Shown here: in pieces, positions 1 to 38,849 of the stretch
How positions within the stretch are numbered: the first letter of the stretch is position 1
How the letters are laid out: each line of letters starts with the position of its first letter
Source of the DNA: a virus
Lineage: Duplodnaviria > Caudoviricetes
IMG/VR virus record: IMGVR_UViG_3300022181_000004
Coordinates: 1-38,849 of that record
DNA length: 38,849 nt
Strand: one strand, 5' to 3'
The notes under the pieces: model-generated
What the model was told of the DNA's origin: nothing
Databases searched by the model: none
Seen by the model: only the letters and a program-made list of their open reading frames with translations
Program-made: the position numbers and the translations under genes

Positions 1-112
1 AAAGCTCCGTTGAAGAAGCCCTGATCGAAATGTATTTAGCCGGCGTTTCTGTCCGCCGGGTGGAGGACATTACGGAAGCCCTGTGGGGGACGAAGGTTTC
101 TCCCTCCACCAT
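1..112 (+). pseudogene. IS256-family transposase internal fragment, truncated
   Basis: Frame reads SSVEEALIEMYLAGVSVRRVEDITEALWGTKVSPST, a motif typical of IS256/Mutator transposases. Similarity stops abruptly at about 112. Confidence 0.8.
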
Positions 113-559
113 GAGTCTGAAGCCGAAGTGGTTCGCTCTGTCTTTGAGATGTACCTCCAAGGCAAAAGCGTGCTCGGCATTATCCGGGAGTTGGAGGCAC
201 AGGGTATCAAGTCCCCCGCCGGAAAAGATAAGTGGTGCAAGCGCAGTATTGACACAATGCTAAGTAATGAAAAGTATTGCGGTGATGTGCTGATGTTCAA
301 AACATACAATACCGGTTATCCCCAGGCCAAACGGCATGTCAATAACGGAGAGAAGGATCAGTTCATCTCGATTGGCAATCACCCGGCGATCGTCTCCAAG
401 GAAACCTTTTCAGCGGTCCAGGCGGAAAAGGAACGTCGCAGCAATGTCGTTAAAGCCGAAAGCGGCAGCAGCAGAAAGCCAACACATTATAGCGCTAAAC
501 GGGACAGCAGGCAGACTGGCGCAAATAATACAGGTGAAAACTCAACCAATGAAATCTAG
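110..559 (+). pseudogene. C-terminal recombinase DNA-binding domain of a large serine recombinase, 5'-truncated
   Basis: EAEVVRSVFEMYLQGKS..I..EL...GI.SP.GK..W....I..MLSNEKYCG...HPAIVSKETF..VQ is the Recombinase-domain signature. No catalytic resolvase domain lies upstream. Confidence 0.8.
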
Positions 560-762
560 CCTAATGATATCTTAAAATTTCTTCAATTTATTCAGAGTAG
601 GCTATTTTATTGTTTAGTTCCTCTCCTTACAGGGACAAGCAATACGCTAGATTAAATTCCCTGCTATACCTATACCTGTGAACGATTTATCAAAAGATTG
701 AACGTTTCCTGTGCCCGGTTTCACTTTTCCCACTTTTCTCCACAAATGCCTAAAAATAACGT

Positions 763-799
763 AAAAAGCTGTCGGGCCTTGCTTCCGGACAGCTTTTTT
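763..799. terminator. Probable bidirectional intrinsic terminator
   Basis: AAAAAGCTGTC(763-773)...GACAGCTTTTT(788-798) inverted repeat with A/T runs on both sides. Confidence 0.6.
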
Positions 800-855
800 G
801 CGAACATATTATGAGGGAAAAGTCCTGCATAGCGGGTCCTTAGAATGAAAATAAG

Positions 856-886
856 GTAGCTTGCCATTGTATCAATGACAAGCTAC
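856..886 (-). terminator. Hairpin immediately downstream of the tmRNA 3' fragment
   Basis: GTAGCTTGCCATTG-tat-CAATGACAAGCTAC, a 14-bp stem with one mismatch, 5 nt past the CCA end on the minus strand. Confidence 0.5.
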
Positions 887-891
887 GATAG

Positions 892-919
892 TGGTGGAGC
901 TGAGGGGAGTCGAACCCCG
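892..919 (-). other. Prophage attachment core: displaced 3' end of tmRNA (ssrA), or possibly tRNA-Ala
   Basis: Minus strand reads CGGGGTTCGACTCCCCTCAGCTCCACCA: a T-arm plus Ala-type acceptor strand ending in CCA. No 5' part of the RNA gene is adjacent, and it sits at the end of the phage gene block. Confidence 0.85.
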
Positions 920-1003
920 ATATAATAAACACCAAGTGTCGCTAGCTGGTATTATGTTAATTAGAATACCACAGTTTAAGCAAAAAAACCACCATTTAAT
1001 TAA

Positions 1004-1025
1004 AAAGTGGGTACAAAGTGGGTAC
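1004..1025. repeat. Tandem 11-bp direct repeat, candidate integrase arm-type sites
   Basis: AAAGTGGGTAC twice (1004-1014, 1015-1025), about 85 bp inside the att core. Confidence 0.55.
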
Positions 1026-1249
1026 TGACAAAGTTGGTTAGTGATCGCAGTCCGCAATACCCATAGCAAAGTTGATTTTAAAAATTTGGCAGGACAAATT
1101 ATAGCCGGTAACTACATTTAGTCTACGATATATCGTCATTGAGTCGGCATTAGCTCGGCACTAACTCAAAACCGGGATATACGGAATTTACAAAAACGAC
1201 AAGAATAACGCGGTAACTTCGACCGAATAGAACAGGGTTGCGGGACGCA

Positions 1250-1459
1250 TCACATAATGGATGCGATGATTCTGCCCATCGTTGCGAGTGCCAAGCCAAT
1301 GCAAACAAGCGTTGCTGCCACCTGTAATATTTTGGCAAAATTGCCTTTGCCGACTGCCGACAGCAGCGAAGCCCCCACCCAGCTGCCGATGCCAATGCCA
1401 ACAATCTGGAGTATCACCGCACCGTCCCCGGAAAAAGCAATTTTTAGTAGTTCGTTCAT
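1250..1459 (-). CDS. SpoIIIAC/SpoIIIAD-like small two-TM membrane protein
   Basis: VILQIVGIGIGSWVGASLLSAVGKGNFAKILQVAATLVCIGLAL follows the AC/AD pattern as recalled (I.I.G(I/V)...L...GK/GQ..A..., two hydrophobic helices). RBS AAGGGGG; abuts the upstream stop. Confidence 0.65.
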   Translation of the reverse strand: MNELLKIAFSGDGAVILQIVGIGIGSWVGASLLSAVGKGNFAKILQVAATLVCIGLALATMGRIIASIM

Positions 1460-1678
1460 TTAATTTACCCCCTTCGAAAAGAAGTCTTGTATGCCCTGGA
1501 GACGCAGATCTATCCACTCTATCCATCCGCACACTATGCCAATAATCATGAATAGCGCAATACCCCAGGAACAAATTTTAATGATGCTGCCTAGTTGCTT
1601 TTGCCCCATTACCTGCATCAAAAGCTGGAACACATAGCCGACTATCACAATTACGATAACCTGCACTATCGTATCCAT
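1460..1678 (-). CDS. SpoIIIAC-like small two-TM membrane protein (72 aa, start MDTIVQ)
   Basis: RBS GAGGTG before ATG 1678. Two hydrophobic helices linked by LMQVMGQKQLG, resembling the SpoIIIAC ILDQMGKKEYA linker as recalled. Confidence 0.55.
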   Translation of the reverse strand: MDTIVQVIVIVIVGYVFQLLMQVMGQKQLGSIIKICSWGIALFMIIGIVCGWIEWIDLRLQGIQDFFSKGVN

Positions 1679-2325
1679 CTGGCAGTCACCTCGCTTATCA
1701 TTTCTGGCAGATGGTAGACTTTGAAAGTCAGGCCGTTGCGGTTCTCGCTGGCTATAAGCCGTTCCACCAACCGACAGCGGCTGGCTTCTTCGCAAACACA
1801 GAGGATGGACGGAAATTTTTTTGCCGTCTGCACCCAGCTTTCGGACTCCCAAATATTTGATTCATACAGATCATTGTACTTCACGATTTTGTCAAAGGTG
1901 TTCTTGCTTCGATCAACCTCGACAAAGGAATATTCTACCTGCCCGGTGAACTTATTAGACAAGCCAAAAAAAGCGTCGGCGCGGACAAACTTATAGTCCT
2001 TTTCATCCTCCCAACGATAAATGGTCTGCCACGACTGCAATCCGTTGAGAGTGTGGATGTAAACCCAGTTTACGGCTATTAGGTGCTCCAATCTGCCGCT
2101 TTTTTGGCTTGTATAATATGCGTAGCTTCGATCAGTTGAGGTATAACATCGCTTTAGGAGTTTCAGATCATGCAGCCGCTTCAATCGTTGGGCTGCTTTT
2201 TTGTCCCCATAAGCAAAGGGGAAATGCAGTGCGGCAACCTGCGCAGAAGTCAGCACCCCCAGCCGCTCGATGTCCCGCAAGATATCCTTATCGCGCTGGC
2301 AGCCTTTTTGTACGTTGTTCATCAT
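1666..2325 (-). CDS. Replication-relaxation family protein
   Basis: N-terminal winged-helix pattern RDKDIL..IERLGVLTSAQVAALHF...AAQRLKRL, then H.IAVN, ADAFF and FVEVDR...KIVKY (PD-(D/E)xK-like core). Overlaps the FtsK gene end. Confidence 0.8.
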   Translation of the reverse strand: MMNNVQKGCQRDKDILRDIERLGVLTSAQVAALHFPFAYGDKKAAQRLKRLHDLKLLKRCYTSTDRSYAYYTSQKSGRLEHLIAVNWVYIHTLNGLQSWQTIYRWEDEKDYKFVRADAFFGLSNKFTGQVEYSFVEVDRSKNTFDKIVKYNDLYESNIWESESWVQTAKKFPSILCVCEEASRCRLVERLIASENRNGLTFKVYHLPEMISEVTARWIR

Positions 2326-3448
2326 ACCACCCCCTTCTAATGGTCATCCGTTTTAGGTTTGCTTCGCATTGCTTCACTGACATATACATGCTTTGCACGA
2401 TCTCTTCTCCTTCCCACTTAAACACCGCTCTGCCGGGGATGTTCTTAGCGATCTTATCGGCGGTTGATGAGCCCAGCACTATACGGCTGTTGGTATCATC
2501 TGCTACGGAAAAACATAGTCTGGCTGGCAGCAAAGCGCGTGTCTTGGCAAAGTCTTTATATAGAGTTGCGTCTGGACGCTGTGTAGACAGAACCAGATGG
2601 ATTCCTGCTGCACGGGATAGCCGCGCCAAACGATTAAGAGCGGTTTGCGCGTCCTTGTCGTCCAGCTCGGCCAACTCGTCAACCACCAGCACTATATAGG
2701 GCATATCTCCATTATACTCTGATATGTTGCGGCATCCAGCATCACGAAGGATAAAGAGCCGCCGGTCTAGTTCGCGGTTGAGGTATGCCAGCAGCCGGGC
2801 AGCTTCGCGTTCATCATCTACGATCAGGCAGTGTTCAGCAAGATAAAAATACTCCAGCCGCTTTAAGTCGATTACCGCCACCCGGATATTGCCCTTCTCG
2901 TTGTTCTTCTCCAGCAACCCTGCGATCATGATATGCAGGAAGGTTGATTTCCCGCCACCAGTCTGCCCCGCAACCATCATGTGCGGGAAGCTGGCCAGAT
3001 CGTATTGCAATGCCTTGCCGCGATGGTCTACGCCGGGGAAGATCGGCAGATGCATCTCATTTTTTTGATAGGCAAAGGGCGCAATTTTAGGTAGCTCTGC
3101 CGTGTGAATATCCATCGTGAGGGTATTTCCCTTATTGGCCAGAAATATCTGCCCCTGCGCCTGTTCCTCAAGGTACTGGAGCCTATTTTCGATCTCCTTC
3201 CGGCTGATTCCGGCCGGCAAGTTGAAGATTAGTCGCGCCCCGTAGTCTGTCTTAATATCCTTGATCAGTAATGGTTTCAGTCCGGCCTTATTCGTCAGTT
3301 CCAACGCGTCAATGGTGTCCATGATGCGCGCCGCGATGGTGTGGTCTTTGATGATCTCCAACTCCCCTATCTTCAGCGGCGGTCGATGCCGCCAGCCAGA
3401 CTTGAGGGCATCAACGATTGGCGTCAGCAGGTCTTCTTCTTGCTTCAT
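2288..3448 (-). CDS. FtsK/SpoIIIE-family ATPase without evident TM segments
   Basis: PHMMVAGQTGGGKS (Walker A), IDLK, YIVLVVDELA (Walker B), RAAGIHLVLSTQRP, PGRA. Confidence 0.92.
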   Translation of the reverse strand: MKQEEDLLTPIVDALKSGWRHRPPLKIGELEIIKDHTIAARIMDTIDALELTNKAGLKPLLIKDIKTDYGARLIFNLPAGISRKEIENRLQYLEEQAQGQIFLANKGNTLTMDIHTAELPKIAPFAYQKNEMHLPIFPGVDHRGKALQYDLASFPHMMVAGQTGGGKSTFLHIMIAGLLEKNNEKGNIRVAVIDLKRLEYFYLAEHCLIVDDEREAARLLAYLNRELDRRLFILRDAGCRNISEYNGDMPYIVLVVDELAELDDKDAQTALNRLARLSRAAGIHLVLSTQRPDATLYKDFAKTRALLPARLCFSVADDTNSRIVLGSSTADKIAKNIPGRAVFKWEGEEIVQSMYMSVKQCEANLKRMTIRRGWYDEQRTKRLPAR

Positions 3449-3572
3449 TCTCTCTCTCCTTCCGCATTTCTCGCCTGATCATGTCCTTGATTATTGCTGT
3501 GGGGCTGCTGAATTGCTGTAGCCAATTATAAATGTCAACCTCGTTGCGTTTAAAAGATAAGTTTATCGCCAT
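3411..3572 (-). CDS. Small ribbon-helix-helix-like protein (53 aa, not in ORF track)
   Basis: Strong RBS GGAGGTGGAGG. MAINLSFKRNEVDIYNWLQQFSSPTAIIKDMIRREMRKERENEARRRPADANR has a beta-strand then two helices pattern; overlaps the FtsK start. Confidence 0.65.
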   Translation of the reverse strand: MAINLSFKRNEVDIYNWLQQFSSPTAIIKDMIRREMRKERENEARRRPADANR

Positions 3573-3607
3573 ACGCAAGCCCTCCACCTCCTCTTTTTGG
3601 GTAGTTC

Positions 3608-3636
3608 AGAATATGCCCAAGAGGATGGAAATATGC
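3608..3636 (-). promoter_or_regulatory. sigmaE-like sporulation promoter
   Basis: Minus strand GCATATTT-ccatcctcttggg-CATATTCT, i.e. ATA-N16-CATAnnnT, matching the sigmaE consensus. The -10 box lies 35 nt upstream of the RHH-like ATG. Confidence 0.65.
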
Positions 3637-3657
3637 GAGAATTTGCGCCACGCAAAT

Positions 3658-3690
3658 AAAAAGCCGCCCCCAGGAGTTATCCCAGGGGCG
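3658..3690 (-). terminator. Intrinsic terminator insulating the FtsK operon from upstream transcription
   Basis: Minus strand CCGCCCCTGGGA-taac-TCCTGGGGGCGG followed by CTTTTTT. Confidence 0.65.
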
Positions 3691-3703
3691 GAGAGAGAGG
3701 AGG

Positions 3704-3816
3704 CTTGCCGGGTGAAAAAGTAAGCCCCGGCAAGAGTGATATTCATTATTATTTGTTCCATATATGGAACAACGGCAGCGCGCCCGCCTCTTATCGCCGT
3801 ATCAGCAAACTGCCGT
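3704..3816. repeat. Cluster of inverted repeats including a perfect 20-bp palindrome
   Basis: CTTGCCGGG/CCCGGCAAG (3704-3734), TTGTTCCATATATGGAACAA (3753-3772), ACGGCAG/CTGCCGT (3772-3816). Confidence 0.75.
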
Positions 3817-3882
3817 ACCGGCCCGCCCTGCGCCGCCCTATTTGTTATTGTGATGGGACCACTAAACCACAAAAAATATGCT

Positions 3883-3911
3883 TTGACAGGTCCAATGCAT
3901 TGTGTTAAAAT
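3883..3911 (+). promoter_or_regulatory. Near-consensus sigmaA promoter for the P63C gene
   Basis: TTGACA-17 nt-TAAAAT with an extended -10 TG. Confidence 0.75.
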
Positions 3912-3936
3912 TATCATATAAACAACGAGGACCACA

Positions 3937-4851
3937 ATGAAAAAGGAGGACAAAATGAACAACGTCCAGCATATGCCAAAGGCTACGCACAGCGGGGACT
4001 GGGTCATTGATGCCGAAGCAAATATCAAAGTGCAATGCTATGTCATGGACAACGGGGAACGTGTTTTATCGCTTCGCGCTTCTTCTCGCGCAATGGGACT
4101 TGTTGGAGCAGGTAGCACGGCATTGGTCCGCAATCTTAATTCCAAATGGATATCCCCTTATTTGTCGGCGGGATTGAGGGATTGGATGTACCACGCTTCA
4201 CGGAACGAGTTGCCAGATTATATAACGGATACCGGACAAAAATTCACCCCACTCGAAGCCTCATTATTTATTGATGTTTGCAAAGCATATGTGGATGCAT
4301 TGCATGACGGTGCAATTTCCGGTAAACAAGAAGATATTGCCCACAGAATGTTTGCAATTATGACGGCGTTCGCAAAAGTTGGGCTTGTTGCGATTATCGA
4401 TGAAGTTACCGGCTATCAAGATGATAGAGACAGAGCCGAGCTTCAGCTTATCTTATCCCAATATATCAGCGAAGAACTTATGCCATGGACCAAGCGTTTC
4501 CCGGACGAGTTTTATAAGCAAATGTTTCGGCTAAAAGGATGGGAATACAAAGGAAAGCCCAAATCGCCATACGCCGGTAGACTTACGGACGAATATATAT
4601 ATAAGTATCTGCCAGATGGTGTTTTGAAGGAACTCCAGTCAAAGAACCCAAGGGATTCCGCGACAAGAAACAGAAAGCACCGTCATCATCAATATCTGAC
4701 AATTAATACGGGAGCAAAGCACCTAGACAACCAACTTCAGCAGACAATGGCGCTTATGAAGGCTTCTGATTCCTGGAAAGAATTTGATAGGCTTTTTAAA
4801 AAGGCCATGGGAAAACCATATCAAACCGCATTAGATTTTGATGGTGATTAA
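3937..4851 (+). CDS. P63C domain protein (moron on the opposite strand)
   Basis: GLVAIIDEVTGYQ..R....LQ.IL..YISEEL.PW.KRFPDEFYKQMFRLKGW...IY..LP.GVL.EL..KNP...HHQYLT, the Mx8 p63 C-terminal-like signature. True start may be ATG 3955 (AGGAGG RBS). Confidence 0.85.
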   Translation: MKKEDKMNNVQHMPKATHSGDWVIDAEANIKVQCYVMDNGERVLSLRASSRAMGLVGAGSTALVRNLNSKWISPYLSAGLRDWMYHASRNELPDYITDTGQKFTPLEASLFIDVCKAYVDALHDGAISGKQEDIAHRMFAIMTAFAKVGLVAIIDEVTGYQDDRDRAELQLILSQYISEELMPWTKRFPDEFYKQMFRLKGWEYKGKPKSPYAGRLTDEYIYKYLPDGVLKELQSKNPRDSATRNRKHRHHQYLTINTGAKHLDNQLQQTMALMKASDSWKEFDRLFKKAMGKPYQTALDFDGD

Positions 4852-4865
4852 AATAATAGCACGTT

Positions 4866-4897
4866 GTGGAGGCAGAACTTTGCTGCCTCCACTTTTT
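4866..4897 (+). terminator. Intrinsic terminator between the convergent P63C and lysin genes
   Basis: GTGGAGGCAG-N7-CTGCCTCCAC-TTTTT. Confidence 0.8.
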
Positions 4898-5540
4898 ACT
4901 TGTAGGCCAGGTTCATGGTCGGATTCTGTCCGTCCCAATCGATCTTCACAGGTAACAGCTTTTCAATATCCCGCAGCTTAATATAATTAGCCCCGTCCAC
5001 GTTGACGGCCTCAACCTCGATAAGATTGCCGGTATCCAGACTCTTAACCTTAACGATTTTGATTTCCACGTCTTCTTCCTCCCCTTCATATTTCGGCAGG
5101 CCGTAACCCAATACGCCCGATACCGCGTTCCGCTTCTTCCGCTCCACCGCCCCGCCGTTGGTCTGGCTGACGCTGGAGGTGTTGCCCTCTATCGTGCTGA
5201 TCATGCCGCCGCTGTAGCTGGTAACGATGCCCACATGATCAGCTGTGCCATTGCCGTTGAAGTCATAGAACACGATATCCCCCGGCTGAGGCGTGTAGCC
5301 CTTCGCGGACCGGAAGCGGCCCTGCTTCTTGTAGAAATCAACCCCATGCGGGACGTAGGAGAATTTAGGGATAATCCCGTTATTTATTCCCGTTTGGGCC
5401 GCGCACCAGGAAAGGAAGATAGCGCACCAGGCTACCTCGTCCGCACCGTACCATACGCCGAACTTGTTTGAGCCATTGGCGGCTTGCTTGTACCCTACTT
5501 CCTTCGCAGCAATCGTTAGGATTTTCTCTTTTTGCGTCAT
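4896..5540 (-). CDS. Endolysin with CHAP domain and a short C-terminal domain
   Basis: AWCAIFLSWC, PGDIVFYDF, DHVGIV, TIEGNT (CHAP Cys/His motifs); follows the holin genes. Confidence 0.9.
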   Translation of the reverse strand: MTQKEKILTIAAKEVGYKQAANGSNKFGVWYGADEVAWCAIFLSWCAAQTGINNGIIPKFSYVPHGVDFYKKQGRFRSAKGYTPQPGDIVFYDFNGNGTADHVGIVTSYSGGMISTIEGNTSSVSQTNGGAVERKKRNAVSGVLGYGLPKYEGEEEDVEIKIVKVKSLDTGNLIEVEAVNVDGANYIKLRDIEKLLPVKIDWDGQNPTMNLAYK

Positions 5541-5635
5541 ATGTTACTTTCACCTCATTTTCTGCCCATATAAAACCCTTCGCCCCCTCTTTTTCGTGGC
5601 TCAGAGGGGCTTATATTAGGCCACTAAAATCGCAG

Positions 5636-6031
5636 CTACACTATAAGATTACTCTTTTGCGCCAAAGTAGCCGCCTCGATTTTGCTTGTAAGCCAAATCT
5701 CTACGTCCCCGACGATTTCCGGCAAAGCCTGTAACGCCGCCACCCCCATTATTTCCTGTGCTTTTAGTTTTGCCAATCTCAGAGCCTCTTTTGCCGATTC
5801 CTCGGTCCATTCACCGTTTTTCTTGAGCGTTAAAACAAATGTCTGCATGACCTCCGCTACGGCGGTTGTTACAGCGTCATTCGCCATGTCGAAGTATCGC
5901 TGTAAATTTTCGTTATGCACTTTCTCTTTGAAGTACGCCGAGATTCCCCGACCTGCTGCCACGATAAGCGGTATAATAACCGATGTTATCAGCACGGGTA
6001 ACGCGATGTTCAGAATTTCAGAAACAGACAT
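5636..6031 (-). CDS. Probable holin (LL-H-like)
   Basis: N-terminal TM helix, AVTTAVAEVMQT...K..A....IEAA pattern, directly upstream of the lysin. Confidence 0.65.
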   Translation of the reverse strand: MSVSEILNIALPVLITSVIIPLIVAAGRGISAYFKEKVHNENLQRYFDMANDAVTTAVAEVMQTFVLTLKKNGEWTEESAKEALRLAKLKAQEIMGVAALQALPEIVGDVEIWLTSKIEAATLAQKSNLIV

Positions 6032-6038
6032 ATGTACC

Positions 6039-6272
6039 TTACCTTTCCGCCGCCTTCAGCGGCACTTCACGCGGCAGCACATCTTCCAGATCTTCCAGCC
6101 GCCGCCCGTGGGACTTGATGTCCCGCTCTGCTATCGCCATCCGCTCGATCAAACAGTTATGCTTGTCCATCTTCTTTTCCAAGGCACTGATGCGCCACAT
6201 GGCAGCTCCCCAGGTGGCGGCCAACCCGATCAGGTAGACCACGATATCCCCGCTTAACTGCATTTCTCCCAT
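6039..6272 (-). CDS. Small membrane protein, XhlA/holin-like
   Basis: One TM helix plus WRISALEKKMDKHN.LIERM coiled coil, within the lysis module. Confidence 0.6.
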   Translation of the reverse strand: MGEMQLSGDIVVYLIGLAATWGAAMWRISALEKKMDKHNCLIERMAIAERDIKSHGRRLEDLEDVLPREVPLKAAER

Positions 6273-6293
6273 CTTCCCGCCTCCATCATTTTC

Positions 6294-8408
6294 TTATTCG
6301 CTAATCGTTTTAATTTCCGCCTCGATCTGCCCCGCCAGTTCTCCCCCGGTAAGGAACATAGTTGTATGATCATAGTAAGTCTGCAGCGGTACCGGATCGC
6401 CCAGGGTGATAACTGGCTCTGCGAGGATGTATGAAACTATTACAGGCGTACCTGCCATATACTCAGCATTAAGCCAAGAACGCCATGTAGATAAATCCGG
6501 GATTAATGTTGAATCAACGCCAAACCACATGCGAGGCGCTACGCTGCTGCCCCAAATATAATCAATACTATTCGAAATACCTCTACGAAAATGGGACGAC
6601 ACAAATACATTAATTCCTGATACACCGATAGAAGAATAATTACTATACGCAATGCGGCTTCCCCAGGAAAATATTTCGTACGTAAACCCTTCCTGCCCAC
6701 TTCCAGTAAAGGTGTACACTACCATCCTCTGCGTCTGTCGGCTCCTTGGCATCCCATCCACCCGCGCATTCGGCTCATAGATATCAGGATATCCTGGCAG
6801 TCCGCCGAGTTCGGGTAGGACTATGGTCTTGCCGGTATAAGGGGCGTAGGCGGTGGCAGTAGAGCCAAGCTCAAGCTGCACGTTACCCATGTAGGCAAAA
6901 CCGCCGCCAGCAGAGACTAATTTTATTTTACAAGCCTCAACTACAGCTGGTACATTGAGGGTCAGCGCTTGAGTGCCAATATAATCACCAGACATACTCC
7001 ATTTAAAAATACGGGCATTCATATTCGAGGGATTTGATTGTACTATATATCCAGCAGCAACGGGAATATAATAGGTGGTCCTCTGTTGTGCCATACCACT
7101 AGCAATCGGTAATCCCGTAGATGTATCAAACGTCCCGTTTTCTATGCGGGTTATATCAAATAGGTTCTTCCCACTTATCGCTAGGCTCCCCGTCATCTTA
7201 TTTTCCGTCAGATACGGGTAACTCGGCGCGGGCGCGGTGATCCCCAAATCCGCCAGCGTCAGCTCTGGGGCGTTGGATGTGGCGACATAGGTTAGGGTTA
7301 GGTCCGTGACGATCTCGGTTTCCGCAACATAGTAGATCGTATGCCCTTCGGTTAATTCACCCGTGTCACTCATATATTCCGTTTCGATCGTTTCTCCGGC
7401 GTAAGATGCAATTACGTTAACATTCGTCCTACGCCTACCCCACCTGGCTATCAGATCAAGCTCTATCTTGTCTTTGTATGTGCTAATCCCCCGTAAATCA
7501 TCATCCAGCGTCAATTCCCACCAGCCCCCTGCAGGGTCAGCGATTTTGTACGTGCCTGCCGGTATCTGTGTGGTAACGGCGGCGGGATACTCAGGGCTGG
7601 GGCTGGTGGCCGTATAGGTCGTGGTGTCAGTCGTGAGTAGGCCCTTGCCGTCAAACCAGCTATTGGGGTACTGGGCAAGCATGGCGTTGATCTGCGCGAC
7701 GGTTGGCTCATGTCCTGCGCCGAAGATGGCGGTGAGATTAAAACAAGATACATATTGCACTTCCATGATTTTCCCGTCTGCCGTAGCAGCATCGGCATAT
7801 TGATGGTAAAATTTTACCCTTATATTACCGCCTACATCTGCGGGCTGCGTTGCAACAAAACTTAATCTGTACCAGGTATTTATAGTTGGCAACGCTAATT
7901 CATGGTTTTGATCTGTTCCGGATACAGATCCATCAATACTTATTATGATTTTCTGGCACTCACTATTAGTAACGCGGCACAATATAGATAAATACACTTT
8001 TTGATTTGAGGCTGCAAAAATTGTTGTGTCTTGATATACGCCTAGCAAGAAAGATGATGCATTACCTGTCACTAAAAGCGTATTTTCTACAGCCGAGAGT
8101 ACACAGTTCGATGCTGCCCATCCCGTAGCACCATCCGAAAAATCCCCATTCTGGACCAGGTTCGTACCCCACACTGCGGGCGTCTGACTCAGCTCCCCCT
8201 CCTTGCCCCGCCAATCCGCCACAAACTGAGATTGCCCTTTGATCGCCGGGCGCAGGACGGCGTCATAGGTGTCGGCAAGGCTGATCAGGTTGCCCTGGTA
8301 GGTGGCCTTTTCGTACCCTGCGAACTTGGTATCGCCCTTGTAAAACTCAGCCGGTCCGTAATCGCCTTTTACAAGCAGAGCTTTTGACGCGCTCACATGA
8401 ATACTCAT
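6294..8408 (-). CDS. Tail fibre / receptor-binding protein with carbohydrate-binding-like domains
   Basis: NLVQNGDFSDGATGW (CBM-like start), PSPEYPA, GKNLFD...QLELGSTATAYAPY and WL......V.Y.LAEP motifs common in Firmicutes siphophage tail proteins. Confidence 0.75.
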   Translation of the reverse strand: MSIHVSASKALLVKGDYGPAEFYKGDTKFAGYEKATYQGNLISLADTYDAVLRPAIKGQSQFVADWRGKEGELSQTPAVWGTNLVQNGDFSDGATGWAASNCVLSAVENTLLVTGNASSFLLGVYQDTTIFAASNQKVYLSILCRVTNSECQKIIISIDGSVSGTDQNHELALPTINTWYRLSFVATQPADVGGNIRVKFYHQYADAATADGKIMEVQYVSCFNLTAIFGAGHEPTVAQINAMLAQYPNSWFDGKGLLTTDTTTYTATSPSPEYPAAVTTQIPAGTYKIADPAGGWWELTLDDDLRGISTYKDKIELDLIARWGRRRTNVNVIASYAGETIETEYMSDTGELTEGHTIYYVAETEIVTDLTLTYVATSNAPELTLADLGITAPAPSYPYLTENKMTGSLAISGKNLFDITRIENGTFDTSTGLPIASGMAQQRTTYYIPVAAGYIVQSNPSNMNARIFKWSMSGDYIGTQALTLNVPAVVEACKIKLVSAGGGFAYMGNVQLELGSTATAYAPYTGKTIVLPELGGLPGYPDIYEPNARVDGMPRSRQTQRMVVYTFTGSGQEGFTYEIFSWGSRIAYSNYSSIGVSGINVFVSSHFRRGISNSIDYIWGSSVAPRMWFGVDSTLIPDLSTWRSWLNAEYMAGTPVIVSYILAEPVITLGDPVPLQTYYDHTTMFLTGGELAGQIEAEIKTISE

Positions 8409-8410
8409 GG

Positions 8411-9292
8411 CTATTCCTCCTGGTCAGGGTACACCAAGTAGTAAGTATCCGGGTCCTTGACTGCCACCGCAAACTGGCTTTCCGTCATCTCAACGAGCCG
8501 GTGATTGTTGATCATCGCGGCATTAGCGGCATTGTTGGCGGTGGTCGCGTTCCCGGCCTGTACCGCGTAAGACGCGCCCCATACAACCCAGTTTGCAGCA
8601 ACGGTAGGGTCGTTACCCAAGAGCTGCCAGGTCTTGGTGATGGTAGGTATACCGTCGATATCCTCAACCAGTTCGGCCAAATCGCCGCGCTGGGCGTTCA
8701 GGCTCGTCAATTCGTCCGCACTGGTCACAACGTAGATTTCCTGCGTGGCCGTAGCCGGGATATTGTCGATCAAGATTTTTCCGTCAACCATTACAGGTAT
8801 ATCAGTGCCCAGCATTGCCAGTGTGTCAGCCATAGCCTGAGTAGTCACCTGCTCTGATTCAGCAGCATTCTCCTCCGATTGGGCGGCGGCAGCGGCGGAA
8901 GCCTTTGCGGAAGTGCCGGCGGAAAGCACCCCGTCTAACCACTCAGGTTCAATTTCAGGGGGCAGCCCTTCGTCTTGCAGCGACTCTTCCGTATATGTAT
9001 TGACAATTGCTGTTTTCCCGATAATATCGCCTGAATATAACCGTAGCTCTAGCCGTCCGTCACCCGAAACGGCTAAATCTGTTGCAGTAGGCCACCACGC
9101 TATAAGCTCTGTGGTGGCATTTACTATCACAGGATATAGCTCCCCATCCGGGCGGTAAAAAACAACGCTGATTGTAGCGCCGGGATAGTCTGCCAACCAG
9201 GACGATACATCAAACTCTATTGCGGTATACTCGTTTTCACCGGCACGCCCAAGTACAATAGTATTTGGCATATTATTGATATCGATTAACAT
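8411..9292 (-). CDS. BppU-like upper baseplate/fibre adaptor
   Basis: LGRAGENEYTAIEFD...RPDG..YP...W.....DL...G.G.LEL N-terminus, Ala-rich coil, C-terminal MTESQF...KDPDTYYLV. Confidence 0.65.
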   Translation of the reverse strand: MLIDINNMPNTIVLGRAGENEYTAIEFDVSSWLADYPGATISVVFYRPDGELYPVIVNATTELIAWWPTATDLAVSGDGRLELRLYSGDIIGKTAIVNTYTEESLQDEGLPPEIEPEWLDGVLSAGTSAKASAAAAAQSEENAAESEQVTTQAMADTLAMLGTDIPVMVDGKILIDNIPATATQEIYVVTSADELTSLNAQRGDLAELVEDIDGIPTITKTWQLLGNDPTVAANWVVWGASYAVQAGNATTANNAANAAMINNHRLVEMTESQFAVAVKDPDTYYLVYPDQEE

Positions 9293-9324
9293 TTAGTCAC
9301 CACCTAACCAACCTTCGCATTTCC

Positions 9325-9459
9325 TTACGCCTGATACGGCTCCCCGGTGATCTGCTCGTACTCAGCGGCGCTGATCACGCCCTTCTTGACGTAGATTTTC
9401 AGCATAGCCAAGGTGATGCGCCCGGTGGCGTACCGTTCGACTAATGTTTCATAGCTCAT
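9325..9459 (-). CDS. XkdX-family small protein (44 aa, not in ORF track)
   Basis: MSYETLVERYATGRITLAMLKIYVKKGVISAAEYEQITGEPYQA; the V.KG.I...EY..ITG..Y signature. Confidence 0.8.
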   Translation of the reverse strand: MSYETLVERYATGRITLAMLKIYVKKGVISAAEYEQITGEPYQA

Positions 9460-9461
9460 GA

Positions 9462-9818
9462 TTACACCCCCTCTACGTCAGGCATCTGCAGCACCACCAA
9501 ATCCTCCAGGGCGTCCGCGATCCTGGTTTCGTCGGTATAGTCCGGGTCATGGGGCGCGTCCTCAAAAGCCTCGATGGCGTCCAGATGCTCCCGCTCCGTC
9601 ACGCAACTGCTGAAATCACAGCCCTGCGCCGCGTAATGCGCCAGCGTGGCCGTGTATTCCATCATCACGCAGCCGTTGACTACACCGCCGCCCACGACGA
9701 ACTGTACCCCCTCCAATCCCGCCGCGGGGTAGCGCGCGATCCACTCAGCCGGGGCCAGCGCCTCGCCGATGGGCGTGATGATTGGCGTCTGCTTGTCCCA
9801 GATCACATATCTTGCCAT
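9462..9818 (-). CDS. Hypothetical tail-associated protein, possible fibre chaperone (start MARYVIW)
   Basis: RBS AAGGAGG before ATG 9818; lies between the Kelch protein and XkdX. Confidence 0.6.
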   Translation of the reverse strand: MARYVIWDKQTPIITPIGEALAPAEWIARYPAAGLEGVQFVVGGGVVNGCVMMEYTATLAHYAAQGCDFSSCVTEREHLDAIEAFEDAPHDPDYTDETRIADALEDLVVLQMPDVEGV

Positions 9819-9831
9819 TTGTTTTCCTCCT

Positions 9832-10941
9832 TTAATCTGCTTGATAGACATCGACAACTGCGGAAACGGAGCCTGTATTCCCTCCGCCGAATAAAGCGTA
9901 ATTCCCCACGCCGGCCGCTGCCAAAGTCTGTCTTGCATCGCTCAGCGGCGTCGGTGTACTACGGGTAAGGCTGGTATCATAAGCGTCCACGGCAGAAAGA
10001 TCGGGACCCCCTCCACCAAACAAAGCAAAATTTCCAACCAATGCGGCAGCTAGTTTGAACCTTGCACTACTCAGCGGCGTCGGCGTACTGCGAGTCAGAC
10101 TGGTATTATAAGCGTCTACCACTGCGCTGGAATAAGGGTCTTCGCCGGGATTCCCTCCGCCGAATAAAGCGTAATTCCCCACGCCGGCCGCTGCGAAACT
10201 ATGCCTTGCCTGACTCAGCGCCGCGGGAGTGCTGCGGGTCAGACTAGTATCATAAGCGTCCACCACTGCGCTAGGAGAACCGGTGCTTCCCCCTCCACCA
10301 AACAAAGCATAATTACCAACCGATGCCGCCGCCAAACTATCCCTTGCTACGCTCAGCGGCGTGGGCGCGCTCCTGGTCAGGCTGGTATCATAAGCGTCCA
10401 CAACATTGCTCCTTGAGCCGATGCCTCCTCCGCCGAATAAAGCGTAATTCCCCACGCCGGCCGCTGCCAAAGTCTGTCTTGCATCGCTCAGCGGCGTCGG
10501 TGTACTACGGGTAAGGCTGGTATCATAGGCGTCTACCACATTGCTATATTCGTACCCGCCGCCGAATAGGGCGTAATTCCCCACCGATGTTGCTGCTAGA
10601 TGGCTTCGCGTAACGCTCAGCGCCGTGGGCGTACTGCGGGTCAGACTGGCGTCGTAGGCGTCTACGGCAGCGCTAAAATACGGACTGCTGCTGCCTTGCC
10701 CTCCACCAAACAAAGCATAATTACCAACCGATGCCGCCGCCAAACTATCCCTTGCTACGCTCAGCGGCGTTGCCGTACCATAGTAGCTTAATTCCGGATC
10801 GGAACTAAAACAGAGCCGGGCGATATTTTCCACGCCCATATACCCTTTTTTGACCTTGCGGGCCAGGTTATCGACGCCTATGTAAACCTTTTTAACCTTA
10901 TGGGCTACCCCGGAAACGCCAACGTATGCTACTTTGGTCAT
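9832..10941 (-). CDS. Kelch-like 7-bladed beta-propeller tail protein, candidate receptor-binding protein
   Basis: Seven repeats of LS.AR..(L/F)AA..VGN(Y/F)ALFGGG...VD(A/V)Y, after an N-terminal YVGV...KVKK.Y.GV attachment-like segment. Confidence 0.85.
   Translation of the reverse strand: MTKVAYVGVSGVAHKVKKVYIGVDNLARKVKKGYMGVENIARLCFSSDPELSYYGTATPLSVARDSLAAASVGNYALFGGGQGSSSPYFSAAVDAYDASLTRSTPTALSVTRSHLAATSVGNYALFGGGYEYSNVVDAYDTSLTRSTPTPLSDARQTLAAAGVGNYALFGGGGIGSRSNVVDAYDTSLTRSAPTPLSVARDSLAAASVGNYALFGGGGSTGSPSAVVDAYDTSLTRSTPAALSQARHSFAAAGVGNYALFGGGNPGEDPYSSAVVDAYNTSLTRSTPTPLSSARFKLAAALVGNFALFGGGGPDLSAVDAYDTSLTRSTPTPLSDARQTLAAAGVGNYALFGGGNTGSVSAVVDVYQAD
9881..10770. repeat. Exact intragenic DNA repeats
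   Basis: 9881-9981 equals 10427-10527 (101 bp); 10291-10362 equals 10699-10770 (72 bp). Confidence 0.9.
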
Positions 10942-10952
10942 GCCACCGCCCC

Positions 10953-11474
10953 CTATTCAAAGACAAAATACACCTCTCCAGTGGCAAGTTCAGAGCTTCC
11001 GGCAGTCAGATCAGCGGTGCCATAGCGGACTTTTCCTGATATTGCCGGATATTGCAATATTTCATGAATACCGCCGGCGTCCAAAGAAACCACGCATAGT
11101 TCAAATTCATAGACAGAGCCTGCGGAGTTAATATCATCCTGTGTAAGCGCCGGGAACGAATTAGTGACGCTATATTCGACCTGAACCCCGATCTGCTCAA
11201 ACACTTCGGAAGTGGCCGGTTTAGTGGTATCGATAACGATTTTGACCCTGGCATACCCGCTGGTCGCGTCATCAATAACCACCGTTTCGATGGAAGCCGC
11301 CTCGAAATAGCGGCCACAGACCATTATTCCTCCTGCGGCGATATACAGATTTGCTCCGGAGTGCGTCAGGCCACAGCCGGTTACGATGCCGTCAGATAAT
11401 ATCTTGCGGTGTATTCTTCCGTCGTTTTTTGCTGTGACGGACTGATTGTCAAAGGTTACTCCTACAAAGCTCAT
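10953..11474 (-). CDS. Baseplate/fibre adaptor protein
   Basis: Follows the Tal-like gene; GIVTGC...GGIMVCGR, LTQDDIN..G..YEFEL, C-terminal YGTADLTAGSSELATGEVYFVFE. Confidence 0.6.
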   Translation of the reverse strand: MSFVGVTFDNQSVTAKNDGRIHRKILSDGIVTGCGLTHSGANLYIAAGGIMVCGRYFEAASIETVVIDDATSGYARVKIVIDTTKPATSEVFEQIGVQVEYSVTNSFPALTQDDINSAGSVYEFELCVVSLDAGGIHEILQYPAISGKVRYGTADLTAGSSELATGEVYFVFE

Positions 11475-12448
11475 TACATCATCTCCTTTAGCCTATCGGT
11501 CAATGTTACCGCTAATTCCCCCGTCTTATATAAAAATCGGCTGTCGTTAGAATCCAGCCGAATTACTGAAATATAAGATTGCAATACGGAACTGCCTAAT
11601 TTCAACCGAACCGTGGAATAAAAATCGTAGCTTTCCGCCGACCGAAATTCTATCTTATGAGAATGACTATTCTTGGCAAATTCATTAGCCACCTCATCAG
11701 CAGCGGTAGCATCCACACTCAAATGCAAAGAACTCCAAGCCCCCGCAACTCTTGCCGCCGGTGCAATCGTCGTTATGCTACCGTCAGCATTTAAATACCA
11801 CGTTTCCTGTATATAGCCACCAGTTCCATCATCCTGTAATGTTGTAATCTTGGCGATAGAAGAATCGCTGATTGATTCCGAAATCTTTTCGTGTCTACCG
11901 TCGTTAAAAACGATTTGAGAAATTTTCGGTGCCTTTAGCGCGATATTCACCTGTAGAATATCACCTAATACCGTAAATGTAACATATACGTTTTTCACTC
12001 GGCGGACCTTGGCAATATATGATTTTAAGGAATAGAAACCGTCATCAATATCAGGCTTGATAAAGCCCGTCGCATCAGTATGCGTAATCATCAGATATGG
12101 CATATCATACTGAAGGTCGGAAACCAATTTGTAATTATCAGTAAACGCGGACGCAATAAACGACTCAACATAGACCTCATCACCCGGATATACCAAACCG
12201 CGTTGAAAAAATGTCAAAATACTTTCGCAAATAATTTCTGCCGTGTTTTGTTCCCCAGGTGACGCCGAAAGTATGCGGCCAATGAAATCCCCGAAAACAA
12301 GAAAGTCGCCGGGGTTTATGTTTACCGCTCCAATCGCAGTTAAGGTTGACTGTTCGTCATAAATTGAATTCAAGGCAATGTCATAGTCCGATATTGTCAA
12401 CGTGTCATACGTCTTAAAGTCAGCAAAACGCTTCACAAATGCTTCCAT
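11474..12448 (-). CDS. Tail tip/baseplate hub (Tal-like) protein
   Basis: Size and position directly after Dit; inferred from synteny. Confidence 0.55.
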   Translation of the reverse strand: MEAFVKRFADFKTYDTLTISDYDIALNSIYDEQSTLTAIGAVNINPGDFLVFGDFIGRILSASPGEQNTAEIICESILTFFQRGLVYPGDEVYVESFIASAFTDNYKLVSDLQYDMPYLMITHTDATGFIKPDIDDGFYSLKSYIAKVRRVKNVYVTFTVLGDILQVNIALKAPKISQIVFNDGRHEKISESISDSSIAKITTLQDDGTGGYIQETWYLNADGSITTIAPAARVAGAWSSLHLSVDATAADEVANEFAKNSHSHKIEFRSAESYDFYSTVRLKLGSSVLQSYISVIRLDSNDSRFLYKTGELAVTLTDRLKEMM

Positions 12449-12450
12449 TT

Positions 12451-13326
12451 TTAGACCACCTGATAGTAATTGTAGATTTTAATTATAGCGGCATTCGTAA
12501 TTGCTGTTGACGATGCTAAGCGTATTTCACACGTTTCCCCCAGGGGAATCCGTCCAAAGACCTCTTTAGAAATATCCACAACATCGATTAAATCAGTAAT
12601 CGTACCGTCAACTGCCATTTTATATACCCGCGAATTTAAATACTCGCAGGTATAAAACAGCGTATCTAACGAACTAAAGCTGCCGGTTATTGCGCAATCC
12701 CCATATATAATCCCGGAACTTATGCCCGTCAATGTGATAGCAGGGTTTGTCAGAATACCGGTATATTCCAGAGAATAAGCCGCTTCTTCATGGCCGATCG
12801 TTGAAGCCTGAACTGCAGAATTCTGGCGAGCTGCAGGGTATACATATGAATAGCTATATGGATATCTTTTATAGCCAGATGTAGCAGGTGAAATGGCGGT
12901 TGCAACTGGTGTAGCCGTGTACCACGGAGTAAGGGGAAGGAAGGAGCATGGGGTTTCAAGAATATCAAAGGCAGTCTTTTGTGTTTTGGTGATATAGTCA
13001 AGTTCGACCTTTCGGTGATATTCAATATCTGCAGGTTTATAGATAAAATAAAGGTCATGCCCTTTGTGTAACCAATCCCCTAGGCTTCTAAAGTCGTTGT
13101 ATGGGTCTGCACCGTGGTTGTAAAAAAACAAATCCCCGGTTATTGGGATTTGCGGCCTGATGGCACCAGAAATCTTTTTGAAAAATCCTCTCCTGATATC
13201 CACGCAACCAGGGGAAGCAATCTCCCCTAGCCCAGACGGATTGCGGAACTCAATGTAGCTTCCACTCGGCGCCTTATTTAAATCCTTTCTTTCGCCAATG
13301 CTGTTTTCAAGGTAAAAATAGCTCAT
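12451..13326 (-). CDS. Distal tail protein (Dit)
   Basis: Immediately after the tape measure; TPWY and YPYSYSYVYP motif typical of Dit. Confidence 0.7.
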   Translation of the reverse strand: MSYFYLENSIGERKDLNKAPSGSYIEFRNPSGLGEIASPGCVDIRRGFFKKISGAIRPQIPITGDLFFYNHGADPYNDFRSLGDWLHKGHDLYFIYKPADIEYHRKVELDYITKTQKTAFDILETPCSFLPLTPWYTATPVATAISPATSGYKRYPYSYSYVYPAARQNSAVQASTIGHEEAAYSLEYTGILTNPAITLTGISSGIIYGDCAITGSFSSLDTLFYTCEYLNSRVYKMAVDGTITDLIDVVDISKEVFGRIPLGETCEIRLASSTAITNAAIIKIYNYYQVV

Positions 13327-15350
13327 TTAATCACCCCTAATGCGGCGTTGAACTTTTGGCATAGGTAGTCTACCTCGGACTGGCTCAATGATTTAGGATA
13401 AATGTTTATCGTCGTTGTTGCCAAAGCACCATGGGTATAAGGGTTCTGATCGGCGGGTATAACAGCCTCGCCTTTATGAATTAGCGCAAGTCCTGTTGCA
13501 GGAACATAAGGAGTGCCAACATCATAACTTGGGAACCTGTATGATGGACTCAAATTTGCCTGGTTGGCTTCGGATTCAGCATTGAAAAGATTGTCAAGAA
13601 AATCACCAATTTTATCGATAACCCCATCAATCGTATCTTTAAATCCATTAAAAATACCAGTAACCGCCCCTATTTTATCGGAAATCCAATCCTTAATGTT
13701 TCCAAAAACCTCCTCCACTTTATCCCACAGGCCGGAAAAGGCGGTTTTAGCCTTATCAACAAGGTCATTGACCCAACCCAATACATCTTCTTTAAACCAT
13801 TTCCAAACCCCGGAAATAGCATTCGTGACGCTATCAACCTTCGTTTTGATAGCGTCCCACGCATCGGAAAAGGTCTTTTTTACCTTGTCCCAAAGCTCAG
13901 TAAAAAATGCCTTGATAGTATCCCAGTGTGAAATCACCAGACCCATCGGCGTGTAATTAAGAAACATACTCTTGATCCATTCCCATGCGTCAGAGAATGC
14001 CTGCTTAACGCTTCCCCATAAATCGATAAAGAATTGTTTGATTTCTTCCCAACGGGAAATAACCAGCCCAGCCGGAGTATAGCTCAAGAACATATCTTTT
14101 ACCCACTCCCAAGCATCTGAGAAGGCAATCTTGACATTATCCCATAGGTCAATGAAGAATTGCTTTATTTCCTCCCAATGCGAGATAACTAAACCGGCAG
14201 GGGTATACTTTAAAAACATTTCCTCAATCCATTCCCAGGTATCGGTAAAGATTTCCTTGACGCTCTCCCATAGGTTGACGAAAAACTCTTTAATCGCGTC
14301 CCAATTGGTATAGATGAGATACGCAGCTGCAGCAATGGCCGCAATAGCAGCAAGGGCAAGCCCGGCAGGGGATATCATAGCCGACAATGCACCCATTAAG
14401 CCCTTGCCAGCCGACAAGGCTTTACCGGCGGCCCCTACGCCTTTAATCAAACCGCCTATGCCGGATGTTAGTTTTCCAACAACGGAAAACACCGGCCCAA
14501 TAGCAGCGGCGGCAAGAGCCATCTTGACAATCATTTCCTTTGTGCCGCTGTCTAGTTCGCTGAACTTCTGCACCCACTCATTAATCTTTTGGATAACGGG
14601 GGTAATCATCGGCAACAGGGTTTCGCCTAGCGATGCGGCTAAATTCTTGGCTTCTGTCACCATCGTCCTAAGGGAACCAGAAGCACCGTCTGATTCTCTC
14701 GCGGCTTGCCCCTGCGCGGCTCCTGTCTGTTCCATAATCAATGCAAGAGTAGCCGCCTGCTTTGATGCAAGGTCGAGTGTTTCCCCTTCCTCAATCAGCC
14801 CCATCTCCATGGCTTTCTGCTTAATTGTCGCGTCGTTGACCGCCATGCCGTAGTTATCCAGCATAGCATTATTGCCTTTTAACGCCCCCGTCAAGGCTTG
14901 TACGGCACTTTCGGTCGTGCCGCCGAACATAGCTGTTAAATCGCCAGCCAATGCAACCAGAGTTTGGGATTGCTTCGCCGCTTCGTCTTCCGACAGACCC
15001 CCAATGTTTTGCAGCATAGCGCCCATCGTGTTGGCATAGGTTAAGGCTTCGCCCTCCGCTATGCCGTAGTAGGTTTCCAGCCCATCAGCCCAAGACTTCA
15101 TGGCGTCGGATGCTTTCCCGAATATTTGTTCAGTTGCCCCCATAGCATCCTGCATGTCAGCGGCAAACTTAAACGATGCAGCCGCCGCGCCAGCAATGGG
15201 AACGGTTAGACCTTTGGTCAATGTCGCCCCCACGCTGGAAAAGGACTTGCCTACATTATTCAAGTCCTTGGATATCTGATTTAACCCCTTTTGGGCCTCG
15301 GTCAGATCAGCACCAATTTTAATCATAAGGGAGCGAATTACACTACTCAT
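13323..15350 (-). CDS. Tape measure protein
   Basis: GATLTKGLTVPIAG N-terminal motif, Ala/Gly-rich hydrophobic centre, Trp/Phe-periodic 42-aa repeats. Confidence 0.93.
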   Translation of the reverse strand: MSSVIRSLMIKIGADLTEAQKGLNQISKDLNNVGKSFSSVGATLTKGLTVPIAGAAAASFKFAADMQDAMGATEQIFGKASDAMKSWADGLETYYGIAEGEALTYANTMGAMLQNIGGLSEDEAAKQSQTLVALAGDLTAMFGGTTESAVQALTGALKGNNAMLDNYGMAVNDATIKQKAMEMGLIEEGETLDLASKQAATLALIMEQTGAAQGQAARESDGASGSLRTMVTEAKNLAASLGETLLPMITPVIQKINEWVQKFSELDSGTKEMIVKMALAAAAIGPVFSVVGKLTSGIGGLIKGVGAAGKALSAGKGLMGALSAMISPAGLALAAIAAIAAAAYLIYTNWDAIKEFFVNLWESVKEIFTDTWEWIEEMFLKYTPAGLVISHWEEIKQFFIDLWDNVKIAFSDAWEWVKDMFLSYTPAGLVISRWEEIKQFFIDLWGSVKQAFSDAWEWIKSMFLNYTPMGLVISHWDTIKAFFTELWDKVKKTFSDAWDAIKTKVDSVTNAISGVWKWFKEDVLGWVNDLVDKAKTAFSGLWDKVEEVFGNIKDWISDKIGAVTGIFNGFKDTIDGVIDKIGDFLDNLFNAESEANQANLSPSYRFPSYDVGTPYVPATGLALIHKGEAVIPADQNPYTHGALATTTINIYPKSLSQSEVDYLCQKFNAALGVIK

Positions 15351-15775
15351 CGTTTACCCCCCATGTTTTCCAGGGCCTTGTTCATCGCATCGGCTATTCT
15401 TTGAGTGACATCATCCCCGCTTTCATCGGCAGCAGGGCGTAAAAAAGGACGCTCACTGACAGCGCCATAGGTATTACCATTTTTAACTAATTTATGTCCC
15501 AATTCCAGAGGCACCCCATGTGCCACTGAATTAGGGAAGGTTACTTTACTGAATACACGATAAGGATATTTCGAACTCTTCTTTGCCTTCCCGAGTTTCA
15601 GTTTGCTTTTTAACTGACCCGTTCCCTCCGGAACGTTTTGTTTAGTCTTATTAAGCACAACGTTCCCGGCATCATTGGCGGCATCTTGAAGATATTTTAG
15701 CGCGTCATCAGGTAGTTTCATGAACGCACTTATGAGTTCATCCAAACCATCAACGCTTTTGCTATATGTTGTCAT
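15347..15775 (-). CDS. HK97 gp10-like tail completion protein
   Basis: GLDEL, P..TGQLK, LELGH, RPFLRPA.DE signature. Confidence 0.85.
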   Translation of the reverse strand: MTTYSKSVDGLDELISAFMKLPDDALKYLQDAANDAGNVVLNKTKQNVPEGTGQLKSKLKLGKAKKSSKYPYRVFSKVTFPNSVAHGVPLELGHKLVKNGNTYGAVSERPFLRPAADESGDDVTQRIADAMNKALENMGGKR

Positions 15776-16094
15776 ATGTATATTTCCTCACCGCCAAAAG
15801 CCGCATTCAACATCCGCACCATCACAATCATTTCTTCTGTGGTTTGCTTTCTATTAGCGGTCCTTCGCGTAAGTTTATCCTGGTAGTCTTTAAACGCAAT
15901 AAAGGTTTTGTCTGTCATAAATGGGAATTGGGAAAGCCACATTTGCCATATTGCGTTTTCCTGTTCTTTCTCAGCCGCCTTGCAAAGCAATGATAGTCCG
16001 TCTATATATGGCATATTCAAAAAATAATCGATATTGCTGTATCTCTTAAGAATCAGATCGATTGTTATTAATTCATCAATCGACCTGCTTGCTT
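15772..16094 (-). CDS. Tail assembly chaperone extension (T part of G-T), reached by -1 frameshift
   Basis: The -1 frame after TTTTTTC is open and continuous with the 15772..16020 ORF. Confidence 0.75.
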
Positions 16095-16388
16095 GAAAAA
16101 ACCAGAAATACCATCCAGCGACTTAAATTCCTCGATAACTTCTATAGTCTTTATGATGGGGAGTTTGCCAAATTCTTCTCCTGTCATGCCGTAAAGATCG
16201 CCAAAAAATTCATTGATCTCATTCTGTGCCATGTGCGCGTTTTCGATAATAAGCATTAACAAAGAAACACCCAGTTGTTCATCAGAATTTTCACTTTTCC
16301 AATCAACAGCCAAGGTATCTTTTTTGAGTTCCAATTTTTTTAGAATGCGGCTCATTCTATAAACATCGTTGGTAATAAGTTGCCTCAT
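16068..16388 (-). CDS. Tail assembly chaperone G (start MRQLIT)
   Basis: RBS GGAGGAGG; follows the major tail gene; ends ISGFFKQAGRLMN across the slippery site. Confidence 0.8.
   Translation of the reverse strand: MRQLITNDVYRMSRILKKLELKKDTLAVDWKSENSDEQLGVSLLMLIIENAHMAQNEINEFFGDLYGMTGEEFGKLPIIKTIEVIEEFKSLDGISGFFKQAGRLMN
16095..16101 (-). other. -1 ribosomal frameshift slippery heptamer T TTT TTC
   Basis: X XXY YYZ heptamer in the correct frame near the end of chaperone G. Confidence 0.8.
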
Positions 16389-16409
16389 ATAACCCTCCTC
16401 CAAAAATAC

Positions 16410-16432
16410 GGGCGGGGGATTAACCCCGCCCT
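16410..16432 (-). terminator. Hairpin after the major tail gene
   Basis: Minus strand GGGCGGGG-ttaatc-CCCCGCCC then GTATTTT. Confidence 0.55.
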
Positions 16433-16435
16433 GTG

Positions 16436-17161
16436 TTATGCGGCTAAAACAGCGCAACGGAAAGTATAAGCCTTCGGGGCGCAGTTGGCTTTAGAAATAG
16501 TGACGGTAATCACATTCAATGCGTTACTCGAAAGGGCAATTGCGCTGGAAGCCACGCCGCTTGCTACGGTTTGGGTAGTCCCATCGGGTGCGGTGATTGT
16601 GATTACTTCGCCAGATATGGCATCGACCGGAGTAATTACGGTAGAGGTTTCGCCGTTGGTAATGGTGACGGCATAATCATAAGTGCCAATAGCGAAAGCA
16701 GGCATCATCAGCACATCGTTAGAAAACTCAACCGCGCTCATGCCGATTACGGTAGCCACGGCAAAGGACGGCTTGCCAGTGATCCTGATAGACGCGGAAA
16801 ACGGGATTGCTCCGTCCTTGGTAGCTTCGCCCACTTTATAAGCCGTCAAAAATCCTGAAAACGTCCACGTTGCGCCCGTAGACGCTGGAAAGGTGACAAC
16901 CCCCGTGCGAACAGTACGGGCAACAAAATCAGACATCATCGCTACTTGCCCGTTGGCATCATCGGCACGGAAGAATCCGCTTAAAGGCACAGTCCCGGCC
17001 TCAATTAGCCCAGGCAGATATTCCTTAAAAGCATCCACCGAATCATGGGTTGTAGTTTCTACTTCATCGACCTTCATGTCTAGGCCGCCGATATTATCCA
17101 ACCCGCCTACAATACTACTATTCCAGGACAGCGTAGTTCCAAAAGCATGGGTTTTAGGCAT
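16436..17161 (-). CDS. Major tail tube protein with C-terminal cadherin/Ig-like domain
   Basis: ETTTHDS..FKEYLPGLIEAG, TWTFSGF, FSASIRITGKP; C-terminal PAF....YDY.VT...G..S.AI.L...N.ITVT.....Y. Confidence 0.85.
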   Translation of the reverse strand: MPKTHAFGTTLSWNSSIVGGLDNIGGLDMKVDEVETTTHDSVDAFKEYLPGLIEAGTVPLSGFFRADDANGQVAMMSDFVARTVRTGVVTFPASTGATWTFSGFLTAYKVGEATKDGAIPFSASIRITGKPSFAVATVIGMSAVEFSNDVLMMPAFAIGTYDYAVTITNGETSTVITPVDAISGEVITITAPDGTTQTVASGVASSAIALSSNALNVITVTISKANCAPKAYTFRCAVLAA

Positions 17162-17165
17162 TTTC

Positions 17166-17579
17166 TCACTCCCTTATATAGTTAATTTCGAATTCAAGAT
17201 CCACAACATTTGCCTTAACCAATCCATCTGTGCTAGTCATTTTATGGGGAAATTCATTAACCAGCTTAATATACTGTATAATTAAGCCGCTCAATGTACC
17301 TTGGTAGTCACATAAAGCGGCTTTGATTTGATTTGCGATTGCTCTTGCTTCAGCCCGTGTCGGTGAATAAACCGTGTACTGCCAATTTGGGCTTTCGAGG
17401 CTATCCTGCCCAGCCAGGGAATGAACAAGGATATTGTCAATATTTTGGTATGTGACTGTTGACGTTGTTCGTAAGTCTACTCTTTGAGGCGTTTCGTCAG
17501 GATAAAGATTAGTGCCAATCAAAGCAATCAGTCCTGGCTGAGCCAAAAGGTAAATCGTCAAGGCTTCGTCTATTTCCAT
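17166..17579 (-). CDS. Tail terminator (DUF3168-like)
   Basis: L.ALIG..LYP...PQ, VTYQ.I, Q.TVYS.T..EAR.IA..IK.AL; expected position. Confidence 0.75.
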   Translation of the reverse strand: MEIDEALTIYLLAQPGLIALIGTNLYPDETPQRVDLRTTSTVTYQNIDNILVHSLAGQDSLESPNWQYTVYSPTRAEARAIANQIKAALCDYQGTLSGLIIQYIKLVNEFPHKMTSTDGLVKANVVDLEFEINYIRE

Positions 17580-17908
17580 TAAACCACCTCTTTTGCAAAG
17601 ATTTGCAGTTCACGGTGGCGATTCTCAACATCAATCGGCCTGCCGAGAATCTCATAAGCTCGGCCACTAAATTTGATCCCGTGCAGCTCTGTAATATCGG
17701 TTCTATAGCGGACTTCAAATACTACGGAAACTTCGGAAAACATCTTTTGCGCGTGATAGAATTCTTTACTGCCCATAGTGTGAACAGCCGCCCAAACGGT
17801 CACATAATCTACCCATGATGTTATCTGCTCATTATAGCTGTTCGTTGTTATAACTGCATTTTGAAAGGTAATTTTGCTGCGGTATTTACCGGCTCCCACT
17901 AAAACCAC
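17579..17908 (-). CDS. Head closure protein (SPP1 gp16-like)
   Basis: AGKYR.KITFQ, W.DYVTVWA.V, EF..A, VRYR.DI, GR.YEI. Confidence 0.85.
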   Translation of the reverse strand: MVLVGAGKYRSKITFQNAVITTNSYNEQITSWVDYVTVWAAVHTMGSKEFYHAQKMFSEVSVVFEVRYRTDITELHGIKFSGRAYEILGRPIDVENRHRELQIFAKEVV

Positions 17909-18480
17909 CCGCTTTTTTGAGTCATCAATAACGATTGAACGCCATACTCAATCCGGCCCCCGACGTTTCCCACAGCTTCGCGGTTTTCATACCAATGACC
18001 AATCAGTAATAGCATGGCCAGCTTTATGCTTCTTGGAATAGGGTTGTACGCATCGTACCCGGCAACATAAGTCACTACGATAGGATTAACCGAATATGGC
18101 GTAAAACTAGGCCAGCTCCTCCCGTACGGAAGCACGATCTTACCGGCATTACTCCCGCCATCAACTAGATAATCAGTCCCAGGGGCCATCATATTTTCTG
18201 TTCCGCCCGAATCGGTATACTTAACGCTTATTACACTCTGCAAAGGTGGCCTTGGCAACTCAAAACGGTCGCCACAGGGAAAATGATCCAGGTAAACCTC
18301 TATCGTTTGAGTAGCCAGCGCCCGGCGCGTAATTTGCTCACAGTATTCACGCGCCGCTGTTATTAGGCCCTTCAACAACAGCTCTTCCGTGCGGTCAACA
18401 CCCGTTAACCGCGGATATGAATAAACTTCGTTGATGGTTAGCGGCTCCATTACAACTGGCTTTATGACTTTGTAATTCAT
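17899..18480 (-). CDS. Head-tail connector (start MNYKVI)
   Basis: LITAAREYCEQITRRALATQT, LPRPPLQSV.SVKY, IKLAMLLLIGHWYENREAV. Confidence 0.9.
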   Translation of the reverse strand: MNYKVIKPVVMEPLTINEVYSYPRLTGVDRTEELLLKGLITAAREYCEQITRRALATQTIEVYLDHFPCGDRFELPRPPLQSVISVKYTDSGGTENMMAPGTDYLVDGGSNAGKIVLPYGRSWPSFTPYSVNPIVVTYVAGYDAYNPIPRSIKLAMLLLIGHWYENREAVGNVGGRIEYGVQSLLMTQKSGWF

Positions 18481-18484
18481 AGCG

Positions 18485-18862
18485 TCACCTGACATACAGA
18501 TGGACTGTACCCTTTCCGCCGCTGCCCGCGCCCTCGACATACAAGGTCAACTTGTCGTTAGCAACCACGCCCAAAGATGAAGCAGCCACCTGTTCAGTTG
18601 CGGTTGCGCTCCTGTTCAACCCACCGGCCATTAACGCATCCACATTATCCCCATCATAAACATAAACATCATAATCAGCGGACGGAGCCGCGGTCCCATC
18701 GGGAACAGTTACAAGCCTCACGATCTCGCCATTGTACGCTTTTGTGGTGGCAGCATTCGCGGTAGTAATTGCCACCTTGCCGTCAGTATGGGCCGTCCAG
18801 GCCCAAGTGATTTTTTTGATTACGCCCAAAGTTTCTTCCGTCAGCGTAACGACAGCAGCCAT
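18485..18862 (-). CDS. Hypothetical virion protein (head module)
   Basis: Beta-rich 125-aa ORF with RBS, in the head gene cluster. Confidence 0.65.
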   Translation of the reverse strand: MAAVVTLTEETLGVIKKITWAWTAHTDGKVAITTANAATTKAYNGEIVRLVTVPDGTAAPSADYDVYVYDGDNVDALMAGGLNRSATATEQVAASSLGVVANDKLTLYVEGAGSGGKGTVHLYVR

Positions 18863-18875
18863 TTATACCACCGCC

Positions 18876-19475
18876 TTACGACGCCGGTAATGTAACGCCC
18901 TTAGAATAAAAGGGCATCAACAAAACTTTGCCAACCGTCGCACTTTTAACGGTCACTACTCCCACCTGCTGGATGGAATCACCGGCAGTTGCAGGAGCAG
19001 TCAAGGCCCATGCGCCAGCGGTAGCGTCCGACAGATAGACAGGATCGCCAACGGCAGTCGCCGAATTGGTATCCTGACCCGTGAGTTCATACGCGCCCAC
19101 TACGATTCCCGCAGCGGCATTTTCTATTGCGGCAGGGGCCACAAACCACGCAACCCTAGCGGGATTTGAAGCATTGGCATCCGCCTTAGAAACTTTGATT
19201 TTTCCGCTGGTCGCGTCGTAGCCAGAAGGATAGACGAGATCGCCGTTAGCGATTGCCTCCCCAGCGATAATGGCTACTGTCGGATTTGTTTCACCGCCAG
19301 ATAGAGCGCCGGTGATGTTGCCCGTCACATTACCCGTGAGATTTCCGGTGACGTTGCCGGTCACATTGGCTTCGATGCCGGATTCAGTGATCTTTAATAC
19401 AGTAGTCCCGGCGGTTACGCCGAAAAATTCCAGCAAACCGGAAACCCACCTAGACCTGATTTTAGTTACAGCCAT
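18876..19475 (-). CDS. Putative head fibre/decoration protein
   Basis: (G)N(V/L/I)T tetrapeptide repeats followed by an AGEAIANGDLVY...GDPVYLS domain reminiscent of capsid cement proteins. Confidence 0.55.
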   Translation of the reverse strand: MAVTKIRSRWVSGLLEFFGVTAGTTVLKITESGIEANVTGNVTGNLTGNVTGNITGALSGGETNPTVAIIAGEAIANGDLVYPSGYDATSGKIKVSKADANASNPARVAWFVAPAAIENAAAGIVVGAYELTGQDTNSATAVGDPVYLSDATAGAWALTAPATAGDSIQQVGVVTVKSATVGKVLLMPFYSKGVTLPAS

Positions 19476-19525
19476 TTTTATATACCTCCATACGTTTTAC
19501 GTTTAGCCCTGGTTGGGCAAAATTA

Positions 19526-19545
19526 AGGGGCGGTAAACCCGCCCC
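19526..19545 (-). terminator. Hairpin after the capsid-associated gene
   Basis: Plus strand GGGGCGG-taaac-CCGCCCC; on the minus strand it is followed by TTAATTTT. Confidence 0.55.
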
Positions 19546-19550
19546 ATTCA

Positions 19551-20015
19551 CTAGGCAATCGCGGTACTGGATTCGGTTTCCGCGTATCTTGCGCCCGTCA
19601 GAACGGCAACAGCGCTTCCGTAGGTAGCGCCGCCCGGATCAGACCATTTCAGTTCAAGGCACGGGTAACCGTCGGACAGTTCGGATGCGTCGATCTCGAT
19701 CACATAAGTGGTGTTGTCGTTCGCCGACACATCAATGCCGGTCGCGGCCTCGGCCAAAGTACGGGCACCGAGCGTGTCGCCAGTTGCGGTAGTCTCAGCG
19801 TAATAGTAAAAGTCGATGGCCGTATCATTGGTCGGGATAAAATCGTCGCATTCCTCGATGGTAATATTCCCGGCGTCGGCGTTGGTGGAGCCGCACTGCA
19901 CAATGATGGTGGCGTGGGAATAATTTTTCATGGAAAACACGGTGGACGATTTGCCGGTGTCTACGTCCTGCGGGGGCAGGATGTTCACAACATGGCCCTG
20001 TTCAGCAATGTTCAT
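19551..20015 (-). CDS. Hypothetical capsid-associated (decoration-like) protein
   Basis: Strong RBS AAGGAGGT, directly after the major capsid gene; acidic and beta-rich. Confidence 0.65.
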   Translation of the reverse strand: MNIAEQGHVVNILPPQDVDTGKSSTVFSMKNYSHATIIVQCGSTNADAGNITIEECDDFIPTNDTAIDFYYYAETTATGDTLGARTLAEAATGIDVSANDNTTYVIEIDASELSDGYPCLELKWSDPGGATYGSAVAVLTGARYAETESSTAIA

Positions 20016-20033
20016 TTTTAAGTACCTCCTTCA

Positions 20034-21329
20034 CTAAGCTCTCGCGTCAAGAGTGACGAACGGGGACAGGGTGTTGCTGCCCTTGTACGGGGTCAGGACA
20101 GAATTCCACATCGGCTGACCGTCGCAACGATACACAAACCGGAAAGTGTTTTCGTCATACAGGAACCGAACGTGGATAGACTGAGCGGATTGCATTCCGC
20201 CCTTGTCGATCATGGCGTACTGGCTCATGTCGGCCAGGATGATATCGCCCTTGTCGCCCAAGGTAGCGCACTGCTCAATGGGGATAACCGGGCGGGAGAA
20301 GAGCGTACTATACGGAGAGCCGCTCGCACCACCAGCAGGCAGGTAAACAGGAACGCCACCAGTACCGACAGTAAGGGACATGCTGTAGAGTTGAGGCTCG
20401 ATGTCCTGGTTGATGTACCAAACAGCGTTCTGGCGAGAACGGCTCCACATCCGGGACCACATCCTGACGATGTTTTCCCAAAGAATCGTGTCCGCGCCTT
20501 GGCCGCTTTCCTTCGCTACGGAAACAAGGCAAGGGGCTTTCAGTATGCCCAGCGGCTGACCGGAACCCGTACCGTTAATACCGGCATCGTCAACTTTAAA
20601 GGAATACTCGTCCGAAAACGCCTTTGTGACAATGGTTTCGAGAGCCATCGCATCGGTCAAAAGCTCGTCCGTAGCATAGCAAATACCGATGAGCTTCTTC
20701 AAAGACAGCTCGATCTGGCGGAATTTCGGTTTGCTATCAGTAACGGTCCCGGCTTCATTCTCCCAGTACATCTGAACGCCGCCATACCGGCTGCCGTTTA
20801 CACGAGATTTTTCGTCAATGCCGTTGATTTTGACGCCGTTTTTATCCGGGCCAATGGGGATTTTAAAAGCTCTGGACATGACGGCAGAAGCTTCATAAGT
20901 TTTTGTCAGCAAAGTACTGGAAAAATCTTTGTCAACCAAAAACCCGCCGTCCGAGGGGACAGATTCGGACATGCCAGCCGCCTTGATGGTCAGCCGATTG
21001 TCAACAGAGCCGCCGGGTTCGGCAGCTTTCTTAACGGCCAGCAAAAACTCTCCGGGGCTTTTCCACATTTTTTCCTGGCTTTTCGGTTCGGCATAAACGG
21101 GCGGATTTACAGGGGTGCGGTCAATAATTTCCTCGCCGTTTTCGTCGAATTTTTTGCCGTCGTCCAAAATCTTTTGAGCTTCAATCTTGGCTTTAATGGC
21201 CTTGATCTCTTCGGTTTTGGCGTTAATTTCCTCGACAGTGGCATCGGCTTTATCCCTTAACGCCACTGCCTCGCTCTGCCTGGCCGCAAGGTCAGCAAGC
21301 AGCATCTTCATTGCTTTTGATTGATTCAT
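20034..21329 (-). CDS. Major capsid protein, HK97 fold (start MNQSKA)
   Basis: N-terminal coiled-coil delta domain, DGGFLV, W..E, ELL.DA, INGTGSGQPLGIL, FR...R.DGQP; RBS GGAGGT. Confidence 0.95.
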   Translation of the reverse strand: MNQSKAMKMLLADLAARQSEAVALRDKADATVEEINAKTEEIKAIKAKIEAQKILDDGKKFDENGEEIIDRTPVNPPVYAEPKSQEKMWKSPGEFLLAVKKAAEPGGSVDNRLTIKAAGMSESVPSDGGFLVDKDFSSTLLTKTYEASAVMSRAFKIPIGPDKNGVKINGIDEKSRVNGSRYGGVQMYWENEAGTVTDSKPKFRQIELSLKKLIGICYATDELLTDAMALETIVTKAFSDEYSFKVDDAGINGTGSGQPLGILKAPCLVSVAKESGQGADTILWENIVRMWSRMWSRSRQNAVWYINQDIEPQLYSMSLTVGTGGVPVYLPAGGASGSPYSTLFSRPVIPIEQCATLGDKGDIILADMSQYAMIDKGGMQSAQSIHVRFLYDENTFRFVYRCDGQPMWNSVLTPYKGSNTLSPFVTLDARA

Positions 21330-21369
21330 ATTTTTACCTCCGTTTTTGATTTTTGCCATAAAAATAGCC

Positions 21370-22095
21370 TTAAAGCTCAAGCTCTAAGGCTAACAACGCT
21401 AACGCTTTTGAGTTGTCGGGCGGCGGCGTGTATTTCGCTATCATACGCCTGATTGCTTCGTTGGTGCTGTTCAAAATCGCGTGCCGGTTAAACGTCATTT
21501 CTACCGGGTCGGGTGCTTGATCCGCATACAGCATTTTATCGGCGAAGCCTTCTTTAATCGCGGTTTTTGCGTTCATGTAGGTTTCGGCATCCATCATCTC
21601 AGATATCTTTGCCCGTGAACGCCCGGTTTTGAGTTGGTACGCATTCATAATGGCTTCTTTGACTTCGTCCAGAATATCGGCTGTTTTGCGCAATTCGGAG
21701 GCATATCCATATACTTCCGTCAAAGGATTATGTATCATCATCAAAGCCGACGGAGACATATGGATTTCTTTTCCGGCCATAGCAATGATCGTTGCCGCGC
21801 TCATGGCTTTACCGTCAATCTTGACAGTTACATCGCCCTTGTGTTCTTTTAACGCATTGTAGATGCCAGTCGCAGCAAACACAGAGCCACCGTAAGAATC
21901 AATCCATACGACAATAGGCTCGCCCGTATAATTCGCCAATTCCGCCTTGAACATGTTTGGCGAGGTGGCCTGTAAACCAAACCACTCATAAAGCCAGAGG
22001 TCTTCATCATCGACAATATCACCCTCTATGCGCAGTTCGACACTCTCCGGCTCCGTTTCGGTAGCCGCTTTTATCGCGAAATTCCAAAACTTCAA
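21370..22095 (-). CDS. ClpP-type prohead maturation protease
   Basis: IDSYGGSVF, IDGKAMSAATIIAMAG, MMIHNP, ETYMNA..A...GFAD. Confidence 0.93.
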   Translation of the reverse strand: MKFWNFAIKAATETEPESVELRIEGDIVDDEDLWLYEWFGLQATSPNMFKAELANYTGEPIVVWIDSYGGSVFAATGIYNALKEHKGDVTVKIDGKAMSAATIIAMAGKEIHMSPSALMMIHNPLTEVYGYASELRKTADILDEVKEAIMNAYQLKTGRSRAKISEMMDAETYMNAKTAIKEGFADKMLYADQAPDPVEMTFNRHAILNSTNEAIRRMIAKYTPPPDNSKALALLALELEL

Positions 22096-22101
22096 TTTTA
22101 T

Positions 22102-23355
22102 CTACCTCCTTTCTTCGATCATTTTGTATATATCTTCAATCAGCCGATTATAGGCGTTAACCTGTTGATCAGGCTTCCCGGCCTCCCGGTAATTTAGCGG
22201 CTCAAGGTAGATATCGCCGTTCGGTATCGGCGGCATATTCTCAAGCTTGCGGATATCATTTACCGATAACCAGCCCCATTGACGTCCTATCGCATAAGCC
22301 TCTGCTCTTGATTTTGCGTCTCCCCTTAATAAACCGTCAAGTTTATATTCTAAATACAGCCCCTTGCGTCTGTCTGCAGATGAGAGAACCTGCATATTAG
22401 CGTTATCTTCGTACCGCTTATATGTAGGAAGCATCGTATACATAATAAATTCCAAGGAAAGGTGCTCAATATTGGAAAAAGTCGATCTGTCCAGCTTATT
22501 AACCAAATGCTGAGGAACCCGATAAATACGGCATATATCTTCGATTTGAAAGTACTTGGATTCCAACAATTGAGCATCGATTGGATTGATTGTTACCTGC
22601 CGCCATTTCATCCCTTCTTCGAGAAGCATTGGAACACCGGTCCTGCGCAGCCCTTGATAAGAATCCTTTAAATCCTTTTTCAGCCGATCATAGGCAATAT
22701 CTGATAAGCCGCCCGGATGTTCAAAAACACCTGATGGCATAGCCGCATTGTTATAAAATTCAACCCCGAATCTTTCATAAGAAAGGCCAAGCTTGATCGC
22801 CAGTGCCGCATAAGTTATTGGGGATAGCCCAACAACCCCATCAAAAGACAAATTGGGTACATGAAAAACCTGGTCCCGCCTCAATGTCTTTTGTTCGTCC
22901 CCAGTCCTGATAATATACTCTAACCGTTTTGTCTCCTGGTTTCTTCTGATTTGAGTGATAGCATGAGGGTAAGGATAAAGCCCCACCAACTCACCGCTTT
23001 TATTAAAAAGTTTTTCGCAAACCGAGTTGCCGCTGCCGCAAAAATTGGTCATCATGGCCTCGCTAAAATTAAACGGGGCCATTTCCTCATTGGGGCGGTT
23101 ATGAAGAATGTCATAAATAGGATGGTCGGTTATCGGTTCACGGCCATCTTTAGTTTTTTGATAAAGCATGATCGGCGCACTTGCAAAAGTTTCTGCCAAG
23201 ACCCGGATACAAGCATTAACAGCCGAGTATTTCATGGCTATTTCAGTATCCATAACGCCAGTGTCTATATCATCTCCGCGTAAAAAACGGGTAATGTAAT
23301 CATCTATATTCCCCGTCATCAACACCTTAACTCTATTTTTTAAACTTAACTTCAT
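22102..23355 (-). CDS. Portal protein, HK97 family
   Basis: SAV.ACIRVLAETFA, PN.EM, FDGVVGLSPI, LEEGMK, DAQLLES, ICRIYRVP, TFSNIE, LLRGD, N.IR.LEN.PP. Confidence 0.95.
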   Translation of the reverse strand: MKLSLKNRVKVLMTGNIDDYITRFLRGDDIDTGVMDTEIAMKYSAVNACIRVLAETFASAPIMLYQKTKDGREPITDHPIYDILHNRPNEEMAPFNFSEAMMTNFCGSGNSVCEKLFNKSGELVGLYPYPHAITQIRRNQETKRLEYIIRTGDEQKTLRRDQVFHVPNLSFDGVVGLSPITYAALAIKLGLSYERFGVEFYNNAAMPSGVFEHPGGLSDIAYDRLKKDLKDSYQGLRRTGVPMLLEEGMKWRQVTINPIDAQLLESKYFQIEDICRIYRVPQHLVNKLDRSTFSNIEHLSLEFIMYTMLPTYKRYEDNANMQVLSSADRRKGLYLEYKLDGLLRGDAKSRAEAYAIGRQWGWLSVNDIRKLENMPPIPNGDIYLEPLNYREAGKPDQQVNAYNRLIEDIYKMIEERR

Positions 23356-23365
23356 GCCACCACTC

Positions 23366-24919
23366 CTATGCTAACGACCTCATGCCGCGCGATTCATAAA
23401 CACTTTGTTTTTGCTCAAGGTTAATAGCCCCAGCCATTGCATTTATCAACGCTACAATTGGGTCTATCCTATCAATAGACTTGTTTTTCATGGGCTTAAT
23501 GTTTTCATTTCCGTCCGGATTAACAACGACATTACCAAAGCACCACCGCCCAAGTGGATTTTCTATATGAGATATCCCATGGGATCGAAATAACCTTTCG
23601 AGTTCACTCATACCAGAGGCCATGCCGCTAATGGTTTGGGGAATCTCGATAAATTTATTTCCGATTTCTGGGCCTAAAAGCTGCTTTAAAATTTCTAAGT
23701 GCCAAGGATCACCGCAATAATACTTAACGTCAAACATTTGTTCAATTTGCTGTATTCTTGCGGCAACATAACTGTAATCTATTACGTCTCCTTCCGTGGG
23801 CGTAACATAACCTTTGTCGCTCCATCTATCATAGGGAACATGGTCGGCGGAAATTTTCTTTTTCATATTTTCTTCCGGAATCCAAGTATCAAGAAGAAAC
23901 CGCCAATCATTAATACCATTTTGCGGTGGGAATAAAGGGGCGATCCCGGCCAAATCAATCCACCTGGCTAAGTCAATACCGACGTAACACCGTTTTTTCA
24001 CCAAATCGCCCATAGTCCATTCTTTCTGTGTTTCATCCCATAAGGTAATAGGCAACCAACTGATGCGTTTCAGTTGCACCCACTGATTAAGTCGCAACCA
24101 ACGAAATAGTTTTTCATTGGCGGGGTTATTTCTGGCTTTCTGCGCTTCCTCTCTTACTTTCTCAATATCGATCGATATGCCAAGCGACGGATTGACATCA
24201 TACCATGTCCGTTCGTCGTAAATATCAGCATCCGGCGGCGCTCCGTAGATTCTGACATACCATGTAGGGTCAATTAATTCGCCGTCGCGGATCTTTCGGG
24301 CTTGTTCATGCACTTCCCAGCCGATCGACTTGTGGTCCGGGTCGTCGCCGGCGGTGGTAATCACCCACCATAGCGGAGCTTTACGGGCCGCGCCAGATCC
24401 GAATGTCATAAAGTCCCATAAGTCTCTTTTCTGCTGAGCGTGAAGTTCATCGAAAATAACAACTGTGGGGTTTACGCCATGTTTGGAGTATGCTTCGGCA
24501 GATAAGACCTTTAAAAACGTGCCAGTCTCAACATTGATGATCTCCTTTTTGCTGTCAACGACATTAAGCGCAGAAGAAAGGAATTCATCCTGCTCTATCA
24601 TCTGTTTGGCCGCTTTATAAGCTAACGATGCTTGCTCGCGTTCTGCGGCGCAGCAGTAAATTTGTCCGCCAGGGCCATCACATACAAGGTGATACACAGC
24701 TAACGCCGCAGTTGTCTCGGTTTTGCCGTTTTTCTTTGGGATTTCCAGATAAGCATACTGATACTGCCGCAGACCGTTTTCTTTAACAGTACCATAAACT
24801 GAACTAATGACTTCCTTTTGCCAATCCTGCAAAATAAAAGGACGACCGTAAAAGTCGCCCGTTAAATGTAAGCATTGGATAAAATCAATTGGTTCCTGCG
24901 CTTTTTGAAAATCAAACAC
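23366..24919 (-). CDS. terL: Terminase large subunit
   Basis: IPKKNGKT Walker A, VVIFDELH Walker B, ITTAG, GIDLA...DL, RIDPIVA nuclease motifs; GTG start. Confidence 0.95.
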   Translation of the reverse strand: MFDFQKAQEPIDFIQCLHLTGDFYGRPFILQDWQKEVISSVYGTVKENGLRQYQYAYLEIPKKNGKTETTAALAVYHLVCDGPGGQIYCCAAEREQASLAYKAAKQMIEQDEFLSSALNVVDSKKEIINVETGTFLKVLSAEAYSKHGVNPTVVIFDELHAQQKRDLWDFMTFGSGAARKAPLWWVITTAGDDPDHKSIGWEVHEQARKIRDGELIDPTWYVRIYGAPPDADIYDERTWYDVNPSLGISIDIEKVREEAQKARNNPANEKLFRWLRLNQWVQLKRISWLPITLWDETQKEWTMGDLVKKRCYVGIDLARWIDLAGIAPLFPPQNGINDWRFLLDTWIPEENMKKKISADHVPYDRWSDKGYVTPTEGDVIDYSYVAARIQQIEQMFDVKYYCGDPWHLEILKQLLGPEIGNKFIEIPQTISGMASGMSELERLFRSHGISHIENPLGRWCFGNVVVNPDGNENIKPMKNKSIDRIDPIVALINAMAGAINLEQKQSVYESRGMRSLA

Positions 24920-25491
24920 TAAGTACCACCGGCCCTACGGTTCGCCATGAATTTTTCCACTCCGGTTTTTCCTTTTTTCTCCTCCGGCTTTTTCGGTATA
25001 GAACGCAAGGCAGATTGAACCGTCAAGATATTTTCTTTATCAATATCAAGCATCATCTTCCTTTTTACCATAAGCTGCTTATCACAGTTTATTATGTTAT
25101 CAGAAAGCTTAGCAAGCAACCGGTAGTATTCAGATGCCTTTATGCCGCCACTTTCAGGATCGCCCAAGGCGTCATTTCGATAATCTGCTTTGAGTTCTTC
25201 CTTCGACGCTATGAACTGATCACGGATGCCCTGAATTTGATCGCACTCTTCAACCAGTAAGCAGTGCGTATTGACCATACGGCTATAAAGATCATCATCC
25301 TTCCCGATACGGCCAAGCAGACTTTTCAAGCGTTCAAACTCTTTTGCTGCCTTCGGATGGTCTTTAGCAACAAATAGCCGTTGCATAGGCTCGCCTGTAA
25401 GCATTGCCAATTCAGCGTCGCGTCTGACTTCTAATTCAGATTTCGTTCTATGCCCCTCTATCAACGCAAGAGGCTTTGTGGGCCGCGTCAT
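24919..25491 (-). CDS. terS: Terminase small subunit (P27-like)
   Basis: MTRPTKP..L..GH..K.E...R N-terminus, LTVQSALRSIPKK; directly upstream of terL. Confidence 0.75.
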   Translation of the reverse strand: MTRPTKPLALIEGHRTKSELEVRRDAELAMLTGEPMQRLFVAKDHPKAAKEFERLKSLLGRIGKDDDLYSRMVNTHCLLVEECDQIQGIRDQFIASKEELKADYRNDALGDPESGGIKASEYYRLLAKLSDNIINCDKQLMVKRKMMLDIDKENILTVQSALRSIPKKPEEKKGKTGVEKFMANRRAGGT

Positions 25492-25514
25492 TATAGCACC
25501 TCCCCGGCCTATGT

Positions 25515-25592
25515 TTTGGGAAAAAATGTTGCGTTGCTTGGGGCGCCCGGTCTAGGAGCAAAAGGCTGTAGGAATTTTACCCCGCCTACCCC
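25515..25592 (-). other. Candidate cos region
   Basis: Minus strand GGGGTAGGCGGGGTAAAATT...GACCGGGCGCCCC...ATTTTTTCCC between HNH and terS, the usual layout of 3'-overhang cos phages. Confidence 0.55.
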
Positions 25593-25637
25593 TATTCAGC
25601 ACACAATTATCTGGATGCAGCCTTTATAGTATACATA

Positions 25638-25865
25638 TTACTTATCTCCCAATGGTTCTTTACTCAGCTTGCATCCGCTAATTAACTCGCGATTAACATA
25701 AATGGTCGTAATACTCGCTGCCTCAATATGTATCACGGTGTCTATTTCCACACATCCATCAATATCACCAATAATATCATCTGCCCGTATAATAATTTCT
25801 TTCGCTGCATTTATCAGCTGTTCTTTAATAGATTCCCGCGAATTTCTTTTATTGACTATGACCAT
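25638..25865 (-). CDS. Hypothetical protein (start MVIVNK)
   Basis: RBS GGAGG; overlaps the HNH gene end. Confidence 0.55.
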   Translation of the reverse strand: MVIVNKRNSRESIKEQLINAAKEIIIRADDIIGDIDGCVEIDTVIHIEAASITTIYVNRELISGCKLSKEPLGDK

Positions 25866-26286
25866 ATGTGCTTTCCTCCATACCTTCAATATCATCCATC
25901 ATGTCATACTCACCGACCATAGCCTTATGTCCTTTGACTGAATTACAGTGTATACATGCTGCTTGATGGTTTGACCTATCCCAGAAACGCGGATCATCTG
26001 GCCCCCGCATAGGCACAACATGATCAACGCATTCCGCCATAATCGTACAGCCAGGAAGATGTAATTTGCATATCTGATTTTCAGGACGTCTCAAAAACGC
26101 TTTACTGTATTGCTGCCACCTGAAATTATATCCCCGTTCGTTTGCAGTTCCGCGTCGCTTATCATACTGCTTAAAACTTTCTCTTTGTTGCCGCTCATAT
26201 TCTGCTTTATGTTTATCGCAATAGCGACCCGAAGTTAGTTCATTACAGTCGGGGAAATTACAAAAATGTTTTGCTTTACTAGGCAT
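25849..26286 (-). CDS. Packaging-associated HNH endonuclease
   Basis: C..PDC......YCDKH, RGY..RW, VDHVVP..G....FWD..N.QA.C..CN..K. Confidence 0.92.
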   Translation of the reverse strand: MPSKAKHFCNFPDCNELTSGRYCDKHKAEYERQQRESFKQYDKRRGTANERGYNFRWQQYSKAFLRRPENQICKLHLPGCTIMAECVDHVVPMRGPDDPRFWDRSNHQAACIHCNSVKGHKAMVGEYDMMDDIEGMEESTYGHSQ

Positions 26287-26428
26287 GCCAAAACCTGCCT
26301 ATAATCCGCCTTAACTTATCTAGCAGCCGGAGAAAGAATAAACTGCGCCGCATTCTGTGCAACACTTTTTTATATCGCTTTGCTCCCTCGCACCCGATAT
26401 CTATATTAAACGATGCATGCTGTGCCAT
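26279..26428 (-). CDS. Small basic hypothetical protein (49 aa, not in ORF track)
   Basis: RBS AGAGGA; MAQHASFNIDIGCEGAKRYKKVLHRMRRSLFFLRLLDKLRRIIGRFWHA; overlaps the HNH start. Confidence 0.4.
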   Translation of the reverse strand: MAQHASFNIDIGCEGAKRYKKVLHRMRRSLFFLRLLDKLRRIIGRFWHA

Positions 26429-26725
26429 TTTGCTTTTCCTCTCTGTCTATTTACCGATGTGCCCCTGTCGGCTCCCGATCTGCTCATCTAAAACACATGG
26501 CGTTTGCAACCACCATCCTGGTCCACTTTAGTAAATAGCGCGGCTTTCCGACTGGGCGCTGATTGCTTGTCCAGTCTCTCTCCGTACCGCGCCGGGATAC
26601 GTACAAGCTATCCACGTGGCGTCTGGCCAGAACGCAAATCTAATTACAGTAAATATGCACTCCTCGAAGTGTTTTCCCGTAAACTTTGGCACTTCGCTGA
26701 ATAAATGAACTGATTATTAGTATGT

Positions 26726-26929
26726 TTACTCAAAGACATACACCTTACCGTGCCAAAACGGCAAGAACAACAGCGCAAAAACTCTCTGCAAGATGGAGTT
26801 GCATATCATCGTTACATCCCCGCAGTTCTCACAGATTTTAACTTTGAATATCGGTAACATGACATAGCCGACGCTGTAGTCACTGCTATCGTAATGTGTG
26901 CAGCAGCATTCAACGTCTAACCCGATCAT
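26726..26929 (-). CDS. Small Cys-rich hypothetical protein
   Basis: RBS AAGGAG; CC and CENC motifs. Confidence 0.5.
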   Translation of the reverse strand: MIGLDVECCCTHYDSSDYSVGYVMLPIFKVKICENCGDVTMICNSILQRVFALLFLPFWHGKVYVFE

Positions 26930-27089
26930 GTTTTCTCTCCTTTGCGGTTTTCTCTATAAAGTATGTCCAGCCCATCCTACCGCACTTATCGCAAGATTCC
27001 CTGTCCTTGACTGTATAATCGCGCTCTACTGAGTAATCGGCTCTTAGGTAATCCTCTCGACATCTTGTACATAGTGTTCTCTGTTCCAT
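26910..27089 (-). CDS. Small zinc-ribbon protein (59 aa, not in ORF track)
   Basis: MEQRTLCTRCREDY...ESCDKCGRMGWTY, two CxxC pairs. Confidence 0.6.
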   Translation of the reverse strand: MEQRTLCTRCREDYLRADYSVERDYTVKDRESCDKCGRMGWTYFIEKTAKERKHDRVRR

Positions 27090-27117
27090 TACATAAGTCC
27101 GTGAATCCTCTCACTCC

Positions 27118-27147
27118 AAAATAAAAAGCCCCCCGCTTCGGAAGGCT
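27118..27147 (-). terminator. Intrinsic terminator downstream of the late regulator
   Basis: Minus strand AGCCTTCC-gaagc-GGGGGGCT-TTTTATTTT. Confidence 0.7.
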
Positions 27148-27226
27148 CTTGACTTCATTTCATTGTCTCTATTTTATCAGATTGTCAATAATGGTTCCAC
27201 TCAAAAGTACCGGATTTTTCCCAAAT

Positions 27227-27694
27227 TTACCAGAAGATCAGTTTCGTAAGTCTTTTCAGCGCGTCGTTGCTCCGTCGGTACGCTTCTGTTTTGCTAATAT
27301 AATATTTGTCCATGATCTTCTCTATCCCGCGCCCTTCGTCACGTTCAATGAAACGCACTTCCAGCATATAACGCTCATCATCCGTCAACCTGGCAAGCGT
27401 CTGGCTCATTTCGTCAACGTATTCCCTGGCGTTATTATAGCCGTATTCGGCCAATACTTTTTTATCAAGACCGGCGCACAGTTGATCTTCTATTTTATTG
27501 CCACCACCGCCTGATACTGGCACAGAGCTTATGTTTGAGATTTTACCTTCCATATGAGAGGTAATGGCAAGTAAATGGTCCTTACCATATTCTGCCTTCC
27601 AATGCTGGTCATACCAGTCCCGCAGCATCGCGATAACGATTTTCTCTTTGTATTCGCTGATATATTCGATTTTCCAGGTAGCGCTATTATTCAT
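27227..27694 (-). CDS. RinA/ArpU-like late transcription regulator
   Basis: V.GGGGN..ED, L..L.DDERY.LE.RF....I.....IS...AYRR...AL (sigma region 4-like HTH); last early gene before packaging. Confidence 0.8.
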   Translation of the reverse strand: MNNSATWKIEYISEYKEKIVIAMLRDWYDQHWKAEYGKDHLLAITSHMEGKISNISSVPVSGGGGNKIEDQLCAGLDKKVLAEYGYNNAREYVDEMSQTLARLTDDERYMLEVRFIERDEGRGIEKIMDKYYISKTEAYRRSNDALKRLTKLIFW

Positions 27695-27732
27695 TGGATA
27701 CCCCCTTTTTCTTTATCCACAATAATTAATTA

Positions 27733-27969
27733 CTATTTGCCATAAGTATCAACAAACGCATCCCACTGATCCGCAATTTCTTTCTCCCGCGCCGCATACC
27801 CTTCTTGAAAGCCAGTCTGCCGCACTATGGCGCACTTTCTGCGGTGTACGCAAATGACAGTAAAATGAGCGACCTCAACCTCATCGCCAGCATACAGAAG
27901 CGCCCTGTCTGTTTCGGTCTCAAACTCTGCGCAATTTTGACAATATGCCTCAACCTTCAATTCAATCAT
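27733..27969 (-). CDS. Hypothetical protein
   Basis: RBS AAAGGGG; YCQNC...C.H...C metal-binding-like residues. Confidence 0.6.
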   Translation of the reverse strand: MIELKVEAYCQNCAEFETETDRALLYAGDEVEVAHFTVICVHRRKCAIVRQTGFQEGYAAREKEIADQWDAFVDTYGK

Positions 27970-28047
27970 TAGTCTGTGCCCCTTTCTAATACGCTGTTAA
28001 ACAAACTCCGCCTTGAGCTACGGGGTTTCTGGGGATGGTGATATGTA

Positions 28048-28416
28048 TCATAGGGCCTCCTTTAGAAGTTCCGAGTTATCGTGGATGTTGCCGATGACCT
28101 CGAGCCAGACTTCGGCGTTATTCAGCCATATCCCGTATAAGCCTTTTCGCTCGATGAAGAATGTTGCATCGCTCCCGTAAACAATATGTCCGGTTATTGT
28201 TTCTCCATCAAACCGCCCCGTAACAATATCCCCCTCGAAAATCTTCTTACCGTTTTCGTCAGTCAGTTCGGTGAATTGGCCGATGGTTTCAGGCTTTACC
28301 GCATATTCATTGTTACTATCAGCGTATATGAGTGGCTTATCAAGCGTGTTGCGTAACGATAAGTCCCCATATACCCATGTGCCATTATGTAACCCTCGAA
28401 ACAAAATCTCACGCAT
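28048..28416 (-). CDS. YopX-family protein
   Basis: MREILFRG...WVYG, ETIGQFT.L.D.NGKKIFEGDIV, EVIGNIHDN.ELL. Confidence 0.92.
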   Translation of the reverse strand: MREILFRGLHNGTWVYGDLSLRNTLDKPLIYADSNNEYAVKPETIGQFTELTDENGKKIFEGDIVTGRFDGETITGHIVYGSDATFFIERKGLYGIWLNNAEVWLEVIGNIHDNSELLKEAL

Positions 28417-28428
28417 GATTTTCCTCCT

Positions 28429-28593
28429 TCATGGACAATAGATATCAACGTGTGCCATGTAGTCATCGTCTACTTGTTTATGGTATTCTTCCTTCCTGGT
28501 ATGTAATGCCCTATGCCAGCGTAGTAGCCGAATAACTCCCTTACGTGTGCGCCTTTTGCGCATCAGCAAAAGGTAGAACTGCATTGGCTTCAT
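28429..28593 (-). CDS. Small hypothetical protein (54 aa, not in ORF track)
   Basis: ATGA overlap with the upstream stop; fills the gap before yopX. Confidence 0.45.
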   Translation of the reverse strand: MKPMQFYLLLMRKRRTRKGVIRLLRWHRALHTRKEEYHKQVDDDYMAHVDIYCP

Positions 28594-29267
28594 ATGCTTT
28601 TCTCCCCGGCCTCCTGCGGATTATTCTTCCAGTCGCAGTATTTCTGACAGTCCTCTTGTTTGAAGAAAACAACGCTGTAGGATTGAACTTCTTCAAACGG
28701 CTCCCCTTTGTACACCGTGCGGCTTCTTTCAAAAGTATCATAATCGCGATCTTCTTTGCGGGTGTAGTACTTGCCGACGCCTGCATATTCTCTACCAAAC
28801 GTATCTTTATGTTGATAAAACTGGTAGCACTCAATTTCTTCTGGCTCGTAAAAGTTTGTGGGAGTTCCGCAAATAGGGCAATCTTCGGTGTATTCTTTTC
28901 CGCTCGGACTCGTAAAGCGTATCTTGCGATTATTATTGCATTTATCGCATTTAGACTTTTCAACCCTATGTGAAGCCGGAAACCACCCAACAAGCATGTA
29001 TTCTCCAAGCAACTCTGCAATGCGCATTTTCTTTAACTGCCGCTCATAGTTTTCTTTGTCCGTTGCGAACTGGTGTAAAGCGCGGCTATGCTCTGCCTCG
29101 ATTTCCTTTTTGCGTTTTTTAATCTCCTGAAGCTCTGCGTTTTCTTTGTGTAACCGCGCCATTTCAGCCTGATAGTCCTGCTTAACGGCATTTATAAGTG
29201 ATTGTTTGAACTCGTCTATCTGCGCTTCAAATTCGGATGGCTCATTATAAAAATCATCGTAATACAT
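28590..29267 (-). CDS. Hypothetical phage protein (coiled coil plus Zn-finger-like Cys pairs)
   Basis: DFYNEPSEFE..IDEFK.SL, CDKC...R....PSG....DC.C; RBS AAGGAG. Confidence 0.8.
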   Translation of the reverse strand: MYYDDFYNEPSEFEAQIDEFKQSLINAVKQDYQAEMARLHKENAELQEIKKRKKEIEAEHSRALHQFATDKENYERQLKKMRIAELLGEYMLVGWFPASHRVEKSKCDKCNNNRKIRFTSPSGKEYTEDCPICGTPTNFYEPEEIECYQFYQHKDTFGREYAGVGKYYTRKEDRDYDTFERSRTVYKGEPFEEVQSYSVVFFKQEDCQKYCDWKNNPQEAGEKSI

Positions 29268-29269
29268 GC

Positions 29270-29566
29270 TTATTCTCCTTTCTCGGCCTCTAAAGCTGAT
29301 TGCGGACTTGCCATCATTTTACTTCCGCAATGCGGGCAATGTGACCAGCTAAGCGATATGTAATGGCCCTGTGTGCGATGTGAATGCCGCTGCAGCTTAC
29401 GCGACCACCGGCGAATCTCAAAGCTTGTACTTCCAGCGCGGTATGAGTTCATTTTCGGATCTATGCCATCAATGCGGTTTAGCGCCATTCCCTGGTCCAT
29501 GAGCTTTTTAAGGCATCTGTTCGGGCAGTAACCCGGAAGCCAAACGCCACGGTATAAGTAGTTCAT
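29270..29566 (-). CDS. Hypothetical protein with C-terminal CPHCG
   Basis: RBS GAGGTGG; tightly coupled to its neighbours. Confidence 0.6.
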   Translation of the reverse strand: MNYLYRGVWLPGYCPNRCLKKLMDQGMALNRIDGIDPKMNSYRAGSTSFEIRRWSRKLQRHSHRTQGHYISLSWSHCPHCGSKMMASPQSALEAEKGE

Positions 29567-29769
29567 TATTCCACCTCTCCCTCCCCAGCCTGCTCCACAA
29601 AGGAAAATCCTTCAATCGAGGCCAGCTGTTCGCATAAATCCATAGTGCTCCTGTGGTATCCTTTGAAAAAACCGCGAGAATATTGATTTTCTATCTGATC
29701 TGCTTCTTTATGCCGCTTAATCGCAGTTTCGTATATACCGTGAAGGTAATCAATAGCATGCTTCCTCAT
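29566..29769 (-). CDS. Hypothetical protein
   Basis: RBS GGAG; coupled ORF. Confidence 0.6.
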   Translation of the reverse strand: MRKHAIDYLHGIYETAIKRHKEADQIENQYSRGFFKGYHRSTMDLCEQLASIEGFSFVEQAGEGEVE

Positions 29770-29771
29770 GG

Positions 29772-30074
29772 CTATTCTCCCTCCCCGGCCTGCGCAACAG
29801 GGCTTTCATTCAGCAAATTTTCCAGCCGTTGAAGTTTTTTTGCCTCCCATTCATCAGCAAACCCAAAAACAAGCTCCATCTGGCGAAGTGTTATTTTACA
29901 ATCGGCAATTTCCTCAACAACATGCTCTCGTACGGTAGGCATCTTTTCGCCGTTGACACGGAAGGATTTACAGAGTTCTTTTGTGAGCTCGCTCATTTCT
30001 TCGATAGCCATGAGTATTTGCGCTGGTTCTCCCCACCGGATAAGTGCAAGCCTAAGCAAATTATCTTTATTCAT
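29772..30074 (-). CDS. MazG-like nucleotide pyrophosphohydrolase (start MNKDNL)
   Basis: Q...AIEEMSELTKELCK...VVEEIADC all-alpha NTP-PPase motif; RBS GGAGGAGG. Confidence 0.75.
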   Translation of the reverse strand: MNKDNLLRLALIRWGEPAQILMAIEEMSELTKELCKSFRVNGEKMPTVREHVVEEIADCKITLRQMELVFGFADEWEAKKLQRLENLLNESPVAQAGEGE

Positions 30075-30225
30075 TTGCCTCCTCCACGTACACCACCGCA
30101 AAACGCAGTCCACAGCTATTACAAAAGCCCGTTCCGTCTGCTCGCCACATGCCCACTTCTTCACCGCAATACGGGCAGAAGCGGATATTGTCCGTGTCGG
30201 AATATCCTTCAATGTAGTTAATCAT
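30067..30225 (-). CDS. Small zinc-ribbon protein (52 aa, not in ORF track)
   Basis: MINYIEGYSDTDNIRFCPYCGEEVGMWRADGTGFCNSCGLRF; ATGA-coupled to the upstream gene. Confidence 0.65.
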   Translation of the reverse strand: MINYIEGYSDTDNIRFCPYCGEEVGMWRADGTGFCNSCGLRFAVVYVEEANE

Positions 30226-30554
30226 TCCGTCCCGCCTTCCCCGGCTTCCAAGCCTCGCTTCCAGTTTGCAATAGTCTTCATGATATAAGGTGCAGAGCCG
30301 AATTCAAGATACGTCTCGACATCGTATATGCACTTCTCCGCCGCCCGCTCCCGGCGCTGGGATTCGGCAAGCTGGGTGCGAAGGGAATCAACAAGGCATT
30401 CATGCGCCGTATGGCAATCTTCACAAGCCCCTAAGTGCGTCGTTAAATCCCGTAGCCTGGCGTTTTCTATGCGAAGCTGCCCCAGTTCTGCTTCGGCGCG
30501 GCAGCATGCAAGTTCGGGGTCATCACAAAATCGCAAAAATCCATCTTTAAGCAT
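30222..30554 (-). CDS. Hypothetical protein (start MLKDGF)
   Basis: RBS AAGGAGG; coiled coil. Confidence 0.6.
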   Translation of the reverse strand: MLKDGFLRFCDDPELACCRAEAELGQLRIENARLRDLTTHLGACEDCHTAHECLVDSLRTQLAESQRRERAAEKCIYDVETYLEFGSAPYIMKTIANWKRGLEAGEGGTE

Positions 30555-30870
30555 TTTGCGCCTCCTTTTCCGGTCCCACAGGTCCATCATGAGCCACGAC
30601 ATAAGCAAATCCAGGGCAATTCTTACAGCTATTTGCCTCCCGCTCGGCGGCCATCTCTGCCTGGGTGCGTTCTAGCTCGGAGAGCAGATAGGGGATATCT
30701 TCGTAAGCCTCAACAGCTTTTTCAAACAGCCATGCTTTCCCACCGTCGCCCCGGCCTGTGGTCTTTTTATAATCCTCACGCTCGATAAGCAGTCGCAGCC
30801 GTTGGCGCAGCTCTTCCGGCGAAACATCATCACATTGCCATCTGGCGCGTATCTCGTCTATACTGACCAT
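30547..30870 (-). CDS. Hypothetical protein
   Basis: IDEIRAR...DIPYLLSELER, a pattern frequent in phage early proteins; RBS GAGGTG. Confidence 0.65.
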   Translation of the reverse strand: MVSIDEIRARWQCDDVSPEELRQRLRLLIEREDYKKTTGRGDGGKAWLFEKAVEAYEDIPYLLSELERTQAEMAAEREANSCKNCPGFAYVVAHDGPVGPEKEAQNA

Positions 30871-32138
30871 ATGGCTTCACCTCGGTATTCAATACCGTCT
30901 ATAACTTCGCCATGTTTCAGGGTTTCAAAACCGCGGGATTTAAAGACTTTCCATCCTTTTATCTCGCCCGTCTTATCATTGCAGCTGGTTTCAATCCCCA
31001 TAACAAACCGCTTGTTTCTGCAATAGCTAGTTGATTTCATATCCTTAACCACGAATCTTAGCCCCCGAGGTCCGCTCCCCGGAAAAAACTCCACCACATC
31101 ACCAACATATAACTTTCTGCCAATGGCATCTGTATAGTTGGTTTCTTCGCCAACTTCGCCATAGTTATCACCACCACAGACAAGATGCGGCTTGAATTCA
31201 GGTTCAGGCTGGTAGCCATCGAGTACAAGGTAATCTTCATGCACAATAACCGCACGTTTCCACGGGCGCCCAGGGTGTGTTATGTTTTCAAACCCAACCG
31301 CCTTGCCAACCCATTGTTTTATGATGTTTGAATCGTCTTCCGTAACCTTTAACAGGTCATGAAGATCATACCGATTATCGTATCGAGCGTATCCCGTAAC
31401 GGCAATCGGAGTAATGTACTCCCCAACCTTCGCGGGGCGCTGGACGAGGGGGACAAGACAGTTTGGCACAATAGTAAGGTTATCAAAACGAGCAAGTCCC
31501 ATTTCAAAATTAAACGTCCATCCATCTTCAAAGGTAATGCACGCACCGTCGTATGCGATTTCATAAATTTTCCCTTTTGTTAAAAACTTCCCCGGGTTAT
31601 AATCTTTCACGCAGTACGATTTGATAGGCTCCGGCTTATCTTCGATTTTTCCAGGCGGCGTTTCCGCAACAGTCCCTATCAACCGATCAAATGCCAGTCT
31701 CGCGCCAACTTCAAAGTCAAACGTATCCTTCTGGCTACACTTGGCTTCCGCGCTCTTGACCACTTCCTTGCCTTCGTACAGCCGGGCAAGGGTGGTTGTG
31801 CCGTCGGTGGTGATGAGGATTTTTTGATCTTGGATAACGTGCCAACGGCTATAGTGCACGTAGGTTTCATGATTATACTCAGGGAGAACGCCGCCATCCC
31901 AGCGAATTTTCGGACTTTCAGAGCCGTCATTGTAAATAATCTTTCCCGTTGTTCCCTTCGGCGGATAACAACTCGACCGCACGCCCGAATCAAATCTTAC
32001 TCTATCCCCAACCTTGAATTTAGTCATCATTGGCCTCCGTTCTTTTTTATCCTTGGCTCCCATCATACAGTCAGGGCATACCTGCATACCTTCTGGTATG
32101 ATATCTCCACAACTTATACAGGTCTCTGGTTGGGTCAT
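30858..32138 (-). CDS. Multi-domain hypothetical phage protein
   Basis: KFKVGDRVR (SH3-like), AKCS.KD.FDFEVGA.LAFDRL; RBS AGGAGG. Confidence 0.75.
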   Translation of the reverse strand: MTQPETCISCGDIIPEGMQVCPDCMMGAKDKKERRPMMTKFKVGDRVRFDSGVRSSCYPPKGTTGKIIYNDGSESPKIRWDGGVLPEYNHETYVHYSRWHVIQDQKILITTDGTTTLARLYEGKEVVKSAEAKCSQKDTFDFEVGARLAFDRLIGTVAETPPGKIEDKPEPIKSYCVKDYNPGKFLTKGKIYEIAYDGACITFEDGWTFNFEMGLARFDNLTIVPNCLVPLVQRPAKVGEYITPIAVTGYARYDNRYDLHDLLKVTEDDSNIIKQWVGKAVGFENITHPGRPWKRAVIVHEDYLVLDGYQPEPEFKPHLVCGGDNYGEVGEETNYTDAIGRKLYVGDVVEFFPGSGPRGLRFVVKDMKSTSYCRNKRFVMGIETSCNDKTGEIKGWKVFKSRGFETLKHGEVIDGIEYRGEAIWSV

Positions 32139-32149
32139 GATCAGACCTC

Positions 32150-32635
32150 CTATGCAACGCTATCAGACGCTTCGGCATCTTCGAGATCATCCATGTCTTC
32201 GAGGTCCTCCGGCTCTTCCAGGGCTTCGGTGTCCGGCTGCGGGGCGGCATCGATATCCGGGATATTCTCAATGCCTGGCAGTCTCACACGGATCAGTTCG
32301 CGGTTGAAATATTGCAGCCAGGCCGCATGCATCTTCTTGTGCAGGTTTTTAAGCTTATTGAAAAGCGCGTCGTCAATGGAAAAGGTATCGGAGATTTTGT
32401 AGGTCAAATCGCCGTCGATGTAGGCAAACACGATAGCGGCGTCCGGACCGGTCTTGTTTCCGGCAGCGCCGTCAATATCGTCGAACATGCTCAGCTGTTC
32501 ATCCGGCGGCGTGATGGAAGAAATCGTCAGGGTGATCGGGTAGCCGCTGTGATCGAAGTGATAGGTCAACTTATTTTCATCGCAGATATTTTCCAGCTTC
32601 TTTCTGAAGGTGCCGTACTTGAACATTTCGGTCAT
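32150..32635 (-). CDS. Hypothetical protein with acidic C-terminus
   Basis: RBS AAGGAG; contains QLSMF, a sliding-clamp-binding-like pentapeptide. Confidence 0.7.
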   Translation of the reverse strand: MTEMFKYGTFRKKLENICDENKLTYHFDHSGYPITLTISSITPPDEQLSMFDDIDGAAGNKTGPDAAIVFAYIDGDLTYKISDTFSIDDALFNKLKNLHKKMHAAWLQYFNRELIRVRLPGIENIPDIDAAPQPDTEALEEPEDLEDMDDLEDAEASDSVA

Positions 32636-32652
32636 GATATAATCTCCTTTCG

Positions 32653-33093
32653 TTATTGAGCGGTCTGGATTGTTATTTCCAGCCGCGGTTGATCAGAATA
32701 GTATTTTTTAATCTGCCCGTCTGTGATGTGCGAATCGTCAACATACGCGATCTTGTTAAGGCTGTCGGCCACTACCTTGCCAATGTTATCCCAATCCGGC
32801 TTTTTTACCGGCCTGATCTTGCCTGTCAGCATCAATTCCCGCTTCTTTTTGCTAACACTGGCCGGGATGGAATAGTACGCCGTCACACTCATGTCTATGT
32901 ACTCGCCGTCAGGGAAGCGGTAGCCCCTTGTCTGCTGCCGGTACTCCGTGATGATAAGGTTTTCATAGAGCGTCGTTTCCTCGGGCGTATAGCTGCGCGG
33001 TTTCGGGAGCCTGTTGCCATTTTTATCAAAATGGATTGTCCTGGCCCGCGCTTTACCTTGGGGTTCACCTAAAACCGTAAACTCGACTTTCAT
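32653..33093 (-). CDS. rusA: RusA-family Holliday junction resolvase
   Basis: GEPQGKARAR, KKPDWDNIGKVVADSLNKIAYVDDSHI catalytic Asp motifs. Confidence 0.92.
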   Translation of the reverse strand: MKVEFTVLGEPQGKARARTIHFDKNGNRLPKPRSYTPEETTLYENLIITEYRQQTRGYRFPDGEYIDMSVTAYYSIPASVSKKKRELMLTGKIRPVKKPDWDNIGKVVADSLNKIAYVDDSHITDGQIKKYYSDQPRLEITIQTAQ

Positions 33094-33107
33094 GGTTGAC
33101 CCCTCCC

Positions 33108-33320
33108 TTACAAACTTTCGAACTCGGCTTCCAGGGTCTTAATCTTAGCGTCGACACGGCAAACAATTAGCTGTTCTATCATTTCGCTATCCGCTTGCCC
33201 GACATAATTGCGTATCTCGCGTAAGGAAATGCAGTCCCGGTTAACATCTTTCTTGATGCCATTCAGCTTAAGAAGATGGTTGAGTATCTGTTTTGCCCGC
33301 TCGTAGCTCTCGGTTTTCAT
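33108..33320 (-). CDS. Hypothetical protein
   Basis: RBS AGGAGG; coupled ORF. Confidence 0.6.
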   Translation of the reverse strand: MKTESYERAKQILNHLLKLNGIKKDVNRDCISLREIRNYVGQADSEMIEQLIVCRVDAKIKTLEAEFESL

Positions 33321-33535
33321 ATTCGCATTACCTCCTGTTCTTGAATTTCGGTATGAATTTCCGGCAGCGGCGTAAACTCAAATTCCAGTCGTTCGCAAGC
33401 CCGAAGGTCGGGCTGCTGCCTCATAACGGAGCCGTAGCGGTTACGGTCGAACCTTACAACCCCGTAGCCGGAGCCAATGTATTTCCAGGTTTCGTCAACC
33501 TTTTTGTAGCCGGATACCCGATAAGTTGCAAACAT
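33317..33535 (-). CDS. Hypothetical protein
   Basis: RBS AGGAGG. Confidence 0.55.
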   Translation of the reverse strand: MFATYRVSGYKKVDETWKYIGSGYGVVRFDRNRYGSVMRQQPDLRACERLEFEFTPLPEIHTEIQEQEVMRI

Positions 33536-33546
33536 CTATGTTCCTC

Positions 33547-33768
33547 CTAGCCTCGCTTATCCTCAGCAAGCGCTTTTTTCTTTGACATCAACTGCTTGGT
33601 TTCAAAATACTGCTTATGGTTACAGGCAGCGCAGGTGTAAAAGAAAACTGTTTTACCTCCACGGACCTCCCAGTAGCGGTCTGTATTGTCTATCCGCAGC
33701 ACAGAACCGCAGGAAGAGCATTTAATAAACCCTAGAACCTTATGGTAATTATCCTTGATGATTTTCAT
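33547..33768 (-). CDS. Zinc-ribbon hypothetical protein (start MKIIKD)
   Basis: CSSCGS...CAAC; RBS AGGAGG. Confidence 0.6.
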   Translation of the reverse strand: MKIIKDNYHKVLGFIKCSSCGSVLRIDNTDRYWEVRGGKTVFFYTCAACNHKQYFETKQLMSKKKALAEDKRG

Positions 33769-33778
33769 TTTGTGCCTC

Positions 33779-34360
33779 CTAAAATTCAAATAAGCTGCCA
33801 GCTTCGCCCATGAATTTTCTATACTCGGCATCGTCAACCGCTCTGTTATCTATCGGCATATCGCCTATCCAACCTTGCCGCCGGACGAAAGCCCGCTTCT
33901 GCTTATCAAATACCCATCCCGGGTCATTAAGAACATCAGTTAAACATTCTCGTGCTGGCCGTTTGTTGATTTTAATACCTTCCCAATCCTTGCATTGGCA
34001 AGGATACCAACCATCCTCCCATGGGTGATTGGCGAGGCCAGTGTAGACGGCGTTGATTGCCTTAAACCATCCCGCTCCTTCGCAGTACGGGCAGATATCC
34101 GCAGGTTCTTCCGCATCTATTTCCCGTTGCCGCCGACGCTTAATATCCTGGGCTTGAAAGCAGTAAGACCGTAGACTGGCTGGGTTGGGCTTATAAGGCT
34201 CTTTGGCTATGTAAAGGCTGATTGCCGAATCGAAAACATCTGCATCAAAGCGGCCTAATACCAAGTGCCATTCTTCAAGGACTTCCGGAGTGGCCGGCGG
34301 TAGGCGGTCATATATTTTTCGCAGCCGTTCCCAACCATCGGCCAAATCATCGTTGGTCAT
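33779..34360 (-). CDS. Putative helicase loader/inhibitor (G39P-like N-terminus plus Cys cluster)
   Basis: W..VL..FD......AI..YI......P.PA.L, CPYCEG.GW...PCQC; ATGA-coupled to the initiator gene. Confidence 0.55.
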   Translation of the reverse strand: MTNDDLADGWERLRKIYDRLPPATPEVLEEWHLVLGRFDADVFDSAISLYIAKEPYKPNPASLRSYCFQAQDIKRRRQREIDAEEPADICPYCEGAGWFKAINAVYTGLANHPWEDGWYPCQCKDWEGIKINKRPARECLTDVLNDPGWVFDKQKRAFVRRQGWIGDMPIDNRAVDDAEYRKFMGEAGSLFEF

Positions 34361-35079
34361 TGTCTGCCCTTCTTTCTCCACTCTTCCATGGCTCGAAGGC
34401 GTTCCTGTTCCGCTGCATCAATGTTCGGCGCTCTCGGCTGCCGGTTATTGCCCTTTAGCACGCCTTCAACGTAAGAAAGTTTAACGGCATTATTCCGTAC
34501 AGCCTCGGTAATGGCAAATTTCATCCTGTCATAGCCGTATTGGTCAAATAACTCGGCAATCAACTCATTCTCTTTGTAGCTGGAACATTTACCGCTGGCT
34601 TGCTCCCATTCGCGATATATTTTGCCGAGATTATCATCAAGTGGCACAGGAATTGCTTCACGCGCGGTAGTAGTAGTCGTAGTAGTAATAATATCTTTTT
34701 CAATATCAATATCAGAATCAAAATCAATATCGGGTTTTTTGGGTTCTTGAAATAACCGTTCGGTTTTTTGGGTTTCTTCTATAACCGTTTGGTTTTCTTT
34801 GTGGTTTGGTTGATCTTCAGCGGCCTTAACAGGTCTTCCGCCCATCCGTCCATTGTTGCGGTTTTTTTGGCATTTCTTTTCCCACTCTTTACGGTCTTTG
34901 TCCAGTCTCAACCTAATAGCAAGAAACGCCATTTGTACTTTGCCGGTTAGCTCCAACTTAACCCCGTCACGATCATAGGCAATAATAGCTGGTATCAATT
35001 GCCCTATTTCCTCGCCAGTTAGCTCAGCAAAATATTCCGCATATTCATAGTGAAAAATGAATGATGTGCGATCTCCCAT
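34357..35079 (-). CDS. Replication initiator/replisome organiser (DUF6291-like N-terminus, DnaD-like C-terminus)
   Basis: SFIFH......L..EEIGQL..AI..Y, KCQKNR.NG..GGRP, AI.EAV......LSYVEGVL. Confidence 0.85.
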   Translation of the reverse strand: MGDRTSFIFHYEYAEYFAELTGEEIGQLIPAIIAYDRDGVKLELTGKVQMAFLAIRLRLDKDRKEWEKKCQKNRNNGRMGGRPVKAAEDQPNHKENQTVIEETQKTERLFQEPKKPDIDFDSDIDIEKDIITTTTTTTAREAIPVPLDDNLGKIYREWEQASGKCSSYKENELIAELFDQYGYDRMKFAITEAVRNNAVKLSYVEGVLKGNNRQPRAPNIDAAEQERLRAMEEWRKKGRQ

Positions 35080-35112
35080 TAGCCATTCCTCTCGATAAAG
35101 CGGTATATTTGC

Positions 35113-35685
35113 TTACGCTGCCCATCGCTGCACTAAAGCTGCCAGTTTAGCCGGTGGCATCGTTTCTATATCTTGCTGCTGGCACTCCTGGATGATAAGC
35201 TCAATGAGTTTGCTCATTTGGGCGGTGTCGTAGGTACTGCTGCCATAGTAGCAGTACAGGTGCGTGAAGCCTTTGTTTTTGTCGATCAGGACAGTTGGCC
35301 AGCCAAGCCCATTGCTTTCCCATGCAGCCCGGTAACGCGTCACGGCTTCGTCTTTAATCCAAACATCGTCAAAGCAGCTTTCGTCGCCCATGGCCTGTAC
35401 AAGATCGCGGTATATCTCAATAGGGGGGAGGGCAAGCACATCACTGAGCTTATGGATTAATACCCATGCATAAGAATTGGCGTCGCGGCTGCGTTTATCG
35501 TGCCACTTGTCCAGCATAACAGCCAGAGGCTTATTCTGCCGTAGGAGGCTATTGGCCTCAGCAATGTACCTTTGCGCCTCCCAGGCTGAATTTGTAGGTA
35601 GCTCGAACGTAAGGAAGAGCTTGTCTTTTTCTATGTAGGTTCGGGCCGATAAAGCTTTCAGTTTACCAATCATAGTGCTAACCAC
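35113..35685 (-). CDS. NinB/Orf-like recombination accessory protein
   Basis: KRSRDANSYAWVL..KL, GSSTYDTAQMSKLIE.I..EC....IET; start may be 35673. Confidence 0.6.
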   Translation of the reverse strand: MVSTMIGKLKALSARTYIEKDKLFLTFELPTNSAWEAQRYIAEANSLLRQNKPLAVMLDKWHDKRSRDANSYAWVLIHKLSDVLALPPIEIYRDLVQAMGDESCFDDVWIKDEAVTRYRAAWESNGLGWPTVLIDKNKGFTHLYCYYGSSTYDTAQMSKLIELIIQECQQQDIETMPPAKLAALVQRWAA

Positions 35686-36281
35686 TTCTCCTCATAAAGG
35701 GGCAACAGCCCCATCGAACGGATTGATTCAATGAACTCGGCAACGATCTCCCGGATATCGCGTGTCTGATGACGGAGATAGGATTCGGTAAACATATCTT
35801 CACCGTCCGATATGAGATAGCGGAATTCCCGGGCTTCTGGCACCAGCGTGAAGTATGCTGGGTGCTGGGGACTGCCGATGTATTTCCCAACCTCATAACT
35901 GTCGGAAAACTTAATATCAAAAATCACACCGGCCTTGAGGGCGTCCAATTTGCCGTAAAGGACAAACGACTTGCCGCCTAAGTTGATTACAACAGATGGT
36001 GGAACGACCTGTATCTGGGCACCCCCTAGCGCAGTTGCAACAGCCAGAATTCCGGCTTCCCATTGGCGGTGCGGGGTTCGCTGTGCGCCGGCCAATTCGT
36101 TGTAGACCTCGCGCTCAAATTCGATGCCGTTAAGCATTGCGTCAGTAGGCATGGTGGGTTCGCGCCGAAGCGTTTGCAGGAAGCCCTCCATGGCTTCGTC
36201 TTCCTTGCCTTCCCAACAGTTAAATAAATAATTCCAGGAAGACAGAAGGCTTTGCGTGACAAGGAAACGGCCGGCGGTCAT
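35670..36281 (-). CDS. PD-(D/E)xK-like nuclease (start MTAGRF)
   Basis: M..GIEFE, LYGKLDAL....IFDIKF, QHPAY; next to the Sak4-like gene. Confidence 0.7.
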   Translation of the reverse strand: MTAGRFLVTQSLLSSWNYLFNCWEGKEDEAMEGFLQTLRREPTMPTDAMLNGIEFEREVYNELAGAQRTPHRQWEAGILAVATALGGAQIQVVPPSVVINLGGKSFVLYGKLDALKAGVIFDIKFSDSYEVGKYIGSPQHPAYFTLVPEAREFRYLISDGEDMFTESYLRHQTRDIREIVAEFIESIRSMGLLPLYEEKWLAL

Positions 36282-36282
36282 A

Positions 36283-37227
36283 TTATTGAGCCTCCGGCTG
36301 ATAGGTTTTTTGTGCCTTATTCCAGACAAATCCAAGCTCTGCTGTCTTTGCCTTTAACATGGCGGAAGCTTCTTTCATAGAGGTAAGGGCATGCTTAAAG
36401 GCGGGGATGCTGACGGCTGCTGCGTTAGCTTCTTCCACGGTCGTAATTCCGTCGATGATCTCATATACTTCCGCCATGACAGTTTCGTAGCGCTCTTTTT
36501 CCGGAGCGAATGCCTCGACCTCGGCAGCGATATTGGCGCGGGCCTCAGCAAATAAGCGGGTCAGGAAATCGTTCTTGTCGTTCATTCCCAGTATTGGGAT
36601 TTCCCGACGGCCTTCAATGCCATAGCAACCCTTGGCGAAAAATTCTTCCTCGGGTGTAAAGGTTATGTAGCGTTTATTGCCGATCATCTGCATATAGCAA
36701 CCCAAATCGCAAGGCTGCCATACCAGATTGCGGGCGGCGCCTTCACATTGAAGCCGTTGCAAGTGGTTGCCGTCCTTGTCCTTTTCCTCCACGGAATGAA
36801 AAACATAGATCACGTTTTTGTTCATCACGTTCAGAACCATGCCAGTGAAACGGGAGAACTCGGACTTGACGGCGCCGAAGCCACTCTGGCTGATCGCGCC
36901 GTTCTTTTTCTTATTAACGGCTGGGTTGGTGCGCATGGCCCATTCTTGGAGAAACGTAATAAAGCTGCCGCCGGTATCTATAATGAGTGTCTGGCAGTCC
37001 CGGACCTCTGAACTCTGAATGTCGCTCTGTACTTCTTCGTAGGTGTCGCAAAAAATAGTCGTTTTCCGGTGATAAGCCTTGACCCGGGATACGCCGCGGT
37101 CAAAGTCGATCAGCACCGGGTCGGGTGCGGACAAAGCTAGGGTAGTTTTGCCCAAGCCGGGGGAACCAAACAAAATCATGGAGAATTTCTTATCCGAAAA
37201 AGACATTTCATCGGGGTGCTTGATCAT
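36283..37227 (-). CDS. AAA_24 / Sak4-like ATPase (phage recombinase)
   Basis: LFGSPGLGKTTLALSAPDPVLIDFDRG, TLIIDT, YVFH, D...YM. Confidence 0.85.
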   Translation of the reverse strand: MIKHPDEMSFSDKKFSMILFGSPGLGKTTLALSAPDPVLIDFDRGVSRVKAYHRKTTIFCDTYEEVQSDIQSSEVRDCQTLIIDTGGSFITFLQEWAMRTNPAVNKKKNGAISQSGFGAVKSEFSRFTGMVLNVMNKNVIYVFHSVEEKDKDGNHLQRLQCEGAARNLVWQPCDLGCYMQMIGNKRYITFTPEEEFFAKGCYGIEGRREIPILGMNDKNDFLTRLFAEARANIAAEVEAFAPEKERYETVMAEVYEIIDGITTVEEANAAAVSIPAFKHALTSMKEASAMLKAKTAELGFVWNKAQKTYQPEAQ

Positions 37228-37250
37228 CAGGTGATCGCTCCTTTCGTATC

Positions 37251-37424
37251 TCAGCCGTTAGCCCGGTATACCGCTCCTTTTGTCATCTCAAGCTCATACA
37301 CCAGGGCAGTTAGAGCGCACTCATTATGCGTTGCCATCCACCAGGCGCACCGCTCTTTGGAACATACATACCACTGGCCTTCGCTATCGGTGCTCATAGG
37401 GCACAGCTTAGTATCACCAGTCAT
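37251..37424 (-). CDS. Small Cys-containing protein (57 aa, not in ORF track)
   Basis: KLCPM...C..ERCAWW....ECAL pattern; RBS AAGGAGGG. Confidence 0.6.
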   Translation of the reverse strand: MTGDTKLCPMSTDSEGQWYVCSKERCAWWMATHNECALTALVYELEMTKGAVYRANG

Positions 37425-37719
37425 AGTTCTTGCCCTCCTTCGTCATATGGCAGATAAACGCCAGGTTACACGCCGCATGCTTGTAGTGCTCTATCCCGCT
37501 TTCCTCGTCTACACTGGCCGGGTCCTCTGCCATAGCCAGGGCGTGGCGCAAGAAAGCGTCTATGTACCGGGGCAATTCCACTTGTCGCCAGCTCTCCGGG
37601 TCGTGGTATTTCTGGTTGCCATACTCCCGTACCTGGGCAATGTCCCAGATAATCTGCATTGGCACCAGCGAAAGTCTGGGCTTTCTGGCATCTTCTTTAA
37701 TCGTTTGATCATTTTTCAT
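37414..37719 (-). CDS. dATP/dGTP diphosphohydrolase-domain protein (DUF5664-like)
   Basis: K.D..KPRLSLVP......A.V..YG..KY....W......Y.DA..RH......D.ESG..H..HAACNLAF. Confidence 0.85.
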   Translation of the reverse strand: MKNDQTIKEDARKPRLSLVPMQIIWDIAQVREYGNQKYHDPESWRQVELPRYIDAFLRHALAMAEDPASVDEESGIEHYKHAACNLAFICHMTKEGKNYDW

Positions 37720-37865
37720 AAAGGCTCTCCTATTTCTTCATACATCCCCCCGCAAGCTGGACAGACCTGGATGGGTTCGTAATCCGGGCGACCCCATATT
37801 TCCCGATTTTCTCGGTCGAGAGCGGGGGAATCAAACTCATAATTACAGCAGATGCACTTATACAT
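37716..37865 (-). CDS. Small zinc-ribbon protein (49 aa, not in ORF track)
   Basis: MYKCICCNYEFDSP...VCPACGGMYEE; ATGA overlap with the next gene. Confidence 0.7.
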   Translation of the reverse strand: MYKCICCNYEFDSPALDRENREIWGRPDYEPIQVCPACGGMYEEIGEPL

Positions 37866-38109
37866 GGCTTGTCCCTCTGTAACTGATTTTGGCATGCACC
37901 ATACGACGGCTGATCTCTGTGTATACCATGTCTATCAATAAATGGGGGTATATCTCAGCTTCATTTTGCATAGCTTCCAATTCGCCATCGGACATACCGA
38001 GTAACAAGGTCTTTAATAATGGAGTAAAGAAGTGCTCAGTATATTTAGCTGCACAATCATCACATAGTTTCATATCGCCGCTATCGGCAGAGCATTTCTC
38101 ACACAGCAT
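37858..38109 (-). CDS. Hypothetical protein
   Basis: CEKC...LCDDC; RBS AGGAGGT. Confidence 0.65.
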   Translation of the reverse strand: MLCEKCSADSGDMKLCDDCAAKYTEHFFTPLLKTLLLGMSDGELEAMQNEAEIYPHLLIDMVYTEISRRMVHAKISYRGTSHV

Positions 38110-38530
38110 GGGACACCTCCTGAGCTTTGCTCGCGTTAATGTATTCCCGCACTATGCAGGTGAGCAAATCCTGCATAGTATTAAAACCATCGGCTATCAT
38201 GCGCTCCTGCAGCGTGGCGTATTCATCATCTTCCAGCCGGCAAGAAATGCGGCAGTTGAGACGGTGTTTGCCGTACCGGGGCCCGAGTGATACCGCTACC
38301 GATGTTGGCAATGGTGACGGAGCCGGGGCCTGGAGACGCTCCGGAGCAAACTCTCTCAGTAGCGCCTCCATAGCATCGGGCCTGAGCTGTATGCCGTACT
38401 TTTGGCCGCGCTCGCATTTGCTTTGCAAATATTTGTCATATCTCTCATAACCAAGACCTCGCACTACGGCGATAATAGCCTTGGCTTGTATCCCGCAGCT
38501 CGTACGAAGCTCGCGCAGATCCTCGGCCAT
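38099..38530 (-). CDS. Putative DNA-binding protein (start MAEDLR)
   Basis: LRELR...YDKYLQSKCE....YGI.L and a C-terminal RISCRL...Y..LQ.....GF.T.QD.L (RHH-like); RBS AAGGAGG. Confidence 0.65.
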   Translation of the reverse strand: MAEDLRELRTSCGIQAKAIIAVVRGLGYERYDKYLQSKCERGQKYGIQLRPDAMEALLREFAPERLQAPAPSPLPTSVAVSLGPRYGKHRLNCRISCRLEDDEYATLQERMIADGFNTMQDLLTCIVREYINASKAQEVSHAV

Positions 38531-38553
38531 TTGACAACCTCCTTCCGTTGTGC

Positions 38554-38582
38554 TTGACAATCAGCGTGAAAACTGCTACATT
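38554..38582 (+). promoter_or_regulatory. sigmaA-like promoter antisense to the early operon
   Basis: TTGACA-17 nt-TACATT with an extended -10 TG. Confidence 0.55.
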
Positions 38583-38604
38583 GTCAGTAGGTACTTTTGT
38601 GTGG

Positions 38605-38638
38605 GGCCGTTCCCGTGGCTGCGGGAGCGGCCTTTTTA
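38605..38638 (+). terminator. Intrinsic terminator on the plus strand
   Basis: GGCCGTTCCCG-tggctg-CGGGAGCGGCC-TTTTT. Confidence 0.75.
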
Positions 38639-38654
38639 TGTGCGCCTAATGTCT

Positions 38655-38849
38655 TCATTGATCGTCTCTCTTTTCTATCCACTCACCACACATCAAGTTT
38701 GCAGGCTTGACTTTTGAAATCACTTGTCTATATGTGGTGTTTGTGATCCTTGCCCGCAGGCCAGCATAAATACCAAATTCCTCGCCAGCCTTGATGCCAC
38801 TGCCAGCCTTGATGCCCCAGCCAGCCTCGATGCCACTGCCAGCCTCGAT
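38655..38849 (-). CDS. 3' part of a hexapeptide-repeat protein, GI(E/K)AG(W/S), running off the window
   Basis: Open frame IEAGSGIEAGWGIKAGSGIKAGEEFGIYAGLR...; 18-bp tandem DNA repeats at about 38784-38849. Confidence 0.75.
   Translation of the reverse strand: MEAGSGIEAGWGIKAGSGIKAGEEFGIYAGLRARITNTTYRQVISKVKPANLMCGEWIEKRDDQ

Follow-up and report, generated by a model that had tools for sequence, protein, structure and literature searches.

Five minus-strand open reading frames (ORFs), each with a purine-rich, RBS-like stretch upstream, form a compact cassette in the window, that is, the whole 38,849-nucleotide stretch of DNA analyzed here (Table 1). The overlaps between successive ORFs are 38, 38, and 13 nt, the final two ORFs being abutting, which bears out the gene arrangement described in an earlier reading made from the letters of this DNA (hereafter, the sequence-only reading). 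The cassette occupies a moron slot, with the lysin on one side and a tmRNA-derived att site on the other. The sequence of another contig departs from the window at position 918, and the tmRNA fragment was the only Rfam RNA family found in positions 600-4200. The window phage, which has replication genes of its own in addition to the att site, is an integrating prophage, likely of a spore-forming host; the prophage is incomplete, being cut at the contig end.

Table 1. Features of the cassette and its flanks (window coordinates)
Feature	Position	Strand	Description
tmRNA (ssrA) 3' end; likely att core / prophage end	892..918	-	Rfam partial match, E 0.015
Type-A two-helix membrane hairpin, 69 aa	1250..1459	-	Distantly like SpoIIIAC / SpoIIIAD C repeat
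Type-B two-helix membrane hairpin, 72 aa	1460..1678	-	Profile nearest to host SpoIIIAD N-terminal repeat
Replic_Relax protein, 219 aa	1666..2325	-	PF13814; N-terminal winged helix and PD-(D/E)XK-like domain
Soluble FtsK/TcpA-type ATPase, 386 aa	2288..3448	-	PF01580; alpha and RecA-like domains; Walker A, Walker B, TQRP
Small protein, 53 aa	3411..3572	-	phrog_4223 (unknown function), E 6.9e-6
SigmaE-type promoter	3608..3636	-	-35 GCATATT (3636-3630), 14-nt spacer, -10 CATATTCT (3615-3608)
Intrinsic-terminator-like stem-loop and T-tract	3654..3691	-	Stem 3691-3664, then T-tract
Second hairpin (3702-3731) and 20-nt palindrome (3753-3772)	3702..3772		Palindrome perfect

The 386-aa protein matched PF01580 above the Pfam cut-off (E 2.5e-25; 89.7 bits vs 24), and its Walker A and B motifs (alignment of 30 sequences) and motor fold support membership in the FtsK/SpoIIIE family, as proposed earlier. 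Foldseek with the AF2 model (pLDDT 87.5) returned TcpA as the best match (E 1.4e-26) and also the FtsK motor (E 5.7e-23). The protein shares the alpha and RecA-like motor domains and the Walker motifs with the SpoIIIE/FtsK and TcpA translocases but, at 386 aa, has neither the N-terminal transmembrane (TM) domain nor the gamma domain: no TM segment was found in the sequence, and the model stops shortly past the motor domain. A SpoIIIE/FtsK chromosome translocase proper, with an N-terminal TM domain and a C-terminal gamma winged helix, is thus ruled out.

The assignment of the 219-aa protein to the replication-relaxation family likewise stood, with a PF13814 match above the Pfam cut-off (E 3.8e-16; 60.2 bits vs 25.3). 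A winged helix (wHTH) spans residues 1-75, and among the acidic residues, D117 and E136 are invariant and D138 nearly so in an alignment of 21 sequences. Foldseek with the AF2 model (pLDDT 94.4) gave no match at E<=0.001, the matches to nuclease folds being weak (E>=2.4e-3). The modeled architecture is MOBC-like, combining a wHTH with a PD-(D/E)XK-type acidic site, and the protein is a predicted nuclease.

Among the proteins scanned with PADLOC, the ATPase domain matched the SspH, mad8, and HerA models, and the other five proteins had no match. Because these matches cover just the shared FtsK domain, assignment to a known defence system is not supported. A prophage-borne defence in which ATPase, nuclease, and membrane sensor shield the sporulating cell from other phages would suit the moron position and the ATPase-nuclease-TM layout common among defence systems; we regard it as very unlikely, the conserved sequence, order, and promoter and the carriage by lytic phages being atypical of defence.

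The 53-aa protein is likely a ribbon-helix-helix (RHH)-type autoregulator, judging from a sequence pattern recognized by eye. It had no Pfam match above the cut-off and no meaningful PDB sequence match, so that the RHH label of the sequence-only reading found no backing from either source. Its gene shares 55% identity with that of the closest relative, locus L026, and the slot is the variable part of the cassette, with an HTH gene or nothing there in many relatives.

The two hairpins are paralogues, for which a relationship to SpoIIIAC/AD had been claimed. Type A gave a weak, sub-cut-off match to PF06686 (16 bits vs 24; E 0.014) and scored 16.2 against a cut-off of 85.6 for TIGR02849; type B, scanned without its first 3 residues, had no match to PF06686. 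By curated cut-offs, SpoIIIAC/AD membership thus fails for both, and the earlier claim is retained as a distant likeness. At E<=0.1, PF06686 matched 3/31 and 2/14 members of the hairpin sets. Alignment of the hairpin profiles with SpoIIIAC/AD by hhalign gave Prob 5-57%, mostly above class-shuffled controls; with host AC, Prob fell from 51% to 5% after removal of five hand-added outliers. In a complementary way, type B matches the N repeat of SpoIIIAD and type A its C repeat, with 0/40 class-shuffled controls reaching either match, and the named neighbors of the hairpins in the ESM Atlas are PF06686 clusters at 0.83-0.87, a similarity at the level of a lead. The hairpins share with SpoIIIAC/SpoIIIAD (PF06686, TIGR02848/TIGR02849) the ~65-aa two-helix form, the G-K/Q turn, and an ungapped profile register, but fall under all curated cut-offs, lie outside a spoIIIAA-AH operon, and in several type-A members carry a signal-peptide-like leader (by eye).

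Upstream of the genes, the terminator posited in the sequence-only reading was found as a stem followed by a T-tract, which would shield the cassette from upstream transcription. The sigmaE-consensus promoter also held up at the sequence level, with a -35 ATA / -10 CATA core at proper spacing. A -35 ATA marks sigmaE and AC marks sigmaK (PMC3789822); the exact sigmaE spacing was taken from host upstream regions. The pattern ATA-N15-17-CATAnnnT has 6 matches in the whole window, the cassette promoter being the sole one on the minus strand. With a matrix trained on the upstream regions of host sigmaE genes, which contains some false host sites, this promoter is the second-ranked site across the two strands (shuffle p about 0.01). 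In L026 (TCATATT-14-CATACTTT), the boxes are kept and the spacer is unrelated; the same boxes lie upstream of host spoIVA and spoIIIAA.

Across 26 operon-upstream regions, the core ATA-N15-17-CATA was present in 9, compared with 4/104 controls drawn from those loci (p 6e-5); on the reverse strand, 0/26 had it. Operons with the core span 7 of the 17 FtsK clades, and among the held-out loci, 3/7 have it at a promoter-like place, a count that leaves out the true upstream region of L140. Patterns for sigmaK, sigmaG, and sigmaA were not enriched in the 26 regions (sigmaA, 1/26 vs 10/104 controls). An unseeded Gibbs search of these regions returned the terminator T-tract as the top motif (IC 13.1 vs about 11 in three control sets) rather than the promoter, so the sigmaE enrichment depends on the seeded pattern. 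In a post hoc test, the SpoIIID-like pattern WWRRACAR occurred in 11/26 operon-upstream regions vs 9/104 controls. Mother-cell transcription, as claimed earlier, thus gains statistical support from the boxes kept in L026 and the enriched core; the presence of sigE in all 8 carriers of a blind genome sample (below) points the same way without reaching significance (p 0.11). From these sequence patterns, we infer that the cassette depends on sigmaE.

A mother-cell-type promoter, together with hairpins that between them match both SpoIIIAD repeats, would also fit a modulator or saboteur of sporulation: the hairpins would poison or alter the SpoIIIA-IIQ channel, motor and nuclease would disturb chromosome translocation, and the mother cell would abort or delay sporulation to the gain of the phage. 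That is improbable in our estimation, since the hairpins accompany the motor and the nuclease and have diverged too far to be close mimics, and blocking spores would be of little benefit to a lysogen or to a plasmid like pLW1071.

Single-sequence searches found almost nothing: tblastn of the nuclease against phages and its search of viral contigs gave no match, the FtsK search of plasmids gave none at 1e-25, and the type-A hairpin retrieved itself alone. Profile searches were needed. The window cassette belongs to a clostridial (Peptococcaceae-like) clade, and the order ATPase-nuclease-hairpin(s) is kept across dozens of clostridial prophage loci. FtsK adjoins the nuclease in 26/27 non-redundant loci with enough upstream DNA, and a small hydrophobic gene adjoins in 31/31 by a loose criterion; all 7 held-out genome loci have the ATPase, the nuclease, and at least one ORF matching the hairpin profiles. 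The host gene sigE was present in 6/8 genome hits. In a blind phylum sample, 8/8 carriers have sigE against a background of 76%, a difference that is not significant (p 0.11), and 0 carriers were among its 97 sigE-negative genomes. The FtsK genes of mycobacteriophage Thibault and of SP-15, having no annotated Replic_Relax neighbor, were set aside; phage G encodes the nuclease with no adjacent annotated FtsK.

Related cassettes also occur on DLc1 and Bfsp1, phages of the phi29 family, which is not known to integrate, and on plasmid pLW1071, as a small protein, FtsK, and Replic_Relax; neither in the plasmid cassette nor in those of Bacillus phages did the small proteins match the hairpin profiles significantly. 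ParM/StbA is encoded near the pLW1071 cassette, and ParM-like/RHH neighbors were seen by eye in L003 and L011/L030. Together with PHROG labels of "replication initiation" and a reading of the operon as replication/segregation in the available text of PMC11526630, these neighbors would fit maintenance of an extrachromosomal state, in which the module would start replication, resolve dimers, or segregate DNA at whatever septum the cell forms, and not specifically at the forespore. We give this little credence: the sigmaA pattern is not enriched, replication genes and an att site are already present in the window phage, and the replication and segregation labels are annotations, not tests.

The typing of pLW1071 gives MPF_T and a MOBQ relaxase distinct from the cassette, which suggests that the cassette has a job other than conjugation. 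This bears on the mobilization core with an oriT on which the sequence-only reading had drawn. The inverted repeats invoked there are real, in that positions 3645-3850 fold with z -3.9 and the palindrome is perfect, but those upstream of the terminator have no counterpart in L026. The hairpin and palindrome are therefore probably outside the cassette, and an oriT in 3700-3850 is unsupported. Beyond the terminator and promoter, no motif, oriT-like or other, was common to the intergenic upstream regions searched, and none of the 58 window ORFs, from a prophage cut at the contig end, had a Pfam match to T4SS components (VirB4-type ATPase, mating-pair genes); the conjugation claim is accordingly weak.

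A related alternative is mobilization of the MOBC type, as in CloDF13 MobB/MobC: a relaxase and its own coupling ATPase would move the phage or excised prophage between cells via a helper T4SS, with pilin-like or adaptor hairpins and with sporulation timing secondary. The cassette shares with CloDF13 MobB/MobC and pAD1 TraX a wHTH, a restriction-endonuclease-like domain with an acidic D...ExD, and an ATPase neighbor; the available text of PMC12857230 describes TraX as wHTH plus PD-(D/E)XK, and that of Pathria et al. 2012 (PMC3357382) ties the Replic_Relax family to MobC. TcpA as the best fold match of the motor and the type-A leaders point the same way. The cassette differs from these systems in being phage-borne and in that neither an oriT, a direct-repeat bind site, nor a T4SS was found; moreover, 0/45 hairpins matched TrbC/VirB2, and the carriers include linear phi29-like phages besides the MOBQ-typed plasmid. 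Mobilization thus appears unlikely.

The closest described system is the "DNA translocation operon" of Pathria et al. (0305phi8-36 orf200/201, SPO1 gp27.3/27.4, GBSV1, and Gamma/Wbeta; PMC3357382). As in that operon, a Replic_Relax protein related to MobC is encoded in a phage genome next to an ATPase of the coupling type that has no TM segment, and both occur in phages of spore-formers; by tblastn, direct identity to the named Pathria phage proteins was too low for a match. The window cassette differs by its SpoIIIAC/AD-like hairpins downstream (one or two in the clade) and the enriched sigmaE core, whereas in the Bacillus versions a single small protein is encoded upstream and the sigmaE core was absent (0/7 examined, with a sigmaK-like site in 1/7). 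According to the available text of PMC3357382, deletion of a related phage operon left plaque growth unaffected and a biofilm-linked translocation was proposed; the word "spore" occurs there 0 times. Because the ATPase-nuclease core is already in print, the five-gene combination, not known to the sequence-only reading as a described system, is new only in its sporulation wiring and hairpins.

We tentatively predict that the cassette is a device by which extrachromosomal DNA enters the spore. SigmaE, the mother-cell factor, would read the cassette promoter, leading to production of the FtsK/TcpA-type motor; the two SpoIIIAC/AD-like hairpins would likely anchor the motor at the septal or engulfing membrane, standing in for its missing anchor; and the nuclease would mark phage DNA through its winged helix, a possible substitute for the missing sequence-reading gamma domain, and might nick, cut, or resolve the substrate. 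The motor would then pump the marked DNA into the forespore, a presumed direction, with or without use of the host SpoIIIA-IIQ channel. Docking of AC/AD mimics at the A-Q complex, as put forward in the sequence-only reading, would have to build on a distant similarity. The prediction rests on observed gene content, order, and coupling, on the protein families and predicted folds, on the lack of a TM anchor and gamma domain in the motor, and on the conservation and enrichment of the promoter boxes. Several points count against it: the sigmaE core is missing in 17/26 related operons, four TM helices are little for DNA crossing two membranes and no channel was identified, and the best structural match of the modeled motor is TcpA, a conjugative coupling protein. 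The benefit is also conditional, as the window phage integrates. An integrated prophage enters the spore with the chromosome anyway, so the gain would fall to phage DNA that arrives by injection, or is excised, after the cell has committed to sporulation.

That phage genomes become trapped in spores is well documented; the available text of PMC12991052 and PMC10294663 attributes it to passive capture or to segregation functions borrowed from the host. A widespread, sporulation-wired cassette would provide a concrete gene set with which active spore entry becomes testable in B. subtilis phages; such a role would give the orphan "DNA translocation operon" a function and bear on that of SpoIIIAC/AD and the A-Q channel. 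A more specific version of the spore-entry reading, which we consider rather doubtful, is a dedicated mini-translocon shared by phages and plasmids of spore-formers and expressed in the mother cell. It would combine a split SpoIIIE-like motor, the winged-helix nuclease, which would read the substrate, and two hairpins that resemble a split SpoIIIAD and would plug into the SpoIIIA-IIQ channel, and it would actively inject the genome of the element into the forespore. If so, it would be the first spore-entry machine encoded by such an element and would indicate that DNA can pass through the A-Q complex.

Judged from its sequence, the cassette is real and testable, and its function is a proposal. 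The positions of its five genes, overlaps, terminator and promoter boxes agree with those of the sequence-only reading. Five scans yielded 84 related loci, and the nuclease gene was called in 77 of these (the window counted, its own contig dropped; 39 at 80% identity). FtsK adjoins the nuclease in 26 of the 27 loci with enough upstream DNA and, under a loose rule, a small hydrophobic gene adjoins in 31/31; relatives have one or two hairpins, mostly downstream and in either order, and a variable first gene. The closest relative, a prophage-like region of Peptococcaceae bacterium UBA5752 (nuclease 64% and ATPase 75% identical), carries the five genes in the same order immediately after the lysin. 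Its promoter, TCATATT-14-CATACTTT, retains both boxes with an altered spacer; the upstream inverted-repeat cluster, previously proposed as an oriT, is missing there, which leaves that assignment unsupported.

Named hosts of the relatives are Peptococcaceae, Pelotomaculum, Thermacetogeniaceae, Bacillota bins and one Archaeoglobus bin; on the contig of the latter (L027), which we suspect is misbinned, the cassette is intact and a sigmaE-like site accompanies it. sigE scored above its cut-off in six of eight named-host genomes. In a blind phylum sample, the nuclease was found in 8/400 genomes, all eight encoding sigE, vs 304/401 overall (p = 0.11). At E<=0.001, a profile of four nuclease sequences retrieved 563 representatives; at 1e-30, the number was 98.

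The ATPase and the nuclease exceed the cut-offs of PF01580 and PF13814, respectively. Walker A, Walker B and TQRP are retained across 30 aligned relatives of the ATPase, the predicted model of which (pLDDT 87.5) matches TcpA best and then the FtsK motor; this protein has neither a transmembrane segment nor a gamma domain. The nuclease model (pLDDT 94.4) comprises a winged helix at residues 1-75 and gives only weak matches to PD-(D/E)XK nucleases; across 21 relatives, D117 and E136 do not vary and D138 hardly does. The same architecture, winged helix plus PD-(D/E)XK-like domain, is given for TraX in the accessible part of PMC12857230. The ATPase-nuclease core itself is already published (PMC3357382 and PMC11526630, both in excerpt). 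A motor without anchor or sequence reader, coupled to a winged-helix protein and membrane hairpins, would make a split translocase, the simplest reading of the cassette.

Hairpins A and B are paralogues (profile comparison, Prob 94%), and their link to SpoIIIAC/SpoIIIAD (AC/AD; PF06686) is consistent but weak. Pfam scores stay under the cut-off; 3/31 and 2/14 hairpin members match PF06686 at E<=0.1, the top value (2e-5) belonging to a hand-added outlier. With five-sequence host alignments, hhalign gave Prob 51% for type A against AC (5% once five outliers were removed), 57% for type B against the AD N-repeat and 13% for the type A core against the AD C-repeat. Five of nine hairpin-host pairings score above all 40 hydropathy-preserving shuffles, hairpin A ranks first of all window ORFs by host AC and AD profiles, and the named ESM Atlas neighbors are PF06686 clusters (scores <0.9). 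Many type A hairpins (L001, L009, L020, L027, L052, L081) begin with a leader that terminates in A-x-A and resembles a cleavable signal peptide; the window hairpins lack it. The 53-aa protein, formerly labeled RHH, has no confirmed family.

Promoters were compared in 26 loci (31 with a full ATPase start, minus two at contig edges and three with gaps <60 nt) and 104 control regions of similar length (AT 65% upstream of the operon vs 61%). The core ATA-N15-17-CATA is present in 9/26 upstream regions, vs 4/104 controls and 0/26 reverse strands, and is spread over 7/17 clades; the strict form is found in 6/26 vs 1/104, most relatives lacking it. Among seven held-out genome loci, three (L137, L138, L139) contain the core and three partial matches, the seventh being outside the comparison. 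An upstream box, noticed first and matched to a consensus afterwards, occurs in 11/26 regions vs 9/104 controls; this box is presumably SpoIIID-like. SpoIIID sites are reported to overlap sigmaE -35 elements (PMC517825). The sigmaE-type promoter predicted from the sequence stands in its boxes and in the enrichment of the core among relatives, whereas an unseeded motif search of related upstream regions did not recover the core and Bacillus-phage cassettes contain it in 0/7 cases (one of the seven has a sigmaK-like site). Because sigmaE and sigmaK share a -10 box (available text of PMC3789822), "mother-cell" is a safer label than "sigmaE." That the cassette sabotages or tunes sporulation seems quite unlikely.

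With the PK2 nuclease as query, matches came from 28 phage records, of which 25 have Bacillaceae hosts; the other three are labeled Staphylococcus or Stenotrophomonas, and their proteins score like Bacillus ones. The small gene, FtsK and nuclease occur together in temperate phages, in two Salasmaviridae and on pLW1071, a Geobacillus plasmid of type MOBQ/MPF_T. The match on this plasmid is weak (E about 4e-3) and is the one inspected out of eight plasmid matches; a sigmaK-like site, GGACA...GCATA, lies 287 nt ahead of the first annotated gene there. Similar matches lie on seven more Geobacillus/Parageobacillus plasmids. General maintenance is a role of the cassette that we likewise doubt.

No oriT was found for the cassette, nor a T4SS among the 58 window ORFs scanned with Pfam. 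Helper-dependent mobilization is an unlikely explanation, and defence we regard as improbable. Deletion of a related operon gave no plaque phenotype, as far as the excerpt of PMC3357382 goes. Predicted mother-cell timing, non-integrating carriers, the lack of oriT and T4SS, and the related operon's lack of a plaque phenotype lead us to propose, tentatively and as a reading that could well be wrong, that the cassette may deliver extrachromosomal DNA into the forespore. Phage spoIIIE-like genes are named among possible entrapment aids in the part of PMC10294663 available, and entrapment is described in that of PMC12991052. The open-access literature (subscription journals being outside the scope) yielded no paper in which the ATPase-nuclease pair is combined with either SpoIIIAC/AD-like genes or a promoter of mother-cell type.

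Features of the window and of related loci (locus-prefixed coordinates)
Feature	Position	Strand	Remark
IS256-like transposase fragment	1-110		by eye; past att site
Serine-recombinase fragment	83-559		PF07508; past att site
Putative decayed island at ssrA	1-891		
tmRNA 3' fragment	end at 892		
att core, as taken here	892-918		
Hairpin A	1250-1459	minus	69 aa
Hairpin B	1460-1678	minus	72 aa
ATPase-nuclease overlap	2288-2325	minus	38 nt; encodes ATPase C-terminal RLxPR and nuclease R-D, each conserved, in most relatives
sigmaE-type promoter	3608-3636		
sigmaE-like site	3737-3766	plus	TGATATT...CATATATG; 13.5, top score of whole window; aimed at P63C gene
sigmaA-type promoter	3883-3911		strong; P63C gene
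P63C gene	3937-4851	plus	between cassette and lysin; weak antirepressor-like PHROG match
YopX gene	28048-28416		
sigmaE-like site	28476-28504	minus	score 12.3; ~60 nt upstream of YopX gene
372-aa gene	L022:3700-3890	opposite	transposase/TnpB-like by eye; directly upstream of ATPase, appears to displace its promoter
ParM-like and RHH-like genes	L003:1688-2825; L030:3516-4509		by eye; head cassette, suggesting plasmid-like prophages
pLW1071 cassette	L142:3130-5720		beside ParM/StbA gene; plasmid conjugative

The window is a single contig that covers the larger part of a minus-strand, HK97-type siphovirus-like prophage, with replication, terminase, portal, capsid, tail and CHAP lysin genes; no integrase or repressor was seen in it, the contig stopping inside the early region. 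A contig of run X1 departs from the window at 918, and its letters, as read, carry on a tmRNA gene. With the att core taken as tabulated, the cassette would therefore occupy a moron slot between lysin and att. If real, the sigmaE-like site aimed at the P63C gene could tie prophage induction to the mother cell.
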